Positions 1 to 64,000 of a stretch of DNA of 64,000 nt are shown one piece after another. A program made the position numbers and the translations under genes. The stretch comes from an uncultured Pirellulales bacterium (GTDB lineage Bacteria; Planctomycetota; Phycisphaerae; Sedimentisphaerales; SM23-30), in NCBI GenBank assembly GCA_964580995.1, contig CAZOMV010000018.1, positions 55 through 64,054 on the forward strand. The letters run 5' to 3'. Each line of letters begins with the position of its first letter. Positions within the stretch are counted from its first letter, which is position 1. The notes under the pieces were generated by a model. That model was not told the origin of the DNA. It saw only the letters and a program-made list of their open reading frames with translations, and did not search any database.

Positions 1-141
1 CACAATTGGGAAGAAAGATGGTATGCGCAGCATACCCTATCGGCTGGGCACTAATAAAATAATTTAATGCACCCGATGTTCGCTTCCCATTCATAGCAGT
101 ACATAGCGGGGGGGGAGAGACCCTATCGCACCTTTTTAAAA

Positions 142-169
142 TTGACAATTCCTTTTGGATGCCTACTAT
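142..169 (+). promoter_or_regulatory. putative sigma70-type promoter, TTGACA-N16-TACTAT
   Basis: Exact TTGACA at 142-147 and TACTAT at 164-169 in AT-rich DNA upstream of nuoA. Motif only. Confidence 0.3.
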
Positions 170-243
170 AAAAATATATGTAATGACATTGGATACTCGA
201 GGTAAGATACCTTTAAAAAGTGCATAAAAAGTGCAAAAGATTC

Positions 244-272
244 TTGACATACGCCATAAATATGACTAAAAG
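244..272 (+). promoter_or_regulatory. putative sigma70-type promoter, TTGACA-N17-TAAAAG
   Basis: Exact TTGACA at 244-249 and TAAAAG 17 nt downstream, about 100 nt upstream of the nuoA ATG. Confidence 0.3.
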
Positions 273-372
273 CAGACGAAATTCCGGCTTTTACAGAAAA
301 AGTGATATTGTGATACAGGTTAGCATAAGGAATACCTAGGTTTTCTTCCTAACTAGTCTGAATGGAACAGAT

Positions 373-723
373 ATGGAATATTTTTTTGTACTTTTGTTCA
401 TAGGACTCTCCGCCGTTTTTGTCTTGTGCGGCCTGGGTGCTTCCTATCTGCTGGCACCGCACCGGCCCAACCGAATCAAGAATTCACCGTATGAGTGTGG
501 GGAAAAGCCGGTGGGACCCGCCTGGATCCAATTCAATGTTGGATATTATCTTGTAGCGCTGTTGTTTTTGGTGTTTGATGTGGAGGCGGCGTTTTTATAT
601 CCGTGGGCGGTGGTTTTGCAGGAGGTGGGGATAGTCGGCCTGATTGAGATCGGCATATTTCTGCTGATTTTGGTGCTGGGTCTGGCTTATGCCTGGAAGA
701 AAGGTGCGTTGGAATGGGTGTAG
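373..723 (+). CDS. nuoA: NADH-quinone oxidoreductase subunit A
   Basis: 116 aa, 3 TM. PYECGE and FDVE..FLYPW signatures. First gene of a colinear nuo operon. Confidence 0.9.
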   Translation: MEYFFVLLFIGLSAVFVLCGLGASYLLAPHRPNRIKNSPYECGEKPVGPAWIQFNVGYYLVALLFLVFDVEAAFLYPWAVVLQEVGIVGLIEIGIFLLILVLGLAYAWKKGALEWV

Positions 724-1409
724 TCACCGATGCACTGCCCGGATTGGTAGAAAACCTCCCCGGCGGCTCCCTTCTGATTACTTCGGTCGATGCGATTATG
801 AACTGGTCGCGAAGCAACAGCCTGTGGCCATTGGCCTTCGGGACGAAATGCTGTGCGATTGAGGTGCTTATGGCTACCGGTGCTCCGCATCAGGATATGT
901 CGCGATTTGGGGCTGAAGTTGCCCGCCAGACGCCCCGACAGGCCGATTTGATGGTAATAGCGGGTGCGATTGTTAAAAAAATGGCCTCCCGGATGAGGCT
1001 GTTGTATGATCAGATGGCCGAGCCGCGTTATGTGATAGCGACCGGATCGTGTGCGATATCGGGTGGGCCGTTCCTGTATAATTCCTACACCATCGTGCGC
1101 GGTGCCGATGAAGTGGTTCCGGTGGATGTGTATGTGCCGGGCTGTCCGCCCAGACCGGAGGCGTTTTTCTACGGTTTGCTTACCCTGCAAAAGATGATAC
1201 GGGAGGGAGAGTCGATCCGGCATCCCCAGGTGCGGAAAAAACCGGTTCTCTCCCGGCTGCCTTCGGGAATTACCATCCAGGATATCCAGCAGGAAATGCA
1301 ATTGCAACTGATCCAGGATAATACGATTGACGTGGAGCGTGCGGCCCGGGAAAAGAGTTGGGCCAAAAAGGTAGAGCAATGGATCGACAAACCCTCGAAC
1401 AATCCGTAA
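714..1409 (+). CDS. nuoB: NADH-quinone oxidoreductase subunit B, with C-terminal extension
   Basis: FGTKCCAIE, GSCAISGGPF and VPGCPPRPEA cluster-N2 cysteine motifs. 10-nt overlap with nuoA. About 70 extra C-terminal residues. Confidence 0.9.
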   Translation: MGVVTDALPGLVENLPGGSLLITSVDAIMNWSRSNSLWPLAFGTKCCAIEVLMATGAPHQDMSRFGAEVARQTPRQADLMVIAGAIVKKMASRMRLLYDQMAEPRYVIATGSCAISGGPFLYNSYTIVRGADEVVPVDVYVPGCPPRPEAFFYGLLTLQKMIREGESIRHPQVRKKPVLSRLPSGITIQDIQQEMQLQLIQDNTIDVERAAREKSWAKKVEQWIDKPSNNP

Positions 1410-1840
1410 TCGTGTCTGAACCGGCCGCTCAACTGCGGAATGCCTCTGACCGGGCGACGGTGGAAATCGAGCCTGAGAAGCTTATTTCGCTGATGCACCG
1501 GCTGCGCGAGGATAAGGCGTTTTCCTTTGATTTGCTGCTGGACCATACCGCGGTCGATTATGTCGATCAGAATCGTTTCGAACTGGTCTATATGCTCTAT
1601 TCGCTGGAGCATGGCCATCACCTGATCGTGTGTACCATCGTTAGCAGGGAAACGCCGGTGGTACCCAGTGTCAGCCGTATCTGGCCCGGGTCGCATTGGC
1701 AGGAGCGTGAGGTGTTCGATCTTTTTGGCATTCTCTATGAAAATCATGATGATCTGCGAAGGCTTTTTCTGGATGATGACTGGAAAGGGTATCCTTTGCG
1801 AAAAGATTATAAAGATGATTATATGCTGGAGTTACCGTGA
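1379..1840 (+). CDS. nuoC: NADH-quinone oxidoreductase subunit C
   Basis: WQEREVFDLFGILYENHDDLRRLF 30-kDa subunit motif. ATG at 1379 preferred over the TTG at 1358. Overlaps the nuoB 3' end by 31 nt. Confidence 0.8.
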   Translation: MDRQTLEQSVIVSEPAAQLRNASDRATVEIEPEKLISLMHRLREDKAFSFDLLLDHTAVDYVDQNRFELVYMLYSLEHGHHLIVCTIVSRETPVVPSVSRIWPGSHWQEREVFDLFGILYENHDDLRRLFLDDDWKGYPLRKDYKDDYMLELP

Positions 1841-3000
1841 CGATTCGAGTCAAAACGCTGGATGAGCTGCTCGCCGAACCGGCAGTTCCGCCCCAGGTCC
1901 AGGATACGCAGGAATTCTACGTCAATATGGGCCCCCAGCATCCCATTGCGCACGGCTCGCTGCGACTGGTCCTTTTGCTGGCTGGCGAGACCATATGCAA
2001 AGTGATTCCCGTGCCGGGTTTTGTGCATCGCGGCATCGAAAAGATGTGCGAGCATCTGACTTACCGGCAAATCATTCCTCTGACCGACCGTATGGATTAT
2101 CTATCCGCCATCATGAATAACTGGGTGGTGGCCAAAACCGTCGAACACGCGGCCGGGATAGAAACCAATGAACGGATTGAGACGATCCGTACCCTCATGG
2201 CGGAATTGCAGCGGCTGCAAAGTCATGTGCTGTGGTGGGGAGTGCTGGGGATGGACCTGGGAGCCTTCACGGCCTTTTTATATTCCTTCCGCGACCGTGA
2301 AATCATCGGCGAGATATTTGAAGAGACCATCGGGGCCAGGCTGACCATGAATTATATTCAACCCGGCGGGCTGATGTACGATGTGAATGCGGATTTTGCG
2401 GATAAGGTGAAAAAGCTGATTCGCTATCTTCGGCCGGTCATCGATGAATATGATACGCTGCTTTCGGGGAATATTATCCTGCAGGAACGGCTTCGCAATA
2501 TCGGAATCCTGACGGCGGAAAGGGCGGTTGGTTTGGGCTGCACCGGTCCGGTGCTGCGGGGCAGCGGGGTGGCGTATGATTTACGCAAACTGGAACCTTA
2601 TGGTGTTTATGACAAAGCCGATTTCGATGTGGTGGTCGGCAGTACAGGCGATTGCTGGGACCGCTACTCTGTTCGGATTGCGGAAATGCGTCAATCTTTG
2701 AATATTCTCGAACAACTGATCGACAACATTCCAGCCGGCATCCCTATGGTGCTCAGATACCCTGCGAAAATCAAACTGCCGCAGGGAAGTTATTATGGCC
2801 ATATCGAGACCGCACGCGGAGTACTGGGTGTATTTATTGTTTCCGATGGCAGCAGCGAAAAACCGTATCGCCTCCATTTCCGTTCGCCGAATTTCAATAA
2901 TCTCTGGGCCGTTACCGAGCTGGCTCCCGGCTGGCGAATTGCGGATTTGATTGCGATCCAATCGAGTCTTGATCTTGTGATACCTGACATTGACCGCTGA
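1837..3000 (+). CDS. nuoD: NADH-quinone oxidoreductase subunit D
   Basis: NMGPQHPIAHGSLRL and ETARGVLGVFIVSDG motifs, C-terminal DIDR. GTGA start/stop overlap with nuoC. Confidence 0.9.
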   Translation: MTIRVKTLDELLAEPAVPPQVQDTQEFYVNMGPQHPIAHGSLRLVLLLAGETICKVIPVPGFVHRGIEKMCEHLTYRQIIPLTDRMDYLSAIMNNWVVAKTVEHAAGIETNERIETIRTLMAELQRLQSHVLWWGVLGMDLGAFTAFLYSFRDREIIGEIFEETIGARLTMNYIQPGGLMYDVNADFADKVKKLIRYLRPVIDEYDTLLSGNIILQERLRNIGILTAERAVGLGCTGPVLRGSGVAYDLRKLEPYGVYDKADFDVVVGSTGDCWDRYSVRIAEMRQSLNILEQLIDNIPAGIPMVLRYPAKIKLPQGSYYGHIETARGVLGVFIVSDGSSEKPYRLHFRSPNFNNLWAVTELAPGWRIADLIAIQSSLDLVIPDIDR

Positions 3001-3011
3001 GGCAGACAGTA

Positions 3012-4133
3012 ATGAACGTGATAATCATAAAACAATTTTTGACAATGCCGGCAGGTGCCGTTGAGACGGCCACAATGGCGCAGCGTGCCCAGCAGGCACT
3101 GGGCGAGCATCCCTGGATCGCGGTCGGATATATGCTGCTGTCGCTGGTAATCATCGGAGCTATGGTGGCATTTCTGGGTATATCTTTGATATATGTCGAG
3201 CGGAAAGTCGCCGGTCATTTCCAGTGCCGGCTGGGGCCTATGCGGGTCGGGCCTCACGGAATCTTTCAAACCGTCGCCGACACCCTCAAGCTGCTTTTCA
3301 AGGAAGATATGGTCCCTACCGATGCGGATAAGGTCATGCACCTGGTTGCCCCGTTTTTGTCGCTTAGCGCAACGGTACTTATCCTCGGGATCATCCCCTA
3401 TAGCCGGAACTGGCAGATTGCCGATATTCATATCGGGGTGCTCTATGCTTCTGCCGTCGGCGGCCTGGGGGTCATGGGAACCCTGCTGGGCGGCTGGAGT
3501 TCGAATAATAAATGGTCGCTTGTGGGCGGCATGCGTGCGGCGGCCCAGGTGATCTCCTATGAAATATCGGCCACTCTGGCGATTTTGGTAGTGGTGCTTT
3601 TTGCGGGAACATTGTCCTTATCGGGTATTGTGCATAGCCAACTGGCGGGTTGGTGGATCTGGCGGGCGCACGGTGTGGGGCTGCTGGCGTTCCTCCTGTT
3701 CGTAATCGCCTCGACCGCCGAGATCAACCGCACGCCATTCGACATACCCGAAGGTGAATCGGAGCTGACCGCCGGATTCCATACCGAATATTCGGGCCTG
3801 CGGTTTGCCTTTTTTTTCCTGGCTGAATTTATTGCCATGTTTGTGGCTTCGGCACTGGCGGCAACCTTGTTTCTGGGCGGGTGGACCCCGCTGTTTATCG
3901 GCGGATTCCAGGGCTTCAATCAGGTAATGGCCCTCATTCCCACGCCCATCTGGTTTCTCGGCAAGACCGCCTTTCTGATATTTGTTTTTATGTGGTTCCG
4001 CTGGACGTTTCCGCGTTTGCGGGTGGACCAGCTCATGCATCTGGAGTGGAAGATCCTGCTGCCGATCGGCTTTTTGAACCTGATGGCGGCGGCCGTGGTA
4101 GTATTGACAAAATTTTACTTTTTTCCCCGTTAG
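3012..4133 (+). CDS. nuoH: NADH-quinone oxidoreductase subunit H
   Basis: ERKVAGHFQCRLGPMRVGP and EGESELTAGFHTEYSG motifs; polytopic membrane protein. Confidence 0.9.
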   Translation: MNVIIIKQFLTMPAGAVETATMAQRAQQALGEHPWIAVGYMLLSLVIIGAMVAFLGISLIYVERKVAGHFQCRLGPMRVGPHGIFQTVADTLKLLFKEDMVPTDADKVMHLVAPFLSLSATVLILGIIPYSRNWQIADIHIGVLYASAVGGLGVMGTLLGGWSSNNKWSLVGGMRAAAQVISYEISATLAILVVVLFAGTLSLSGIVHSQLAGWWIWRAHGVGLLAFLLFVIASTAEINRTPFDIPEGESELTAGFHTEYSGLRFAFFFLAEFIAMFVASALAATLFLGGWTPLFIGGFQGFNQVMALIPTPIWFLGKTAFLIFVFMWFRWTFPRLRVDQLMHLEWKILLPIGFLNLMAAAVVVLTKFYFFPR

Positions 4134-4142
4134 TTGACTGAA

Positions 4143-4844
4143 ATGAAAGCGATAGAACAATATAGAGAACAACGGACCATTGCGGGTAAGCAAGTCTGGG
4201 TTACCGTGGTAAAATCCCTGAATCGGGCGGCTCCGGTTCCCTCGGCCCTAGGCAGTCTGCTGAAAGGATTGCGGCTCACGCTGGGATATTTTATCAGGCC
4301 CTCACGGATCGTGACCAGGCAATACCCCGAGAATCGCCAGAGCCTGTCTTTTCCGCCGCGGTACCGAGCCAGACTGCATCTTATACATCAGGCCAATGGT
4401 TTCCACAAGTGCACGGCCTGCCGAATGTGTGAAAAAGCCTGCCCCAATGCCAGTATTAAGATCCTGGGCCGCAAGGGCGCAGTCACCGGAAAAACGGAAC
4501 TTGACCATTATATCTGGAGGATGGATTCCTGCCTCCTGTGTAATGCGTGCGTGCAGGCCTGTCCGTGCGGCGCCCTGGCCATGGGGCCTGAGTTTGAAAA
4601 TGCGGTATATGATCGTCGTTTATTGATTTTCAATCTGAACCGGTATGCCGGACCGCCGGCCTCGGTTCTGGAAAAAGCCGAATATGCCAAGATGCGCGAG
4701 CAGATGATGGAGCCGCGGGAGGCATACCTCGGTCCGGTTCCGTTCCATGGGGCCCCCACGCCCGCGGCAAGCCCGAATGTCAAACTGGTGCCAGGGGATG
4801 ACAGTAGTACAAAGGTACGGATTCCGCCGGGAGAAAACCGATGA
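4143..4844 (+). CDS. nuoI: NADH-quinone oxidoreductase subunit I (2x4Fe-4S), extended at both ends
   Basis: CTACRMCEKACP and CLLCNACVQACP ferredoxin motifs. ATG at 4143 (alternative TTG 4134). About 230 aa against the usual 160-180. Confidence 0.8.
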   Translation: MKAIEQYREQRTIAGKQVWVTVVKSLNRAAPVPSALGSLLKGLRLTLGYFIRPSRIVTRQYPENRQSLSFPPRYRARLHLIHQANGFHKCTACRMCEKACPNASIKILGRKGAVTGKTELDHYIWRMDSCLLCNACVQACPCGALAMGPEFENAVYDRRLLIFNLNRYAGPPASVLEKAEYAKMREQMMEPREAYLGPVPFHGAPTPAASPNVKLVPGDDSSTKVRIPPGENR

Positions 4845-5461
4845 TGACTGATGCTGTATTCACAATACTATTCTATATGATGGCAGCCGCTGTCGTATCG
4901 CTGGCGATTGCGGTAACCGTGTCGCGCAGATTGTTGCGGGCGGCAGTCTATCTCATGGGCGTGCTTTTACTAAGTGCGGGATTTTACCTCATGCTCGGGG
5001 CCGAGTTCCTGGCCGGCATCCAGGTGCTGGTATATGTCGGGGGTATCGTGGTGCTCATTGTTTTTGCGATCATGCTTACCCGGTCAACCGGATTGGAGCT
5101 GGATCATCCGCCGTTGCGCCGAATCATTCCGGCAGCGCTGGCCAGTGTGGTATTTGCGGTAATGACCGGATTCCTTTTGGCGACTTCGCCATTTCAGTCT
5201 GCCGTCAATACCGTATCGGTGCCCGACGGATCGGCGCAGGCGATCGGGCGAAAACTTCTGGATACCGGCAGCGGGGGGTACGTGCTGCCGTTTGAAATCA
5301 TTTCCCTGTTGTTACTGGCGGTTACCATCGGCGGTATTGTCATTGCCAGAAAAACGCCTCCTTCCGGACAGCCGTTTACCAGCGGCGGGGATTTGGCGGG
5401 CGAAGCGGATTTTCAAAAACCAAAACGGCAGCGTCCCGAAGGTGCGGAGAAGCCCATATGA
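4841..5461 (+). CDS. nuoJ: NADH-quinone oxidoreductase subunit J
   Basis: 206 aa, 5 TM, VLVYVGGIVVLIVFAIML core. ATGA overlap with nuoI. Confidence 0.85.
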   Translation: MMTDAVFTILFYMMAAAVVSLAIAVTVSRRLLRAAVYLMGVLLLSAGFYLMLGAEFLAGIQVLVYVGGIVVLIVFAIMLTRSTGLELDHPPLRRIIPAALASVVFAVMTGFLLATSPFQSAVNTVSVPDGSAQAIGRKLLDTGSGGYVLPFEIISLLLLAVTIGGIVIARKTPPSGQPFTSGGDLAGEADFQKPKRQRPEGAEKPI

Positions 5462-5790
5462 TCGAATACCTTGCCAGCCATCAACCTACGGTCCATCACT
5501 GGCTGATGGTATCCAACCTCCTGTTTGCCATCGGATTATTTGGTGTGCTTTCCCGGCGAAACGCCATTGCGGTTCTGATGTCGGTGGAACTGATGCTCAA
5601 CGCGGGAGCTTTCAATTTTGTTATTTTCAATACCTTTATCAATCCCGTTGCCGTCGATGGCCAGATTATGTCGATATTCATCATCGCCGTCGCCGCGGCT
5701 GAATCGGTGGTGGGTATGGCAATCTTTGTGGCCCTGTTCCGCTACCGCGGCACCGTCGATGTCAACCGGATGGATACCATGAAAGAATAA
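5458..5790 (+). CDS. nuoK: NADH-quinone oxidoreductase subunit K
   Basis: 110 aa, 3 TM, MSVELMLNA motif. ATGA overlap with nuoJ. Confidence 0.85.
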   Translation: MIEYLASHQPTVHHWLMVSNLLFAIGLFGVLSRRNAIAVLMSVELMLNAGAFNFVIFNTFINPVAVDGQIMSIFIIAVAAAESVVGMAIFVALFRYRGTVDVNRMDTMKE

Positions 5791-7782
5791 ATGGGTATGG
5801 ATCACTTACACTTTGTACTTAGACATGCCTGGCTGGTGCCTGCGATACCGCTGGTTTCGTGTGCGATTGTCGGATTGCTGCTGCGGCCCTTGGCACGCCG
5901 AGCGGCCGCGATCACCGCTACGGGAGCGATTTTTTGCAGCGCCGTGCTTGCCGGCATGATAGCCTGGCAATATTTTAAGCTGCCGGCCGGACAGGGACAT
6001 ACCGCCCTTGTGCCCTGGTCATTTGAATGGCTTCGCTACCAGACGGGCCTGAGTGTGCATGTCGGTGTTATGCTGGATCCGATTTCGGTGCTGCTGTTGA
6101 TTGTGGTTACTACCGTCAGTGCCCTGGTGCATCTCTACAGTATCGGCTATATGCGCGGCGAGGACGGCTATGGCAGGTATTTTACCTATCTCAATCTTTT
6201 TACCTTCAGCATGCTGGGCCTGGTTGTGGCGCCGAATATCGTGCAAATGTACATCTGCTGGGAACTGGTCGGCGTAAGCAGTTTTCTGCTGATCGGATTT
6301 TATTATCAGCGTCCCTCGGCGGTCGCCGCCTCCAACAAGGCATTTATTGTAACACGCTTTGCGGATCTGGGATTTTTGATCGGGATCTTGATACTAGGCT
6401 TCTATGGGTATCGCTTTTTCCGTGAATTGGCTCCGGTCTCCTCCCTGGCAGCCGGCGGGATAACCCATCTCCAGCCGTTTGATTTCGCCTATCTGACCAG
6501 CCCGCCGTTTCTCGAAAAACTCGCCGCCACGGGCTTTGGTATGGGCGATGTAAGTGTTCTTACCGCGGCGATGGTGCTGGTGTTTATGGGAGCTTGCGGC
6601 AAAAGCGCGATGTTCCCGCTGCATATCTGGCTGCCGGACGCTATGGAAGGCCCCACGCCGGTATCGGCATTGATTCACGCCGCGACTATGGTGGTGGCCG
6701 GTGTGTACCTGGTGGCCAGATTGTTTCCGGCTTTCGCGGTAAGCGGCAGTGCCCTGGTAGTGGTGGCCTATGTGGGAGCGTTTACCAGCCTTTTCGCCGC
6801 ATTGATCGCGATTACCCAGGACGATATCAAACGGGTGCTGGCCTTTTCCACCTTGAGCCAGTTGGGTTATATGATGCTGGCCCTGGGTGTCGCATCGATG
6901 GACCAGCCCCAGGGCTTTACCGCCGCGATGTTCCATCTATTCACCCACGCCTTCTTCAAAGCCCTGTTATTTTTAGGGGCCGGTGCCGTCATTCACGCGG
7001 TATGCACCAACAATATCTGGGAAATGGGCGGTCTGGCCAAAAAAATGCCTTGCACGCATTTGACTTTTCTGGTGGCGACACTGGCGATTGCGGGTATCTG
7101 GCCGTTTGCCGGCTTCTTTTCCAAGGATGAGATATTGGGGGCTGCGCTGGCGGGCGGCCATTACGGGCTGTTTGCCAGCTCCCTGCTGGTGGCGGTGTTG
7201 ACGGCGCTGTATATGTTCCGCATTTATTTTGTGGCCTTCTGGCGTACCAGCACCAGCGAACCCGCTCATCATGCCCACGAGGCCCCGCTGGTAATGCTCA
7301 TTCCGCTGCTCATTCTGGCCTTGCTCAGTTCGGTCGCCGGTTTTATTCCCGTGGGCGAGTATGTGGGAATCGGCTCCGAGGCCGTGCATCCTGGCATTAA
7401 TTTTGCTGTTGCGATTCCTGCGACGGCAGCGGCCTTGTCGGGTATGGCGGGTGCCTGGTTCTTCTATGGCTCCCAGACTCGGCGTGCGGCGGCGGTGGCG
7501 GAAAATTTAGGGCTGCTCTACCGCATCCTAAAACGGAAATTCTACATCGATGAGGCCTATCTTTTCATTACGCGCAGCCTGATCTTCCAATTTGTGTCCC
7601 GGCCCATCGCCTGGTTCGATCGCCATGTTGTCGATGGCGGCGTTAACCTCAGTGCGTGGCTGACACGCACGAGCGGCTCGCAATTGCGGCATTTGCAAAC
7701 CGGGCAGGTACAGGTCTATGGCTTGTGGCTCGTCGTCGGCGTGATGGGTGTGCTATTGATTGTATGGGCCGCGTTGCGGTAA
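5791..7782 (+). CDS. nuoL: NADH-quinone oxidoreductase subunit L
   Basis: 663 aa antiporter-like subunit, WLPDAMEGPTPVSALIHAATMVVAGVY motif. Starts directly after the nuoK stop. Confidence 0.9.
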   Translation: MGMDHLHFVLRHAWLVPAIPLVSCAIVGLLLRPLARRAAAITATGAIFCSAVLAGMIAWQYFKLPAGQGHTALVPWSFEWLRYQTGLSVHVGVMLDPISVLLLIVVTTVSALVHLYSIGYMRGEDGYGRYFTYLNLFTFSMLGLVVAPNIVQMYICWELVGVSSFLLIGFYYQRPSAVAASNKAFIVTRFADLGFLIGILILGFYGYRFFRELAPVSSLAAGGITHLQPFDFAYLTSPPFLEKLAATGFGMGDVSVLTAAMVLVFMGACGKSAMFPLHIWLPDAMEGPTPVSALIHAATMVVAGVYLVARLFPAFAVSGSALVVVAYVGAFTSLFAALIAITQDDIKRVLAFSTLSQLGYMMLALGVASMDQPQGFTAAMFHLFTHAFFKALLFLGAGAVIHAVCTNNIWEMGGLAKKMPCTHLTFLVATLAIAGIWPFAGFFSKDEILGAALAGGHYGLFASSLLVAVLTALYMFRIYFVAFWRTSTSEPAHHAHEAPLVMLIPLLILALLSSVAGFIPVGEYVGIGSEAVHPGINFAVAIPATAAALSGMAGAWFFYGSQTRRAAAVAENLGLLYRILKRKFYIDEAYLFITRSLIFQFVSRPIAWFDRHVVDGGVNLSAWLTRTSGSQLRHLQTGQVQVYGLWLVVGVMGVLLIVWAALR

Positions 7783-7801
7783 TTCTGGAGAATAAAACCT
7801 G

Positions 7802-9340
7802 ATGGGCTTTGTAAGCTGGCTGATCGCTATACCATTCCTGACTACCCTTGCCATTGTGGCGGTGCCCCGAAAGCGGGAATCCCTGATCCGCTGGATCGCG
7901 GCGACAGGCTGTGGCCTGCATCTGCTGCTCACCGCTTTTGTGACCTTTACCTTCTGGCAGGCCGCCTCCGCCGATCCCTCTGCCCCCAATCTGATAAGCA
8001 AGCTCTACCTCGTGGAGCGGATCCCCTGGTTTCGCTCCCTGGGCATTCAGTATTTTGTGGGTCTCGACGGCATTTCAATGGCGATGGTGATTCTTACCAG
8101 TGTCATTATCTTTGCCGGCGTGCTGGCCAGTTGGTATGTCGAGGTGCGCCGAAAAGAATTTTTCGCGTTACTGCTTATTCTGGTAACCGGTGTATTCGGG
8201 GTATTTGTCAGCTTTGATCTTTTCCTTTTTTTTATGTTCTACGAGCTGGCGGTATTGCCGATGTACTTGCTCATCGGGGTCTGGGGCACCGGTCCCAAAG
8301 AATATTCCGCCATGAAACTCACGCTGATGCTGCTGGTGGGCAGTGCCTTTGTGCTGGTGGGATTCCTGGCTATGTATCACGCCTCCGGTTTGCATACCTT
8401 TGACCTGCAACAACTGGCCACGGTCCATTTTTCCAGTAATTTCCAGAGATGGATCTTCCCGATGGTCTTTGTAGGTTTTGGTGTGATCGGGGCATTATAT
8501 CCGTTTCATACCTGGTCGCCGGATGGGCACAGCTCGGCACCTACCGCGGTTTCCATGCTCCATGCCGGCGTGCTGATGAAGCTGGGCGGTTATGGTGCGC
8601 TGCGGATCGCTGTTTACCTGATGCCGGAAGGCGCAACCATGTGGGGATTGATCTTTATGGTCCTGACCACCATCAACATTATCTATGGGGCTTTTGGGGC
8701 AGTCGTGCAAAAGGATTTGAAATATTTCACGGCCTATTCCTCCGTAAGCCATTGCGGATTTGTGCTCTTTGGGGTTGCCGCTCTCAATATGATGGCCTTT
8801 AAAGGCGCGGTGATCCAGATGTTCAGCCATGGCATCATGACCGGCCTGTTCTTCGGCCTGATCGGCATGGTTTATGGCCGCACGCATACCCGGAACATCG
8901 ATGAAATGGGAGGCCTTGCCAAAAAAATGCCGTGGCTGGCAACCATGTTCTATATCGCCGGTTTGGCCAGTCTAGGTCTGCCCGGCCTGTCCGGCTTCAT
9001 CGCCGAATCGCATGTATTCCTGGGCGGCTTTTTTGGCAATCCCTGGACCAATAGCACGGTGACGGGAATCTTGACCATTATCGCCACGATGTCCATTGTG
9101 GTAACCGCCGTATATGTCCTGCGCGGCCTCTCCCGGGTGTTCTATGGCCCGATTACCAATTCCCATTTCGAGCATCTGGGCGATGCGACCTGGCCGGAGC
9201 GGATATCGACCGGTATTCTGTCGCTGATTCTGATCGCGGTGGGAATGCTGCCGTGGTTTTTTATCAATTTAATCGAAAGTTCGCTGGTTCCCATTCTGAA
9301 TCGGCTGCAGGAAACCTCATCGGCTGTCTTATTGCCTTAA
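7802..9340 (+). CDS. nuoM: NADH-quinone oxidoreductase subunit M
   Basis: 512 aa antiporter-like subunit, HTWSPDGHSSAPTAVSMLHAGVLMKLGGYG motif. Confidence 0.9.
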   Translation: MGFVSWLIAIPFLTTLAIVAVPRKRESLIRWIAATGCGLHLLLTAFVTFTFWQAASADPSAPNLISKLYLVERIPWFRSLGIQYFVGLDGISMAMVILTSVIIFAGVLASWYVEVRRKEFFALLLILVTGVFGVFVSFDLFLFFMFYELAVLPMYLLIGVWGTGPKEYSAMKLTLMLLVGSAFVLVGFLAMYHASGLHTFDLQQLATVHFSSNFQRWIFPMVFVGFGVIGALYPFHTWSPDGHSSAPTAVSMLHAGVLMKLGGYGALRIAVYLMPEGATMWGLIFMVLTTINIIYGAFGAVVQKDLKYFTAYSSVSHCGFVLFGVAALNMMAFKGAVIQMFSHGIMTGLFFGLIGMVYGRTHTRNIDEMGGLAKKMPWLATMFYIAGLASLGLPGLSGFIAESHVFLGGFFGNPWTNSTVTGILTIIATMSIVVTAVYVLRGLSRVFYGPITNSHFEHLGDATWPERISTGILSLILIAVGMLPWFFINLIESSLVPILNRLQETSSAVLLP

Positions 9341-9352
9341 ACGGAATTTACT

Positions 9353-10804
9353 ATGATCATGCTGCCTGAAATATTAGTGATAATTCTTGCTGTCGCGGTA
9401 CTGGTATTCGACCTGCTGCTGGGGGAACGCCGCAGGTGGATTCTGGGACTGCTCGCTGCCGGCGGCCTCCTCACAATATTACTGATTACTTTTCTGGTAG
9501 TGCCGCATCAGGGCCAGCTTTTCGGCGGACGGTTTGTGATGGACCCGGTGGCCTGGTGGTTTAAAGTTTTCTTTCTCCTCTCCGGTTCCCTCGTGATTCT
9601 GCTGTCACTGGACCTGTTGGATGGCAGAATTCTCGTGCGGGTGCGGGGAATGGGCTTTCGCGGCGAATATTACACCGTATTGCTTTCCACCATCTGCGGG
9701 ATGATGTATCTTGCCTCCGCCCAGGACCTGATCACCTTGTATGTAAGCCTGGAACTGGCAACGATACCTCTGTTTGTTCTGGCTGCCTGGCGGCGGGATG
9801 ATGTCAGGTCCGGTGAGGCTGGGCTTAAGTATGTTATCATCGGTGCGCTGGCTTCGGCGTTTATGATTTATGGTTTCGGCATTCTCTTTGGCCTTGCCGG
9901 CAGTACCGATTTAGATGTTATTGCCCGTACCTTGCATCCGAATCCGGCGCTGTGGCTGGCCCTGGCCCTGATTGCCGCCGGTCTCGGTTTTAAAATGACA
10001 TTGGTACCGTTCCATTTCTGGGCGGCCGATGTTTACGAAGGTGCTCCCGTGCTGGTGACCGCCTATATTTCCGTGGCCTCCAAGACGACCGGCCTGGTAC
10101 TGATGTTTCAGATACTCTTGCGAATCATGGGCCATTTCGTGGCGGACTGGTCGCTGGCGATTGCGATCTTTGCGGCGGCCACCATGACCCTGGGAAACCT
10201 GGTTGCTCTCGTTCAGCAAAATATGAAACGCTTAATGGCCTTTAGCGCGATTTCCCAGGCGGGATATTTGATCATCGGGTTCGTCGGTCCCGGCCAACCC
10301 GAAGCCGTGCCGGCCATGCTGTTCTACATGCTGGTCTATATCGCAACGAACCTGGTGGTTTTTGCCTGCATCATCTGGCATTCCAACCAGACCGGTTCGG
10401 AAAATATCGGCGACTACCGGGGCCTCTCGCGCAGCAATCCGGTTGTTGCCCTGGCCATGATGGTCGGATTATTCAGCCTGGCGGGAATCCCGCCGTTGTC
10501 GGGTTTTGTGGGAAAATTCTTTTTGTTCAGCATCGCTTCCCAGGCCGGCTTCCACTGGCTGGTTGCGGTGGCCGCAGTCAATTCCACTGTATCGCTGTAC
10601 TATTACCTGCGGATTGTCCGCCAGATGTATATCGAACGGGCAGAGGAAAATCCCAAACGAATAACCATAACTCCCACCCTGGCTATGACACTTGCGATCC
10701 TTACTGTGGCTGTGGTGCTGATGGGCCTGATACCATTACTATATGAGACCATCGCCAAAGAAACGAGCTTGTGGATGGCATTATCGCATGTAGGTTACCG
10801 GTAA
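9353..10804 (+). CDS. nuoN: NADH-quinone oxidoreductase subunit N
   Basis: 483 aa antiporter-like subunit, PFHFWAADVYEGAPVLVTAYISVASK motif. Last gene of the operon. Confidence 0.85.
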   Translation: MIMLPEILVIILAVAVLVFDLLLGERRRWILGLLAAGGLLTILLITFLVVPHQGQLFGGRFVMDPVAWWFKVFFLLSGSLVILLSLDLLDGRILVRVRGMGFRGEYYTVLLSTICGMMYLASAQDLITLYVSLELATIPLFVLAAWRRDDVRSGEAGLKYVIIGALASAFMIYGFGILFGLAGSTDLDVIARTLHPNPALWLALALIAAGLGFKMTLVPFHFWAADVYEGAPVLVTAYISVASKTTGLVLMFQILLRIMGHFVADWSLAIAIFAAATMTLGNLVALVQQNMKRLMAFSAISQAGYLIIGFVGPGQPEAVPAMLFYMLVYIATNLVVFACIIWHSNQTGSENIGDYRGLSRSNPVVALAMMVGLFSLAGIPPLSGFVGKFFLFSIASQAGFHWLVAVAAVNSTVSLYYYLRIVRQMYIERAEENPKRITITPTLAMTLAILTVAVVLMGLIPLLYETIAKETSLWMALSHVGYR

Positions 10805-10811
10805 CGGATAT

Positions 10812-11417
10812 ATGTCTGATATCAATCATATTCTCGAAAATCACCAATATCTGCCTTACCTCATTTTGCTGGTATGGACGTTTCTGGAAGGGGAGACCAT
10901 CGTCATCATTGCTGGGATAGCCGCCCGCGAGGGTCATCCCTGGCTGCCGCTGGTAATGCTCTGCGCTTTTTGCGGCAGCCTCACCAGCGATCTGCTGATG
11001 TTTTTTCTGGGCCGGTACAAGGGGCAGGCTTTTATTGCCCGGCGGCCTCGCTGGCAAATGCGGGCGGAAAAGGTCTATTCTCTGTTGGAAAGACATCAAA
11101 CCTGGCTGATACTGGGATTCCGTTTTCTGTACGGCATACGCAATATCACACCGTTAGCGATCGGCATGAGCGGGGTGCCCGTGCGGCGCTACGTAATTTT
11201 AAATATCATAGGGGCAGCTCTCTGGTCCTTCAGCTTTTCGATCGGGGGTTATTTGTTTGGGGCCGCCCTGGAAACGTTTTTGGAAAAAGAGCATAAAATT
11301 TTTGTGATTCTGTTGCTGCTGGTTCTTACCGTTCTTCTCTGGATCCTGCGAATGGCTCGTCGCCGATCGCTACTAAAAAATAATAACATACCAAACGGGA
11401 AGTACAAAAATACCTGA
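10812..11417 (+). CDS. DedA/SNARE-associated family membrane protein
   Basis: LEGETIVIIAG and GFRFLYGIRNITPLAIG motifs typical of DedA; 4-5 TM. Confidence 0.8.
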   Translation: MSDINHILENHQYLPYLILLVWTFLEGETIVIIAGIAAREGHPWLPLVMLCAFCGSLTSDLLMFFLGRYKGQAFIARRPRWQMRAEKVYSLLERHQTWLILGFRFLYGIRNITPLAIGMSGVPVRRYVILNIIGAALWSFSFSIGGYLFGAALETFLEKEHKIFVILLLLVLTVLLWILRMARRRSLLKNNNIPNGKYKNT

Positions 11418-11540
11418 ATTCTTTCCTGCGAATCAAATCGCCGGGCTTTTGGAAATAGAAGCACACCACCTTCGCCATACAGCGAAACCATTATTTTACT
11501 GGGTCTGGGCGGTCTGACGCTGTTGCGTCGCCGCCGATAA
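11418..11540 (+). pseudogene. orphan PEP-CTERM-like anchor fragment, in frame after the dedA stop
   Basis: The 40 codons after the dedA TGA read ...STPPSPYSETIILLGLGGLTLLRRRR*. This is a hydrophobic helix plus Arg cluster like a PEP-CTERM tail. No start codon of its own. Confidence 0.3.
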
Positions 11541-11579
11541 GGTTGAAACCCGATTGTAACTTTGACCATAAAGATTGAA

Positions 11580-11619
11580 GAGCCGGTGCAGCGTAATACC
11601 TGCCCGGCTCTTTATTTAT
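11580..11619 (+). terminator. intrinsic terminator-like hairpin
   Basis: GAGCCGG(T)GCAG / CTGCCCGGCTC stem, 8-nt loop, followed by TTTATTTAT. Confidence 0.5.
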
Positions 11620-11846
11620 AATTCGTGATCGATAAGGGAGTGATCCATCTCTTGAAGTCGTGCTGTGAGGCAATACCTCAGAAAAAGTTTTATGCAGAAG
11701 GTATTTTTTATGGTTGCATAATTTTTTGGGACTGCTATACTCTTGTCCGATGTGGCAAAATGACCTTGTCTGATGACCTTGGCGTTTATCAGCATAAGGG
11801 ACCTGGAAAAGTATTATTGTAACCTACATTTTGACAGGAGTTTACC

Positions 11847-14552
11847 ATGAAGAAGCTTTCCCCCGTCTTATTGTCTTTGTTGTTAATCCTTATTTTGAAT
11901 CTTGCCAGCTACGGCCTGGAATTTGAAGCCATTACCGTTTTTGGCTGCAATGATGGCGGTACCCAGGACGGCCACGCCCGCTGGAATACCGGCCCGGTCG
12001 ATGGCTGCTGGGATATCTTTATGTATCCCGGCGATATGGTAAAAAGTATTGACCAGGCCAAATGGATGAATGACCCCGGCAGCCGCCAGGTTAAATTCAG
12101 CCCCGAAGTCGGTAGTACCACATATACCTTCCATCTGGAGTGCAATGCCGATCTGGGAATTTTCGGCATGAATCTTTTCGGCGCGGATAAGAACCGGCCG
12201 GTGATCTCGGTCTTTGCCCCGGTCACCCGCGATGCTGCCCAACCGGCGGCCTTCAAGGTCAACAGTTCCGCCAATACCATGGGCTGGCCGATGAGCGATG
12301 TTCCCGCCGCCGGTTCGCTCAGTTATGATGGGGTGGAAGGTTCGCTGTGGATTCACAATGACGCGAATGCCGGGAAAAAATACACGATTACCGATTTTAA
12401 AATTTTAGCCCCGGCTGCTTCCGGCAATCTGGATTTTGTCGGCCCCGGTGAGATCAAGGCCAGCAATCTGGCGGATTATGTCGGCCAGTTCACCATCACG
12501 GTGGAAAATCTGACGACCGCTCCCCAGAACTGGCTGCTCTGGATCAGCACGGTGGCCCAGATGAAGATCGGATCGAACAACGCCGATGGCAAATGGACGG
12601 AAAAATATGATTATCAGAATGCCCAGCCGCCGTTCTCTTTCACATATGATGGCAAATCCTCCGCGGAACTGCTGAAGGGCTGGAAATTCGATTCCGAGCA
12701 TAAGAAACTGGACGAGAATCGCACCGCCCACATCCTCACCTGGCAGGACCCGAAAACCGGCCTGCAAATCCGCTGGGACGGCCTGGAATACAACGATTAT
12801 GAGAGTATCGAATGGACCATTTACCTGACCAATAAAGGCAATGCGGACACCCCGATGATCGAAAACGTCAAGGCCCTGGATGCCGATTTCCAGCGGGCCT
12901 CCGGCAGCGAATATCGCCTGCATCACTGGAGCGGTACCTTTGTAACCGCCGACGATTATGCCACCAAGATGACCGTGCTCGATGCCGGTAAGCAGGCGAA
13001 CTTCGAGCCTTTCGGCCGCAAATCCGGCACCGCCGGCAATTGGCCCTATTACAATCTGGAAGCCGGCGACGAAGGCCTTATTGCCGTGGTCGGCTGGCCG
13101 GGCTTCTGGTTTGCCGACTATCAGCGGGACCAGAACAGGGGCTTGCACATAGCCGCCGGTCAGAAAATCATGCACTTCCAGCTCCAGCCCGGCGAGATGG
13201 TGCGTACCCCCCTGATCGTCCTGCAATTCCGCAAAGGCGGCGATTGGATTGACGGCCAGAATGCCTGGCGCCAGTGGATGATCGAACACAATATCCCGAA
13301 AAACATCCCCCGACCGATGTTCAACGCGTGCAGTTCGCACCAGTTTGCCGAGATGACTCAGGCGAACGAGCAGAACCAGATCGAATTCATCGACAGCTAC
13401 CTCAAGAAGGGCCTGAAGATTAATTACTGGTGGATGGACGCCGGCTGGTATGTCGGTGCCGCCGAAAAAGGCTGGCCCTGGACGGGTACCTGGGAAGTGG
13501 ATCGCCGGGAAAAACGGTTCCCCAACGGTCTGCGGGCTATCAGTGACCATGCTCACAAGGTGGGTGTCAAAACCATCGTCTGGTTCGAGCCGGAACGGGT
13601 TGCCGGCGGTACCTGGCTGACCACGGAACATCCCGATTGGGTGTTCGGCGGTGCCGGCGGCGGATTGCTGAACCTGGGCAATCCCGATGCCCTGAAATGG
13701 GCCATCGATCATTTCAACAAGATTATTGATGACGAAGGCATCGACCTCTATCGTCAGGACTACAACATCGATCCGTACCCCTTCTGGCAGGGCAACGATA
13801 CGCCCAATCGCCAGGGCATCACCGAGAACAAGTATGTCATGGGCTACCTGGCTTACTGGGATGGCCTGCTGGCCAAGCATCCGGGCATGATTATTGATTC
13901 CTGTGCCTCCGGCGGCCACCGCAACGATCTGGAGACCATGCGTCGCGCCATCCCGCTGCTCCGCAGCGACTACCTCTTCGAGCCGGTCGGCCAGCAGGGC
14001 CACACCTACGGCCTGTCCTTCTGGCTGCCTGCCCACGGTACCGGCTACACCCCCTCCAATGCGGGCGGCTGGGGCTGGGGGACCGGCGGGCTTTCTTATA
14101 ATCCTTATGCCCGCCGCAGTAACATGTGCCCGACCAACACGGCCTGTTTCGATTTCCGGGTTGATTCTGATGACAATCCGGATAACGATATCGATAATGA
14201 TCTGCTGTTAAGGCTATACCATGAATGGATGGAAATCGGCCCCGACTATTACGGCAATTTCTATCCCCTGACCGACTATAACCTTTCCCAGAAAGACTGG
14301 CTCGGCTGGCAGTTCTATCGCCCGGATAAGGGCGAAGGATTCGTGCAGGCCTTCCGCCGCGAGAATTGTATCTTTAAGGCGGCTGACCTGAAAATGCGCG
14401 GACTCGACCCGGAAGCCACCTACCAGTTGAAAAACTATGATGTCAAGGGCAAGACCCGCGTGACCGGTAAGGAACTGATGGAAAAGGGAATAACCATCGA
14501 TATCCCCGAAAGACCCGGTGCCGTTACCATCAAATACGTAAAGGTCAAATAA
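11847..14552 (+). CDS. secreted clan GH-D (GH36-like) alpha-galactosidase-family hydrolase with an extra N-terminal beta-rich domain
   Basis: Signal peptide MKKLSPVLLSLLLILILNLASYG. WWMDAGWY, VWFEPERV, YRQDYN and DSCASGGHRND motifs parallel the GH36 catalytic core. Paralog of 47553-49565. Confidence 0.7.
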   Translation: MKKLSPVLLSLLLILILNLASYGLEFEAITVFGCNDGGTQDGHARWNTGPVDGCWDIFMYPGDMVKSIDQAKWMNDPGSRQVKFSPEVGSTTYTFHLECNADLGIFGMNLFGADKNRPVISVFAPVTRDAAQPAAFKVNSSANTMGWPMSDVPAAGSLSYDGVEGSLWIHNDANAGKKYTITDFKILAPAASGNLDFVGPGEIKASNLADYVGQFTITVENLTTAPQNWLLWISTVAQMKIGSNNADGKWTEKYDYQNAQPPFSFTYDGKSSAELLKGWKFDSEHKKLDENRTAHILTWQDPKTGLQIRWDGLEYNDYESIEWTIYLTNKGNADTPMIENVKALDADFQRASGSEYRLHHWSGTFVTADDYATKMTVLDAGKQANFEPFGRKSGTAGNWPYYNLEAGDEGLIAVVGWPGFWFADYQRDQNRGLHIAAGQKIMHFQLQPGEMVRTPLIVLQFRKGGDWIDGQNAWRQWMIEHNIPKNIPRPMFNACSSHQFAEMTQANEQNQIEFIDSYLKKGLKINYWWMDAGWYVGAAEKGWPWTGTWEVDRREKRFPNGLRAISDHAHKVGVKTIVWFEPERVAGGTWLTTEHPDWVFGGAGGGLLNLGNPDALKWAIDHFNKIIDDEGIDLYRQDYNIDPYPFWQGNDTPNRQGITENKYVMGYLAYWDGLLAKHPGMIIDSCASGGHRNDLETMRRAIPLLRSDYLFEPVGQQGHTYGLSFWLPAHGTGYTPSNAGGWGWGTGGLSYNPYARRSNMCPTNTACFDFRVDSDDNPDNDIDNDLLLRLYHEWMEIGPDYYGNFYPLTDYNLSQKDWLGWQFYRPDKGEGFVQAFRRENCIFKAADLKMRGLDPEATYQLKNYDVKGKTRVTGKELMEKGITIDIPERPGAVTIKYVKVK

Positions 14553-14577
14553 CCTTTCCGTATAACCGATTCCCTCA

Positions 14578-14613
14578 GCCGCCGTCCGGTTTTCCGGATG
14601 GCGGCTTTTTTTT
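14578..14613 (+). terminator. intrinsic terminator between convergent genes
   Basis: GCCGCCGTCCGG-TTTT-CCGGATGGCGGC: 12-bp stem with one G.T pair, followed by T8. The T-tract overlaps the stop of the minus-strand gene. Confidence 0.7.
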
Positions 14614-15394
14614 ATGCCTTATCTTGAAGGATATCCTTTAGATAACGAATAATACGTTCCCGATTTACACCCATACTGGAAAATTGCTTTTCGCACACGT
14701 CACTGAATCGAGCTAAAACTTTGCGGTTAATGGATTCTTGATCTTCGAAAATGGCCATGGAGCGTTGCAGGATACTCCATTTTTCGAACTGTAAAAGAGC
14801 AATGGTTGTGTCGCGTACCCGGTCGTCATTGGGTAAGGCATAAACAAATAGCGGGCGTTTCATGCTATTTACCCTGCAATCTACCGTGTACATAGATTGT
14901 GGGTCATGCATGGGATCGTTCCAGTCAAAGGTACGGCGATTTTCTGGGACCGTTTCCATCATCATCGTGCGAAAATCTTCCATGAAAGTGGAATGTACTC
15001 GTTCACGGGTGAGAAAAGAAATATCCGTGATTTTCATCAATGCCTGTATGAAAGAGTATAAGGCATCACCGAACTGGTTTTCGATAACTCGCAAAGACAA
15101 TTCTCCTTCACGGTCTTCTACCCGAAATGTGGATAGCGTATTGGTGATAATTTTTTGGCGTGTGCCTCGTTGCAGATCCTTTTCCTCCAGATCATAGGTC
15201 AAATGCATATAGGTGTGCCCCTCATCGGAGAGCGACCATACTGATTTTTCCCGTTTGAGAACGATTGCCAGGTGGTCACCGTCTTCAAACAGAAACGGGG
15301 TGAACACACGATAACGGTCTATGCCTTCGCCGGTAATTCGGATTTTTTCGCAAACTTTTTTCTTGAAATCACGCTCTATGGTTTCAATGGTCAT
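14612..15394 (-). CDS. DUF1828/DUF1829-like protein (260 aa), function unknown
   Basis: Clean 260-aa ORF in AT-rich DNA. The N-terminal YRVFTPFLFEDGDHLAIVLK region resembles DUF1828 (from memory). ATGA overlap with the upstream gene. Confidence 0.65.
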   Translation of the reverse strand: MTIETIERDFKKKVCEKIRITGEGIDRYRVFTPFLFEDGDHLAIVLKREKSVWSLSDEGHTYMHLTYDLEEKDLQRGTRQKIITNTLSTFRVEDREGELSLRVIENQFGDALYSFIQALMKITDISFLTRERVHSTFMEDFRTMMMETVPENRRTFDWNDPMHDPQSMYTVDCRVNSMKRPLFVYALPNDDRVRDTTIALLQFEKWSILQRSMAIFEDQESINRKVLARFSDVCEKQFSSMGVNRERIIRYLKDILQDKA

Positions 15395-15879
15395 AAATCA
15401 AATTCTCCAAATAACAATTTCTGATTATCTGGGGATACTTTAAATCCGCAATTTTCAAGCAGGTAGGGTAAAGCCGTGTGAAAATCGGCATAACCGTCTG
15501 TTGGTTCGGCAAAAGCGTCTTCACGCAGGCCCATTTCCTGATACCTCTCAGTAGCCTGATGGATGTGAAAGTCATAAAAGGTATTACCTTCAATCTGATT
15601 TGTATGCTCGTGGCTTTTACCATTATACCGTCGTAAGCGAAACAATAGACTCGAATCTGCTGGACAGAAAGCAAGGATAATCGAAAAATCAAGAGTGTTA
15701 ATATCGCTTTGTCTCAGAATAAGGCGAAATTGGCTCCCTTTTTCGCCCGTAACATCCAATTCTCTTTCTTTATGTCCTCGCTTATTACGAAGCTGGACAA
15801 GGGAGCGATAATCAGCAGGCAGGAATTTGCGTTCCGCAATCATCTGGGCAATTTCTTCATCTGAATATTTTGCTGGCAT
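15391..15879 (-). CDS. hypothetical protein (162 aa) with a His-rich core
   Basis: Clean ORF, AT-rich. Core RLRRYNGKSHEHTNQIEGNTFYDFHIHQATERY. No family recognised. Translationally coupled to 14612-15394. Confidence 0.7.
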   Translation of the reverse strand: MPAKYSDEEIAQMIAERKFLPADYRSLVQLRNKRGHKERELDVTGEKGSQFRLILRQSDINTLDFSIILAFCPADSSLLFRLRRYNGKSHEHTNQIEGNTFYDFHIHQATERYQEMGLREDAFAEPTDGYADFHTALPYLLENCGFKVSPDNQKLLFGEFDL

Positions 15880-16187
15880 ATCACATTATAAAAGCATAAT
15901 CCCGGATTAACGTTAAGTAATTCATACGCATAAGGATAAAACCTCTATTATGAAAGGTTTATCAGTTGGTATTATATCGGATTTTGCTAGCGATACATTG
16001 TATTTTTAGCCAACTTTCTGCAAAAAACGTGACTTTTTGATTATTTTGTCGTATTTTTTATGTGTTTCAATAATGTTACTAGTTATAGTATGAAATAATG
16101 CTTAACTGGTCTATTTCACAAGTATTTATAGAAATGATCGGCATTGACATAAAAATATCTTGAATAGGTCAACGACAAGAGGCTGAT

Positions 16188-17075
16188 ATGCAAAATATAC
16201 TGGAACGCATTCAAAAAGGAGAAATCCTGTTCTGTGACGGTGGAATGGGGACCTTTCTGCAGGCCAAAGGCTTGCAGCCGGGGCAGTGTCCGGAGTTGTG
16301 GTGCATTGAGCATCCGGACGAGGTGAAAGACATCCACCGCCAGTACCGCGCCGCCGGCAGCGATATCGTCGAGACCAATTCGTTCGGCGGCACCCGTTAC
16401 AAGCTCAAGCATTATGGCCTGGACGGCCGGGTCGCGGAGATCAACCGGGCCGCTGCCCGCATCGCCCGCGAGGTAGCCGGCGATTCGCAGTACGTCCTGG
16501 GCAGCGTGGGATCAACGGGCGAATTTATGGCGCCGCTGGGCCTGGAATCCGAGGAAAATTTTATCGCCGCCTTCCAGGAGCAGATCGTCGCCCTGGAAGC
16601 AGGCGGCGCGGATATGGTCATCATCGAAACCATGACCGCCATTGAAGAGGCCATCGCCGCCGTCAAGGCCGCCAAAAACCATACCCGCCTGCTGGTCGTC
16701 GCCAGCTTCACCTTTGATCCCCAGCCGAACGGCAAGTACGCCACCATGATGGGCGTCACGCCGGAGAGCTTCGTCGAAAAAATCCTGCCCACGGGCGTGG
16801 ACATCATCGGCGCCAACTGCGGCACCGGCATGGACCATATGATCGAAATCGTCAAGCGATTGCGTAAGGCCGCCCCAAAGACGCCGATTTTCGCTATGCC
16901 CAACGCCGGTATGCCCGTATTGGAAAACGGCCAAACCGTCTTCAAGGAGACTCCCCAGCAGATGGCCGCCCAGGCTCCCCAGCTTGTCAAAGCCGGGGCG
17001 AATATCATCGGCGGCTGCTGCGGCACCGGCCCGGCCCATATCGCCGCCATGAAAAAAGCGGTCAAAGGGATCTGA
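16188..17075 (+). CDS. homocysteine S-methyltransferase domain protein (stand-alone MetH-N/MmuM-like)
   Basis: ILFCDGGMGT start, ETNSFGG, and zinc-ligand cysteines in GANCGTG and GGCCGTGP. Confidence 0.85.
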   Translation: MQNILERIQKGEILFCDGGMGTFLQAKGLQPGQCPELWCIEHPDEVKDIHRQYRAAGSDIVETNSFGGTRYKLKHYGLDGRVAEINRAAARIAREVAGDSQYVLGSVGSTGEFMAPLGLESEENFIAAFQEQIVALEAGGADMVIIETMTAIEEAIAAVKAAKNHTRLLVVASFTFDPQPNGKYATMMGVTPESFVEKILPTGVDIIGANCGTGMDHMIEIVKRLRKAAPKTPIFAMPNAGMPVLENGQTVFKETPQQMAAQAPQLVKAGANIIGGCCGTGPAHIAAMKKAVKGI

Positions 17076-17085
17076 TATCCTGTTG

Positions 17086-17958
17086 ATGCCTATGAAAACC
17101 AAACGCACAAAAACCGGCTTTCCCCTGCTGCTGATACTTCTGCTGGCCGCCGGTTGTCATAAGCAATCACCCGATACGCAAACCCCTCACCCGCGTTTGA
17201 TTACCTATTCACCGGCGATCACGCGGATCGTGTTCGATATGGGGCTGGGCGATTACGTAGTGGGTGTTACCCATTTCTGCCAGTTGCCGCCGGGTGAGCA
17301 GCGGCCGAGGATAGGCGATAATCTGAATGTCCAGGTGGAACCGATCTTGTCGGTTCATCCCGATATCATTTTAGCCCAGATCGCTGAAAAGAACTTCGCT
17401 GCCCTGCGCCAGATCAACTCTTCGATTCGCATTGAAAATTTTCGATTTGATAATTTGCAGGATATTGCCTCTGCCATGCAGCGAATCGGTGAAATAGTCA
17501 ATCGACCGGAGATCGGCAATCAGGCCCGGCAGAATTTTCTGCAAAAACTGGATCAGGTCAGGCAAAGGGTCGCGGATTTGCCGAAACCGCGGGTGATTTT
17601 TGTAATCGATTACAAAGCCCCCAGCGGTGCAGGCCGAAATACCTTTGTGCATGAAATGATTGAACGAGCCAACGGCATCAACCTGCTGGCCGCCGATTAT
17701 GACCTCTGGAAAAAAGTCTCCCTCGAAAAAATCCTGGCCCTTGATCCCGAGGTTCTTATCTGCCATGCGGAAAGGAACCAGTCCGAAGAAGCCCTGCGTT
17801 ACTGGCAGGATCTTACCTTTGCCGGCGGGAAGAAAACCCGCGTGTATGTGGTGACGGATCCCGACTGGCTCATCCCCGCCGGCCATCTGGCCGAATACAC
17901 CATGGAACTGGCGAAAATGATTCACCCCGAACTCCTCTCCCCGGAGGCCCAGCCTTGA
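17086..17958 (+). CDS. ABC transporter substrate-binding lipoprotein, cobalamin/Fe-siderophore type (BtuF-like)
   Basis: Lipobox LLAAGC. Class-8 periplasmic binding protein layout. Directly upstream of the FecCD permease and ATPase. Confidence 0.7.
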   Translation: MPMKTKRTKTGFPLLLILLLAAGCHKQSPDTQTPHPRLITYSPAITRIVFDMGLGDYVVGVTHFCQLPPGEQRPRIGDNLNVQVEPILSVHPDIILAQIAEKNFAALRQINSSIRIENFRFDNLQDIASAMQRIGEIVNRPEIGNQARQNFLQKLDQVRQRVADLPKPRVIFVIDYKAPSGAGRNTFVHEMIERANGINLLAADYDLWKKVSLEKILALDPEVLICHAERNQSEEALRYWQDLTFAGGKKTRVYVVTDPDWLIPAGHLAEYTMELAKMIHPELLSPEAQP

Positions 17959-19007
17959 CTCATTCCGCCGACCAAGCCCCCGCGCCCATCACCGCCTCCC
18001 GCCTGTGGAAATGGTTTGCCGTTTGCCTCCTGCTGACGGCTTTGATTCTGCTGGCCTGCAGTTTTGTCGGCTATTATTCGATCCCCCTGGGAAAAACCTG
18101 GAAGCTCTGGCAGTGGGACATCTGGCAAAATCAAATCTGGCACATACGTTTGTACCGACTGGTAATGACAGCCTTAGTGGGTGCCGCCCTGGCTACCGGC
18201 GGCATGGCCCTGCAAGGGCTAATGCGTAATCCCCTGGCCGAGCCCTACATCCTCGGTATCTCCAGCGGCGCCGGGGTCGGCGTGCTGGCCGGCTCCTGGC
18301 TGGCCGGCTGGACCGTCATGCCCGAATGGGCCGCCACTCCCGTCCTGGCCATGGCCGGAGCCCTGATTACTTGCATTGTGGTTTATTCCGTCGCTCAGCG
18401 GGCCGGCTACCTCGATCCCTATGTTCTGCTCCTCTCCGGCGTCATCGTCAACGTCATCAACGGCGCCCTCGTTCTCACCATCCTCCAGTTCGTCAAACAA
18501 ACCGATATGATTCATTTCATCGGTTGGGGCATGGGCCATATTCCGGAGTGGTTATGGTCCAAACCGAAATTAGTATTGCTCTGCGGCGGCCTGATCCTCA
18601 TCGGCTGGCTGCTGCTCTTCCTGCGTTCCTCCGCCTTTAACATGCTGGGCCTGGGCGATGAAGTAGCCTCCTCCAGCGGCGTCGCCGTCCGCCGCCTCCG
18701 CTCCGAAACCTTCCTCGTCATCTCCCTGATGACCTCCGCCGCGGTGGCCCTGGCCGGCCCCGTCGGCTTCGTCGGATTGATCGTCCCCCATATATTCCGG
18801 ATTATTTCCGGCCCCGACCACCGCCGCCTGGCCCTCCTCAGCGGTTTCGGCGGCGCTGCCTTCCTCATGCTGGCCGACACCGCCTGCCGCATTATCGGCG
18901 AGAGCTTCCAGCTCGGCGAACTGCCCGTTGGCGTCATCACCGCCATTCTCGGCGGCCCGTTCTTTATCTTCCTTCTGCGCCGCCGCCAGCGGGAGGCCGC
19001 CGTATGA
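17955..19007 (+). CDS. FecCD/BtuC-family ABC permease
   Basis: 350 aa, about 9-10 TM, LQGLMRNPLAEPYILGISSGAG motif. TTGA overlap upstream. Confidence 0.85.
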   Translation: MTHSADQAPAPITASRLWKWFAVCLLLTALILLACSFVGYYSIPLGKTWKLWQWDIWQNQIWHIRLYRLVMTALVGAALATGGMALQGLMRNPLAEPYILGISSGAGVGVLAGSWLAGWTVMPEWAATPVLAMAGALITCIVVYSVAQRAGYLDPYVLLLSGVIVNVINGALVLTILQFVKQTDMIHFIGWGMGHIPEWLWSKPKLVLLCGGLILIGWLLLFLRSSAFNMLGLGDEVASSSGVAVRRLRSETFLVISLMTSAAVALAGPVGFVGLIVPHIFRIISGPDHRRLALLSGFGGAAFLMLADTACRIIGESFQLGELPVGVITAILGGPFFIFLLRRRQREAAV

Positions 19008-19792
19008 CCGACCAGAAACACATGTTGCGGGCCTCGGATATTCAGTTCGGCTATCGCCCCACTCAGCCGGTCCTGGATGCGGTCCATTTTACCGCCTCCC
19101 CCGGCCGCTTCGTCTGCATCCTCGGCCCCAACGGTTCCGGCAAAACCACCCTCCTCCGCTGCCTCCTGGGCTGGCTTAAACCCGCCCAGGGTGCTATCCT
19201 CCTTGATGACAGTCCCCTGAAAAAATATTCCCGCAAAGCCCTGGCCAAACTGATGGCCTACGTCCCCCAGTTTCCAACCTCCGCCTTCCCCTTTTCCGTG
19301 CAGGAGCTGGTCCTCATGGGCCGCTTCGCCCACGCCGGCTCCCTCGGCCTGACCGGCCCGCAGGACCTGGCCATCGCTCGCGAGGCCATGAAAATGACCC
19401 AGACCCTCGATTTCGCCGCCCGCCACCTCAACGAACTCTCCGGCGGCGAGGCCCAGTGTGTCATGATCGCCCGCGCCCTGGCCCAGCAGCCCGCCGTCAT
19501 GATGCTCGACGAACCAACCAGCCACCTCGACATCCGCAACCAACTGAAAATCTACCGCATGATGCAGCGGCTCGCCCACGATTGGGGCATGGCCGTCGTC
19601 TGCGTCAGCCACGAACTCAACCTCGCTGGCCGCTTTGCCGACGAGCTGGTCTTCATGCGCAGTGGCCGCGTCATCGCCGCCGGCCCGCGTCAGCAGGTCC
19701 TCACCCGTGAAAACCTCCGCCAGACCTACGACGTCGGCATCGAGCTGATCCCCAACCCCTTCGACCCCACGCCCATCATCTGGGCCGACTAA
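19004..19792 (+). CDS. ABC transporter ATP-binding protein (BtuD/FepC-like)
   Basis: Walker A GPNGSGKTT, signature LSGGE, Walker B MMLDEPTSHLD. ATGA overlap with the permease. Confidence 0.85.
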   Translation: MTDQKHMLRASDIQFGYRPTQPVLDAVHFTASPGRFVCILGPNGSGKTTLLRCLLGWLKPAQGAILLDDSPLKKYSRKALAKLMAYVPQFPTSAFPFSVQELVLMGRFAHAGSLGLTGPQDLAIAREAMKMTQTLDFAARHLNELSGGEAQCVMIARALAQQPAVMMLDEPTSHLDIRNQLKIYRMMQRLAHDWGMAVVCVSHELNLAGRFADELVFMRSGRVIAAGPRQQVLTRENLRQTYDVGIELIPNPFDPTPIIWAD

Positions 19793-19816
19793 CCCGACTG
19801 ACCCGCCTCCGCAATA

Positions 19817-20704
19817 TCAGCAATATTTGTTTATCAGCAGCCCCAGCTTCTCCCGCGTCGCCGCCGGTATGCTTTTCCGATCCGACCAGATCCCCAGCTC
19901 CAGTGCCTTCTGATGCTCGCACGGCCTCTCCAGCAGTTCCGCCGCCTTCGGCAGCGCCCGCAAAATCAACTGGATCGCATTCTCCGTCGCCGCGTTCAGA
20001 TTCCCGATAATCTCCGTCATCAAACTGTGCTTGTCCAAATCTCCCGGATGTTCCCGCCAGCAGTCATAATCCGTCGGCAGCGCCACCAGCGCATAGCACA
20101 TCTCCGCCTCCCGCGCCAGCTTCGCCTCCGGCATGCACGTCATCCCGATCAAATGCCCGCCCCACTGCCGGTGCAGCAGCGACTCCGCCCGCGTCGAAAA
20201 CTGCGGCCCCTCCATGCACACATACGTCCCGCCGTCATGCACTTTCACCCCCGCACCCGCCGCCGCCCCCAGCAGCACTTGCCGCAACTGCTCGCAGAAC
20301 GGATACGCAAAATCCACATGCACCGCCAGCAGCCCGTCGAAGAAACTATTCTGCCGCTTGAACGTCTTGTCGATCACCTGGTCCGGAATCACCAGGTCCC
20401 GCGGCCGGAATTCGTTCACCAGCGAACCGGTCGCCCCGCTGGCAATGATATGCGTCACACCAAGCTGCTTCAGGGCGTAAATATTCGCGCAGTACGGCAC
20501 ACTCGACGGATTCAGCAGATGCCCATGCCCGTGCCGGTGTAAAAAGGCAATCGGCACCCCGTTGATCTCCGTTGTCACAATCGGCGCTGACGGCCTTCCG
20601 AACGGCGTCTCCACCTCATGCTCCTGCCCCTTCGTCGTCATCGACAATGCCTGCCCCAGCCCCGACCCCCCGATAATCCCTATCCGCTTCACCTGTTCAG
20701 CCAT
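19817..20704 (-). CDS. mtnP: S-methyl-5'-thioadenosine phosphorylase
   Basis: IGIIGGSGLGQ start and PNP/MTAP family motifs (HRHGHGH, GMTCMPEAKLAREAE). ATG at 20704 has an AGGA 8 nt upstream (alternatives 20710/20740). Confidence 0.85.
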   Translation of the reverse strand: MAEQVKRIGIIGGSGLGQALSMTTKGQEHEVETPFGRPSAPIVTTEINGVPIAFLHRHGHGHLLNPSSVPYCANIYALKQLGVTHIIASGATGSLVNEFRPRDLVIPDQVIDKTFKRQNSFFDGLLAVHVDFAYPFCEQLRQVLLGAAAGAGVKVHDGGTYVCMEGPQFSTRAESLLHRQWGGHLIGMTCMPEAKLAREAEMCYALVALPTDYDCWREHPGDLDKHSLMTEIIGNLNAATENAIQLILRALPKAAELLERPCEHQKALELGIWSDRKSIPAATREKLGLLINKYC

Positions 20705-20962
20705 ATCCATTTTCCTGCTGTTAATTACCATATTTACCACAATCCCTGAATTCTACCGGCATGTATTCCCTTCGGCAATATCTAACCTTACTTTTCACAC
20801 CTTTCACTGATGTACAAAAGCAAACAAGCCGGTTGCAACCGGATTACGATGGATTAGCCTGTTGTTTTTTTCAGGGCAATCTTTTGTTGCTTTGCATGGG
20901 GTGGTGGAATATGATACCCTAATAAGCAATTCCGGAAGAGTGTCCGACGAATGGAGAGAATT

Positions 20963-21421
20963 ATGGCTGAGGTACCGAGTAATAAGAATGTGAATATTGT
21001 GCCGCTGATTATCCGGGTCGGGCTGGCGGTGGTGTTTATCTATCATGGGTATGGGAAGGTATTTGCGGGGGGGCATGAGGGGATTGCGCAGTTGATGGCA
21101 AGCAAAGGGGCGCCTTTTCCGGAAGTGCTGGGGTGGATGGCGGGATTGACGGAGTTTTTCGGGGGGATACTGGTGTTGATCGGGCTATTAAGCCGGTTTT
21201 GGGCCCTGGGATTGGGATTTGTGATGGTAGTGGCGATTCAGACGGTGCATGGACCGAATGGATTTGACATTCGAAATAGTGGGTATGAATATTGTTTTAC
21301 GCTGCTGGTGATGAGTCTGTCGATATTTTTGGGCGGGCCAGGGGTATTTTCGGTGGATAAGTTATTATTTGGGCGGGGTAGAAGAAAGAGGGGGAGGCCG
21401 GAATTGCGGCTGAAGCTGTAA
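20963..21421 (+). CDS. DoxX family membrane protein
   Basis: VFIYHGYGKVF and GLTEFFGGILVLIGLLSRF motifs. GGAGAG RBS before the ATG at 20963. Confidence 0.8.
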   Translation: MAEVPSNKNVNIVPLIIRVGLAVVFIYHGYGKVFAGGHEGIAQLMASKGAPFPEVLGWMAGLTEFFGGILVLIGLLSRFWALGLGFVMVVAIQTVHGPNGFDIRNSGYEYCFTLLVMSLSIFLGGPGVFSVDKLLFGRGRRKRGRPELRLKL

Positions 21422-21484
21422 CTAAGGTTTTTAAAATATAAGTTGTTTTATATTAATTAGTTATGAAAAATACTGCGGAATAGA

Positions 21485-21517
21485 GAAGACACAGCCAGGA
21501 TGGCCGTGGCACAATTC
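21485..21517 (+). repeat. dispersed hairpin repeat (GAAGA-CACAGCC-AGGAT-GGCCGTG-GCACAATTC)
   Basis: One of four copies. The others are at 47181-47214 and 54751-54783, plus a partial copy at window positions 1-9. All are intergenic. Confidence 0.7.
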
Positions 21518-21614
21518 TTGTTAAATTAGCAAATCTGTTTGAATGAAGGAGGGAAAAGAAATAAAATACAAAGTTTGTGATTTAAAAACGATATAATACA
21601 AATTGGGTATTAAT

Positions 21615-22511
21615 ATGACAAAAAATCCTGCTATGAATGGAAATCGGCGATTGGCCCAGATTGCCCAAACGGTGGAAAGTGCCATGGAAGGTTATCTATC
21701 GCGTGAGCCGGGGATTCCTGAAACGCTGCGGAAGGCGATTTATTACAGTTTACGGGCGGGCGGGAAGCGGCTTCGACCAGGGCTGGTGATTCTGAGCTGC
21801 CAGGCGTGCGGGGGCGAGGAGATTATCGCGGTGCCGGCGGCAGCGGCGATGGAGATGGTGCATACCTATTCGCTAATCCATGATGATCTGCCGGCGATGG
21901 ACAATGACGATTTCCGCCGGGGCCAGCCGTCGAATCATAAGGTGTTTGGGGATGGGATTGCGATTCTGGCGGGGGATGCGCTGCTGACGTATGCGTTTAC
22001 CACGCTGGCGCGGCATATTCGGAAGGATTCGCTGGTAAAAGAGCTGGTTTTGGAACTTTCGGAGGCGGCGGGGGCCGGGGGGATGATCGGGGGGCAGGTG
22101 GAGGATTTGAATCATCAGAATCTGGGTGGGGAACTGGAAATGGTGCAATATATTCATACGCATAAGACGGCGATGATGTTTCGGGGGGCGGCGCGAATGG
22201 GGGCGATTTGTGCGGAGGCGGATCGGCGGGAGATTGACACGCTGGGGGATTACGGGCTGAAGATCGGGCTGGCGTTCCAGATTGTGGATGATATTCTGGA
22301 TCTGACCGGTTCGGTGGAGGAACTGGGCAAAAGTCCCCAAAAGGACCTTCAGGCCGGGAAGCTGACGTATCCGGCGGTTATGGGACTGGAGCAATCGCAG
22401 GAGCATGCGGAGAAGCTGGTGGCGGAGGCGATCGAGGCGTTGGATGATTTTGGGGATCGGGCCGAACCTTTACGGGAACTGGCACGTATGTTAATCCAGA
22501 GAAACCATTAA
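21615..22511 (+). CDS. ispA: polyprenyl (farnesyl/geranylgeranyl) diphosphate synthase
   Basis: First Asp-rich motif IHDDLPAMDNDDFRRG and second motif DDILD. Confidence 0.85.
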   Translation: MTKNPAMNGNRRLAQIAQTVESAMEGYLSREPGIPETLRKAIYYSLRAGGKRLRPGLVILSCQACGGEEIIAVPAAAAMEMVHTYSLIHDDLPAMDNDDFRRGQPSNHKVFGDGIAILAGDALLTYAFTTLARHIRKDSLVKELVLELSEAAGAGGMIGGQVEDLNHQNLGGELEMVQYIHTHKTAMMFRGAARMGAICAEADRREIDTLGDYGLKIGLAFQIVDDILDLTGSVEELGKSPQKDLQAGKLTYPAVMGLEQSQEHAEKLVAEAIEALDDFGDRAEPLRELARMLIQRNH

Positions 22512-22538
22512 TCGAATTTTCCGGATGCGCGTTACTTT

Positions 22539-24476
22539 ATGGAACAAAAATTGTTAAAAACCATTCATTCCTCTGCCGATCTTCGCCAGTTGGCGCCGGA
22601 CTCCCTGGCAGAACTGGCGGAGGAGATTCGGAACCTGATTAAAGCGGCGGTGAGTAAAAATGGGGGACATTTGTCGAGCAATCTGGGGATTGTGGAGCTG
22701 TCGATAGCCCTGCATGCGGTTTTTTCGTTTGACCGGGACCGGATTGTCTGGGATGTGGGCCATCAATGTTATGTACACAAGATTCTGACGGGCCGGGGGG
22801 AGGGATTTGAGCGATTGCGTCAGAAGGGGGGGGTCAGCGGCTTTCCCAATCCGCAGGAAAGCCCGCACGACCAGTTTTCGGTGGGCCATGCCGGGACGGC
22901 GATTGCCACGGCGGTGGGGCTGGCGCTGGGAGCCCAGTTGCAGCATACCGAGGAGAAGGTGGTGGCGGTGGTGGGGGACGCGAGTATTGTCAATGGTTTG
23001 TCGTTCGAAGGGCTGAATAATACTTCGCTGCTGCAGCGGCAATTGCTGATTATTCTGAATGACAATTCGATGGCAATCGACAAGACGCAGGGGGCGTTCG
23101 CGAGTTATCTGACCCATTTGCGGCTGACGCGGTCGTATGATGATCTGCACCGGCGGACCAAGCTGCTGGTGAAAAGCCTTCCGTATGTCGGGGACGCGAT
23201 CCACGAGACGCTGGGCCGGCTGAAGGGGGGCTTGAAGACGACGCTGCAGGGGCAGCAGAAATTCGATCAGTTAGGCATTCCCACGTATGGTCCGGTGGAC
23301 GGCCACGATATTCCGGCTCTGATCCAGCTTTTTCAGATTTTAAAGGAGGTGCATCATCCGATTATACTGCATGTGCAGACGGAAAAGGGGCGGGGATTTA
23401 CGCCGGCGTGTGAGGATCCGTGCAGGTTTCACAGCCCCAATCCATTTACGGTGAACGGTCAGACGGCCAGTTTTGCCCAGAGCGGCGGCCAGAGTTTTAC
23501 CTCCGTCTTTTCGCGGATGCTGGGGGAGTTGATGCGGAAAGAGGAGCGGGTGGTGGCGTTGACGGCGGCGATGGCGGATGGAACGGGGCTGGCCCGGCTG
23601 CGGGAACAATTTCCCGGACGGGTCATTGATGTGGGGATCGCGGAGAGTGCGGCGGTGGACATAGCGGCGGGACTGGCGAAGAAAGGGCTGCGTCCGGTAG
23701 TGGCGATTTACTCGACGTTTTTGCAGCGGAGTTTCGATCAGATCTTTCAGGAAGTGTCGCTGCAGAATTTACCGGTGGTATTCTGTCTGGATCGGGCCGG
23801 ACTGGTGGGCGGGGACGGTGCGGTTCATCATGGTTTTTGTGATATCACGCTACTACGGAGCCTTCCAAATCTGGTGTTGATGGCGCCGATGAACGAGGCG
23901 GAATTGGAGGGGGCGTTGGAATTTGCGCTGGGGTGCGGCAAGGCGGCGGTGATTCGTTATCCGCGGGATCTGGTGGGGGATATGGGATCCGTACTGCCGG
24001 ATTACCAGTGTGAAGCATTCCGGCTGGGGAAGCCTTCGGTGCTTCGGGAGGGGCGGGACGCGTTGGTGCTGGCGTATGGCACGGCCGGATATACGGCACT
24101 GGCGGCGGCCCAGCATCTGGCGGAAGAGGGGATTGAGGCAGCGGTGGTGAGCGGCCGTTTTGCCAAGCCGCTGGAGGAGGCCTGGTGGCAGCCGTTATTG
24201 GAGAATGCAAAAAATATACCGATCCTGACGCTGGAAGACCATGCGTTGACGGGCGGTTTTGGCAGCGCGATCCTGGAATTTGCCCAGGAACACAAAATAG
24301 ATACCCGAAATATCACGCGAATGGGCATTCCAGACCGATTTATTGAACAGGCCAGTCGCCCGGAGCAATTGGCGGAGGTCCATCTGGACCGTCGCGGAAT
24401 CGAAGAGGCGGTTCGCGGTGCGGTGGCGAAACAGGTACCGATTTCGTCGAAGCGAGTGACCAGCCAGGCGGTATGA
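22539..24476 (+). CDS. dxs: 1-deoxy-D-xylulose-5-phosphate synthase
   Basis: 645 aa. GGHLSSNLG, DVGHQCY and GDASIVNG TPP-binding motifs. Follows ispA, a common arrangement. Confidence 0.9.
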   Translation: MEQKLLKTIHSSADLRQLAPDSLAELAEEIRNLIKAAVSKNGGHLSSNLGIVELSIALHAVFSFDRDRIVWDVGHQCYVHKILTGRGEGFERLRQKGGVSGFPNPQESPHDQFSVGHAGTAIATAVGLALGAQLQHTEEKVVAVVGDASIVNGLSFEGLNNTSLLQRQLLIILNDNSMAIDKTQGAFASYLTHLRLTRSYDDLHRRTKLLVKSLPYVGDAIHETLGRLKGGLKTTLQGQQKFDQLGIPTYGPVDGHDIPALIQLFQILKEVHHPIILHVQTEKGRGFTPACEDPCRFHSPNPFTVNGQTASFAQSGGQSFTSVFSRMLGELMRKEERVVALTAAMADGTGLARLREQFPGRVIDVGIAESAAVDIAAGLAKKGLRPVVAIYSTFLQRSFDQIFQEVSLQNLPVVFCLDRAGLVGGDGAVHHGFCDITLLRSLPNLVLMAPMNEAELEGALEFALGCGKAAVIRYPRDLVGDMGSVLPDYQCEAFRLGKPSVLREGRDALVLAYGTAGYTALAAAQHLAEEGIEAAVVSGRFAKPLEEAWWQPLLENAKNIPILTLEDHALTGGFGSAILEFAQEHKIDTRNITRMGIPDRFIEQASRPEQLAEVHLDRRGIEEAVRGAVAKQVPISSKRVTSQAV

Positions 24477-24480
24477 AGGT

Positions 24481-25377
24481 ATGTCAGAGAAACGAAACAG
24501 AAAGCGAATTTTTCTCCTGCAAAATCCGGCGAAAGCGCAATGCCGGGAAATAGCGGCGGAGTTACTGGAATGGCTGGGGCAGCGGTCTGAAATCGCAGGT
24601 GATAATGTTCATTCCGAGAGCGTAGATCCCGTCCGTCTGCAGGGAGCGGATTATATTGTGGTGTTGGGGGGAGACGGGACGATACTCTCGACGGTGCGGG
24701 GATTGGGGAAGAATCAGGTGCCGATTATCGGGGTGAATATGGGGAAGCTGGGATTTCTGGCGGAATTTACGGTCGAGCAGTTGAAGACTAATTTTGAGAA
24801 AATCACCTCCGAATCCTCCTTTATCCGGCGTCGGGTGATGCTGGAATGCCGGATCCGGGGATCTCATCGGCCCGATCATGTGAGCACGATCGTGAACGAA
24901 CTGGCGGTGATAGCCGGGCCGCCCTTTCGGATGATCGAGGTGTCGGTGCGGATCGGCGGGGAGCATTTGGCACTTTGTGCGGGGGATGGATTAATTATTT
25001 CCACACCGACGGGTTCGACGGCATATAATCTATCAGCCGGCGGTCCGATCCTGGCGGCAACGCTGCAGGCGGCGGTGATTACTCCGCTGGCGGCCCATTC
25101 GCTGAGTTTCCGGCCGATTGTGGTGAATCTGGACAAGCCGATTACGGTTCAATGCCGGGACAATCATTATCGGCAAAAAGTGCGGGAAGGGGCCGCGGTG
25201 GTGGCGATTGACGGGCAGGAGAGTATCGCCCTGAGAAATGAAGATGAAGTGATTATTACACCGGCGGAAGCGTGTTTTCAGTTGGTGCATAATCCAATGG
25301 AAAGCCAGTGGCATTTGTTGAATACGAAACTGAACTGGGGCACGATGCCTAACTATGGTGAGAAATATGAAAAATAG
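24481..25377 (+). CDS. nadK: NAD kinase
   Basis: GGDGT motif (VVLGGDGTILS) and STPTGSTAYNLSAGGPI motif. Confidence 0.85.
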   Translation: MSEKRNRKRIFLLQNPAKAQCREIAAELLEWLGQRSEIAGDNVHSESVDPVRLQGADYIVVLGGDGTILSTVRGLGKNQVPIIGVNMGKLGFLAEFTVEQLKTNFEKITSESSFIRRRVMLECRIRGSHRPDHVSTIVNELAVIAGPPFRMIEVSVRIGGEHLALCAGDGLIISTPTGSTAYNLSAGGPILAATLQAAVITPLAAHSLSFRPIVVNLDKPITVQCRDNHYRQKVREGAAVVAIDGQESIALRNEDEVIITPAEACFQLVHNPMESQWHLLNTKLNWGTMPNYGEKYEK

Positions 25378-26884
25378 AAGAATGATCGATTGGATGTTTT
25401 TGGTATTGGTGGTTTTGGCTGGGAAAGCGTTGTATGGCCAGACCTATGCCTCTCAGGACGGGCATCTGCTGGATGCCAATCCGCGTCAGGGGTCGATGGG
25501 GTGGAACACTCCGATGCGGCTGGATGCGCTGGTGCCGCGGGCCAATCTGTATATTACGGGGAATGTGGGGCAGGGGGCGAGTTTTCAGGGGCTGGTTCCC
25601 TATCGCAGTACGGGCGAAATGGGGGCGCCGCTGGGGAGCAGTACGTTAAGCAATTTTCGGCGTGATTCGGTGGGATTGACGGATTTATCGGTGAATCTGG
25701 CGGCTCCGAATATTTATATTGATCCGTCCCGTGCGGTGACGGGCACGTATGGAGGGCAGGTGGTGAATACCGCCCGCCTTTATAGTACACCGGTCACCCC
25801 GGTGGGGGCGAATTTAATGATGACCCCCTATTCTGGGGATCTGTCGATGCGTCCCTTGAGCCGGTCGTATTCCTCCTCGCTCCGAATCAATCCGATTTCT
25901 GTTCCTGATTATTCAACGGGATCTCCGGGCTTGCCGCGTCAGCCGTGGCAGAGCGGGCCGGTGATGCCGACGATTCCGGGCCAATTGCCCGGTTCGGAAG
26001 GGACGGGAATTGGGGAGCCGGTTCGGAATACAAACGCTCTTACCAGCGAACAGACCCGTCTGCGGATGGAAACGGAGACGCCGGGTTATACGGAGAGTAC
26101 GGTTTTGCCGGGCGATACGCTTTGGCAGAATGCCGAGCCGTCCGGAGCGAATTTGCGGCAGGGGGCCGCATACGATATTGGAGAGGTTTATTCGGAAGTG
26201 CTGGAAAGTTACCGGCAGTTGCCTCCCTCCGGTACCGTTCCTGCCGAGGGGGCTGCGTTGAATTCCCTTCAGAATCCTTCGCCGGAGTCAAAAGAAGTTT
26301 CTTCCCCCTCGTTGAGCGGTTTTGGTTCTTTATCGATGGGCAAGGATAAGAGTCTGCAACCAAATCCGCTGCAACAGAAGCAGATGAGTGAATATATGAA
26401 AAAGGGGGAGCAATGTATGAACGAAGGGAAATTTTATGCGGCGGCGAACGCGTTTGATACGGCGGTTTTTTATGACAGCCAGAATCCGCTGCCGTACCTG
26501 GCCAAATCGCATGCCCTGTTTGCGGCGGGGGAGCTGATGAGTTCGGCCTTTTTCCTGCAAAAGGCTTTTGGCCTTTCGAAGGAACTGGCGCAGGTGCCGG
26601 TGGATTTGCAGCGGCTGTTTCCCAGCCGGGAAAAGCTGGACCAGCGCATGGCGGATTTGCAGCGATGGGAAGAGCGGACCGGCCAGCCGATGCTGCTTTT
26701 TCTGCAGGGGTATTTTCAATTTCAGTTAAAGCAATATGAGCCGGCCCAGGAATCCCTGAAGCAGGCGGCGGAACGGCTGCCGGAGAACCCGGAAATCCAG
26801 GTTTTGTTAGAAGCAGTCAAGGCGGCGCAGGCTTCCGGGTCGCCGGCGCAAAATTCGGAGCCAGCCGGCGAGTCAGAAAAATAG
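25367..26884 (+). CDS. secreted hypothetical protein, Pro/Ser/Gly-rich N-half and TPR-like C-terminus
   Basis: Signal-like MKNRRMIDWMFLVLVVLAG. C-terminal helical repeats (GKFYAAANAFDTAVFYD...). Start uncertain (25355/25367/25382). Confidence 0.6.
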   Translation: MKNRRMIDWMFLVLVVLAGKALYGQTYASQDGHLLDANPRQGSMGWNTPMRLDALVPRANLYITGNVGQGASFQGLVPYRSTGEMGAPLGSSTLSNFRRDSVGLTDLSVNLAAPNIYIDPSRAVTGTYGGQVVNTARLYSTPVTPVGANLMMTPYSGDLSMRPLSRSYSSSLRINPISVPDYSTGSPGLPRQPWQSGPVMPTIPGQLPGSEGTGIGEPVRNTNALTSEQTRLRMETETPGYTESTVLPGDTLWQNAEPSGANLRQGAAYDIGEVYSEVLESYRQLPPSGTVPAEGAALNSLQNPSPESKEVSSPSLSGFGSLSMGKDKSLQPNPLQQKQMSEYMKKGEQCMNEGKFYAAANAFDTAVFYDSQNPLPYLAKSHALFAAGELMSSAFFLQKAFGLSKELAQVPVDLQRLFPSREKLDQRMADLQRWEERTGQPMLLFLQGYFQFQLKQYEPAQESLKQAAERLPENPEIQVLLEAVKAAQASGSPAQNSEPAGESEK

Positions 26885-26887
26885 AGT

Positions 26888-27226
26888 ATGAGTGAACCGA
26901 GCGAACAAAATGTTGAACCGGATTCATCCCTACCCCAGGCAGAGGGATGTGCCGGCTGCCCCGATTCGCACGGGTGCCGGGCGGCGTGGGGAGCACCGCG
27001 GCGCGGGCCTTTCAGTGCCGTGGGGCTTTTTTGGGCGAGCCTGATCGTTTTTCTGTGGCCGTTGTTTTTGGCGGTGGCTGTGGGATTGCTGGCGCGGCAA
27101 TGTCTGGCGTTTGCCGATACGGTTTTGTGGGAAGCGGTATTTGCCGGGTGCGGATTGCTGGCGGGCGGTTTGACGGCGCGGGCGGTGCTGCCCTGGATTC
27201 AAAGGAGATTTCCCGCCCATTCCTAA
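26888..27226 (+). CDS. small Cys-rich 2-TM protein (RseC/MucC-like architecture)
   Basis: GCAGCPDSHGC motif followed by two TM helices. Resemblance to RseC is architectural only. Confidence 0.4.
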   Translation: MSEPSEQNVEPDSSLPQAEGCAGCPDSHGCRAAWGAPRRGPFSAVGLFWASLIVFLWPLFLAVAVGLLARQCLAFADTVLWEAVFAGCGLLAGGLTARAVLPWIQRRFPAHS

Positions 27227-27256
27227 GAGCGGTTATTTCGATATGAGCAATTGGTT

Positions 27257-27844
27257 ATGAATGAAAAACCACGGACTATCATTGTCGGGATCAGCGGGGC
27301 CAGCGGGGTGATTTATGCCCGGCGGCTGCTGGACCTGCTGGAGAAGGCCGGCTGTAAAATTCATGTAATCATTACCCCGGTGGCGGAACAATTGCTGGTT
27401 GAGGAGATGGGGATTACGGAGCGGACTGTTACTATCCTGCTGGGCCGGGAGAGCGAGAAACTTACCTTTCACAACCACAAGGATCTGTTCAGTCCGCTGG
27501 CCAGCGGCTCCTATCCGGTTGATGCGATGGTGGTTTGTCCCTGCTCCTCGCATAGTGTGGCGGCGATTGCCGCGGGATTGGCGGATACGCTGCTGCTGCG
27601 GGCGGCGTATGTCAGTCTGAAGCAAAGACGCCCCCTGATTCTGGTGCACCGGGAGGCGCCGCTGACGGCGATGGATCTGGAAAACATGCTGAAGATCACG
27701 CAAGCGGGGGGTATTATCTGTCCTGCGTCACCGGCATTTTACATGGCGCCGGAAACGATTCTCGATCTGGTGGATTCGGTGGTGGGGCGGGTGCTCGATT
27801 TACTGCACATCGAGCATGATCTGCCGATTCGCTGGAGCCTGTAA
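27257..27844 (+). CDS. ubiX: flavin prenyltransferase UbiX
   Basis: IIVGISGASGVIYARRLL start, VVCPCSSHSVAAIAAG, and REAPL motif. Confidence 0.85.
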   Translation: MNEKPRTIIVGISGASGVIYARRLLDLLEKAGCKIHVIITPVAEQLLVEEMGITERTVTILLGRESEKLTFHNHKDLFSPLASGSYPVDAMVVCPCSSHSVAAIAAGLADTLLLRAAYVSLKQRRPLILVHREAPLTAMDLENMLKITQAGGIICPASPAFYMAPETILDLVDSVVGRVLDLLHIEHDLPIRWSL

Positions 27845-27851
27845 ATTCCGG

Positions 27852-28661
27852 CTATTTTGCATTATTTTGCAGGGGGATCAGGTCAAACTGGCGGAAGAAG
27901 ACTTCCGCACCCTCGGATTGAATCTGGATTTTTCCTTTACGCGGCTGGACGTCTAGGCAGCGGTTGACCAGTACGCCGTTCAATAGAACGGTGATGGTTT
28001 GGCCGTCGGCGATGCATTCGTAGCGATTCCACTGGCCGAGCGGTTTTTCGAGGTCCTGCGGGCCGCGGAATCCTTTGACATCCTTCCAGCCGGGATCGCG
28101 GCCCCACCAGTCGATGCGGCCGCCGTGAATGGTAGTGGGTGTACCTTGTTCGTTAAAGATGTGGCCGTCTGGGCCGACGGGGCTGGTCAGCATAAATTCT
28201 TTGCGGCCGTCTCCCACGACGATAAAGTCGCCGGTGCCGCCCTCGATCATCTGCAGTTCGATGCCGAACATCCACACGCCGCCGAAGGCACCATCATCCC
28301 CCTGGGAGTGAATGACCAGACCGCTGTCACGGGCACTTTCCACGCGCGGGGGGAAGGTTTTTTCGCCCCATTTGAACTCGGCGATCAAATGGTAATTTTC
28401 AAAATTATCGCGTGTCACCAGTCCGCCGAATTCCTCACCGGAAATCCGAATCATGCCGTCCTGCACGGTGCAGACGTTTTGGGGGTCCACATCACGACCG
28501 CGACCTTGCAGGAACGTATAAAAACTGCTCAGGTCTTTGCCATTGAAAAGGTGGATGACCCGATCGGATGGGGAAGACTGATTTTGGTGGCAACCACCCA
28601 AGGCGAGCAAGAGTGCCAGGACCGTGAGAGGCATGGAAAAAATTGATTTTGAATGATTCAT
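27852..28661 (-). CDS. DUF1080 (3-keto-disaccharide hydrolase-like) lipoprotein
   Basis: Lipobox LALGGC. C-terminal KGKIQIQSEGAEVFFRQFDLIPL typical of DUF1080. ATG at 28661 chosen over the ORF-track start 28718. Confidence 0.75.
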   Translation of the reverse strand: MNHSKSIFSMPLTVLALLLALGGCHQNQSSPSDRVIHLFNGKDLSSFYTFLQGRGRDVDPQNVCTVQDGMIRISGEEFGGLVTRDNFENYHLIAEFKWGEKTFPPRVESARDSGLVIHSQGDDGAFGGVWMFGIELQMIEGGTGDFIVVGDGRKEFMLTSPVGPDGHIFNEQGTPTTIHGGRIDWWGRDPGWKDVKGFRGPQDLEKPLGQWNRYECIADGQTITVLLNGVLVNRCLDVQPRKGKIQIQSEGAEVFFRQFDLIPLQNNAK

Positions 28662-28840
28662 AATCTGTTTATCTCCAAAAAGATGGCTACACGACATCAT
28701 CTGACGATTGTGCTTCATTATAACTTTTCATGATGAAAATACCAGGGTTTATAGGGAAAAAATAATTTTTATACTTTGTTTTTCCGGTAATTCTGATAAG
28801 TTAAAGGCCTAAAATTACTTCAAAATCGGGAAAGTGATTG

Positions 28841-30340
28841 ATGAAAGCTCTGAATACGTTCGATATCGTAATAATTGTGGTATATCTATTTCTTTTTCCT
28901 TGTCTGGGGTACTGGATCGGCAAGAAACAAAAGACCAGTGAGGATTACTTCCTGGGCGGTCGCAAGCTGCGATGGTGGATGGTCGGTATTTCGATGGTGG
29001 TCACGGATATCGGGGCCCTGGAACTGGTGGGGGTGGCGGGCAGCGCCTATGGCATGGGGCTGGCCATGGCCAATTTCGACTGGATCGGCTGTGTCCCGGC
29101 GATGGTGCTGGCGGCTTTTCTGTTTATCCCTCTGTATTGGAAAGCAGGGGTATATACCATCCCGGAATATCTCGGCCGGCGTTATAACGATGTGGTACGA
29201 ACCCTGATTGCGATTTTATGGGGTTTATTTCTGGTGGCGAATCTGGGCATTTTTTTGTGGAGTGCAGCGACCGTGCTGGAGGTGATGCTGGGCTGGCCGA
29301 AATTGGTCTCGATACTGATTACCGCCTCGGTGGTCGGTTTATACACCTTTTTCGGCGGTCTGGAAGCCGTGGTTTTTGCGGATATGATTCAGTATGCCAA
29401 CCTGATGATGGGGAGTATTATTATTCTGGTGGTTGGTTTAATCAAGGTGGGGGGTATCGATGGCCTGGTGGAGACGGTGCAGGCCGTCGGCGGGCCGGAA
29501 CGCAAAGATTTCTTTCACCTGCTGCTGCCCGCCGGTACCACCCATCCCATGTCCTGGCCGGCGGTTTTTTTCGGATTGGCGCTGGTGTTGTCCCCGGCGT
29601 ATTGGGTTGGCAATCAGGCGATTGTCCAGCGGAACCTGGGGACAGGAAATGCCCGGGATGCCAAAAAATCGGTGCTGTTCGGTGCGGCGCTGAAACTGAC
29701 GATTCCCATTTTGATTGTCGTTCCGGGTATGGTCGGCTTTGCCCTGTATCCGGACCTTCCGGAACAGGACAAGATTTATCCCTATATGCTGCAGAATATG
29801 CTGCCGCCCGGTTTGCTGGGACTGGTGTTTGCGGGATTCCTCGTGGTGGTGATGAGCGGCGCGGATGCGTATCTCAATTCCGCCTCCACTTTGTGGACGA
29901 TGGATGTATATAAGAAATACATCCGCAAAGACGCCGACCAGCGTCATCTGTATCATGTGGGTCGGATTCTGACGGCGGTTTTTATCGTACTGGCAGTCCT
30001 GCTGGCGCCCCTTACCGCTAAATTTGAGGGGGTATTCAGTGCTATGCAGACGCTTTTGTCCCTGTTTCAGGGGCCGACTTTTGCCATCCTGCTGCTGGGG
30101 ATGATCTGGAAAGGGGCTAACAGCTACGGCGCAATCGCCGGGCTGGTGGCCGGGCTGATTACCAGTTCCACGTTATTCTGGGTCAAAGATGGAATTTTCC
30201 AGGCAGCCAATCCGTTTCTGTTTATTGCCTGGTGGTCGTTCGTGGCAGGAGTGGTTGTAACGATTGCGGTCAGCCTGTTTACGCCGAGCCGTCCTGAGAA
30301 AGAGCTGGCCAGCCTAACCTGGTCATCGAAAGGATCATGA
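28841..30340 (+). CDS. sodium:solute symporter (SSS) family transporter
   Basis: 500 aa, about 13 TM. N-terminal YFLGGRKLRWW motif typical of SSS. Confidence 0.8.
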   Translation: MKALNTFDIVIIVVYLFLFPCLGYWIGKKQKTSEDYFLGGRKLRWWMVGISMVVTDIGALELVGVAGSAYGMGLAMANFDWIGCVPAMVLAAFLFIPLYWKAGVYTIPEYLGRRYNDVVRTLIAILWGLFLVANLGIFLWSAATVLEVMLGWPKLVSILITASVVGLYTFFGGLEAVVFADMIQYANLMMGSIIILVVGLIKVGGIDGLVETVQAVGGPERKDFFHLLLPAGTTHPMSWPAVFFGLALVLSPAYWVGNQAIVQRNLGTGNARDAKKSVLFGAALKLTIPILIVVPGMVGFALYPDLPEQDKIYPYMLQNMLPPGLLGLVFAGFLVVVMSGADAYLNSASTLWTMDVYKKYIRKDADQRHLYHVGRILTAVFIVLAVLLAPLTAKFEGVFSAMQTLLSLFQGPTFAILLLGMIWKGANSYGAIAGLVAGLITSSTLFWVKDGIFQAANPFLFIAWWSFVAGVVVTIAVSLFTPSRPEKELASLTWSSKGS

Positions 30341-30341
30341 C

Positions 30342-30662
30342 ATGATGCGGATACTATCGGAAGTTCTGACACCCATCATCGACGCCGGCGGATTTTTATC
30401 GACGGTACGAGAGGCCCTGATTGGTGCTCTGAAGCCAGTCGCGAGTTGGTTTTATCAGCTTACCGCCAGTGTGCCGCTAAAGGTGGTGTTGTTGCTATTT
30501 GTCGTTACCCTCTTAACGCTGGCGGCATGGGTAATCAGCCTGAAATCAGAAAAGCCGGATCCGGCACAAGGTTCGGGCGGAGGGAGGATTTTTTCCGATT
30601 TGCGATTGTGGGCGGTGCTGATCCTGCTCATTCAGACGGCCATTTATATCGTTTTAGGCTGA
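30342..30662 (+). CDS. small 2-TM membrane protein, unknown function
   Basis: 106-aa ORF starting 1 nt after the SSS stop. Two hydrophobic helices. No family recognised. Confidence 0.5.
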   Translation: MMRILSEVLTPIIDAGGFLSTVREALIGALKPVASWFYQLTASVPLKVVLLLFVVTLLTLAAWVISLKSEKPDPAQGSGGGRIFSDLRLWAVLILLIQTAIYIVLG

Positions 30663-30719
30663 TCGAAGCCCTATAACCGGCCCAATCGGCAATCACAGAC
30701 TATTCTCCGCGCAAGCAGG

Positions 30720-32102
30720 CTAACGCGGTTGGTTTTTAAAGCCGTGGATTTCCGGGCCGAAATAGCAGAGTGGTTCGGGGAGGTAGTCGGGATTGTTTTT
30801 GGTTATTTTCTGGCAGCGTAAATTGTCGAAAATGTGGAACAATATGTAGGGTTTCATTTCCAGGGTGGGCATCGTGCAGGTGGGGATAAATTCAAAAAGT
30901 ACGGAGGAGTCGTATTCTTTGCCGTCGGCGAGGGTTTTATAGTTTCCGGTCAGGCCGGTGTTGCCGGTGATGCTGACATGGTTGGGGATTTCGAAAAATT
31001 TGATGAGGGGGACATTGCGGGCGTAAAGCCAGTTGTCGCGGAGAACGATGTAGTTTTTATCATTTTCCAGTTCATGGGTTTTTTCGGGATTGGTCCAGGG
31101 CAGCAGGAATTTGGTGTAATTATAGATCAGGGATATTTGTTCGCCATCCAGAGCGTGGTTGTGGTTGACCGATTCGTTGCCGAAGCGGCTGCCGGCGATG
31201 TCCAGGAACCAGCCGTAATGGTCGATCCATCGCATATTTTTAAAATTACCTCCTGCTTCCGACTGGGGTGTAAAGGTGCAGTCCCGAATCCGCAGGCCGT
31301 CCATGTTGACGATATACGGCAGGTCGGATTCCATGCTGGGGCAGAACCAGGATTGCTCCAGGGTGCATTCATCAAAAACCAGGTAATCGCTCATCTGGCG
31401 AACGTTGTAAAAGACCGTGCCGATGACGCGGAATGTGCCGGGGGCGGTATGCTGGCCGGGGCGGGTACGGATGGCCACGCCGAAGCCTTTGAAGTAGCAG
31501 TTTTCGATCAGGATGTCCCCGCCATCATCCGTTTCGCCCCAGGCTGATTCTTCGTTGGGTTCCGCCTTGACGATAGACCAGTTGGGTTTTTCGCCGGGCT
31601 GGGCGCTGTTCTCCGACGGTTTCCATTTTTTCGGTTCACCGGTGGAGTAAATGATCAGAGGTGGGGTATTGTTCCGGGGGCCGGCAAACTCGATTTCGCG
31701 GAAGCGGGCCAGCCGGTGGGAAAAGCGGATGAAGCCGCTGGGACCGCATTCAAAGATGGAACGGCCTTCCGATTCGAACAGGAACTGATGCCCCATATCC
31801 ACCGGTTCCGGCACATCGCGAAAATCATGGACGCGGGCGGCGAACAGGATTTTGATGGCGGTGTAGCGGTTATTCGGTTGCGGCCAGCTTCCCATCTGGG
31901 AATATTTGACGCCGATGGTTTGCAGTTTGGAACGGAGCAGATCGGGCAGTTGCTGCAATTTTTCCGTGTCGGTTTTGCCGGGCAGAGCATCGAAATAGAT
32001 GACGCTGGAGTTGGCATTTTCCGGCTGCGCCAAGGCCCCCTGATGAAAGGATATAGCGCCAAAAACAAAAAGAACCATAGAAAGTGTTTTTGCATGCGTC
32101 AT
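30720..32102 (-). CDS. secreted hypothetical protein, possibly parallel beta-helix
   Basis: Signal peptide MTHAKTLSMVLFVFGAISFHQGALAQ at the internal ATG 32102, with GGAAAGG RBS (alternative ATG 32132). The first 107-117 codons of the track ORF overlap the upstream gene and look non-coding. Confidence 0.55.
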   Translation of the reverse strand: MTHAKTLSMVLFVFGAISFHQGALAQPENANSSVIYFDALPGKTDTEKLQQLPDLLRSKLQTIGVKYSQMGSWPQPNNRYTAIKILFAARVHDFRDVPEPVDMGHQFLFESEGRSIFECGPSGFIRFSHRLARFREIEFAGPRNNTPPLIIYSTGEPKKWKPSENSAQPGEKPNWSIVKAEPNEESAWGETDDGGDILIENCYFKGFGVAIRTRPGQHTAPGTFRVIGTVFYNVRQMSDYLVFDECTLEQSWFCPSMESDLPYIVNMDGLRIRDCTFTPQSEAGGNFKNMRWIDHYGWFLDIAGSRFGNESVNHNHALDGEQISLIYNYTKFLLPWTNPEKTHELENDKNYIVLRDNWLYARNVPLIKFFEIPNHVSITGNTGLTGNYKTLADGKEYDSSVLFEFIPTCTMPTLEMKPYILFHIFDNLRCQKITKNNPDYLPEPLCYFGPEIHGFKNQPR

Positions 32103-32134
32103 TTCGGTTGCCTTTCCTGTGGCTCTATCCATGA

Positions 32135-34231
32135 TTATGGTTCGGTGACGAGCAGGCGGATTTGCCAGGGATCGACGGAGGGGATGACGAATTTTCGGTA
32201 GGGGCCGTCGGCTTCGTCGGAGCGGAGGGTGGTCTGGTTGCAGTTCATATCGTAGAGCTTGAGAATCTTGCTGTCCGTGCGGAGCATGAGGATCACATTT
32301 TCCGCCGGATCGAAGGAGGCGTTGGTCAAGGCCAGGGCGATTTGGTCGCTGGGCCGGGGCTGGCGGATCCAGAGGTTGATTTTGTGGAAGGAAGCGATGT
32401 AGCCGGGCAGGGTGTCCCTGGAGAGCCAGCGCATGACGGATTTCAACTGCCAACTGCGGGAGAGGTTCTGCAGGAAAGTCCAGGGGTAATAGCCCTGCAC
32501 GCAGATGCGGCCGCCGAGTTTGTTTTCAAAGACACCCAGACAACAGTCATGGACCGGCTCGAAGGAGTAGTCCAGCAGACGGGCCAGGCTTTGGGCCTGG
32601 GGGTCGGTTTTTTCCAGCAGCCAGGCAGGGTAGAGCCACCAGACGAAGGACTGGCGGTTGTCGCAGCGGCGGCCGGCGAATTCGCCGTTGAGCGGATGGG
32701 GGAGGAACTCGGTCATCCGGTCCACGCTGTCGGTGCGGATGGTTTTGAAGCCGGTGAGTTCGCCGAAGCCCCGTTCGTTGAGCAGGTCGAGGGTCGGGCC
32801 ATCCATATACACCCCTCTGGAAAGGATGTCTCGTATTTCTTCATCACTCAAGGCCAGCACGACGGTACGGGTCAGGGCGAACACCTGGGCGCATTTTCCG
32901 TCGTAGGCGCTGGGGAGGCCGCCGTCGAACATTTCATCATCGGGGAAAAAACCGCCGCCGTTGAACCAGCTTCCGCCGTCGAGGGAGAGGGCGGCGAAGC
33001 TGTCCTTGTTCCAATACATGTTCACGCCGGGCAGTTTGGAGCGGCCGAGATTTTTGGCCATCAGGTTGAGGAAGGGGCGAATCTGGTGGAGCCGGGCGAT
33101 CAGCGGCTCGAACTCATCCAGCGGTTCGTCGTACTGGCCGAGCACGTTGAAGGCGGCTCCCGTGCAGCCGGCGGCGATATGCTCGGCGGCTTCCAGGGCG
33201 ACGATGTTGGCGGCCTTTTTCAGCCGCTGGTAGGGGAAGTTTTCGATCTCCGATTGAATTTCGATGACATGGTCGGGCAGTATTGAAACCTGCCGGCCGA
33301 TGGCGTGCGATTTATCGACCAGACCGCCGGTGCTGGAATCCTCGTAATAGCCGCCACCCGGCCGCCACATGACGGGGGCGTGGGTTTTCCCGGACAGGGT
33401 GTCCGCCCAGCGGTCGAAATCGTAACCCTCCCAGAAGCGATCGCCGGTCATGAAGCCCAAAGGCAAGTCCGGATTTCGCTCGTGTACATAATTGCCGATG
33501 GCGGCAAACAAGTCGTTGATGGTATCGCGGTTGTGCTGGAGCCATTTTTGGCGAAAGGCGAGTTTTTCGGCGAGAGTGCCCTGATCGGCGGCGTTGCGAA
33601 TTTCCTCGCGGGTCCATTTCCGGCCGGTTTCCTTTTCGAAACGGGCCAGGCAATTCTCGCAGAAGCAGGTCAGATTTACCGGCATATGGCCGGCCAGCCG
33701 GATGTCATCGTCCAGCCAGATATAATCGGGATTGGCATCCAGCATGAGCTGGAAGCGCCAGAGCATCTGTTTGATTAAGTCCGGATCGTTGGGGCAGAGC
33801 GAACCTTGCGAAGTGCTGCCGTTGATATCGGTGACCTGGGTATAGGTCGCCGGATCGACAATGCTGTTGGGCAGGTTTTCGTTGTGGTGGCCCATGATGC
33901 ATAGGATGTTGTAGCCGCTGCGGTAACCGCGGGCCTTGGCTGCTGCGATCCGCTGGGCGAACAGCTTGACGCGGCTCTCAAAGAGTTCCGGTTTCTGGAC
34001 GGAGTGGCTGTAGGTGGTGAACAGGGTGACTTCATCGGTCACGCCGGGATACTTGTCGAAAAGGTCCAGCAGTTCGGTGAACCGGGATTCGGAGACGGAT
34101 TGGCCCATGCCGATCCGGAAGGAGATAAAAGCCTTGTTGATTTCAGCCGGTTTTTCCGCGGCGGCTAACGGACCCATGAAAATGGCGAGGGACAGAAATA
34201 TCGGTAATTGGAAAGGTTTGATTCTGCTCAT
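32135..34231 (-). CDS. secreted hypothetical protein (698 aa), possibly glycoside-hydrolase-like
   Basis: Signal peptide MSRIKPFQLPIFLSLAIFMGPLAAA. Sits in a glycan cluster. No catalytic motif recognised with confidence. Confidence 0.6.
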   Translation of the reverse strand: MSRIKPFQLPIFLSLAIFMGPLAAAEKPAEINKAFISFRIGMGQSVSESRFTELLDLFDKYPGVTDEVTLFTTYSHSVQKPELFESRVKLFAQRIAAAKARGYRSGYNILCIMGHHNENLPNSIVDPATYTQVTDINGSTSQGSLCPNDPDLIKQMLWRFQLMLDANPDYIWLDDDIRLAGHMPVNLTCFCENCLARFEKETGRKWTREEIRNAADQGTLAEKLAFRQKWLQHNRDTINDLFAAIGNYVHERNPDLPLGFMTGDRFWEGYDFDRWADTLSGKTHAPVMWRPGGGYYEDSSTGGLVDKSHAIGRQVSILPDHVIEIQSEIENFPYQRLKKAANIVALEAAEHIAAGCTGAAFNVLGQYDEPLDEFEPLIARLHQIRPFLNLMAKNLGRSKLPGVNMYWNKDSFAALSLDGGSWFNGGGFFPDDEMFDGGLPSAYDGKCAQVFALTRTVVLALSDEEIRDILSRGVYMDGPTLDLLNERGFGELTGFKTIRTDSVDRMTEFLPHPLNGEFAGRRCDNRQSFVWWLYPAWLLEKTDPQAQSLARLLDYSFEPVHDCCLGVFENKLGGRICVQGYYPWTFLQNLSRSWQLKSVMRWLSRDTLPGYIASFHKINLWIRQPRPSDQIALALTNASFDPAENVILMLRTDSKILKLYDMNCNQTTLRSDEADGPYRKFVIPSVDPWQIRLLVTEP

Positions 34232-34399
34232 GGCTATTTCTCCTTATGTGTTAAAGCAACTACAATTATGACATACTATATTTCTAGTCCAAGGGTTTCC
34301 ATAGATGGAGGTAACATTATAATGGATAAACGTAACTTTCAATTCGAGAAAATATTTTTGTAGCGGGAAATTTCGGTTGCTTTGATGGTTACTGATTGG

Positions 34400-35764
34400 T
34401 TAGGTGTAAAGAGAATTGCCGTTGGAGGCGATCAGGTCGCGGTACCAGCAGGCGGAGTCCTTGAGCGTTCGTTTTTGGGTTTCATAATCGACGTGGATCA
34501 GGCCGAATCGTTGTTTATACCCCTCAGCCCATTCGAAGTTATCCATGATGGACCAGTGGAAATAGCCCCGGACGGACACACCCTCGGTGATGGCCCGCTG
34601 GAGTTGGCGGAGGTAGCGCTGAGTGTAATCGATTCGCTGGGGATCGTGGACCCGGCCGTCGGCGGCGACCCAGTCGAGGTTGGCCATGCCGTTTTCGGTG
34701 ATGAGGATGGGTTTGTGGTAACGCTCATAGAAGAATTTCGGACCCCAGTACAGGCCTTCGGGCGTGATGGGCCAGAGGAAGGAAGTGCGGGGATTACCGG
34801 GCGGAAAGGCCACCGGTTCGGGCCGTCCGTCCTGCCCCGCCCGTGTTATATGTCCCCAGTAATTATTGAAGCCGAAGAAGTCCAGCGGCTGAGAGATAAT
34901 CCGCATATCGTCCGGCCCGATTTCCGGCAGGACGTACCGGAAACGCGTGCAGCCGTCGTCAGGATATTTCCCCCAAAAAATCGGGTCCATCCACCAGGCA
35001 TTGTTGCCGCTCTCCTGGGCGAAATCGTGGGTGGCAAACATGGCCTCCCGGGCGGCGGCGATATCGGCCGGGGAATCGGTCTGCGGAATGTGGACGCCGC
35101 CCACCGGCGCAAAGCCGATTTGGCTTTTGCTTTTACTATGGGCACGGATGACCTGTACTGCTCGGCCATGTGCCAGCAGCGTGTTATGGCCAGCGCGGAG
35201 TACCTGGGCCAGGCCCAGCCGGTCGCCCGGGGCGTGGATGCCGGTATAGTGGCCCAGCCCGATGAAGCACTGCGGTTCATTGAGGGTCATCCAGTTCTGG
35301 ACCCGGTCGGAGAGTTTGTCAATAATGACTTTCGTGTAGTCGGCGAACCAGCCGGAGCTGTCCGGATTGAGCCAGCCGCCGCGGCAGTACAGTTCATAGG
35401 GGTAGTCCCAGTGAAAGAGTGTGACAAAGGGAGTGATGCTACTGGCCAGCAGCTCGTCAATAAGTCGGTCGTAGAATTCCAGCCCCTTCGGGTTAACCGG
35501 GCCGGTCCCGGCGGGGATGACACGCGGCCAGGAGATCGACAGACGGTACGCTTTCAGGCCGATCTTATTCATCAGGCGGACATCTTCCGGGTACCGGTGG
35601 TAATGGTCGCAGGCCACCTCCCCGGTGTGTCCCTGCCAGATGGCGCCGGGCTTGCGGCAGAGCATGTCCCAGACGGAGGGGCCCTTACCGTCTTCGAATG
35701 CCGCTCCCTCAATCTGATACGAAGCGGCAGCGGCACCCCAGATGAAGTTATCGGGAAAACTCAT
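34400..35764 (-). CDS. GH1 beta-glucosidase
   Basis: FIWGAAAASYQIEGA start, acid/base TLNEP, nucleophile ITENG. No signal peptide. Confidence 0.9.
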   Translation of the reverse strand: MSFPDNFIWGAAAASYQIEGAAFEDGKGPSVWDMLCRKPGAIWQGHTGEVACDHYHRYPEDVRLMNKIGLKAYRLSISWPRVIPAGTGPVNPKGLEFYDRLIDELLASSITPFVTLFHWDYPYELYCRGGWLNPDSSGWFADYTKVIIDKLSDRVQNWMTLNEPQCFIGLGHYTGIHAPGDRLGLAQVLRAGHNTLLAHGRAVQVIRAHSKSKSQIGFAPVGGVHIPQTDSPADIAAAREAMFATHDFAQESGNNAWWMDPIFWGKYPDDGCTRFRYVLPEIGPDDMRIISQPLDFFGFNNYWGHITRAGQDGRPEPVAFPPGNPRTSFLWPITPEGLYWGPKFFYERYHKPILITENGMANLDWVAADGRVHDPQRIDYTQRYLRQLQRAITEGVSVRGYFHWSIMDNFEWAEGYKQRFGLIHVDYETQKRTLKDSACWYRDLIASNGNSLYT

Positions 35765-35779
35765 TGGATGAAATCTTTC

Positions 35780-36559
35780 CTACATCTGGGAAGAAGAGGC
35801 TGGACGCAATATCAGGTTGGTAATGTTGGAAACGGTGTCCTTGTAATAAGGGTCGCCGCTGATTTTTTTCCATTCGGGGTGGTTGACGAAGGTGTCCCAG
35901 GCGGTCTTTTGGGTATCGAGATCGTCAAAGCCGACCATATAGGTAAGGTTTGGCATTTTACTGCCGATTATGGATTCGCCAAAGAAGACCGGGTTCAGGC
36001 CGGTGGTGCGAAATAGGGCGATCTCGCCGCCTTCGTTGAACATTTCAATTTTTCGCTTGGCCATAATGGTGTTGTGGCTTTCGTAAATTCGTAACTGGAA
36101 GATGCGGGTGTCCTTTTTCGAGGGAACTTCGACTTTTGGACACTGATCGAAGGCCAGCAGCAGGGAACTTTCCATGCGTTTGTAAACGGGATTGTCTTTG
36201 GAGCAATTCAGAACGGCAGCACCCTCCTGCTGATATTGCGGGTCGGCCAGCATTTTGGTATTGGCGGTAATCACCGATTCGAGGGAGTTGTGAGGCAGAA
36301 GAACCCAAAGTTTGAAATTCTCGTTTTCCGCCATTTTGAAAACGCCGATCGGCTGGATGCCCAGGCGGTTCAGAGCGGGAATAGCGGCGTTGGCTAGAAA
36401 TGTATCGAAAACTTTTTGCTGGTCTTCAGTAGCCAGTTCGTAGTTGCGCAGTTCGAGATATTGTTTGGGAACGGCAGGCATATCAGCAGCGGTTACCATT
36501 TGGTGCAAAGGGGCGGCAGCCGCCAGACAAGAGGCCGCTAAAAATTCTCTTCGTTTCAT
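35780..36559 (-). CDS. NIPSNAP family protein with Tat-type signal
   Basis: MKRREFLAASCLAAAAPL twin-Arg signal at the internal ATG 36559. Two NIPSNAP-type repeats (YLELRNYEL..., IFQLRIYESH...). Confidence 0.7.
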   Translation of the reverse strand: MKRREFLAASCLAAAAPLHQMVTAADMPAVPKQYLELRNYELATEDQQKVFDTFLANAAIPALNRLGIQPIGVFKMAENENFKLWVLLPHNSLESVITANTKMLADPQYQQEGAAVLNCSKDNPVYKRMESSLLLAFDQCPKVEVPSKKDTRIFQLRIYESHNTIMAKRKIEMFNEGGEIALFRTTGLNPVFFGESIIGSKMPNLTYMVGFDDLDTQKTAWDTFVNHPEWKKISGDPYYKDTVSNITNLILRPASSSQM

Positions 36560-36744
36560 GATGGGTACTCCTACACATATACGTCGCCTAAGAAAATGAC
36601 ATTTTTTCATCCCTTTTTGACAGCAGCCCGTAGAAAGGAGACCGCAGGGGAGCGAATTATCTGTTTTGCGGGGTTATTTCCTTTTTCACCTGCACACCTG
36701 TTCCACTGCTCCCCTGCTCTATTTTTGCTCCTCTAGGGCAAAAA

Positions 36745-36819
36745 TCGGGGCGACAGGACTTGAACCTGCGACCTCTTGACCCCCAGTCAAGCGCGCTAGC
36801 CAAACTGCGCCACGCCCCG
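36745..36819 (-). tRNA. tRNA-Pro (anticodon GGG)
   Basis: 75-nt cloverleaf drawn by hand. Acceptor CGGGGCG/CGCCCCG, anticodon stem CTTGA/TCAAG with loop CTGGGGG, T-loop TTCAAGT. No encoded CCA. Confidence 0.9.
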
Positions 36820-36905
36820 GATATTTACTTTTTAAATCATAAAGCATTATGCTACCACACTATTTTAAAAATTTCAATCATCTAAAGGAGGAAATAAAGT
36901 AAAAA

Positions 36906-36934
36906 TTGACAATTTGCCGGTTTTGTCTGAAAAT
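36906..36934 (+). promoter_or_regulatory. putative promoter, TTGACA-N17-GAAAAT
   Basis: Motif match about 77 nt upstream of the ADH ATG. Preceded by an A-tract. Confidence 0.3.
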
Positions 36935-37010
36935 GGTGCGGTTTTACGGATGTTATCCGTGTGTTTTTTGCAAGGAATGTTATTACTATCTTACTTTTAA
37001 GGACTTATCT

Positions 37011-38045
37011 ATGAAAGCGGTCATGCTCACAGGGGTCAGGAAGATGGAAATTCAGGAAATAGCCAAGCCGGTCATTCAAAAAGAGAATGAGGTTTTGCTC
37101 AAAATAGAGTATGTAGGGGTGTGCGGATCGGATGTGCATTATTATGTGGAGGGCCGGATCGGGACGGCGGTGGTGGAGTATCCGTATCTTATCGGACATG
37201 AATGTGCTGCGACGGTGGCGGAGGTGGGCAGGAAGGTGAGCCGGGTGAAGGTGGGCGATACGGTGGCGGTCAATCCGGCGGTTAGCTGTCATGTCTGTGA
37301 GCAATGCCGGATGGGGCGGGAGAATACCTGCTATCACGTGCAGTTTCTGGGAACGCCGGGGCAGGGACCGGGCTGTTTGCGGGAGTATATTGTGATGCCG
37401 GATGAATGTATATTTCCGATTACGGGAAAGCTGACGCTGGAGCAGGGAGTTATGTGCGAGCCGCTGTCGGTTGGGGTATATGCGGTGAAGCGGTCGCGGC
37501 TGGGCAAGGGGGATTCGATCGCGATTCTGGGGGCCGGGCCTATCGGCTTGTGTTGTCTGGAAGTGGCCAAGGCCCAAGGGGCGGGAGAATGCTTTGTGAC
37601 GGAAAAGATAGCGGAACGGGTTCGGATTGCGCAGGATCGGGCGGATTGGGTGGGCAATCCTGATGAGCAGGACATTGTGCAGGGGATTTTGCAGCGAAAG
37701 CCGCTGGGGGTGGATATGGTATTCGAATGTGCCGGGCAGCAGGAAACGGTGGATCAGGGCTTGAGTCTGTTGCGGTCGGGTGGGATCCTGGTACTGGTGG
37801 GAATACACCGCAAGGAACCAATCGCATTCAGCATGGAAAAGATGCGGCGGAAGGAACTTACGGTGATAAATATCCGCCGACAGAATGATTGCGACCAGCG
37901 GGCGATAGATATGGTTGCTTCGGGGGCGGTGGATGTTGATTTTATGGTGACGCATAAGTACGGTATGGACCAGGCGCAGGAGGCGTTTGAGCTGGTGGCT
38001 GGATACCGGGATGGAGTGGTAAAGGCCCTGATTCACATGGGATAG
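37011..38045 (+). CDS. zinc-dependent alcohol/polyol dehydrogenase (MDR family)
   Basis: GVCGSDVHYY and GHECAATV zinc motifs, GAGPIGL Rossmann motif. ATG at 37011; the TTG-extended ORF-track start looks non-coding. Confidence 0.85.
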   Translation: MKAVMLTGVRKMEIQEIAKPVIQKENEVLLKIEYVGVCGSDVHYYVEGRIGTAVVEYPYLIGHECAATVAEVGRKVSRVKVGDTVAVNPAVSCHVCEQCRMGRENTCYHVQFLGTPGQGPGCLREYIVMPDECIFPITGKLTLEQGVMCEPLSVGVYAVKRSRLGKGDSIAILGAGPIGLCCLEVAKAQGAGECFVTEKIAERVRIAQDRADWVGNPDEQDIVQGILQRKPLGVDMVFECAGQQETVDQGLSLLRSGGILVLVGIHRKEPIAFSMEKMRRKELTVINIRRQNDCDQRAIDMVASGAVDVDFMVTHKYGMDQAQEAFELVAGYRDGVVKALIHMG

Positions 38046-38058
38046 CCGGGAAAGGCAT

Positions 38059-39078
38059 ATGAGATTCAGGATAACAAGGTTTGCCATGTTGTGCATTGTT
38101 GGGATGTCTGGGCCGTCCTGTATTAGCCCCACTATAGAAACAAATCCTAATTCAGTAAATTTTGAATTTTATTCTTCCGGCGAAAATGAAATGCTTCTGG
38201 CATACAAGTATAACCTGGCGGAGGACTGGAAACTGCAGAAGATGGACCGGACCGGTTTTCGGTTTTTTACCGAACTGGAGGTCGTAAAAGAGGTTTGGTA
38301 CGAATTTGTCTCTCCAGCCACAAATACCTGGTACAAAAAGGATCCGCTCAATCCGGCGATTGACCATGATCATCCGTATCTGCGTCGGGAAATGACCGGG
38401 CGGCTGAGCAGTCGAAATCCGGATATTCGCTATTTTTCCAGCGAGCATTTTGATTATTTCACGACGGAATGGACGGATCGGACGGCGGAATTGGAAGAAC
38501 GATATCGTAAAATTATTATGCATCTGGCGATACTGAATATCGAGGCAGCGCCGGTGCATGGGAAGAAGATTCGCTATTACAGCAAACTGTTCGGCGGGAT
38601 GTATTCCCTGCCGGCCTCAGCAGAAGTTGTGGACGATATTGATATTATAAACGCCCATGAGATTATTCATCTGTTCTTGCATGACATGGCGAGATATCCG
38701 CCGCTGGCAGAGGGGTATGCGCAATGTTTTCAGGAATACGGGAACCGTAAACCCTTGCGGGAGGCGAATGTAAATCTGGCGGCCAAAGAGAAAATACGAA
38801 ACCAGGATTTGCTGGATGTTATGGAACATTGGCAGGAGAAGGCGGATTATCACCTGGCAGGTTCCTTTGTGTATTACCATTTGTTTGTGGATCGGGTTTT
38901 AACTCTTGACTTCATCGAACTTTCTAAAAAGCTGACCAGCGATCAGGTCAGTTATGCTGATTTTAAGGGTTTGTACCGGGATAGCATGAAGCGGGATATT
39001 GAAAAAACGGTTGGCGACTGGAAAACCTGGCTTTCGGGAATTGATGAAAATTCGAATGTGTATGTGAATTGGAATTAA
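38059..39078 (+). CDS. hypothetical protein with HExxH motif (putative metallopeptidase-like)
   Basis: 339 aa, hydrophobic N-terminus. INAHEIIHLFLHD contains HEIIH, with a downstream AEGYAQ. Confidence 0.5.
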   Translation: MRFRITRFAMLCIVGMSGPSCISPTIETNPNSVNFEFYSSGENEMLLAYKYNLAEDWKLQKMDRTGFRFFTELEVVKEVWYEFVSPATNTWYKKDPLNPAIDHDHPYLRREMTGRLSSRNPDIRYFSSEHFDYFTTEWTDRTAELEERYRKIIMHLAILNIEAAPVHGKKIRYYSKLFGGMYSLPASAEVVDDIDIINAHEIIHLFLHDMARYPPLAEGYAQCFQEYGNRKPLREANVNLAAKEKIRNQDLLDVMEHWQEKADYHLAGSFVYYHLFVDRVLTLDFIELSKKLTSDQVSYADFKGLYRDSMKRDIEKTVGDWKTWLSGIDENSNVYVNWN

Positions 39079-39096
39079 AATTATTCCTCCTTACTA

Positions 39097-39125
39097 TTGA
39101 CAAAACACATGTTGTGGTTTAATCT
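39097..39125 (+). promoter_or_regulatory. putative promoter, TTGACA-N17-TAATCT
   Basis: Motif match about 57 nt upstream of the ATG at 39182. Confidence 0.3.
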
Positions 39126-39181
39126 ATGTTCTTTGATGCAGGGAGGTTGTGAGCAATCATACCCTAGATTAGGATTTGATA

Positions 39182-39853
39182 ATGCGAAGAAAAAGAGCGA
39201 AAATATTAGTTGGAGTATTGCAAGTTATTCTGTTTTCCGGACTTGCGTCGCTTTGTTTATATGGCACGATGGTTATTGCCGCACCGGAGCCGGCGTTGGT
39301 ACCGCCGCCGGGAACGTGGCAACTGGATCTGGAATTGCATGGGGAACCCCAGCAGATTTCTATTACTATGCCAGGTGACAGCCAGCCGCGGCGATTCTGG
39401 TATCTGCTCTATACGATTACCAACAAGACGGGCCAGGATGTTGATTTGATCCCCCAGTTTGACCTGTACACGGATACTTTTCAGATTCGGCAAGCGGGGG
39501 TAAAGGTTCGGCGACCGGTTTTTGAGGCAATTCGGGACCGATATGCCAATTCGATTCCACTGCTGGAGCCGCAAAGCATGGTAACGGGCAGGATTTTGCA
39601 GAATGGGGATAATGCCCGTGATTCGGTGGCGATTTTTGAGGATTTTGACCCGAATGCGACGAGTGTGAAGATTTTTATTGCGGGTCTGAGCAATGAGACG
39701 GTAACGATTAAATCGCCATTAGTTTCGCAAGATAATTCAAAAGAGTTCTTGCTTCGCAAGACTTTAATGTTAGAATACCAAGTTCCAGGTGATCGTTATA
39801 ACCTGGATAAGCGGGTGATGCTGTATCGCAACCGTGAATGGATTATGCGATAA
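39182..39853 (+). CDS. hypothetical membrane-anchored/secreted protein
   Basis: [28 protein letters not shown] signal/anchor. No family recognised. Confidence 0.6.
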
Positions 39854-39907
39854 CGAACCGCGGACAGGCAAGCGAAAAATAGATAAGTTATTATTATAGG
39901 AATAGTT

Positions 39908-40147
39908 ATGGCACATAAAAAAGGACAAGGTTCATCAAGGAATGGTCGCGACAGCAATCCCCAGTATCGGGGTTTAAAGGCGTTTGGCGGCCAGGTAGTA
40001 AAGGCGGGTTCCATTATCGTACGCCAGTGCGGGACGCCGTTTAAGCCCGGGAAAAATGTTGGAATCGGCAGAGATAATACCCTGTATGCCCTGAGTGAGG
40101 GCAAGGTAGAATTTCAGGGCCGGCGAGTACATGTAGTAGTGGCGTAG
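39908..40147 (+). CDS. rpmA: 50S ribosomal protein L27
   Basis: [24 protein letters not shown]... is a canonical L27 N-terminus. Confidence 0.95.
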
Positions 40148-40300
40148 CTGGCCAGGTTGCAGTTGAATTGCAGCATGGAAATCGGCCGATCTACTATAAA
40201 GGTTATATTGGCAGGTGTTTGCGGCGATTCAGAAGAAATAGTTGAGTTTAATGAGAGCGGCAAAGAGGCTGCTCTCTTTTTTTTAGGTAGATTTTGGTAA

Positions 40301-41338
<1,038 letters not shown>

Positions 41339-41444
41339 TTGGTTTATAAGCAGTTATATTCGAGTTGGTATAGTCCTATAACCAATTCAGATTATAACGA
41401 ATGGGTAAGATGGGGCAATTGGGTAACTTTGATAAATGTTGAAT

Positions 41445-41515
41445 AAAGTATAGCAAAAGATGAAGGAAATGATGTAAAACATGGGTAAAACATATATAAA
41501 AGTATAGCAAAAGAT
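41445..41515 (+). repeat. exact 17-mer direct repeat, AAAGTATAGCAAAAGAT x2
   Basis: Copies at 41445-41461 and 41499-41515. Embedded in GGGTAA-type word repeats. Confidence 0.8.
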
Positions 41516-41630
41516 AGGTAAAAGTGGATGGTATTGGCACGTGGAAAGGGCCAAGAGGCCCGTTTTCGCGCCGCGGACGCTTGACCCAACCGACGCTCAC
41601 GCTGTTCGCTGCCATAACCAATTCGATGAG

Positions 41631-41706
41631 GGAAATTGCCCAGATTGACATCATGAAAAGATCGGACATATCTGAAAAATGAGACAGGTCGGACTTGTCG
41701 GACGAG
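41631..41706 (+). repeat. 63-nt repeat, copy A, with a GTCGGAC tandem tail
   Basis: ATTGCCCAGATTGACATCATGAAAAGATCGGACATATCTGAAAAATGAGACAGGTCGGACTTGTCGGAC. About 85% identical by eye to copy B. Confidence 0.8.
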
Positions 41707-41916
41707 GAACAAAAAGAAGTGTGAAGGTGAGAAAGTGCGAAAGGGGGTGGGGGAGAATTTGAACAAAAGGCAAGGAAGGGTACTGTGCGCAGGACGGATC
41801 GGCGTTGCCGGTGGAAGCTGGCATAGGGGGTGTTTTCCGCAATGTATCCCGCAAAGACGCAAAGGCGCCAAGGGGGGAAGGAAAGTACGAGTTGTGAATT
41901 ACGAATTAAGGGAGGG

Positions 41917-41979
41917 GAAGATTGCCTAAATTAACATCATGAAAAGTCGGACATAGCTGACAAATCGGACAGGTCGGAC
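41917..41979 (+). repeat. 63-nt repeat, copy B
   Basis: ATTGCCTAAATTAACATCATGAAAAGTCGGACATAGCTGACAAATCGGACAGGTCGGAC. Same orientation, 286 bp after copy A. Confidence 0.8.
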
Positions 41980-42274
41980 GGGGAAAAAGAATTTTAACCA
42001 CGAAGATCACCGAGGGCACGAAGGGGGGGAAGATGACAGCACGGACTAACACGGACTGGTACGGACACAGGGCAAGAAAGGGCAGTAGGCAGGGGGACGC
42101 TGCGCGAGAACAGTTGAGCAGGAGATCAGGGGAGCAGGTGAGAAGAAACAAAAGTCCGGCTCGGGCGCATGGGATGCCGGTTTCCCCCCGTGGCTGGCGC
42201 GGGGCGGAGGGGCCGACGGGATGAGACGGGGTATGCGGAAAAGGAGGGCCAGGGGGATTAAAAATATTAATGAA

Positions 42275-42303
42275 TTGACAAGGGGAGGAAATTGGGGGAG
42301 AAT
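42275..42303 (+). promoter_or_regulatory. putative promoter of the 1221-aa gene, TTGACA-N17-GAGAAT
   Basis: AT-rich UP-like stretch, then ATTGACAAGGGG. About 110 nt upstream of the ATG at 42414. The same 12-mer recurs at 47321. Confidence 0.35.
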
Positions 42304-42413
42304 CAGGGTCAGAATCGGAGATGTGCGGTGTTAATGCAAAAAAAAGATGGCAAGGAAAAGGGTATTTTATTTAGCCACCGGGATTGGGGCGAAAATTAAT
42401 AGTGTAGGTTAAA

Positions 42414-45400
42414 ATGCTTGAAGATTCGGATAGGCAAGAACTAAAAAAACGATTAAAGGAAATTGATGCTTCGGGATCAGTACCAGAACTGTACGAGGGG
42501 GCAGTTCAAATCATAGTCGATACAAATTTTCCTGCGGAAGCCAAAGTCCGATTTGTTGCCCATGCAGCAAGAGAAATTTGCACTAGGTTACCTTCTATAG
42601 TATCAGGTAAAACTATTGAAAGAATTGAAATTCAGAAAACACTCAAAGAACTGAAAAGTATTTTAAAATTAGAAGGTTTAGAAAATTTTCAATATGCCGA
42701 AAATTTAAATCCGTCCGTTCAGAATGATTTAATATCTGTTTCTCCTATACTAATAGAAAAAGTTCATGATATTTGTAAGTTGAATGATAAGATTGATGAA
42801 AATAGAGTTAAAAAGGCGGAAGCCTTGATAACCGAATTAGTACCCGAACATAAACATAATACGAAAGAAATAATTCCACTTATTAACGAATTCAAAAAAC
42901 TGGAAGATTATTTTCAAAAGCATACGCATCTAAGAAATGAGTCTGCAAAAACAGACACAAATGAGTTGCAAGAGAAATTTTATTTACTTGAGAATTTTCT
43001 GCATTCTCTTTGCGGCTATTTTTATTCCGGATATGAAAAAATTCGTCAGATTATTAAAGAAGCGAATGAAACAAATTGTGAGCCGGATCAGAATTTGGTT
43101 AATCGTGCACTTGTCGCAATGGGAACACCACAGTTTCTCAGATATTTTTATGAAAATATTAAAAGCCCATATTGGCTGGAAGCATTGAGAGAAAAGGGGT
43201 GTTTCAAAAATCCTCCCGATGCGGAAAAGGTGGGTAATGGTACACGATACCGCCATTGGCCGCAGGGGAAATATCTGGTTGCTATGGCAGAAAAGAAACC
43301 GGAACAGGTATTAGAAATCATTAACGGTATTGAGACAGATAATGTTCTGGTGATGCGTGATTGTTTTCAGGTGTTGGGGGCCATGCCGTTGAGGGTGGTG
43401 GTGCAAGGGATGGGATTGGTTCGGCGATTTTTAGAAAAGGAAGATATCTATCACGAATGGTTTTCTATCGGGGAACTGGCGGCTGAATTGATGGTGAAGC
43501 TGTCCGAGGAGGGATACGCAGATGAGGCATTTTGGATAGCGGAAAAGCTGCTGGCAGTGGAGATAAAAGAAAGCAAACATTTTCGAAGCTGGCATGACCT
43601 GGAAGGGAAATTTTTGTCTCATGAATATGATGAACTGGTATTTAAGTATTTTAAGCCGCTGTGGGAAAAGGACAAGCAGGGATTTCGGATTGGCAAGTTA
43701 TTGATCGACATACTTGATCAGCAGATTGAAATAGAGAAAAAACGGAAAGAAACGGAAACGGTACCTCCCGAATTGGCGGCAAAATGGGATGAGATCCTTA
43801 AAGAAGAAGAGAATGCAGAAGAGGAAGAAGAGGATTCGGAAGAATATGATCCCACAGAACATTCCTATATAACCATGCCGTCCCTGGCAAAGTTGGGAAC
43901 CGGCAGGGATATTGCGGAAACCCTGGTGGCGGCGATTTGCCAAATTGGGCAATATTTGATGGAAAATGAAGATTCCGAAACAACACATTTATTACAATTC
44001 CTGGGCGAAAAACGGAAGAATATTTTTGATCGTATCCGGATCCATGTTTTGCAGTATGCCAAAAATGATAGTTGGATGAAAGATATTGAAACCATTCTTG
44101 CTAACGAAAATTACTATGCCAACTATCGAATTGCTGCGGAATTCAAAGATCTGCTGGTAGCCAAGTGGGAAGACATTTCAGGACCGATAAAGGAGCAATA
44201 TATTTCCTGGGCAGAAGGACAAGAAATTGATGATGTGAACCGGTTTAAAGAATGGTTTGTAGAAACGCGGAAACGTGAACCTGAGCCTTCCGATATCGAT
44301 GCTTACAATCATTATTTGAAAGCGCAGGCATTGTATTGCGTCAAAGATAAAGGAGACGTACGGGAAAAATATCAGATGCATTTGCGGGAAAGTAAACGTG
44401 AGGAAGATACTGTAAAACCACGAGATTGGGGAGCTGTTGAAACATATTCACCGTCGTCACCGGAATACAGTCCGATGAGTCTGGAAGAAATGCAAATAAA
44501 ATCACCAAAAGAGGTAATTGATTATATTCGAGATTACGATTCCAAACATGATGATAAAAAGGAAATCAATAAATATGGTTTCCCGGTGGATCGGAAAGGG
44601 GCGTTATCATCTGCACTGAGTAACGACTTAAAAAATCGCATGGCTGAATATCTAGAGGTGGATATTTCGGCCATAATAAAACTATCCCATATTTATATTC
44701 GTGATATTTTATATGCCGTTCGAGAGTTAATACAAAACAAAAGCATTGAGGGTCCGGATTGTGACAAGATTCTTGAATTGTGCCAGAAGGTATATGATTT
44801 AGGGAAAGACGATCTGAAATATCGCGAAGCTATGATAACTATTTCCCGGATTTTTGAACCGGTTTTCAAAGGGGATCATTATAAAGAGATTGTCAACCCA
44901 GACCACCTGCAAGCGATGTGGGCGATTTTAGCTTCTTTATTGGATTATAAATATGATTTAGAAAAAGAAGAGGAGGAGGAGGAGAATACTGGGGATGCCT
45001 TTGAGAAGGGTACCAATCGAGTAGGCGGCGTCGCACTTGAAAATATAATTAGTTTCGGTTTGTTCTGCAAAAATCATAAGCGGGATTTATATGACAATAC
45101 ATATTCTGTTTCGTTAAAGGAAAAATTACAGCATGTACTGGATAATATAGAACGCAGGGAAATTCTATGTGTGTTGGGAGTCTTTTTTGTAAATCTATGC
45201 TGGTTAGAGGGGGAATGGGTACAGGGTAAGGTAAATCAAATTTTTCCAGGGGGTGATGAGCAAAAATGGAGAGATATTTGGGGATCGTATTTAAGATGGA
45301 GCCGGCCGATCAAGTTATCGTTTGAGATAGCGAGGGGAAAGTATTTGTATGCGGTGGAGAAGGTGGAAAAAATAGCGGCTTCCGATAAGGAAGAAGATTA

Positions 45401-46079
45401 TTCCAATCGTCTGATGGAGCATGTGATGTTGGCGTATTGGCAAGGGTGGACGGGTTTAGAGGAAAATGGATTAGTGAGGAAAATGCTGGATAAGATGGAT
45501 GATGCCATGAAGGGGGAGGCTGCTCACTGGTTGGCGACAGGATTTGGGTATTTAAAAGAACATGGACAAGACGAATGGAAAGAAGGGGTGATAAAGCGGC
45601 TGCGGGATTATTGGGGATTGCGGTATCAAGTAATGGAGAAGGAGGCAGCGGCCCATCGGGAAGAGGCCAACGAATTTGCCGGGTGGGTGAAAGATTCACC
45701 TTTGGAAGCGGATGAGACTATGGCGCTTGCGGAAAAGGCGGTCCGGCTGGCAGGGGGAATTACCGGCCGCAACCGGGGTATAGCGGATTTTGTGGAGGGG
45801 ATATATGCTATTTCCGAAGGCAGGGAATTGCGAGTTTTGGAGTTATTGTTATATATTCTGGAACAGGCGATTGGCGATCCGAATAGAGAGATTTGGGAAT
45901 GGCAATATGAGAGAACAAAAGAAATATTGGTAAAATTTATGGATGGGATATTGGAATTGAAGGATGACACACAGATAAATGAGATTCGGAAAACGGCAAA
46001 AGAGGTGGCGGATATTTTGGGGCGGATGGGGTGTGAGTATCTGGAGGAGCATTACCGAAGATTGGCAGAGAAAGAATAG
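42414..46079 (+). CDS. orphan large all-helical protein (1221 aa), function unknown
   Basis: Uninterrupted 3.7-kb ORF in AT-rich DNA. Helix-rich, with two poly-Glu linkers. No P-loop, HExxH, HNH, DEAD or other catalytic motif seen. Confidence 0.85.
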   Translation: MLEDSDRQELKKRLKEIDASGSVPELYEGAVQIIVDTNFPAEAKVRFVAHAAREICTRLPSIVSGKTIERIEIQKTLKELKSILKLEGLENFQYAENLNPSVQNDLISVSPILIEKVHDICKLNDKIDENRVKKAEALITELVPEHKHNTKEIIPLINEFKKLEDYFQKHTHLRNESAKTDTNELQEKFYLLENFLHSLCGYFYSGYEKIRQIIKEANETNCEPDQNLVNRALVAMGTPQFLRYFYENIKSPYWLEALREKGCFKNPPDAEKVGNGTRYRHWPQGKYLVAMAEKKPEQVLEIINGIETDNVLVMRDCFQVLGAMPLRVVVQGMGLVRRFLEKEDIYHEWFSIGELAAELMVKLSEEGYADEAFWIAEKLLAVEIKESKHFRSWHDLEGKFLSHEYDELVFKYFKPLWEKDKQGFRIGKLLIDILDQQIEIEKKRKETETVPPELAAKWDEILKEEENAEEEEEDSEEYDPTEHSYITMPSLAKLGTGRDIAETLVAAICQIGQYLMENEDSETTHLLQFLGEKRKNIFDRIRIHVLQYAKNDSWMKDIETILANENYYANYRIAAEFKDLLVAKWEDISGPIKEQYISWAEGQEIDDVNRFKEWFVETRKREPEPSDIDAYNHYLKAQALYCVKDKGDVREKYQMHLRESKREEDTVKPRDWGAVETYSPSSPEYSPMSLEEMQIKSPKEVIDYIRDYDSKHDDKKEINKYGFPVDRKGALSSALSNDLKNRMAEYLEVDISAIIKLSHIYIRDILYAVRELIQNKSIEGPDCDKILELCQKVYDLGKDDLKYREAMITISRIFEPVFKGDHYKEIVNPDHLQAMWAILASLLDYKYDLEKEEEEEENTGDAFEKGTNRVGGVALENIISFGLFCKNHKRDLYDNTYSVSLKEKLQHVLDNIERREILCVLGVFFVNLCWLEGEWVQGKVNQIFPGGDEQKWRDIWGSYLRWSRPIKLSFEIARGKYLYAVEKVEKIAASDKEEDYSNRLMEHVMLAYWQGWTGLEENGLVRKMLDKMDDAMKGEAAHWLATGFGYLKEHGQDEWKEGVIKRLRDYWGLRYQVMEKEAAAHREEANEFAGWVKDSPLEADETMALAEKAVRLAGGITGRNRGIADFVEGIYAISEGRELRVLELLLYILEQAIGDPNREIWEWQYERTKEILVKFMDGILELKDDTQINEIRKTAKEVADILGRMGCEYLEEHYRRLAEKE

Positions 46080-46114
46080 GACCTATAGGACTTATGGGAC
46101 ATATGGGACATATG
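46075..46114 (+). repeat. tandem 9-mer repeat, (T/A)AT(A/G)GGAC(N) x4.5
   Basis: AATAGGACC TATAGGACT TATGGGACA TATGGGACA TATG. Spans the stop of the 1221-aa gene and the ATG of the next gene. Confidence 0.85.
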
Positions 46115-46723
46115 AAAAAATCGGAGAATCAAACCTTTATTCCACCTCACGGCAATTATCAGGAATTGCTTTCCTATCAGAAAGCCGAGGCGGTCTATGA
46201 TCTGACTTACCGATTCTGCCAGCGGTTTCTGACAAAAGGCGACCGTACCATCGACCAGATGGTACAGGCGGCCCGATCCGGCAAGCAGAACATTGTGGAA
46301 GGCAGCAAGGCATCCGGAACCTCCAAGGAGATGGAGATCAAGCTAACCAATGTGGCGCGGGCCAGCTTAGAGGAATTGCTGGAAGATTACCGCGATTATC
46401 TGCGTGTTCGGGAGCTGGCCGTCTGGGACAAGGATTCCAAAGAGGCGCACTATGTGCGGAAGCTGGGGAACCGGTCGAATACGACGTATGAGACTTATCG
46501 GGAATTTTGCGAAACCCGAGAGGCTGAGGTGGTGGCCAATATCGCCATTTGCCTGATTCACCAGGTGAACTATTTATTGGATCAGCAGATCCGACGGCTG
46601 GAGCAAGATTTTCTCAAGAACGGCGGCTTGCGCGAGCGGATGACCCGCACCCGTTTGCAGGTACGGAATGAGACGAATAGGCTATCCCCAAAGAAGCCCG
46701 GTCCTCATGGAAAGAACCCATGA
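46112..46723 (+). CDS. four-helix-bundle protein (23S rRNA IVS / Avd-like family) with C-terminal suffix domain
   Basis: SYQKAEAVYDLTYRFCQRF...QMVQAARSGKQNIVEG...EELLEDYRDYL, then a YLLDQQIRRLEQDFLKNGGLRERMTRTR tail. Upstream in-frame MGHMGH is encoded by the 9-mer repeat. Confidence 0.8.
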   Translation: MKKSENQTFIPPHGNYQELLSYQKAEAVYDLTYRFCQRFLTKGDRTIDQMVQAARSGKQNIVEGSKASGTSKEMEIKLTNVARASLEELLEDYRDYLRVRELAVWDKDSKEAHYVRKLGNRSNTTYETYREFCETREAEVVANIAICLIHQVNYLLDQQIRRLEQDFLKNGGLRERMTRTRLQVRNETNRLSPKKPGPHGKNP

Positions 46724-47020
46724 GTCGCCAGGATAAAATCCAGAAGCTGTTGCAGGTGCGGAGGATAAGCCGATTTCCGTATAAGCGTTTTTGCGGAATC
46801 TATTTGGCGCATTGCCCGAGTTTTTTAAAAGCGAAGATAAACGTCTGGACCAAAAACAATTTCAGGCACTCATATAAGCCTATATCTTCAGCGAACAAGA
46901 ACCATTACGCGAGGATATTTTTAAATGTCTCGATAACCGGCTGCAAGCCAAATCCATCGGCCAGCGGATCATCGACAAGATGAAACAGTTTGTCGATGTG
47001 TTTATTAGGGGGATGGCCGG

Positions 47021-47063
47021 ATAGGAGGACATAAAGGGCATATGGGCCAATAGGACGGGATGG
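47021..47063 (+). repeat. degenerate 9-10-mer word repeats related to 46075-46114
   Basis: ATAGGAGGAC ATAAAGGGC ATATGGGCC AATAGGACGG. An inverted relative (GGACATTGGTCCTATTATAGG) lies at about 47380-47400. Confidence 0.6.
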
Positions 47064-47111
47064 AAAATTACAGATTTGAAAATTGAGATTTGAGAGAAAG
47101 AGAAATCCTGG

Positions 47112-47131
47112 ATTCCTGCTTCCGCAGGAAT
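47112..47131. repeat. hairpin ATTCCTGC-TTCC-GCAGGAAT
   Basis: Perfect 8-bp inverted repeat. One frame reads ...PAFAGMT..., a repeat I recall from other bacteria. Confidence 0.55.
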
Positions 47132-47180
47132 GACCATCGGGCGGGGGAATGGAATATGGGGATGATGAATAGACGGGATG

Positions 47181-47214
47181 GAAGAGCACGGCCAAGATGG
47201 CTGTGGCACAATTC
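47181..47214 (+). repeat. dispersed hairpin repeat copy (GAAGAG-CACGGCC-AAGAT-GGCTGTG-GCACAATTC)
   Basis: Aligns with 21485-21517 and 54751-54783. Confidence 0.7.
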
Positions 47215-47430
47215 GAGGAGGAAAGAGCTGGCCAGGGGCCAGCGAGCCAGGAGGGAATTGCGCGAAAATGGCCGCTGGGAATGGCCAATAGTGCGCAAGG
47301 TAAAAAAAAATTTGTTGAGGATTGACAAGGGGTTACGGCGATTTCGGGGGAAAAAAATGGGGAAAACCTTGCGCAGTTGTGGACATTGGTCCTATTATAG
47401 GAAGGCAGGTTTTGCGAAGAAAAAAAGGGA

Positions 47431-47459
47431 TTGACAGCGGGTGGCCGGCTAGATAGACT
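47431..47459 (+). promoter_or_regulatory. putative promoter, TTGACA-N17-TAGACT
   Basis: Motif match about 95 nt upstream of the GTG at 47553. Confidence 0.35.
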
Positions 47460-47552
47460 GCGAAGGACAGAACAGTAAAGTATAGTACACCCCTGTTGTT
47501 TTGCCGCTGGTTTTTTTTGGCAGTTGATGTACGAAACGGAAAGGAGCGAATC

Positions 47553-49565
47553 GTGATTTGGAGCAAATCGGGATATGGGAGTGTTGTTGTTTTTTTATTT
47601 TTGGTGAGTGGTTCTTGTTGGGCGGTGGAGCCGGGGGCGGAGGAGATGGCGGGGAGTAAGGCCTGGTTTGAGGAGTATTTGGGGGCGGAGGCTACAGGCG
47701 TTCCGTTTTCGTTTGTATATGAGGGGAAAGCCTCTTCGGAGATTCTGGCCGGCTGGAAAAGGGAGTTTGGCGGGCAGGAATTGGCGGGCGGGCGGCGAGC
47801 GAGTACGGTGAGCTGGACGGAACCCAAGTCGGGGCTGGTGGTTCGCTGTGAGGCGATATGGTATCCGGATTTTCCGACGGTGGAGTGGGTTCTGTATTTC
47901 AAGAACGGCGGGGGCAGCGATACGGCGCTACTCGAGAAGATTCAGCCGCTGGATCTATCTTTACCGGCGAAGGCAGAAGGGGATTTTGTGCTGCGTTATA
48001 ACCGGGGCAGCGGGTGCGGGGCGAATGATTTTGAGCCGAAGGAAGTGTTATTGAGCAAAGGGGTGGAGGCCCGGCTTGCCGCGGAGACAGGTTTTTCGAC
48101 CGGCAGTATGGCCATGCCGTATTTCAATCTGAAGGGTCCTGAGGAAGGCAAGGTGATTGCGCTGGGGTGGCCGGGACAGTGGGCGGCGGGATTTACGCGG
48201 GGAGCGGAGGGTGGTTTGCATATCCAGGGAGGACAGGAATTGACGCATTTTCGGCTGCGACCCGGAGAAGAGGTTCGCAGTCCGCAGGTGGTGATGGAAT
48301 GGTACCGGGGGGACTGGATACGGGGACAGAATATATGGCGGCGGTGGATGCGGGCGCACAATGAGCCGCGGCCGGGCGGGCAGGCCCTGAAGCCGGTGCT
48401 TTCGGCCTGTTGTGCAACGGTGCTGGGTTTTACCGGGATGACGGAAGAGAAGCAATATGAATATTTGAATCGGTATCTGGAGGAAAAGATGCCGCTGGAC
48501 CGCTGGTGGATTGATGCCGGGTGGTTTCCGGTGCCGGAAGGGGCGCCGTGGTGGAACTATGGGACGTGGACGCCCGACCCGGTGCGGTTTCCCAATGGCA
48601 TGAAACCGGTTATGGATTATGCGCATGCGAAAGGCTTGCAGACGGTGCTGTGGTTTTGTACGGAGACGGTGCGGCCGGGGACCTGGCTGGAGCAGAATCA
48701 TCCGCAGTGGCTGGTGCCGCAGTTGGAGTATGGGCAGCGTTCGCTTTTGAATCTGGCGAATCCGGAGGCGCATCAATGGGCGGTGGAGCATATCAATCGC
48801 AGTATCGATGAATACGGCGTGGATGTGTATCGCCATGACAACGAGATCGGGGCGTTGCCGCTGTGGTGGAGCCAGGACGCAGAGGACCGGCAGGGGATTA
48901 CCGAGATTCAGTATGTGACGAATTTTCTGTCGCTGTATGATGAGATATTGCGGCGGCATCCGAAGATGCTGATCGACAACTGCTGTGCGGGCGGGCGGCG
49001 GAACGATGTGGCGACGCTGCGACGGTCGGTGCCGTTGTGGCGGAGCGATGTTTGGGGAGCGCCGACGCCGATGCAGTCGATGACGTATGGGCTGGCGATG
49101 TGGATTCCCTATTTCGGGCATATGACCGGGTATTTTGATCCTTATACGTTCCGCAGTAATATGTACCCCAGCGGCATAATGGATTTTGATGTGCTCAATC
49201 GAAACCAGAATTACGATTTGCTCCGGAAGCTGCTGGGCCAGTGGCGGATGGTGGCGGATAATTTTCTGGGGGATTATTATCCGCTGACGCCCTACAGCCT
49301 GGAGGAGACGGTGTGGATGGCGTGGCAGTTTGACCGGCCGGAGGCGGGGGAGGGGATGGTGCAGGTTTTCCGGCGGCCGGGGAACGATATTTTCGGCCGG
49401 AATATCAAATTGCAGGGACTGAAACCGGAGGCCAGCTATACGCTGAAAGATATGGATCGGGAGGATAGCTGGACGGCCAGCGGGAAGGAGCTGATGGAGA
49501 AGGGGATTCATCTGGTGATCGAGCAGCAGCCGGCGGCGGTAATTATTACGTATAAAGCATTATGA
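47553..49565 (+). CDS. secreted clan GH-D (GH36-like) hydrolase, paralog of 11847-14552
   Basis: AAAGGAG RBS 6 nt before the GTG at 47553. Signal-like VVVFLFLVSGSCWA. RWWIDAGWF, LWFCTETV, YRHDNE and DNCCAGGRRND motifs colinear with the first paralog. Confidence 0.75.
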   Translation: MIWSKSGYGSVVVFLFLVSGSCWAVEPGAEEMAGSKAWFEEYLGAEATGVPFSFVYEGKASSEILAGWKREFGGQELAGGRRASTVSWTEPKSGLVVRCEAIWYPDFPTVEWVLYFKNGGGSDTALLEKIQPLDLSLPAKAEGDFVLRYNRGSGCGANDFEPKEVLLSKGVEARLAAETGFSTGSMAMPYFNLKGPEEGKVIALGWPGQWAAGFTRGAEGGLHIQGGQELTHFRLRPGEEVRSPQVVMEWYRGDWIRGQNIWRRWMRAHNEPRPGGQALKPVLSACCATVLGFTGMTEEKQYEYLNRYLEEKMPLDRWWIDAGWFPVPEGAPWWNYGTWTPDPVRFPNGMKPVMDYAHAKGLQTVLWFCTETVRPGTWLEQNHPQWLVPQLEYGQRSLLNLANPEAHQWAVEHINRSIDEYGVDVYRHDNEIGALPLWWSQDAEDRQGITEIQYVTNFLSLYDEILRRHPKMLIDNCCAGGRRNDVATLRRSVPLWRSDVWGAPTPMQSMTYGLAMWIPYFGHMTGYFDPYTFRSNMYPSGIMDFDVLNRNQNYDLLRKLLGQWRMVADNFLGDYYPLTPYSLEETVWMAWQFDRPEAGEGMVQVFRRPGNDIFGRNIKLQGLKPEASYTLKDMDREDSWTASGKELMEKGIHLVIEQQPAAVIITYKAL

Positions 49566-49591
49566 TTTTTACGGATGGGAAAGGAGCATTT

Positions 49592-50881
49592 ATGCAGCGG
49601 CGAGAGTTTCTGAAGATGGCGGCGCTGGGGGCGGGGACGGTATGGTGCGGAGGAGTGGACGGCGGCCGGACGCAAGCGGCGGAAGCCTCGCTGCCGGGGA
49701 TTCGGAAGATCACCCGGCCGCTGGCGATTGCGATGTGGGATTTCAGTTGGCTGCTGCGTCATCATCCAGCGGGGGAATTTGAGGATTGGGATCGGGTGCT
49801 GGATGGCCTGGCGGAGCGGGGGTATAACGCCATACGCATGGATGCCTTTCCGCACCTGGTGGCGGCCGGCCCCGATGGGAAGGTGACGGAGGAATATTAT
49901 TATCCGAAAGGGGACTGGGTGCCGGCCATGTGGGGGAATACCTATACCATGTATGCCCGGCCGCGGGAGGGGCTGCTGGAGTTTCTGCCGAAGTGCCGGG
50001 CGCGGAACATCCGGGTGGGGCTGGCCACCTGGTTTATGGCGTATGCGGATCCAATACAGGGACTGGATGGTTTGGTGCGGGTGTGGGATGAGACGCTGGA
50101 GCTGCTGCGGCAGAATGATTTGCTGGATAATGTTTTGTATGTGGATGTGCTGAATGAATATCCGATGTTTCACGGGTTCAACTGGCTGCACCAGAAACTG
50201 AAGGAAGTCGGAGAAGCGCCGGCGGAACCCGGCGATGCGCAGGAGAAAGAAACGGCCCCGGCCTATCAGTGGCAGGCGGACCGGCAATACAATCCGGCCC
50301 AGCGAAAGTATTACAACCAATTTATCACGGAGGCCCTGCAGAGGCTCTCGCAGAAGTGGCCGGGCCTGGATTTTTTTGCCTCGCAGACGTACAATTATGG
50401 TGTGCCCTGGCAGGATATGGATTACAGCCGGTTTGCGGCACTGGATGTGCATTACTGGTTCATGCTGCACGAGAAACTCAACGGCGGGACCGGCTACTGG
50501 GACATCCATAACATTAGCGGCTGTCCCAACGATCAGGGATTTTATCAAATCCAGAGGAAAGTTCAGGAAAACTGGCAGGCAAATCAGGCGGAACTGATCC
50601 AGTGGATGGAAGGCAATATACAGGCGGTGGCGGAAACCGGAAAAAAATGGAATATCCCCTACGGCAATACGGAAGGCTGGGGGCCGATCAACTGGATGGA
50701 TCATCCCGCGCTGAGCTGGGATCTGGTGAAAGAGACCGGTGAAATTTGCGCCCGGCTGGGAGCCAAATATGGTTATATGTTTAACTGCTCGTCAAATTTT
50801 ACCCATCCGCAGTTTCCGCGGTTGTGGAACGATGTGAAATGGCATCAGAAGGTGACCTCGATTATCCGGGGAGAGCCATGA
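49592..50881 (+). CDS. Tat-signal glycoside hydrolase, clan GH-A (cellulase-like)
   Basis: AAAGGAG RBS. MQRREFLKMAALGAG twin-Arg signal. VDVLNEYP (acid/base NE) and GNTEGWGP (nucleophile E) candidates. Confidence 0.6.
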   Translation: MQRREFLKMAALGAGTVWCGGVDGGRTQAAEASLPGIRKITRPLAIAMWDFSWLLRHHPAGEFEDWDRVLDGLAERGYNAIRMDAFPHLVAAGPDGKVTEEYYYPKGDWVPAMWGNTYTMYARPREGLLEFLPKCRARNIRVGLATWFMAYADPIQGLDGLVRVWDETLELLRQNDLLDNVLYVDVLNEYPMFHGFNWLHQKLKEVGEAPAEPGDAQEKETAPAYQWQADRQYNPAQRKYYNQFITEALQRLSQKWPGLDFFASQTYNYGVPWQDMDYSRFAALDVHYWFMLHEKLNGGTGYWDIHNISGCPNDQGFYQIQRKVQENWQANQAELIQWMEGNIQAVAETGKKWNIPYGNTEGWGPINWMDHPALSWDLVKETGEICARLGAKYGYMFNCSSNFTHPQFPRLWNDVKWHQKVTSIIRGEP

Positions 50882-51357
50882 TTTTTTGGAAGATAGGGAA
50901 ACTGGCGGCGGCGGTGGGGGTTTGTCTGGCGGTGGGTTATGCGGGTTCGTTTGCGACGCGGGAGGCGATGGGAGGTTGGTACGCGGGGCTGGCGAAGCCG
51001 GTGTTTACGCCGCCGGGGTGGGTGTTTGGGGCGGTGTGGACGGTGCTGTATGGGATGATGGGGGCGGCGGCGTTCCTGGTATGGGAGCGGGGGGTGAGGA
51101 ACCGGGAGGTGCGGATTGGGCTGGAGCTGTTTGTGTTGCGGTTGGTTTTGAATGCGTTGTGGACGCCGCTGTTTTTCCGGATGCACTGGGTGGGGACGGC
51201 GCTGGTGGAGATTGTGGTGCTGTGGGCGGTGCTTTGGGTGACGGTGCGGCAGTTTTGGCGGGTGAGGAGGGCGGCGGGGATGCTGTTGCTGCCGTATCTG
51301 GGGTGGGTGGGATTTGCTATTGCGTTAAACGGGGCGATCTGGTATTTGAATCGGTAA
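50878..51357 (+). CDS. tspO: TspO/MBR tryptophan-rich sensory protein
   Basis: GWYAGLAKPVFTPPGWVFGAVWTVLYGMMG and LNALWTPLFF motifs. ATGA overlap with the upstream hydrolase. Confidence 0.85.
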   Translation: MIFWKIGKLAAAVGVCLAVGYAGSFATREAMGGWYAGLAKPVFTPPGWVFGAVWTVLYGMMGAAAFLVWERGVRNREVRIGLELFVLRLVLNALWTPLFFRMHWVGTALVEIVVLWAVLWVTVRQFWRVRRAAGMLLLPYLGWVGFAIALNGAIWYLNR

Positions 51358-51417
51358 GATTTCCGGCGTTTACGGTAAAACTGTAGTTATGCCGGCGGTT
51401 GCATAGAGGATAAAGAT

Positions 51418-52014
51418 ATGTTTCTGAAGAATTTTTTGCTGGTGTTTGTGCCGATGTTTGTGGCGGTGGATGCGTTGGGGGTACTGCCGCTGTTTCTGGG
51501 GCTGACGGAAGGGATGGAACGGATAGACCGGCAGCGGACGATCAAGCAGGCGGTGTTGACGGCGCTGGGGGTGGCGGTGGGTTTTGTGTTTCTGGGGAAG
51601 AATGTCTTTCGGCTGATGGGAATTACGGTGGAAGATTTTATGGTGGCGGGGGGGGTGCTGCTGTTTGTTATTGCGATGATGGATTTGGTAAGCGGAGCGA
51701 AGATGGCCCGGAAAGTGGAAACCATTGGAGCAGTGCCGCTGGGGGTGCCGCTGATGGTGGGGCCGGCGGTGCTGACGACGGGCTTGATGCTGGTGGGTGT
51801 TCATGGAATCCCAGCCACATTTTTAGCGATGACGGTGAATATTCTGATAGCAGGGGTGGTGTTTATGACGGCAGACTTCTGGATGCGGATTCTGGGGCCA
51901 GCCGGTTCTCAGGCGGTATCGAAGGTGGCCAGTCTGCTGCTGGCGGCGATTGCGGTGATGATGATTCGCCGGGGGCTGGTCATCATTATTACCGGGGTGG
52001 AATTGCCGGGCTGA
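51418..52014 (+). CDS. MarC/UPF0056 family membrane protein
   Basis: FVPMFVAVDALGVLPLFLGLTEG N-terminus typical of MarC; 6 TM. Confidence 0.8.
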   Translation: MFLKNFLLVFVPMFVAVDALGVLPLFLGLTEGMERIDRQRTIKQAVLTALGVAVGFVFLGKNVFRLMGITVEDFMVAGGVLLFVIAMMDLVSGAKMARKVETIGAVPLGVPLMVGPAVLTTGLMLVGVHGIPATFLAMTVNILIAGVVFMTADFWMRILGPAGSQAVSKVASLLLAAIAVMMIRRGLVIIITGVELPG

Positions 52015-52030
52015 GAATGCAGGCTGTTTT

Positions 52031-54565
52031 TTACCGGCGGGGGTCGAGGCCCTGCCAGCTATGGGTCCAGTGGTCTTTGCCGGTGCTCTCGACGATGATT
52101 TTGTCCTCCTGACGGGTGCACTGGAGGGGGAGGTTGTTTTCGTCGCGGAGGTAGCGCTCGGGCATGAAGCCGGTTTGGACGAGGGTTTCCAGGGAATCGG
52201 GGAGGGTTCCGTAGGCCAGGCGGTAGGCATACACGGCCCGGCCGATGCCCAGGCGGATGAAGTGGGCTTCGTGGTGGGTTTTCTCAGCGCGAGCGGCGGG
52301 GGCGGGCAGTTTCAGCAGGCGGAGGATTTCGACGCCGAGGTCGCCGGTGTGTTCCTTGTCAGCGGCGGCGCGGAAGGCGATGGTGTGGTCGCCGGTTTTG
52401 AGGTCATGGGTGCCCAGGGGGAGGTCGGCCTCTTCGGATTCTTCGGTCGTGGGTTTGCGGAAATCGGCGGCGGCGACTTTCTGGCCGTCCAGCTCGATGT
52501 CGAAGGAGCCATAGTTAGGGCCGTTGGCGGCGGTAAGGCGGACGGCGAAGGTGCCGTCTTCGGTGAGTTGGAACGGCAGGGTCAGGAGGGCGGCGGGTTT
52601 GGGGCTGGGCCAGAGGAGGATAGGCCGGGCGCCGAAGAAGCCCTGGGCCTGCACGGTTACTTTGGAGTCATCGGAGGTTTTGGCCTGGAGGTAGGTTTTG
52701 ACCAGGTGGTGATGCTGCCAGGGAACACGGCGGGAGTACCAGTCGGGCAGGGGCGGGAAGGAGTCTTTGGGTTGGCCGGTTTGGTACCAGAAAGCGACGC
52801 TGCTGAGGAAGTCGGGGCGTTCGAGGAAGAAGCCTTCGATGGCGTCATCGAGGTTGCCCATGTGTTCGATGGCGACCTGCAGGGACTGGGAGAAATGAAC
52901 GGGATCGAGGTAATGCCAGCGGTAGGCGGCTCCGCCGTCGCCGGCGGAGTAGTCCTGCCAGCGGGGCTGGCCGAACCAGAGGCTGGCGCGGGGTCGGAAG
53001 CCCCAGGCGTCGTTGAAGTAGTCTTCGCTGCCGGTTCCCTGTAAGCTGGGGACGGTTTCGCCGTCGATGTAGAAGAAGTCGTCGCCTTCGCCGAACCAGC
53101 CGTTCTGGGCGAGGGTGACGGACAGGACGGTTCCGACATAGTAGCCGCTGCCCTGGAGGTCGGCCAGGAGGTAGTCGCGGCCGGGAACGGCGGGATATTC
53201 CTGGCGATAGCGGGCGTAGAAGTAGGGGATGTCGGGGGAGAGGTCGGGGAGCTGCATCCAGTCCACCTGCCAGTAGAGGCCGGTGGAGCGGTCGGGGTTG
53301 TCATTGGTGACGACGATGCGGGCGGACTGGCGGAAGGGCATGCGCCAGTAGCAGGTGAGCGAGCCGGTGGGTGAGACCTGGACGGGGATGCTGTTGACGA
53401 CGGCGGGTTGGCCGTGGCCGACGGCGAAGAAGTCGCCGACGGGGACTTCGACACCGGGCTGGGGGTCGTTGTCGTAGTAGATGCGGAGGGTGAGGGCGTT
53501 CAGTTCGCCGACCCAGCCGGCGTGGCTGGTGAACCAGATGTGGGTGATGACGCCGGGGCCTTCGAGGACGGGCATGTTGACGGATTCGCCGGGCATGAGC
53601 CAGGTCATGTCGAGGTTTTCGGAGTGCCAGTCGGGCTGCTGGTTGCTGGAGACGCGGCGATTGCGGCCCTGGGGGAAGAAACCCAGGGGGCCGAGGATTT
53701 CGGTCAGCGAGGAAGAGAGGGAGGTATTGTTTTTGGGATTGTCATTTTTGGGGTAATCGATCCATACGGCGTCGTTCATGTAGGCGCGGGCGTATTCGTA
53801 GGGCATATAGCCGTCGCGGCCGCCGTAATTGGTGTTGCGGAAGAGGAAGAGTCCGCCGCCCGGCTGGGCGGGGTCGTCCTGGTAGCCGACCAGCAGGACG
53901 CTGTGGCCGTCGAAGACGCCTTCCGGGGGGGCCATTTGCAGGACATTGTCTTTCCAGGCTTCTTGGGTGGGCCAGCGGAAGCCGCCGCAGACGGGCCGGT
54001 TGCGGTTGAGTATCTGTTTGATTTTCAGGAACTGATCGTCGGTGAGTCCGGTATTGCGGTTCCAGTCTTTAATCCAAAGGAATTTGAAATTCTGCTGGAG
54101 GATTTTTTGGGCGCTGTCCAGGGCGGCCAGAGGGGGTTTTCGATCGGGATCGTATTTAGTTTGATAGGGCAGGTCCGTTTCGGGGCAGATGCCGAATTTC
54201 TGGTAGCCGGTGTAGAGATCGTGGAAGAAGGCGCCGTCCCGGCTGATGCCGAGGGTTTCGTTGGAGGCCCAGTTGAGGAATTCGACGCTGAGGCGGGGGG
54301 TGCTGCCGGTTTGGTCGGCCAGGGCATATTCCAGGGCGCAGGTGATGACAAAAACCGAGCAGGTATCGCGGCCGCCCTGGACGCGGGGGGTAAGGTGCCA
54401 TTTTTCGAAGTTGGGGCGGAGGTCGATGCTGGGGAGCAGGGGGGTGGGATTTTCGTCAGGGTTCAATAAGGGTTCGGCCCGGAGGGGGGTGGAAAGAAAG
54501 AATACGGCTGCGAAGATCAGAGAGCCGAGCAGGGCCAGAACCGAAGGGGAATCATAGTTACACAT
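52031..54565 (-). CDS. secreted fusion: papain-like (C1) cysteine peptidase domain + DUF2961/GH172-like domain + C-terminal region
   Basis: The N-terminal domain has QGGRDTCSVF (Q/C), DGHSVLLVGY (H) and FRNTNYG. The middle has PVLEGPGVITHIWFTSH, typical of DUF2961. 844 aa with a signal peptide. Confidence 0.65.
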   Translation of the reverse strand: MCNYDSPSVLALLGSLIFAAVFFLSTPLRAEPLLNPDENPTPLLPSIDLRPNFEKWHLTPRVQGGRDTCSVFVITCALEYALADQTGSTPRLSVEFLNWASNETLGISRDGAFFHDLYTGYQKFGICPETDLPYQTKYDPDRKPPLAALDSAQKILQQNFKFLWIKDWNRNTGLTDDQFLKIKQILNRNRPVCGGFRWPTQEAWKDNVLQMAPPEGVFDGHSVLLVGYQDDPAQPGGGLFLFRNTNYGGRDGYMPYEYARAYMNDAVWIDYPKNDNPKNNTSLSSSLTEILGPLGFFPQGRNRRVSSNQQPDWHSENLDMTWLMPGESVNMPVLEGPGVITHIWFTSHAGWVGELNALTLRIYYDNDPQPGVEVPVGDFFAVGHGQPAVVNSIPVQVSPTGSLTCYWRMPFRQSARIVVTNDNPDRSTGLYWQVDWMQLPDLSPDIPYFYARYRQEYPAVPGRDYLLADLQGSGYYVGTVLSVTLAQNGWFGEGDDFFYIDGETVPSLQGTGSEDYFNDAWGFRPRASLWFGQPRWQDYSAGDGGAAYRWHYLDPVHFSQSLQVAIEHMGNLDDAIEGFFLERPDFLSSVAFWYQTGQPKDSFPPLPDWYSRRVPWQHHHLVKTYLQAKTSDDSKVTVQAQGFFGARPILLWPSPKPAALLTLPFQLTEDGTFAVRLTAANGPNYGSFDIELDGQKVAAADFRKPTTEESEEADLPLGTHDLKTGDHTIAFRAAADKEHTGDLGVEILRLLKLPAPAARAEKTHHEAHFIRLGIGRAVYAYRLAYGTLPDSLETLVQTGFMPERYLRDENNLPLQCTRQEDKIIVESTGKDHWTHSWQGLDPRR

Positions 54566-54750
54566 GCAGAAGTCCTCATTTTATGTTGTTGGGAAGCCGC
54601 TGGGGCATTTTAGCCGTTCGACTCCGGTGGTATTGGCTTTACCAGCCGACGGGGTATTATAGCATGAGGAAAAGGGGGTGGCAAAAGTTTTATTGGCACG
54701 AATCCAGAAAAAACGGCGGGGGGGGTATGAGGGGGAGTCTGGGGGGGAAG

Positions 54751-54783
54751 GAAGAGCACGGCTGACACAGCAGTGGCACAATT
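54751..54783 (+). repeat. dispersed hairpin repeat copy (GAAGAG-CACGGCTG-ACA-CAGCAGTG-GCACAATTA)
   Basis: Same flanks as the other copies. The stem sequence differs but is still self-complementary. Confidence 0.6.
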
Positions 54784-54936
54784 ATATGAATATGTGAACC
54801 GTGTGTGCAACCATTTGCCCATCCTGGAAGAACACCTCTCCACCTGCGGAGGAAAGATGGGGCCGAGAAGCTCCTTTAACGGCGTGAGGTTGGAATGTTA
54901 GATAACGCTTCTGCTGGTCGCTGCCTAGTCCGAGAA

Positions 54937-54962
54937 ACGGGTGGGCCGGGCGGCCCACCCGT
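54937..54962 (-). terminator. strong GC hairpin, possible terminator downstream of the HU gene
   Basis: ACGGGTGGGCC-GGGC-GGCCCACCCGT: 11-bp perfect stem. On the minus strand it is followed by TTCTC only (weak U-tract). Confidence 0.35.
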
Positions 54963-55081
54963 GAATCCAGCATACCGATTGCAGCAATCGGCGATAATGC
55001 TGTTTGAGCTTCCGTTGGGTTCGTTTGCTTAGGCTGGGGGCATGACGGGCAAAATGGCCCCGTGATGATGCCGGCAGCCGG

Positions 55082-55399
55082 TTATTTCACCATGTCTTTG
55101 AGGGCTTTGAGGGGCCGGACCTTGATGAGTTTGCGAGCGGGTTTGGCGGCAAAGACCTGCTCCTGCTTGGTGAAGGGATTAATGCCCTTGCGTTTGGGGG
55201 TGGCCGGCTTCTGAATGACTATGATCTTCATCAGGCCCGGCAAGGCAAAGACGCCCGGGCCTTTCTTGCCCACGGCCGCTTTGATCTGGTCGGAAAGGGC
55301 ATCGAACACCGCTGACACCTGCTTGCGGGAAAGCTCCGTGGCCTCGGCAATATTAGATAGAATTTCACTTTTCGTAACGGGTTTGGCACTCTTTGCCAT
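55082..55399 (-). CDS. HU family DNA-binding protein
   Basis: 105 aa. KSEILSNIAEATELSRKQVSAVFDAL and the GINPFTKQEQVFAAKPARK arm region. Confidence 0.9.
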   Translation of the reverse strand: MAKSAKPVTKSEILSNIAEATELSRKQVSAVFDALSDQIKAAVGKKGPGVFALPGLMKIIVIQKPATPKRKGINPFTKQEQVFAAKPARKLIKVRPLKALKDMVK

Positions 55400-55620
55400 A
55401 CTGCTGCTCCTTAATAAAGGGAAAACGACATTTTCCCGATGATTTCTCGCTGATGACCGTCACCAGCGATTTTCCTGATTTTATCTTGTTATGAAATTTA
55501 GGCAAACTAATTCTCCTTCTTTGAATTAGCGGTAAGACGCGGCGAGCCGGATGAAGGGGAACCAGGCTAGCCGCAGCAAAATACTCGATTATTTATGGTA
55601 ATGACGGAGGAATTCGGGTT

Positions 55621-56637
55621 TTACTGCGGGACGAATTCGTTGCCGATTTTGCGGGCGCGCTGGGGTTTGTCGAGGTTGATGCCCAGGGCCAGGCCGATTT
55701 CGACCAGGAGGTTCCAGCCGGCGCAGAGGAAGACGTAGGGATTGAGGTCGCCGGCGTCCGGAACGAGGATGGTGGGGAAGCGAGTGGGCCGGGCGGCCAG
55801 GGCCACAACTTTCAGGCCGACGCCCTTTTCGAGAACCTCGTGGAACTTTTCCATTTCCTCTTCGATGGGGTCGATGACGAAGACCACGTCCTCCGGGTCC
55901 ATGACTTCCTCGATGCCGTGGACGGCATAGGTGCCTTCGAGAAAGTCGGACTTGCGGCGGGTGATTTCGTTGGTTTTCAGGGTGAGTTCCTCGGCTACGC
56001 CGTCGTTGTAGCCGGCGAAGTAGATGGTGCGGGCGTTCAGGGCGTATTTGACGATGGCTGGGTCGATGGGCAGGGTGAGGGCGGTTTCCAGCATTTTAGA
56101 GAGTTTGCCGCAATCGACGTTCTGGATTTTGCCGGCGAGGTGGCGGATGATGGATTCGTAGAAGAGTCCCTGTTCGACGACGCTCTTGGTGGCGGCGACG
56201 GCCTGTTCCCAGCCGCAGCGGAGGACGAAGGTCCGGGCGCAGGCTTCCTCGAGAAGGGTTTTCTCATTGGCGGTCAGGCCGTAGCGATGTTGATTGTTCA
56301 GGGCGGCGAGTTTTTTGGCCAGCAGAACCACTTCCTTGGTGCGGCCGGAGTTGGAGGCGCAGAAGACGGCGTACTTCGTCAGGTCGTATTGGGCGGCCTG
56401 CCGCGAGCCGTCGGTGGCAACCGCCAGATTCAGGCCCCAGGTGAGGGTTTTGCGGATGGCGTTTTTGGCGGGGAAGATGCGGCTGGAGCCTTCGCCGGAG
56501 AAGAATAGCTTGCCGACGGATTTGATTTCCGGGGCCAGCGACTGGGCCTGGTTAAGGTCGAAATTTTTCACGATGTCAATGGTGTCCATCATTTCGCGGA
56601 CGAGGGCATGTTTGTTATATTTTTCCTGACGATTCAT
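55621..56637 (-). CDS. SIS domain sugar-phosphate isomerase/deaminase-like protein
   Basis: 338 aa with two SIS-like halves (FFSGEGSSRIF..., IYFAGYNDG...), like GlmS-C/AgaS. Confidence 0.7.
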   Translation of the reverse strand: MNRQEKYNKHALVREMMDTIDIVKNFDLNQAQSLAPEIKSVGKLFFSGEGSSRIFPAKNAIRKTLTWGLNLAVATDGSRQAAQYDLTKYAVFCASNSGRTKEVVLLAKKLAALNNQHRYGLTANEKTLLEEACARTFVLRCGWEQAVAATKSVVEQGLFYESIIRHLAGKIQNVDCGKLSKMLETALTLPIDPAIVKYALNARTIYFAGYNDGVAEELTLKTNEITRRKSDFLEGTYAVHGIEEVMDPEDVVFVIDPIEEEMEKFHEVLEKGVGLKVVALAARPTRFPTILVPDAGDLNPYVFLCAGWNLLVEIGLALGINLDKPQRARKIGNEFVPQ

Positions 56638-56676
56638 AGGATTCTCCTTTATTAAAGGTTTTTGGTTTTGATGATT

Positions 56677-58878
56677 TTAGCCGCGCTGCCTGATTTCTCC
56701 AATCGTGCGGGCGTATTGTTCGGTTTCCTGACGTATTTGTTTGACGAAGCTGTTGTCGTCGATGGTGCCGAGGGCGGCGGTCATTTCCTCCTGGTTGCGG
56801 TAGGTGGCCTGGCGGAAGGGATTGTCGTAATCTTTCTTTCGCGAGATATAGACCTGATCGCAGATGTATTGCTGGACGGTGAGCGAGCGGTCCAGGGCGG
56901 CCTGCCACTGGGGCAGGGAGGGTTCTTCGGTGCACAGCAGGTGGGAAAGAGTGGCCCAGGCGTGTTTTTGTTTTTCGAGCGGGTAGTTCTTCCAGAGTTT
57001 TTCGTACCGGTTATGGATATCGGTCCAGGTGGAGAGCTGGCCGGTGCGGATATCGGAGCGGAGCTGGTCCACGTCGGGGGCGGGGATGAGCTGGCCGCCG
57101 AGATTGACCCATTGCGTTTGCCGCTGATTTTTCAGGGCGGCATTCAAGTCGTGGAATTTGGTGCCGGGATGGGTTTGCAGCCAGGCTATCAGATTGTTGA
57201 CGGCATAGTAGAAGAGCATATCCTCATAGGCGTGCCAGGCCGGCTGGCATTTCTGGATGACCACCTTGCGGCGGGATTTTTCCATATTTTCGCCCAGTAC
57301 TTCCAGGGTTTTCAGTCGCGGGTCGGATTCGCGGAGGAGTTTTTCGCCGAGGCGGGTCCATTCTTCATCGTTCGGGGCCTGGATTTGCGGGTCGATGCGG
57401 CTGAGGGCCTGTGCGGTCCAGCGCTGGAGCAGTTGACGGGCGGAGAGGATTTCTTCGACGGTGTCGGGGGCCAGGAAGTCAAATTCGATGTTCTGGATTT
57501 TGTTCAGGCGTTTGTCGCGATCGGCGAATTTCCAGGAATTGCGGATGAGGGCGTACATGTTGTAAAGCCACCAGAAGGCGGGGGTTACTTCCAACTGGTC
57601 GCGGGCGGCGTTGTTGTTGAGCAGGGAGAAGGGCAGGGGGATATTCAGCTCGGCTGGGTAGTCGGCCTTGGAGAGGAGGGTGAAGGAGGCGAAGCGGCAG
57701 GAGTGTTTGACGGAAGTGCACAGGCCGGGCCAGAAGCCGCGACCGGCCTGGATTTCGTTGTCGTTGGCGCGGCTGTTGTGGTTGGAGCCGATGGTGGCGC
57801 CGGCGGCCATGTTGCTCTGGCCCAGGACCAGGGAGGCGACCAGAAAGGAATTGTTGTGGTGCTGTTCGTGGGCGGGGAAGACCAGGTTGTTCAGGATTTC
57901 GCAGCAGGAGACGGTGGAGTTGTCGCCGAGGAAGGAGTGAATGAGGCGAGCGCCGTATTTGAGGTTGGAGTTCTGGCCGAGGATGAAGCGGACGGCCTTG
58001 CAGCCGTAGAAGATGTGGCAGCCGCAGCCGATGATGCCGTTGACCAGTTCGACGCCTTCGCCGATCTGGGTGGGTTCATCGGGGGAGGAGTGGATGGTCA
58101 GGTTCTTGAGCTTGTTGGCGCCTTTGATGTAGCAGTGGGGGCCGATTTTGACGTCCTTGAGGATGCGGGAGTTTTTGATGACGCACTGATCGGCGACCAT
58201 GCCGTAGTAGCCGCGGCGGTGGTCGAAGGAATTCTGGGTAATCTGCTTGAGCTGCTCCAGGAGCGGGCGGTCGTCGCGGTATTTGGCCCAGAGATAGGCG
58301 TCGGCGGAAATCATGCCGTCAAAGGGGAGGACCTGGCGGCAGCCGGTTTCGTTCATGAGGTCCAGCCAGACGCGGACTTTTTCCGGCTCACCGTCTTTGA
58401 GGATGCCGTTGCCGAATTTGGCGTGGTTGGAGGTGTTCATTTCGTCGATGTTGGTCAGGATGCAGCGGTCGCCGATGATGTAGTAGGCCAGGTAGCGGAC
58501 GCCGTGGATGGCGACGTGGTCGCCGATGTCGCAGGAGACGATGAGGCTGTCGGTGATGCCGGTGGGGACGCGGAAGTCATGGTGTTCGAGAATCATGTTG
58601 CGGAGGCGGCCGATGCGTACCAGGCCGAAAAATTTCGAGTTTTTAATCTGGCCGGGATCGAATTCCTCGGTGACCAGAAGCTGGTCCCAGTTGTCGCAGT
58701 CGTTGCTGTTTTTCACCAGGCGCTCGACCTCGTCGGAGCGGAGCTGGCGATAGTGGTCGGCGGGGTGGGGCGACTGGGCGTTGCGAAAGTGATATTCGTC
58801 CTGGCCGGGGGGGAGAAATTCCGGGGGGATGAACTGGCGGCCGATGCTTCCGGGCGGCAAAATTACAACGTTATCCAT
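56677..58878 (-). CDS. DUF4954 family protein (left-handed beta-helix core)
   Basis: AGGAG RBS before the ATG at 58878 (MDNVVILPPG...). SDEVERLVKNSNDCDNWDQLLV N-terminus and hexapeptide-like repeats. The ORF-track 5' extension to 59388 is Arg/Pro-rich and looks non-coding. Confidence 0.7.
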   Translation of the reverse strand: MDNVVILPPGSIGRQFIPPEFLPPGQDEYHFRNAQSPHPADHYRQLRSDEVERLVKNSNDCDNWDQLLVTEEFDPGQIKNSKFFGLVRIGRLRNMILEHHDFRVPTGITDSLIVSCDIGDHVAIHGVRYLAYYIIGDRCILTNIDEMNTSNHAKFGNGILKDGEPEKVRVWLDLMNETGCRQVLPFDGMISADAYLWAKYRDDRPLLEQLKQITQNSFDHRRGYYGMVADQCVIKNSRILKDVKIGPHCYIKGANKLKNLTIHSSPDEPTQIGEGVELVNGIIGCGCHIFYGCKAVRFILGQNSNLKYGARLIHSFLGDNSTVSCCEILNNLVFPAHEQHHNNSFLVASLVLGQSNMAAGATIGSNHNSRANDNEIQAGRGFWPGLCTSVKHSCRFASFTLLSKADYPAELNIPLPFSLLNNNAARDQLEVTPAFWWLYNMYALIRNSWKFADRDKRLNKIQNIEFDFLAPDTVEEILSARQLLQRWTAQALSRIDPQIQAPNDEEWTRLGEKLLRESDPRLKTLEVLGENMEKSRRKVVIQKCQPAWHAYEDMLFYYAVNNLIAWLQTHPGTKFHDLNAALKNQRQTQWVNLGGQLIPAPDVDQLRSDIRTGQLSTWTDIHNRYEKLWKNYPLEKQKHAWATLSHLLCTEEPSLPQWQAALDRSLTVQQYICDQVYISRKKDYDNPFRQATYRNQEEMTAALGTIDDNSFVKQIRQETEQYARTIGEIRQRG

Positions 58879-59127
58879 GATCGAACTCCTACCTGCTACA
58901 AGCGGCATTTTGCAATTACGCGAACCTGAGAACGATTTTATTTGGTATGGGAATAATTTAACAGAAAAAAATGGGACTGTACATGTTAAATGGAAGCGTT
59001 TTTTGGGGTTGGGTGGGAAAGAGAAAGCCGGAGAGGGGTAAACTTTGCGGTTGATTGACGGGGAGGGAGGGCATACAATGCTGCGATTATGGTGAAAAGG
59101 TGAAAAATAGAGAAGAAGGAAGCGGCT

Positions 59128-59856
59128 GTGAGTGAAGAAACGGTAAAGATTGAGAAGCTGAGTAATGGCATGACGCTGGTGGCGGAGCCGATGCGGGAGG
59201 TGTCGTCGGGTGCGTTTGTGATTCTGGTGCCGGCGGGGGCGGCGTATGATCCGGCGGGTCGGACAGGGACGGCGGGCGTGTTGGGGGATCTGGTATTTCG
59301 GGGGGCCGGGCAGATGGACAACCGGACGCTGAATGACCGGCTGGACGGGCTGGGGTTGCATCAGAGCAGCGGGACCTCGGCGTTTCACAGTAATTTTAGC
59401 GGGTCGCTGGTGGCGGATAATCTGGAAGCGGCACTGGAGTTGTATGGGGAGATTTTGCAGCGGCCGATGCTGCTGGCGGACCAGTTTGAGTTATGCCGGG
59501 AGCTGGCGATTCAGACGCTGGATTCGCTGGAGGACGATCCGCATCAGAAGATCTCGATGCTGGTGCGGGAGCAGTATTTGCCGTATCCGGTGGGCCGGCC
59601 CGCGTTGGGCAAGCGGGCGGAGCTGCAGGAGCTGCGGGCGGGGGAGGTGAAAGAATATTACGGCCGCTGTTATGGGGCGGAGGGGACGATCCTGGCCGCG
59701 GCGGGTGAGCTGGCCGGGGGGGGGGGGAATGGGGCTTCGCCCGGGCGGGGTTTCGCGTTCGGAGGTTGCTCGACCCGGCCAGGGTGGGGACGCACTTCGA
59801 TCATGACGGGAGGGGACACTGGAAGCGGGGCGAAGGGAAATGGACGGAATGCTTGA
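59128..59856 (+). pseudogene. M16 (pitrilysin-family) peptidase, N-terminal about 195 codons only, disrupted at a G12 run
   Basis: VKIEKLSNGMTLVAEPM...GAGQMDNRTLNDRLDGLG...KEYYGRCYGAEGTILAAAGEL matches an M16 N-domain. Family-like sequence stops at 59716. About 230 expected residues are absent. Confidence 0.65.
59716..59727. repeat. G12 homopolymer
   Basis: Counted directly: tggcc + 12 G + aatgg. Sits exactly where the M16 reading frame loses family similarity. Confidence 0.9.
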
Positions 59857-60124
59857 AGGCCGGCGCGGGGTTATCCTGCAGCTTGCTCGGGAACATGGCG
59901 TGACCCGCGTGCGCGTGTTCGGATCGATGGCGCGCGGTGATGCACGGGCGGATAGCGACGTCGATCTTCTGGTCGATCTGGAGCAGGGCAGGACTTTGCT
60001 TGATCTCGGCGCGCTGCTGATGGATCTGCAGGATCTGCTACACCGAAAAGTTGACGTGCTGACCGAAGCCGCACTCCATCCGCGGATCAGAGAGCGGGTG
60101 CTTCGCGAGGCGATTCCGCTGTGA
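59840..60124 (+). CDS. nucleotidyltransferase-domain antitoxin (MntA-like)
   Basis: RVFGSMARGDARADSDVDLLVDL minimal NTase motif (GS...DxD). 94 aa. Confidence 0.8.
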   Translation: MDGMLEGRRGVILQLAREHGVTRVRVFGSMARGDARADSDVDLLVDLEQGRTLLDLGALLMDLQDLLHRKVDVLTEAALHPRIRERVLREAIPL

Positions 60125-60165
60125 AGGAGGACATCGTCTATGTCGAGCATGCCGTTTCTTGCTTG
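60121..60165 (+). pseudogene. HepT/DUF86 toxin remnant (first 10-15 codons only)
   Basis: GTGA-overlapped start reading KEDIVYVEHA resembles DUF86 N-termini (from memory). Similarity is lost immediately and a converging gene occupies the space. Confidence 0.35.
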
Positions 60166-60230
60166 CCCGCTTCAACAGACGGTTCTTCGCTCCGTGCTGA
60201 TATGCGTCAGCATCCTTCGGCAGCGAGTCC

Positions 60231-60671
60231 TCAAGTGGCGCCCGCAGCACTTCCGGTCTCGACATATGCGGCGGCGACACGCACCTTCGCACGACCGGTC
60301 AGTACCAGGGCCGTACCATCGGAAATGCAGTCTATTCCTGCCGTCACCATGTAGCTCCCTTGCAGCGCCTCGCGCCGCTCGATCTTTAACCGCACTACGA
60401 GCGCCGAACCCACCCACACGGGTTTCAGGAACCTGAGATCGAGAGAGCCGTTCTCCGACCACGCCTCGCCAAAGGTGCTTGTCAGCGCACGATGCACGAT
60501 CGCTGCCGTAATTGCGCCGTGCACCACGGGCGCCTGAAACCCCGCCGCGGCCGCCGCGCTGGCGTCATAGTGAATCGCGTTGGCGTCGTTGTTCACCTCA
60601 CCGTAGCACTTCGTCATTTCGGCGGTGATGGGCGGAAACGCGAGTTCAAATACCTGTTGTTCCGAAATCAT
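60231..60671 (-). CDS. MaoC-like (R)-hydratase, hotdog fold
   Basis: GEVNNDANAIHYDASAAAAAGFQAPVVHGAI hydratase motif. ATG at 60671. Confidence 0.7.
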   Translation of the reverse strand: MISEQQVFELAFPPITAEMTKCYGEVNNDANAIHYDASAAAAAGFQAPVVHGAITAAIVHRALTSTFGEAWSENGSLDLRFLKPVWVGSALVVRLKIERREALQGSYMVTAGIDCISDGTALVLTGRAKVRVAAAYVETGSAAGAT

Positions 60672-60762
60672 CCAGTCTCCCAGCCCGCCAACAAGACGGA
60701 TCGGCTTGCGTGTTTCCCGATTTCCGAACAGGATAAGATCAATTTCCGCATTTGAAGTGGTG

Positions 60763-61176
60763 ATGCCGCCCGTGGGCGAAGAATACATCTTCGAGAATCT
60801 TGTCCGGGGCCAGCCCCTGAAGCCGGTGCTGCACGAGCTGTCGGCCGAGTTTGTCGAACGCTACCGGTATGCGATCGGTGAACCTCCGTCGGCGCTGGCG
60901 AGCGCGGACGCGGTTCCGTCGGGAATCGCCACGCTCCTGTCGACAGCGGTTTTCCGTGCAGGGACCGCAGGCCGCATCGGAGACCTGCACGTCCGGCACG
61001 AATACGAGCAATTTTCTCCGCTGCACGTCGGACAACGCACGCTCACCACCGGCTATCTGAGCGACAAGTACTTGCGAGGCGCGCGAAGGTTCGTTGTCTA
61101 CGATACTCTGACGGCCGACGCGGAAAGCGGATTGGTCCACGTACGCTGCAGAGTCACCTTGGCAGTAACCCGTTGA
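60763..61176 (+). CDS. MaoC_dehydrat_N-like hotdog-fold protein
   Basis: 137 aa. ERYRYAIGEP...HVRHEYEQFSPLHVGQ pattern of N-type hotdog subunits. Divergent from 60231-60671. Confidence 0.55.
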   Translation: MPPVGEEYIFENLVRGQPLKPVLHELSAEFVERYRYAIGEPPSALASADAVPSGIATLLSTAVFRAGTAGRIGDLHVRHEYEQFSPLHVGQRTLTTGYLSDKYLRGARRFVVYDTLTADAESGLVHVRCRVTLAVTR

Positions 61177-61209
61177 GTTCGCCGCACTGACATTTCCCGG
61201 AGGATACCC

Positions 61210-62199
61210 ATGACCACAGCCGCTTTCAGAACCATTGCGCGCTACTTGCTCGCAGCCGGATTCCTCGCCTGCGCCTTGCCGGTTGCCTCGCAGACCGGTG
61301 ATTGGCCGGGCAGGCCGATCAAGTTCATGGTGCCTTTCCCACCGGGCGGCACGATTGATCCGCTCGCCCGCCTGATCGCGCAACGGCTGACGCAGGACCG
61401 GGGCTGGACTGTCGTGGTCGAAAATCGCGCCGGGGCGAGCGGTTCGGTCGGTACTGGAATCGCAGCCAAGGCGCCTGCCGACGGCTATACCTTCGTCCTG
61501 GTCTTCGACACACACGCTGTCAATCCGAGCCTGATTCCCTCGCTGCCGTTCGATACGCAAAAGGACCTGGACCCGGTGATGGTGATCGGGACATCCGCGA
61601 TGGTGCTCTCGACCCATGAGTCGCGCCCGTTCCGCACCATAGACGATGTTCTCTCCGCGGTAAGAAGCAAGCCGGATTCGGTCATATACGGAACCATAGG
61701 CAACGGCAGCCTTGCTCATCTGACCATGAAGCAGCTCGAGCCGCTGGGCCATTTCAGCGTGACCCATGTGCCCTACAAGGGCGGCGGCCCGCTGCTGCTG
61801 GATGCGGTGGCCGGAAGGCTGGATACGTTCATGACGTCGATTGCGGCGCAGATTCCCCATATCAAGTCCGGCAGGATGCGCCCCCTGGCTGTTACGGGCG
61901 ACAAACGCGCCAAGCAACTTCCCGACGTGCCGACGCTTGCGGAGAAAGGCTTTCCCGGCTTCTCCTCCAAGACCTGGTGGGGATTTCTCGCGCCGGCGCG
62001 CACACCCCGGCCGATTGTCGATGCCATGCACCGCGAGATTCGCCGCATCCTCGAAGATCCCGCGGTCAAGGCGCAGCTCGAAGAGCAGCTTGCGATGGAG
62101 ATCTGGGCGAGCTCGCCTGATGAGATGAGAACCTTCGTAAGCAGCGAGATCGAACGTTGGGCCAAGGTGATCAAGGAGAACAACATCAAGTCGGATTGA
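61210..62199 (+). CDS. Bug/TctC-family tripartite tricarboxylate transporter substrate-binding protein
   Basis: [29 protein letters not shown] after a signal peptide. PYKGGGP motif. Confidence 0.85.
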
Positions 62200-62374
62200 G
62201 GAGAGGATTCGAAAGCGAACACAATCCGGATTGCGCGTCGCTGCAATCGCCTGATTGCGCCGCGCCTGCGCGCCTTTCTGCATTTGGACTCGAATTGATT
62301 TTCCTGTCCCTCTCGGCAAACCCGCGCACATGGAGGTCGATGCCGCCGCAAACGAGCTTTACATCGCCGACGCC

Positions 62375-62524
62375 TACGGCGTTGGTGCCTTCGTGCGGCA
62401 GGAAATAGCCGACCAGATGCCCGCCCCACGCGGGGATGATGCAGCCCCAGTTCTGCGCGTACTCCTTGAATTCATCGCGCTGGAACGGATCGATCTCGTA
62501 TCGGATGAAGCAGGTGATCGTCAT
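62375..62524 (-). pseudogene. NIPSNAP-like gene, 5' fragment of about 50 codons
   Basis: [48 protein letters not shown] is family-like. No frame continues with the expected C-half. The opposite strand from about 62290 reads like a beta-propeller fragment ([14 protein letters not shown]). Confidence 0.45.
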
Positions 62525-62613
62525 TGGTCTTCTCCTCATGGCCGGCGCTTACGATAGCCCGTTGGCGCGCATCGATGCTACGTCTGAGATCGAACGATCA
62601 GAGGGGGCTCGCA

Positions 62614-62864
62614 ATGACGAAGCAGTTCGCTGGCAAAGTTGCACTGGTGACCGGCGGCGGTGCGGGCATCGGCCGCGCCAGCGCGCTCACGTCTGCCCGC
62701 GAAGGCGCGCAAGTTGTCGTGTCCGATCGCAACGCGCAGGACGCTGAACGGACGGCGCACGAGATCGAAGCCCTGGGGAGCCGTGCTCTGCTTGTGTTCG
62801 GATGCGTCCTCGTTTGTTACCGGGCCACACCCTGGCGGTGGACGGCGGTTTTCTCGCGCAATAG
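62614..62864 (+). pseudogene. short-chain dehydrogenase (SDR) with a large internal deletion and a frameshift
   Basis: N-terminus GKVALVTGGGAGIGRA...VVVSDRN... (about 60 aa) is joined directly to the C-terminal LCSDASSFVTG (other frame) and GHTLAVDGGFLAQ* (third frame). About 170 codons are missing. Confidence 0.65.
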
Positions 62865-62987
62865 GGGCAATCGCCCCGCGGAGATAGAATCAGGCATCGG
62901 GGAGGATACGGACATGCTCAATACCATCGATTTGCGCAAGCACTTCTTCGGCGTCCTGCTGGTGCGCGGCTGCTTCTAGCGCGCTCG

Positions 62988-63707
62988 ATGGATCCAGGCT
63001 ACGGATCCTTTGGATTTGTCGTGGGAACGGCGCTCGTCGTCGTTCTCGCGGTAGCGTTCCGGATCGTTTTCGACCGTTATCAGCGGCGCAAGGACATGCC
63101 GCAAGGCCAGGCGCAGGAAACCGGCGCGGGCGTACCTGAAGCGCTGACCGGCGCGGATGAGCCTGCGGGAAAGCAACCGCTCTTCGCGCTGCGCCTGTTG
63201 ACGGCCATGCTGGCCGTCGCGGGATGCGCGGGCCTCTTTGCGGCCAACACGCCGCTCGGCGGGTGGCTGCCGTTTTGCCTCGTGATGCTTCCCGTGGCGG
63301 CGGTGCTGTGCGGCGCGATACTCATATCGGCTTACCGCGCCCTGAAGGGCACTCCCGCGGCCGCAGGCGGATTCATCGAGATGACCGCATACGCCCCGGT
63401 GCTGGCGTTCTCGCTGTTCGGAGTTCTGACCTACGCAAACGAGAGGTTCGATCCGAGCGACGCCCAGACGCACGACGCCCTCCTCACCAAGCGCCATCTG
63501 TACGAATGGGGCGGCCGCAAGCCCATCACCCCCCGCGAACCCCGCTACCTGCTGGTGTTCGAATCCTGGCGTAGTTGGTACCACGAGGAAGTGACCGTGC
63601 CGTTTCAGACCTACCACGTCGCCCGAGAAGGGCAGATCTGGCGCCTGCGCGTGCGCCGCGGCCTGCTCGGCTACGCCTGGGTCGAATCGATGCAGCCGCA
63701 TCGCTGA
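62988..63707 (+). CDS. hypothetical membrane protein (239 aa)
   Basis: 4 predicted TM helices. High-GC codon bias consistent with its neighbours. No family recognised. Confidence 0.5.
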   Translation: MDPGYGSFGFVVGTALVVVLAVAFRIVFDRYQRRKDMPQGQAQETGAGVPEALTGADEPAGKQPLFALRLLTAMLAVAGCAGLFAANTPLGGWLPFCLVMLPVAAVLCGAILISAYRALKGTPAAAGGFIEMTAYAPVLAFSLFGVLTYANERFDPSDAQTHDALLTKRHLYEWGGRKPITPREPRYLLVFESWRSWYHEEVTVPFQTYHVAREGQIWRLRVRRGLLGYAWVESMQPHR

Positions 63708-64000
63708 CCGGTCGAGCCGACCCGATGACCCCAAGCGTTTCGTCGGCTCTGGTTGTGCTGCTTGCAGTGGCCGTGATCGGCGTAGCGGTCTCATTGCCTC
63801 ATCCTAGTTCGCCGGCTGTTCCCTAAGACCAGGGCGGAGCGCGAGGTCGCGGCGCAGGCGCGGCAGGTGGCGGAGCAGGTGCACGAAGCGTTGGGCGTAT
63901 TCGAGCGCGCCGGCCTGCGGATCGGCGACCGATCGATGTCCGGGCACCTGGTTTCGGGCGAGCATGCCGGCCTGCACTTCGAATATCGCTGGAACCCGGC

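Follow-up and report, generated by a model that had tools for sequence, protein, structure and literature searches.

The window, i.e., the whole stretch of 64,000 nucleotides that was analyzed, contains two adjacent minus-strand genes, here named A and B, located in a segment of low GC content (Table 1). The first-pass annotation had described them as a coupled two-gene insert, and the coordinates of the open reading frames bear this out. The pair has a GC content of 0.43 (GC3 of 0.35 in A and 0.47 in B), against 56-60% in the flanking housekeeping genes; the S-methyltransferase gene reaches 0.604 and the GH36-type hydrolase gene 0.557 (GC3 of 0.71), in a window averaging 0.545. The low GC content previously reported for the pair was thus confirmed, as was the AT-rich region upstream of A, whereas the 67% attributed to the hydrolase gene describes single 60-nt lines only (maximum 0.72), the mean of that gene being 0.56. 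Taken together, the pair was likely acquired horizontally, with the low-GC segment as the likely extent of the acquired DNA. No direct or inverted repeats of note were found flanking this segment, the sole tRNA gene in the window (36745-36819) lies approximately 20 kb away from the pair, and exact look-up of either neighbor retrieved no empty site lacking the pair.

Table 1. Coordinates of the features of the A-B locus in the window.
Feature	Position	Strand	Description
Gene A	15391..15879	-	162 aa ORF; DUF6978 / PDC-M24A-related family; putative toxic effector
Conserved core of A (residues 80-127)	15499..15642	-	Putative active site
ATGA stop/start overlap of A (TGA) and B (ATG)	15391..15394	-	Indicates translational coupling
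Gene B	14612..15394	-	260 aa ORF; DUF1828 protein matching PDC-M24B; putative neutralizer or sensor
DUF1828 domain of B (residues 32-122)	15029..15301	-	Pfam match; type III secretion chaperone-like predicted fold
C-terminal domain of B (residues 135-260)	14615..14992	-	Alternating beta/alpha, conserved acidic residues, without Pfam family
AT-rich leader and divergent intergenic region	15880..16187	-	29.5% GC, 308 bp
Two sigma-70-like sites for the A-B pair	16070-16043 and 16024-15997	-	Inside the AT-rich leader
GC-rich hairpin between two convergent genes	14577..14606	.	T-run on the + strand
Low-GC segment	14607..16187	.	40% GC; likely extent of acquired DNA

The neighbors are also those named in the first-pass annotation: a Melibiase/GH36C hydrolase gene on one flank, and S-methyl_trans, Peripla_BP_2, FecCD and ABC ATPase genes on the other. 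No BREX or type III R-M relatives of the queries used were found in the window, and no phage genes surround the pair. This copy is solo, outside any defense island and amid housekeeping genes. The strong hairpin noted beside the pair is real, as RNA folding gave a 12-bp stem with one internal mismatch (-24.4 kcal/mol, z = -4.3) and a scan allowing G-T returned 13 pairs, 10 of them G-C. Its assignment as the terminator of the pair was not upheld: the T-run lies on the plus strand, and the hairpin is therefore the canonical terminator of the convergent hydrolase gene. On the minus strand it is preceded by an A-run and lacks a U-tail, but it may act as a stop for the A-B transcript as well. Regarding the AT-rich leader, no riboswitch or other RNA was found within it, and it is not conserved at other A-B loci. 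Moreover, no conserved promoter or operator was detected 5' of A, upstream sequences varying among loci.

Protein families and predicted structures

Protein A has 2463 homologues, which fall into 1210 clusters at 50% identity, with identities of 64-99% among the best 120 of the 2463. Protein A itself has no match in Pfam, DUF6978 (PF22398) included, while relatives 64-75% identical to it score 29.9-33.7 bits, above the gathering cut-off of 29.6 bits; A also matches PHROG 27326 (E = 1e-22). The most conserved part of the family is the core, which contains the motif RRYNGKSHEHTNQIEGNTFYDFHIHQATERY and follows the signature R84-Y-N-G87 .. H92-x-N94-x-x-E97 .. H105-x-H107-x-A-T-x-R112-Y-Q114; across 130 family members sharing 33-56% identity with A, conservation of the signature residues is 88-100%. 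The description of A as a His-rich protein is adequate for this core, but not for the whole protein, in which six His account for 3.7% of the residues.

The AF2 model of A is beta-rich and was predicted with high scores (pLDDT 89, pTM 0.84). Foldseek searches with this model gave no match in PDB or BFVD, the best hits being p32/C1QBP (E = 0.4) and one uncharacterized siphovirus protein, respectively. Sequence and profile searches of PDB with both proteins returned nothing below E = 0.09, and no known toxin, nuclease or DNA-binding domain was recognizable in A or B in profile and structure searches. Membrane segments are absent from both proteins as well (maximum 19-residue hydropathy of 1.42 in A and 1.09 in B). 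Several chemistries were considered for the conserved core. The Rx5-6H pattern previously read in A, like a HEPN Rx4-6H motif, was rejected, as R84 and H92 are separated by seven residues (x7), H90 varies within the family, where both KSHEH and KHGEH occur, and the predicted fold is beta-rich instead of all-alpha. Concerning a possible His-Me/HNH site, which would consist of a beta-beta-alpha metal finger with a catalytic His, an Asn and a metal ligand, H92, N94, E97, H105 and H107 are invariant in the family, and in the model of this region residues 92-93 pair with 100-101 in a short hairpin, ahead of a strand at 105-108 and a helix at 111-115; neither a Pfam HNH match nor a Foldseek nuclease match was obtained. 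Assignment of the HxH motif to a cupin, a HIT/GalT protein or a 2H-phosphoesterase was discarded because the topology is not that of a beta-barrel or HIT protein and no such Foldseek match was found, and a PD-(D/E)xK reading because A has no conserved D..ExK.

Protein B carries a full-length DUF1828 domain (PF08861; E = 3.2e-26, 91.9 bits against a gathering cut-off of 22 bits, profile positions 1-91 of 91), and every listed one of its 4145 homologues bears PF08861 alone. Of the DUF1828/DUF1829 resemblance proposed earlier, only the first half therefore stands, DUF1829 (PF08862) being undetected at E <= 1. The DUF1828 domain holds conserved DGD and SDEGHT motifs, and its conservation reaches the phage homologue. 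In the AF2 model of B (pLDDT 79.5), the N-terminal domain is predicted to resemble the secretion chaperone InvB (2fm8_A; Foldseek probability 0.99, E = 0.015, target TM 0.51, 14% identity). The C-terminal domain gave weak Foldseek matches to PD-(D/E)xK/CARF-nuclease proteins and to receiver domains (E = 0.03-1.5); those of the nuclease type (VC1899, AF2093, Mus81, EndoMS, Avs4 and T7 endonuclease I; E = 0.03-1.2) score about equal to the receiver ones, and the domain contains no conserved (D/E)xK motif. Beyond residue ~200, B is not conserved in the phage homologue. No HTH, RHH or AbrB domain was found in B with Pfam and NCBIfam. Conservation is somewhat higher in B than in A, and orphan B genes remain intact; B may therefore serve a purpose independent of A and be more than an antitoxin.

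Searches with the PADLOC models linked the pair to PDC-M24. B matches PDC-M24B (PDLC04539 at 2.7e-20 and PDLC04540 at 3.1e-17), and A has no match to PDC-M24A at E <= 1. However, the A homologue of Pseudomonas phage 5399, 34% identical to A (E = 5e-20), matches PDC-M24A at 1.2e-8 and its partner matches PDC-M24B, while a distant member of the A family (P0260) shows a weak PDC-M24A match (0.012). Together with the A relatives that pass the DUF6978 cut-off, these matches identify the pair, at the level of sequence, as a divergent member of PDC-M24, a candidate defense family. The PDC set comprises "145 untested phage defence candidates" and goes back to genes located within BREX, DISARM and type I R-M systems (Payne et al. 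2024, bioRxiv 10.1101/2024.01.29.577857); our literature search found no mention of PDC-M24. As A matches neither PDC-M24A nor DUF6978, PADLOC would miss the system at this locus. Moreover, the public gene call for A on this contig is shortened to 47 aa; given this call and a clade missed by the current PADLOC models for A, surveys probably undercount the family.

Pairing, genomic context and decay

Whether the two genes are neighbors elsewhere had been proposed as a check, and B was found directly 3' of A in 35 of 36 independent genome loci, a pairing far beyond chance. These loci span Planctomycetota, Gammaproteobacteria, Lentisphaerae, Bacteroidales, Syntrophaceae, Ignavibacteria, Dehalococcoidia and Nitrospirales, as well as an archaeal MAG of Methanoregula, in a patchy distribution with 58-75% identity across phyla and the archaeon. 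At least 555 metagenome loci were also confirmed. The commonest spacing between the two genes is the -4 overlap seen in the window (20/54 metagenome loci and 11/25 genome loci), the others being mostly gaps of 2-3 nt. No third gene is conserved with the pair, as AAA_21, PDC-S02 and HEC-01 neighbors differ by locus, and no A-B fusion proteins were found; the long forms of A or B reflect misassigned starts, a frameshift in L036 or, in P0228, a duplication within B. Neither protein matches a metabolic family, the second check proposed, and the pair has no conserved metabolic neighbor. A housekeeping or regulatory pair outside conflict, e.g., a small-molecule enzyme with its chaperone, is highly improbable: the conserved polar clusters in both proteins could bind a ligand or metal and the window copy does lie amid metabolic genes, but the patchy spread across phyla, the composition atypical of the host and the frequent decay of A all speak against it.

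We then focused our attention on the genes surrounding the pair in its relatives. The 121 genes found within two positions of the pair encode 13 N6/N4 DNA methylases, seven PglX, five BrxC, 6-7 type III Mod, five ResIII and four AAA_21 proteins. In the set of 115 loci, BrxC is encoded 5' of the pair in 23 of 98 and PglX 3' of it in 23 of 95, and the pair fills the brxC-pglX slot of BREX in about a quarter of the loci; the genes BrxC-A-B-PglX are invariably on one strand and in that order, and A often starts ~3-10 nt past the brxC stop codon, without a promoter of its own. Examples are the layouts BrxC, PDC-S02, A, B, PglX (L005) and BrxC, HEC-01A, HEC-01B, A, B, SIR2-like, PglX (L003). Further loci adjoin or sit inside type III R-M systems, as in the order type III Mod, A, B, type III Res (L004). 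Approximately 70% of the A-B loci have no BREX or R-M neighbor within the flanks examined.

A different context was observed in phages. The order in Pseudomonas phage 5399 is cI (HTH_3 and Peptidase_S24), an 84-aa ORF, A and B, while in an IMG/VR locus with a terminase gene close by (L049) it is a cI/LexA-like repressor, A and B. Thus, two unrelated phages place the pair downstream of, and co-oriented with, a cI/LexA-type repressor gene.

The two genes also differ in how often they are lost. Among 70 intact B genes, A was disrupted in nine and absent in seven (16/70), including a locus where BrxC is followed directly by B (L076), while all 25 intact A genes kept an intact B and none (0/25) lacked it, an asymmetry with Fisher p = 0.0098. 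Assembly errors may, however, account for part of the disrupted A genes, and with the count restricted to cleanly absent A (7/70 vs. 0/25) the asymmetry would probably not be significant. The preferential decay of A beside an intact B suggests that A could be a harmful effector, and B the protein that neutralizes it.

A probable anti-phage module and its alternatives

Overall, we consider it rather probable that A and B form a self-contained, horizontally mobile, two-protein anti-phage module of the PDC-M24 family, found solo in a housekeeping region in the window. The first-pass proposal of a horizontally acquired toxin-antitoxin or small defense module is supported by comparative genomics, namely by the embedding in BREX and R-M operons, the position after phage repressor genes, the PADLOC match and the decay of A. 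In such a module, A would be a small soluble enzyme with an invariant His/Asn/Glu/Arg site, and the free protein would be harmful either to its host cell or to the phage, while translational coupling would supply B in a fixed ratio with A. The secretion-chaperone-like domain at the N-terminus of B could then bind A and keep it inactive. This restraint would be lifted upon infection, or when a first-line system such as BREX or R-M fails, and A would then act, following a logic of abortive infection or of a backup effector. As to what A might be chemically, we tentatively propose, as a possibility still open to considerable doubt, that it is the first representative of an enzyme fold without a solved or annotated relative, acting as a metal-dependent nuclease, or as another toxin that modifies macromolecules, with the invariant RYNG..HxNxxE..HxHxATxRYQ as its core, and that B represents a new type of antitoxin, whose secretion-chaperone-like domain holds A unfolded or inactive until phage attack or the disabling of BREX or R-M.

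Another possibility is that the pair serves methylation-based immunity (BREX, type III R-M) specifically, as a guard or backup effector that would kill the cell upon sensing phage anti-restriction proteins or a failing host system. This is a special case of the defense reading, with a parallel in PrrC inside a type I R-M locus. The repeated occupation of brxC-pglX and mod-res slots, often promoterless and right behind brxC, is in its favor, as are the reports that PrrC is almost exclusively an embedded system (10.1101/2024.01.29.577857) and that auxiliary or backup effectors exist in BREX loci (PMC12839542). Nevertheless, most loci and the window copy have no BREX or R-M neighbor, and the phage-borne copies adjoin a repressor gene instead; the pair must therefore be able to work without a partner system, and we regard a specific tie of this kind as unlikely.

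Equally improbable is a purely selfish role as an addiction (toxin-antitoxin) module, which would stabilize the DNA it resides in, e.g., defense islands and prophages, without any anti-phage activity. Such a module would be expected to show the toxin-like loss of A beside retained B genes, orphans among them, as well as the translational coupling and the wide horizontal spread, and TA pairs of the classical kind do adjoin some loci (ParE/Phd by Pfam in L042; from ORF translations alone, RelE/RHH-like in L031 and HigB/HigA-like in L103 and L122). However, B has no recognizable DNA-binding or autoregulatory domain and lies downstream of A, while strong, ordered embedding in defense operons and the post-repressor position are hallmarks used to find defense genes. 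Moreover, in 72,556 plasmids, where addiction modules thrive, A had no match and B a single partial one.

Very unlikely, in turn, is a prophage "moron" with another service to the phage (envelope superinfection exclusion, lysogeny control or anti-defense), the chromosomal copies then being prophage remnants. The two phage lineages with the pair directly 3' of a cI-type repressor gene and the PHROG families found for both proteins would fit it. However, only four of 50,697 phage records and three IMG/VR loci carry the pair, most copies reside in chromosomal host-defense operons, neither protein has a membrane segment, and the window copy has no phage genes around it.

Should the anti-phage module prove to be a working defense system, it would be a compact 1.3-kb module common in environmental bacteria, with more than 2400 A homologues and the abundant metagenome loci described above, and with an effector lacking a recognizable fold or chemistry. 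The present results turn the bare catalogue entry PDC-M24 into testable hypotheses, namely that A is the dangerous partner, that B binds A via its chaperone-like domain, and that the pair can act behind BREX or R-M or from a prophage. If the reading of a novel-fold A with a chaperone-type B holds true, uncultivated bacteria and archaea would possess an abortive-infection system that is mechanistically new and very widespread.

Comparison with known systems

The closest known system is PDC-M24 itself (phage defense candidate, multi-gene no. 24), which likewise consists of two adjacent co-oriented genes, and whose embedding in BREX or R-M is shared by relatives of the window pair. The window copy differs in being solo and in its A, which falls below the PDC-M24A models and is part of a large clade of environmental sequences with almost no representatives in cultured phage or plasmid collections. 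Family assignments add little as to function, since DUF6978 and DUF1828 are both Pfam families of unknown function and the C-terminal half of B has no family.

The position directly 3' of cI is the classic place for lysogen-expressed exclusion genes, as in phage lambda, where the prophage exclusion genes rexA and rexB are transcribed with cI. The pairs of phage 5399 and L049 resemble rexA-rexB by gene position alone; RexB is a membrane protein, whereas A and B have no membrane segment. Similarly, like PrrC in EcoprrI, the pair can lie inside a restriction or BREX operon, co-oriented with the surrounding genes and often promoterless, but PrrC is a single ABC-ATPase/anticodon-nuclease protein, whereas A and B are two proteins, have no ATPase and also occur solo. 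HipAD/DS-6 is a validated two-gene defense system of a HipA-like kinase with a DUF3037-DUF1829 partner (PMC13092281); it shares the toxin-antitoxin-like reading and an uncharacterized DUF protein partnering the effector, and differs in its kinase effector and its partner domain, as neither DUF1829 nor DUF3037 was detected in B.

Type II toxin-antitoxin systems differ in that their antitoxins are usually upstream and DNA-binding, whereas B is 3' of A and has no DNA-binding domain. Finally, type III secretion chaperones (InvB, CesT class) are the best structural match of the modeled N-terminal domain of B. B departs from them in its conserved acidic and His motifs, its extra C-terminal domain and the lack of a secretion-system context; still, their fold binds partner proteins in an extended, inactive form, which suggests how B could restrain A.

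The coupled gene pair and its surroundings

Two minus-strand ORFs, A and B, overlap by an ATGA that contains both the TGA of A and the ATG of B, exactly at the positions reported in the first-pass annotation. Its description of a low-GC insert preceded by an AT-rich region was likewise borne out, with a GC content of 43% for the pair (GC3 of 0.35 in A and 0.47 in B) and 29.5% for the 308-bp region upstream of A, against 54.5% for the whole window. However, the value of 67% that it gave for the adjacent hydrolase gene holds for single 60-nt lines only, as the flanking genes have 55.7% (GC3 0.71) and 60.4% (GC3 0.77).

Coordinates of the features in the window, and gene orders at three loci (L handles) carrying A and B homologues
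Feature	Coordinates	Strand	Length or gene order
ORF A	15391-15879	-	162 aa
ORF B	14612-15394	-	260 aa
ATGA overlap of A and B	15391-15394		
Hairpin	14577-14606		
Upstream ORF	15881-15931	-	16 codons
Shine-Dalgarno-like AGAGG	15942-15946		
L005	911-10149		BrxC, PDC-S02, A, B, PglX
L003	4090-12388		BrxC, HEC-01A, HEC-01B, A, B, SIR2-like, PglX
L004	3965-10291	all genes on one strand	type III Mod, A, B, type III Res

The structure regarded as a terminator of the pair is indeed a strong hairpin (RNA fold: 12-bp stem with one internal mismatch, -24.4 kcal/mol, z = -4.3; a separate scan: 13 pairs when G-T is counted), but its T-run lies on the plus strand only, and on the pair's strand an A-run precedes it, without a U-tail. 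It therefore fits the terminator of the convergent hydrolase gene, and probably belongs to this host gene and not to the acquired cassette. The pair's neighbours are housekeeping genes: a Melibiase/GH36C hydrolase, Mrp/Nuo antiporter-like subunits and a VTT/DedA protein on one flank, and an S-methyltransferase, Peripla_BP_2, FecCD, an ABC ATPase and a PNP_UDP_1 phosphorylase on the other. Neither flanking repeats nor an empty insertion site were found for the pair, the sole tRNA gene of the window is about 20 kb away, and no relatives of the BREX and type III restriction-modification (R-M) queries used occur in the window, where the pair is solo.

Upstream of A, a 16-codon ORF (MRMNYLTLIRDYAFIM) ends in a TGA one base before the ATG of A and has the AGAGG 10 nt ahead of it; moreover, there is a TATAAT hexamer 5 nt before the ATG of A. 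This ORF, not conserved in the other loci compared, could encode a leader peptide, point to re-initiation, or have arisen by chance in such AT-rich DNA.

Family membership and predicted structures

B contains a DUF1828 domain (E = 3e-26, residues 32-122), so that half of the earlier DUF1828/DUF1829 assignment stands, whereas DUF1829 was not detected by Pfam search. B also matches PADLOC PDC-M24B models (2.7e-20) and PHROG 5059, while A matches PHROG 27326 (1e-22) and has no match of its own in Pfam, PADLOC or NCBIfam; relatives 64-75% identical to A score barely above the Pfam DUF6978 cut-off (30-34 bits versus 29.6). Homologous pairs with the same 4-nt overlap are present in three temperate Pseudomonas phages, the phage proteins being 34% (A, E = 5e-20) and 26% (B, E = 8e-26) identical to those of the window. 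As this phage A matches PDC-M24A (1.2e-8) and its partner PDC-M24B, sequence homology places the window pair as a divergent member of PDC-M24, a candidate defence system of PADLOC. The PDC set, which Payne et al. 2024 (10.1101/2024.01.29.577857) call '145 untested phage defence candidates', was compiled from genes lying inside BREX, DISARM and type I R-M loci. Our literature search found no mention of PDC-M24, incidental mentions of DUF1828 and DUF6978, and DUF1829 only in the HipAD/DS-6 defence context. Since the family is already catalogued computationally as PDC-M24, DUF6978 and DUF1828, the window pair represents a new, divergent, solo member of a known, still candidate, kind.

Two more distant matches were observed in viruses. 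Halorubrum virus Humcor1 (MW344765.1, 32598-33230) has an annotated DUF1828 protein with 21.5% identity to B (E = 5e-6). In Pseudomonas phage PACT201 (L046, 4001-4339), a stretch weakly similar to A (33% identity over residues 28-137) overlaps an annotated 79-aa CDS only in part; no B homologue accompanies it, and it is possibly a decayed copy.

In the model of A, which is confident (pLDDT 89, pTM 0.84), residues 36-86 form a four-stranded antiparallel meander. After it come a conserved loop that includes a mini-hairpin (92-93 with 100-101), one strand (105-108), a short helix (111-115) and helices at the C-terminus; no membrane segments were indicated by hydropathy. Across 130 relatives (33-56% identity), K18, R56, F65-S66, L82, R84-Y-N-G87, H92, N94, E97, H105, H107, A109-T110 and R112-Y-Q114 are invariant or nearly so, a pattern that looks like a putative active or metal-binding site. 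In the model, a His-Me-finger-like arrangement is possible. The HEPN reading (Rx4-6H; the first-pass annotation had noted an Rx5-6H) was rejected.

The model of B is moderately confident (pLDDT 79.5). The best structural match of its N-terminal DUF1828 domain is to the secretion chaperone InvB (probability 0.99, E = 0.015, target TM 0.51), and its C-terminal alpha/beta domain gives weak, mixed matches to PD-(D/E)xK/CARF-nuclease proteins and receiver domains. The DGD and SDxGxT motifs, the STFxED helix and the YxVD hairpin are kept as far as the phage homologue, in which the region beyond about residue 200 is not conserved. A 355-aa B homologue (P0228) carries an internal tandem triplication of the inter-domain linker (RVRS..EDFR.F...IP..RR.F.WSDP), suggesting that this linker tolerates length change.

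Pairing, decay and genomic context of the relatives

We detected 2463 homologues of A, the best 120 of them 64-99% identical and full length, and 4145 of B; a profile search with A gave 1210 clusters at 50% identity, nearly all single-domain and about 160 aa long. In one-genome-per-species contigs, A occurs at 36 loci from Planctomycetota, Gammaproteobacteria, Lentisphaerae, Phycisphaerae, Bacteroidales, Syntrophaceae/Smithella, Thermodesulfobacteriota, Anaerolineales, Ignavibacteria, Dehalococcoidia, Nitrospirales, Limisphaerales and one Methanoregula MAG. Co-occurrence as a pair, a question raised by the first-pass annotation, was clear: B lies directly 3' of A in 35 of the 36, the exception (L028) being an A fragment only. 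The commonest stop/start spacing is -4 (ATGA), most others being gaps of 2-3 nt. Comparison of the loci revealed no third conserved gene and no conservation upstream of A. Cassette GC ranges from 0.30 to 0.60, usually slightly below the flanks, as expected from repeated horizontal transfer followed by amelioration. Altogether, the pair is a conserved, mobile unit.

As to gene calling, a 47-aa C-terminal piece is the only call for A in the Logan assembly of the same contig (L044/L130, 834-977), and the exact 162-aa A is missing from a 15-billion-protein collection that holds B; the family is probably under-annotated in low-GC inserts.

The two genes decay unequally. Among 80 metagenome loci anchored on full-length B, 70 had enough upstream sequence: A was intact in 54, cleanly absent in 7, and disrupted in 9 (stop, frameshift or truncation), a class possibly inflated by assembly errors. 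Conversely, in the A-anchored genome loci, each of the 25 intact A genes whose partner could be assessed had an intact B beside it (0/25 versus 16/70, Fisher's exact test, p = 0.0098). Eight loci of that set were flagged by script as disrupted A with intact B, one of them (L033) artefactually, owing to a divergent N-terminus on a full 172-aa ORF; none had intact A beside disrupted B, and B is the longer gene yet free of such damage. The simplest reading of these sequences is that free A would be harmful, and so could not persist without B, while B would be harmless or useful alone, which is toxin-antitoxin logic. That the pair is a pure addiction module is nevertheless unlikely in our view; its relatives also recur in defence operons.

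Orphan intact B genes, from the loci in which A is cleanly absent, were seen directly after brxC (L076, 71-4783) and, by eye only, after a HigB-like toxin and a HigA/ImmA-like fusion (L103, L114, L122). They may be kept for immunity against incoming A or for an independent function.

Location in defence islands, also raised earlier, was found for many relatives. The 121 proteins encoded within two genes of the pair at 35 genome loci include 13 N6/N4 DNA methylases, 7 PglX, 5 BrxC (DUF6079), 6-7 type III Mod, 5 ResIII helicases and 4 AAA_21 ATPases. When the genomes and 80 metagenome contigs are taken together (115 loci), BrxC is found upstream in 23 of the 98 with enough flank and PglX downstream in 23 of 95, always in this order and on the pair's strand, and type III Mod adjoins the pair in six further loci. 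In many BREX-type loci, A starts a few bases past the brxC stop codon. Auxiliary or backup effectors within BREX loci have already been described (PMC12839542). A guard specific to BREX or R-M would account for these positions, but with the window copy itself solo we give it a low probability.

The brxC-pglX gap of L003 and L005 is a stacking slot, shared by the pair with HEC-01A/B and a SIR2-like gene in the former and PDC-S02 in the latter. Type III Mod matches also adjoin the pair in L029, L032, L033 and L034, which belong to a divergent subfamily from Nitrospirales, Limisphaerales and Gammaproteobacteria; in L032 and L033, B is followed by a large gene that looks helicase-like, judged from ORF translation only. 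In seven close relatives (L054, L055, L057, L063-L066), the gene before A, represented by its 3' end, encodes a product that terminates in ..VEELD.WLKSGG and, by eye, resembles an excisionase/HTH_17-type DNA-binding protein.

In Pseudomonas phage 5399 and, independently, in an IMG/VR locus (L049) with a terminase gene nearby, the pair immediately follows a cI/LexA-type repressor gene (HTH_3 + Peptidase_S24) in the same orientation. The slot after the repressor gene is a classic position of lysogen-expressed exclusion genes. Some other prophage function, to which this position could also belong, is very unlikely; BREX and R-M loci hold the pair as well. Least credible is a housekeeping pair, its housekeeping neighbours in the window being set against the mobile cassette described here.

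Proposed function and comparison with known systems

A stand-alone anti-phage module is the reading we favor, as a reasonably probable one; it might, in addition, act as a second line within BREX or R-M loci or mediate exclusion from a prophage. A would be the effector enzyme, and B, co-translated with it, would restrain it, plausibly via the chaperone-like domain, until infection released A. What has been shown is genomic; the toxicity of A, its binding by B, the trigger and the substrate are inferred. A defence-candidate status will not surprise a specialist, but the effector is genuinely uncharacterised, and direct tests of the hypotheses can be made. To the existing catalogue, this work adds counts of the BREX and type III R-M slots for the clade of the window copy, the repeated occurrence of the pair behind prophage repressor genes, the unequal decay of A and B, the family-wide putative catalytic signature of A, and the absence of any structural relative for A in PDB or BFVD.

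The pair departs from a textbook type II toxin-antitoxin system in that B, the larger protein, is encoded 3' of A and shows no DNA-binding domain in Pfam or NCBIfam. The pairs of phage 5399 and L049, in turn, resemble lambda rexAB in their post-repressor gene position.

Follow-up and report, generated by a model that had tools for sequence, protein, structure and literature searches.

Anti-phage proteins of the Dsr1/Avs7 superfamily were recently described in a 2026 bioRxiv preprint to share a TPR sensor of bilobed, sharply bent architecture, which is combined with swappable effectors and also occurs in split forms, and to be triggered by the major capsid protein of the phage, to which the sensors of EcDsr1 and SeAvs7 bind (PMC12803255). 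In the present study a locus between obg and a glycan-hydrolase gene was analysed, which is part of 64,000 nt of DNA from an uncultured Pirellulales bacterium, this whole stretch being called the window in the following. The locus had been portrayed in a preliminary description as an AT-rich, possibly defensive cassette of two genes, one for a large orphan helical protein and the other for an Avd-like four-helix-bundle (4HB) protein. Avd of DGRs is the studied member of the 4HB/23S rRNA IVS family. Genes of the type 23S_rRNA_IVP have been reported from within the cas loci of each of the three CRISPR types (PMC3936711).

Our analysis led to another reading, to which we assign a probability of about 0.7: the stretch of ~6 kb between obg and the GH36 gene would be a small, turned-over defence island holding two unrelated items, namely an acquired protein with a Dsr1/Avs7 sensor and an independent 4HB-suffix gene.

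Results

Structure of the locus

The two open reading frames follow each other on the same strand as described (Table 1); the gap of 32 nt given between them holds for the ATG at 46112, and only 14 nt separate the large gene from the first ATG at 46094. Both flanking genes were borne out, and no integrase, transposase or reverse transcriptase domain was present in the neighbouring ORFs scanned, as had been stated. The TTGACA promoter candidate does exist; promoter-like sites in the region are, however, not above the shuffle expectation (11 found, 12.7 expected), and the candidate falls inside a motif, ATTGACAAGGGG, two further copies of which, at 47321 and 47430, precede the GH36 gene.

The spacer behind obg contains CGGAC repeat arrays (41690-42066) and two direct repeats of ~70 nt (41630-41703 and 41916-41979). 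All four matches of the window to CGGAC-N3-9-CGGAC are located in it (1.0 expected), and an Rfam search of the spacer gave no match. An array like the CGGAC array also stands before the 4HB gene of locus L018. In a relative with 85% identity (L099) synteny ends at the obg stop codon, which is the left edge of the spacer, and the sequences diverge after 41354.

Table 1. Coordinates of genes, domains and sequence elements at the locus (window positions).
Feature	Position	Strand	Remarks
obg	40316-41338		flank; domain search
Purine-rich non-coding spacer	41339..42413	+	1.07 kb; between obg and large gene
Promoter-like TTGACA-17-GAGAAT	42275..42303	+	upstream of large gene; consensus match only
Large gene	42414..46079	+	intact ORF, 1221 aa: N-terminal helical domain and alpha-solenoid sensor; Dsr1/Avs7-sensor family (predicted)
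N-terminal helical domain	42414..43028	+	residues 1-~205; presumed output/effector module; conserved H50, R53, E54, H172
Alpha-solenoid sensor core	43029..46076	+	residues ~206-1221; PADLOC Dsr1 part nt 43974-45686
9-nt-periodic repeat array	46078..46113	+	TAGGACCTA TAGGACTTA TGGGACATA TGGGACATA
4HB-suffix gene	46094..46723	+	209 aa from first ATG; 203 aa from ATG 46112 (MKKSENQ...)
hsdR 3' relic	46755..47024	+	pseudogene fragment; in-frame stops 46782-46784, 46875-46877
GH36/melibiase-like gene	47496-49565		flank; domain search

The large protein and its sensor

The large protein had been regarded as an orphan without assignable motif. It matched the PADLOC Dsr1 profile PDLC04166 with E 6.4e-28, its residues 521-1091 aligning with positions 585-1119 of the 1227 in the profile, and an exhaustive search recovered 2,618 related 50%-identity clusters at E<=1e-3, 141 of them at E<=1e-30. 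When the sensor-containing proteins of five relatives were scanned, PDLC04166 also detected four of them (E 1e-17 to 5e-29); the protein of L012, which possesses an N-terminal domain of the window type, gave no PADLOC match. The family HMM could be aligned with residues 302-1164 of a 1302-aa SIR2 family protein of Bacillus thuringiensis (E 5.9e-51), an alignment that spans the entire region behind the SIR2 domain. Similarity to P0002 extends from end to end (50% identity, 99% coverage), and that to P0010 covers residues 4-1200 at 34% identity. Within the family, proteins consisting of the core only (~950 aa), of N-terminal domain plus core, and of the core with other N-termini were found. By sequence the large gene is assigned to a Dsr1/Avs7-related family of anti-phage sensors, in which the sirtuin usually found at the front is replaced here by an uncharacterised domain; the relation to Avs7 was judged indirectly, from the match to the Dsr1 HMM and the alignment with the SIR2 protein.

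Core-only relatives begin at the equivalent of residues ~205-245. The AF2 model of the full-length protein is all-helical at low confidence (pLDDT 56, pTM 0.35, from a four-sequence alignment), and Foldseek retrieved for it only solenoid-type matches of a generic kind (CAND1, importins, Ski3). No P-loop or NACHT/AAA domain was detected in the window protein with Pfam, AAA_16 being confined to relative L010.

Variable partners of the sensor

In L008, L011 and L014 the core-only gene directly follows a SIR2_2 gene; L018 has the same order, with an IS3-type element inserted between the two. DUF4062 genes take the directly upstream position in L003, L013 and L015. In L010 an AAA_16 (STAND-type) ATPase (E 4e-10) is fused to the sensor, and in P0062 a motif resembling HD-type phosphohydrolases, which was read from the sequence without confirmation by domain search. 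SIR2, DUF4062, AAA_16, the HD-like motif and the helical N-terminal domain share one and the same junction with the sensor. The SIR2 and DUF4062 partner genes of relatives were always found upstream and never downstream, and the members bearing the helical domain (L001, L009, L012) have no conserved second gene alongside.

The N-terminal domain

In an alignment of 46 sequences R53 and H172 are invariant and H50 is conserved to at least 90%; in an alignment of 64 sequences H50 and R53 are invariant, with E54 and H172 reaching at least 90%. Being polar and so strongly conserved, the two His, the Arg and the Glu look catalytic or ligand-binding. The domain was modelled by AF2 with a pLDDT of 77 and found no significant match in Pfam, NCBIfam, PDB sequences or, by Foldseek, PDB structures, nor was SIR2 or SIR2_2 detectable in residues 1-520 with Pfam, NCBIfam or PADLOC. 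Sub-threshold matches to the predicted nuclease family PF18165 (pP_pnuc_1) appeared in 9 of the 46 relatives of the domain (best 22.7 bits, gathering threshold 26.3); they involve the initial ~60 positions of the profile, in the region of the conserved AH..RE helix and less than half of its length, and the domain of the window itself gave no such match.

Composition and genomic context

No other 3.7-kb stretch of the window is as poor in GC as the large gene (40.9%, GC3 39.8%), the window mean being 54.5%. The GC contrast reported before is thus real for this gene but smaller than stated, as obg has 55.4% and the GH36 gene 57.5%, not 67%. The 4HB gene is host-like (GC 52.4%, GC3 63.8%), so that the notion of an AT-rich two-gene module fails for the second gene. 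At each of the 14 loci where flanks could be measured, the family gene was richer in AT than these, and among the neighbours of relatives were Cas1/Cas2, Abi_2, IS elements and RhuM. The taxonomic distribution of the family is patchy, and its genes are often broken, either through frameshifts or through inserted IS elements (L002, L004, L018, L103). Because of the homology to the Dsr1 sensor, the SIR2, DUF4062 and ATPase partners in relatives, the AT-richness and the Cas1/Cas2, Abi_2 and IS neighbours, we consider it very likely that the large gene was acquired and serves in conflict or defence. Of the acquired cassette and the conflict/defence module suggested earlier, the part concerning this gene is retained, and the two-gene module is given up.

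The 4HB-suffix gene, its leader and the hsdR relic

The identification of the second product as a four-helix-bundle protein with C-terminal suffix domain proved correct, TIGR04258 (84.6 bits, cutoff 40; 3e-24) and TIGR02436 (31.8 bits, cutoff 24; 1e-7) both scoring above their curated cutoffs, with PF05635 at 29.5 bits under its cutoff of 33.8. A candidate identity as DGR Avd was rejected: no RT-type domain is encoded in the neighbouring ORFs scanned and no long near-identical repeat pair, as expected of template and variable repeats, exists in 41300-47600.

The 9-nt-periodic array spans both the stop of the large gene and the 4HB gene's first ATGs. Its lag-9 self-identity is 0.89, and the pattern GGAC-N5-GGAC-N5-GGAC is unique to it within the window (0.01 expected). 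Upstream of 76 homologous 4HB genes lag-9 self-identity amounted to 0.65 versus 0.41-0.44 at other lags, which marks the array as the signature leader of 4HB-suffix genes.

More than 520 relatives of the 4HB protein were found in metagenomes, the best 80 of which (65-86% identity) come from diverse contexts: their 135 neighbours fall into 113 clusters, thiC lies upstream in six loci and ilvD in three, and the order hsdM-4HB-hsdS is displayed by about 8-10. A tightly spaced, co-oriented position behind some unrelated gene is usual in this 4HB family, 47 of 67 neighbours being co-oriented and the median gap amounting to 105 nt. In Arthrospira, 4HB genes are listed among the strain-specific genes in the literature.

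At 30 nt downstream of the 4HB gene the 3' relic of an hsdR gene was recognised by tblastn with residues 878-942 of the 943 of Sulfitobacter HsdR (E 2.4e-7) and with residues ~610-658 of HsdR from L054 and L022 (E 0.003-0.006). The plasmid match carries the annotation 'type I restriction endonuclease subunit R' and falls in the 65 codons at the very end of an hsdM-hsdS-hsdR operon. An ORF of 87 aa (46720-46983), which runs over the relic in another frame, looks spurious. The relic would tie the 4HB gene to a former type I R-M locus, and since no hsdM or hsdS remnant was found in the window, such an origin rests on the relic and on the complete hsdM-4HB-hsdS-hsdR arrangement seen in L046, L054 and others. 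Most simply, the 4HB gene would be the survivor of a decayed locus of that arrangement.

Discussion

The large gene was probably gained by horizontal transfer and would, as a single gene, encode an anti-phage protein with a sensor of the Dsr1/Avs7 family. Its sensor homology, the modular replacement of effectors among relatives, the intact conserved residues and the foreign composition are shown by the sequences. In the mechanism that we propose, the trigger, activation step and enzymatic activity of which we infer, residues ~206-1221 would bind a phage protein, this binding would relieve autoinhibition or drive oligomerisation, and the N-terminal domain would then act toxically, most likely by attacking nucleic acid, so that phage replication is stopped or the infected cell aborted.

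In a dedicated, co-transferred two-gene system a large helical scaffold or sensor would cooperate with an Avd-like, nucleic-acid-binding 4HB protein, and the shared strand, the gap of 14-32 nt and the missing terminator-like site between the genes agree with it. However, 4HB genes follow hsdM, thiC, ilvD and ~100 other genes as tightly, and this spacing is a generic habit of the 4HB family. The large family is absent from all 80 loci with close 4HB homologues (497 kb; 29 with >3 kb upstream), and a 4HB gene accompanies the large family in only one of 16 other loci; none is located downstream of the gene in L002, L006-L010 and L012-L017. The exception is L018, whose large-family member is followed at a distance of 416 nt by a 4HB-suffix gene. 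Together with the window this makes two of the ~13 large-family loci having downstream sequence, and no other 4HB-suffix gene was met in ~160 kb of sampled flanks; against so low a background density there may be a looser functional link between the 4HB gene and the large family. Against the two-gene system also speak the GC gap of 11.5 points here (40.9% against 52.4%), with 36% for the large gene and 55% for the 4HB gene in L018, and the divergence, the 4HB proteins of window and L018 being 59%/39% identical and the large proteins 24%, whereas unrelated metagenome 4HBs reach 86%. Furthermore, an hsdR relic immediately follows the 4HB gene, and the SIR2 and DUF4062 partners of relatives never stand downstream. 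A dedicated pairing, as suggested in the preliminary description, is thus highly improbable, and the 4HB gene is read as an independent, widespread, host-like and highly conserved small gene.

The adjacency could still be meaningful for islands instead of for this protein, if 4HB-suffix genes in general accompanied defence loci such as type I R-M, CRISPR-Cas and Dsr1-like sensors as accessories or guests, either as nucleic-acid-binding regulators acting via the 9-nt repeat leader or as selfish cassettes homing into defence islands. Their place between hsdM and hsdS, their presence in cas loci of three CRISPR types, the two downstream copies in large-family loci, the conserved leader, which suggests a cis element of their own, and their strain-specificity in Arthrospira speak for such guests. 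Many copies, however, follow housekeeping genes such as thiC and ilvD or unrelated singletons, and we know of no function for 4HB members outside DGRs, so that this possibility is considered unlikely. As for the large protein, a housekeeping or structural HEAT/TPR-like scaffold without role in phage defence would fit the generic alpha-solenoid matches and the lack of an enzymatic Pfam domain; it is hardly credible in view of the specific Dsr1 HMM match, the SIR2, DUF4062 or ATPase effectors encoded next to or fused with relatives, the Cas1/2 and Abi_2 neighbours, and a gene of patchy taxonomy and foreign GC that is frequently disrupted. Rather unlikely, too, is a non-enzymatic, adaptor-like or autoinhibitory N-terminal domain, with toxicity arising from a separate protein or from oligomerisation of the sensor. 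As the HD-like motif of P0062 precedes this very helical domain, the latter could indeed be an adaptor or regulator, and no catalytic family or structure matched the window sequence. Yet the His, Arg and Glu residues are maintained across 46-64 divergent sequences, relatives show weak similarity to a predicted nuclease family, the domain sits where SIR2 sits in DSR1, and members possessing it lack a conserved second gene.

Under the preferred reading of two unrelated items in a defence island, the Avd-like pair is removed as a false lead, not being a new two-gene system, and the remaining interest lies in the N-terminal domain. It is widespread, strongly conserved and structurally unmatched, and it stands where a validated immune sensor has its effector; on these grounds it is a concrete candidate for a novel effector activity, which point mutants of H50, R53 and H172 could test. 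The 9-nt leader and the position between hsdM and hsdS likewise provide a testable handle on the 23S-rRNA-IVS/4HB family. A further idea is decidedly unlikely, namely that 4HB-suffix proteins and their leader arrays constitute an autonomous element specifically lodging in or regulating defence operons; a second one is that the H-R-E...H domain would represent a new class of immune effector enzymes. If the first were true, such an element would occupy type I R-M systems (between hsdM and hsdS), cas loci and Dsr1-like sensors (window, L018), and adjacency would reflect a general, undescribed tie of Avd-like four-helix bundles to bacterial immunity.

Comparison with known systems

Within the 4HB/23S rRNA IVS family (PF05635, TIGR02436 and TIGR04258) the second gene of the window is a bona fide suffix-bearing member. 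It is not placed in an rRNA gene and, with neither RT nor template/variable repeat nearby, is not a DGR Avd; its defence-island context is that of the hsdM-hsdS and cas-locus copies. To pP_pnuc_1 (PF18165), a predicted pPIWI-associating nuclease family, only the N-terminal domains of relatives show resemblance, below the gathering threshold. DSR2 is alike in combining an N-terminal effector (SIR2) with a long sensor of helical repeats, which recognises a structural protein of the phage (tail tube), but the PADLOC Dsr2 model gave no match to the window protein. DSR1, the defence-associated sirtuin 1 (Gao et al., 2020; Garb et al., 2022, bioRxiv 10.1101/2021.12.14.472415), is likewise a single protein of ~1,200 aa with a homologous C-terminal part of ~1,000 aa. 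The effector module is N-terminal in both, and close relatives of the window protein are in fact split DSR1s, a SIR2 gene being followed by a sensor gene. DSR1 differs in its N-terminal SIR2 NADase, which is replaced by the helical domain of ~205 aa in the window protein, so that NAD+ depletion cannot be assumed. Avs7 proper differs by a STAND NTPase between effector and sensor, which is missing here; relative L010 possesses a STAND-type AAA_16 ATPase as Avs7 does. With the Avs7/Dsr1 superfamily as a whole the family shares the homologous sensor, many alternative N-terminal effectors, uncharacterised ones among them, split forms and evident horizontal transfer (PMC12803255). The design of a sensor with variable effectors had already been described for Dsr1/Avs7, and the large gene is placed in a sensor family for which a class of triggers, the phage capsid protein, was recently reported.

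Anatomy and composition of the locus

The locus had been described as an AT-rich module of two genes, an orphan helical protein followed by a four-helix-bundle (4HB) protein; taken as anatomy this observation is real, but the system built from it is mis-assembled. Two co-oriented open reading frames (ORFs) are present, and the reported gap of 32 nt is the span to the third in-frame ATG of the 4HB ORF at 46112 (MKKSENQ...), the first two in-frame ATGs falling within a short repeat. The second product was confirmed as a 4HB protein with suffix domain (TIGR04258, 84.6 bits at a cutoff of 40; TIGR02436, 31.8 bits at a cutoff of 24), with a PF05635 score slightly under the threshold, and the flanks were borne out as obg and a GH36/melibiase-like glycan-hydrolase gene. 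AT-richness holds for the large gene (40.9% GC, GC3 39.8%), the lowest-GC 3.7-kb stretch of the window (mean 54.5% GC), but not for the 4HB gene (52.4% GC, GC3 63.8%), whose host-like composition cannot be told from that of host genes, and the 67% GC claimed for the flanking genes came to 55–58% when computed for obg and the GH36 gene. The TTGACA site proposed as the pair's own promoter exists, but promoter-like sites were no commoner than in shuffled sequences.

Features of the locus and its left flank (window positions)
Feature	Position	Strand	Length	Remarks
tRNA-Pro	36745-36819			only tRNA, 5.6 kb off
Conserved ORF	38059-39078	+	339 aa	between ADH gene and rpmA, also in L099
Conserved ORF	39176-39853	+	225 aa	between ADH gene and rpmA, also in L099
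Spacer	41339-42413		1.07 kb	non-coding, after obg, 66% purine
Direct repeats in spacer	41630-41703, 41916-41979		~70 nt each
Large ORF	42414-46079	+	1221 codons
9-nt repeat array	46078-46113			lag-9 self-identity 0.89
4HB ORF	46094-46723	+	209 codons	3' of large ORF on same strand
hsdR 3' relic	46755-47024	+	last ~90 codons	type I restriction; two in-frame stops; from sequence matches to HsdR

An 87-aa ORF (46720-46983), judged spurious, matches no family and runs across the hsdR relic in a different frame. The motif ATTGACA(A/G)(G/C)GGG after an A-run occurs exactly three times in the window, all on the forward strand, once before the large gene (42274) and twice before the GH36 gene (47321 and 47430), and may be a -35/UP-type promoter element of the host. 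Between positions ~22000 and 60000 the GC skew is strongly positive (0.2-0.5) on the forward strand in coding and non-coding DNA alike, and the large ORFs lie mostly on that strand.

The large protein and the Dsr1 sensor family

Searches of Pfam, NCBIfam, PHROGs and PDB sequences gave no significant match to the large protein, nor did an initial scan of genome contigs, and neither it nor the 4HB protein matched viral contigs. A word-indexed homologue search, probably swamped by poly-E tracts, yielded only four close relatives (47–50% identity), so that an exhaustive search was needed. With HMMER 2,618 clusters (50% identity) were recovered at E<=1e-3, 1,351 at E<=1e-10 and 141 at E<=1e-30, and the PADLOC Dsr1 model PDLC04166 matched residues 521-1091 (E 6.4e-28), which removes the protein from the orphans without an assignable motif among which it had been placed. 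An alignment of 81 sequences was too diverse to serve as a search query; the full-length AF2 model, from four sequences, reached pLDDT 56, too weak to claim a fold, and Foldseek returned generic solenoids only.

Three architectures were found among the best 150 relatives. The commonest consists of the core only (~930-1000 aa, starting at window residue ~205-245), the second (~1130-1210 aa) shares the N-terminal domain of the window protein, and the third has a divergent version of this domain, P0062 being one of its members. The family profile also aligned with residues 302-1164 of a 1302-aa plasmid-encoded "SIR2 family protein" of Bacillus thuringiensis (E 5.9e-51), which is everything behind its SIR2 domain.

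Genomic contexts were taken from 13 loci of species-representative genomes, mostly Planctomycetota (Sedimentisphaerales, Pirellulales, Phycisphaerae) besides one Syntrophaceae and one ANME-1 archaeon, and from three metagenome contigs. Upstream of core-only genes stands a SIR2_2 gene with overlapping stop and start (L008, L011, L014) or a DUF4062 gene (L003, L013, L015), in L018 an IS3-type insertion separates the SIR2 gene from the core gene, and in L010 an AAA_16/STAND-like ATPase is fused to the core. The upstream SIR2 proteins match the ThsA/LmuA/Dsr1 SIR2 models, and the Dsr1 model matched four of the five sensor-containing relatives scanned (E 1e-17 to 5e-29), the sole exception being the L012 protein with a window-type N-terminal domain, which had no PADLOC match. 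From these contexts, the Dsr1-model matches and the profile alignment past SIR2 it follows that the family is the sensor module of Dsr1, which occurs in fused or split form and is combined with differing output modules. Within the known Dsr1/Avs7 sensor family, the large gene represents a new effector variant.

Members of the family are richer in AT than their flanks at all 14 loci with measurable flanks, are often disrupted by IS elements or frameshifts (L002, L018, L103 and possibly L004), and have Cas1/Cas2, Abi_2 and RhuM genes nearby. A decaying defence island was seen in a Sedimentisphaerales MAG (L018, 1627-9796), with Abi_2, the SIR2 gene, IS3-family element and Dsr1-like sensor gene, a frameshifted 4HB-suffix gene and a transposase-like ORF. 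In Nostoc sp. EfeVER01 (L004, 8001-11460) a gene with the window-type N-terminal domain, ~4-5.5 kb downstream of Cas1/Cas2 genes, is followed by an IS630-type transposase, which may interrupt it, and further ORFs.

The N-terminal domain

In an alignment of 46 N-terminal regions R53 and H172 were invariant and H50 was at least 90% conserved; in one of 64 sequences H50 and R53 did not vary, while E54 and H172 were each conserved to at least 90%. From the latter alignment AF2 gave an all-helical bundle (pLDDT 77, pTM 0.63) with confidence above 90 for residues 1-60 and much of 160-235. PDB profile search and Foldseek against the PDB revealed no relative (best E 0.3), and Pfam and NCBIfam no significant match. 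Nine of the 46 relatives matched PF18165 pP_pnuc_1 ("predicted pPIWI-associating nuclease") below threshold over the first ~60 profile positions; the window sequence itself did not match this model. On these grounds the domain is taken as the output module, and an activity directed at nucleic acid would be the leading, albeit weak, guess. A HEPN identity was rejected, as the Rx4-6H motif is lacking and the conserved residues are HxxRE and a distant His. The domain may instead be an adaptor, in view of one relative (P0062) in which a putative HD-type phosphohydrolase-like motif, recognised from sequence alone, is fused ahead of it.

Independence of the 4HB gene

That the two genes form a dedicated system was contradicted from both sides. 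On the side of the large protein, L018 alone has a downstream 4HB-suffix gene, which is frameshifted and lies 416 nt past the core gene. On the 4HB side, a metagenome scan gave more than 600 stretches with at least 523 confirmed relatives, and the large family was absent from all loci of the best 80 of these (65–86% identity; 497 kb; 29 with >3 kb upstream). Bundle identity between the two 4HB proteins is 59% and suffix-region identity 39%, the window copy being closer to unrelated metagenome copies than to that of L018, and the two large proteins share just 24%.

Neighbours of the 4HB genes in the best 80 loci fell into 113 clusters. Recurrent contexts were hsdM upstream and hsdS downstream, with the 4HB gene inside a type I restriction-modification operon (8 loci each, Pfam-verified by N6_Mtase/HsdM_N and Methylase_S, respectively: L046, L054, L044, L051, L042, L019, L024, L047; by sequence also L022 and L079) and a position directly behind thiC in 6 loci and behind ilvD in 3. 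Upstream neighbours were co-oriented in 47 of 67 cases, the gap having a median of 105 nt; close spacing after an unrelated gene is usual for the family. GC of the 4HB genes follows host GC (r 0.65). For each of the three CRISPR types, an earlier study reported 23S_rRNA_IVP genes within cas loci (PMC3936711); literature on an association with hsdM was not found. The 4HB gene is a common defence-island resident, independent of the large gene, and the excess of such genes beside defence genes is modest.

A conserved 9-nt-periodic array, often forward and reverse complement, precedes the ATG of 4HB-suffix genes by ~30-150 nt in the 80 metagenome loci (L019-L098), with units like TAGGACCTA, TAGGTCCTA or ATGGGAAnA. 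In 76 loci, the best self-identity over 27 nt reached 0.65 at lag 9; other lags gave 0.41-0.44, and control DNA gave 0.47. GGAC-N5-GGAC-N5-GGAC occurs once in the 64 kb, in the window array, against 0.01 expected. Rfam had no match on 41000-47700, leader and spacer included, and leader RNA folded no better than shuffled sequence (z -0.13); the leader could represent either an array of iteron-like binding sites or a stem of the IVS type. We found no published description of it. The window has four CGGAC-N3-9-CGGAC sites, all within the spacer between obg and the large gene, and a similar CACGGAC array precedes the L018 4HB gene (L018 9040-9160); these arrays are related to the leader array.

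History of the locus

The hsdR relic begins 30 nt past the 4HB stop and matches residues 878-942 of the 943 of a Sulfitobacter HsdR (E 2.4e-7), and its proximal part is matched by HsdR of hsdM-4HB-hsdS-hsdR metagenome loci; no trace of hsdM or hsdS remnants was detected anywhere in the window. In the simplest history, a type I restriction-modification locus with embedded 4HB gene would have lost hsdS and most of hsdR, and the AT-rich Dsr1-like gene would have come to occupy the side upstream of the 4HB gene.

A related contig (L099) shares 85.5% nucleotide identity with window positions 36788-41354 and synteny extends over the ADH gene, two genes without a match in Pfam, NCBIfam, PADLOC or PHROGs, rpmA and obg. 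Synteny breaks exactly after the obg stop, 95 nt before the contig ends, which is consistent with a strain-variable region whose left border would be this stop. When att-like direct repeats were sought on either side of the module, only short motif matches and no real alignment emerged, and neither an integrase nor an adjacent tRNA or obvious integration site was found at the module.

Comparison with published Dsr1/Avs7 systems

The Avs7 TPR sensor is common to Dsr1 and ~9,000 proteins, with NADase, nuclease, kinase, HEPN-like, MBL, TM and unknown effectors, split proteins included; both SeAvs7 and EcDsr1 are triggered by the phage major capsid protein, and toxicity and defence need the N-terminal effectors (January 2026 preprint, PMC12803255). 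DSR1 was reported to deplete NAD+ upon infection (bioRxiv 10.1101/2021.12.14.472415). The large protein fits this design of DSR1/Avs7 sensor and N-terminal effector, but SIR2, present in DSR1, is absent from it.
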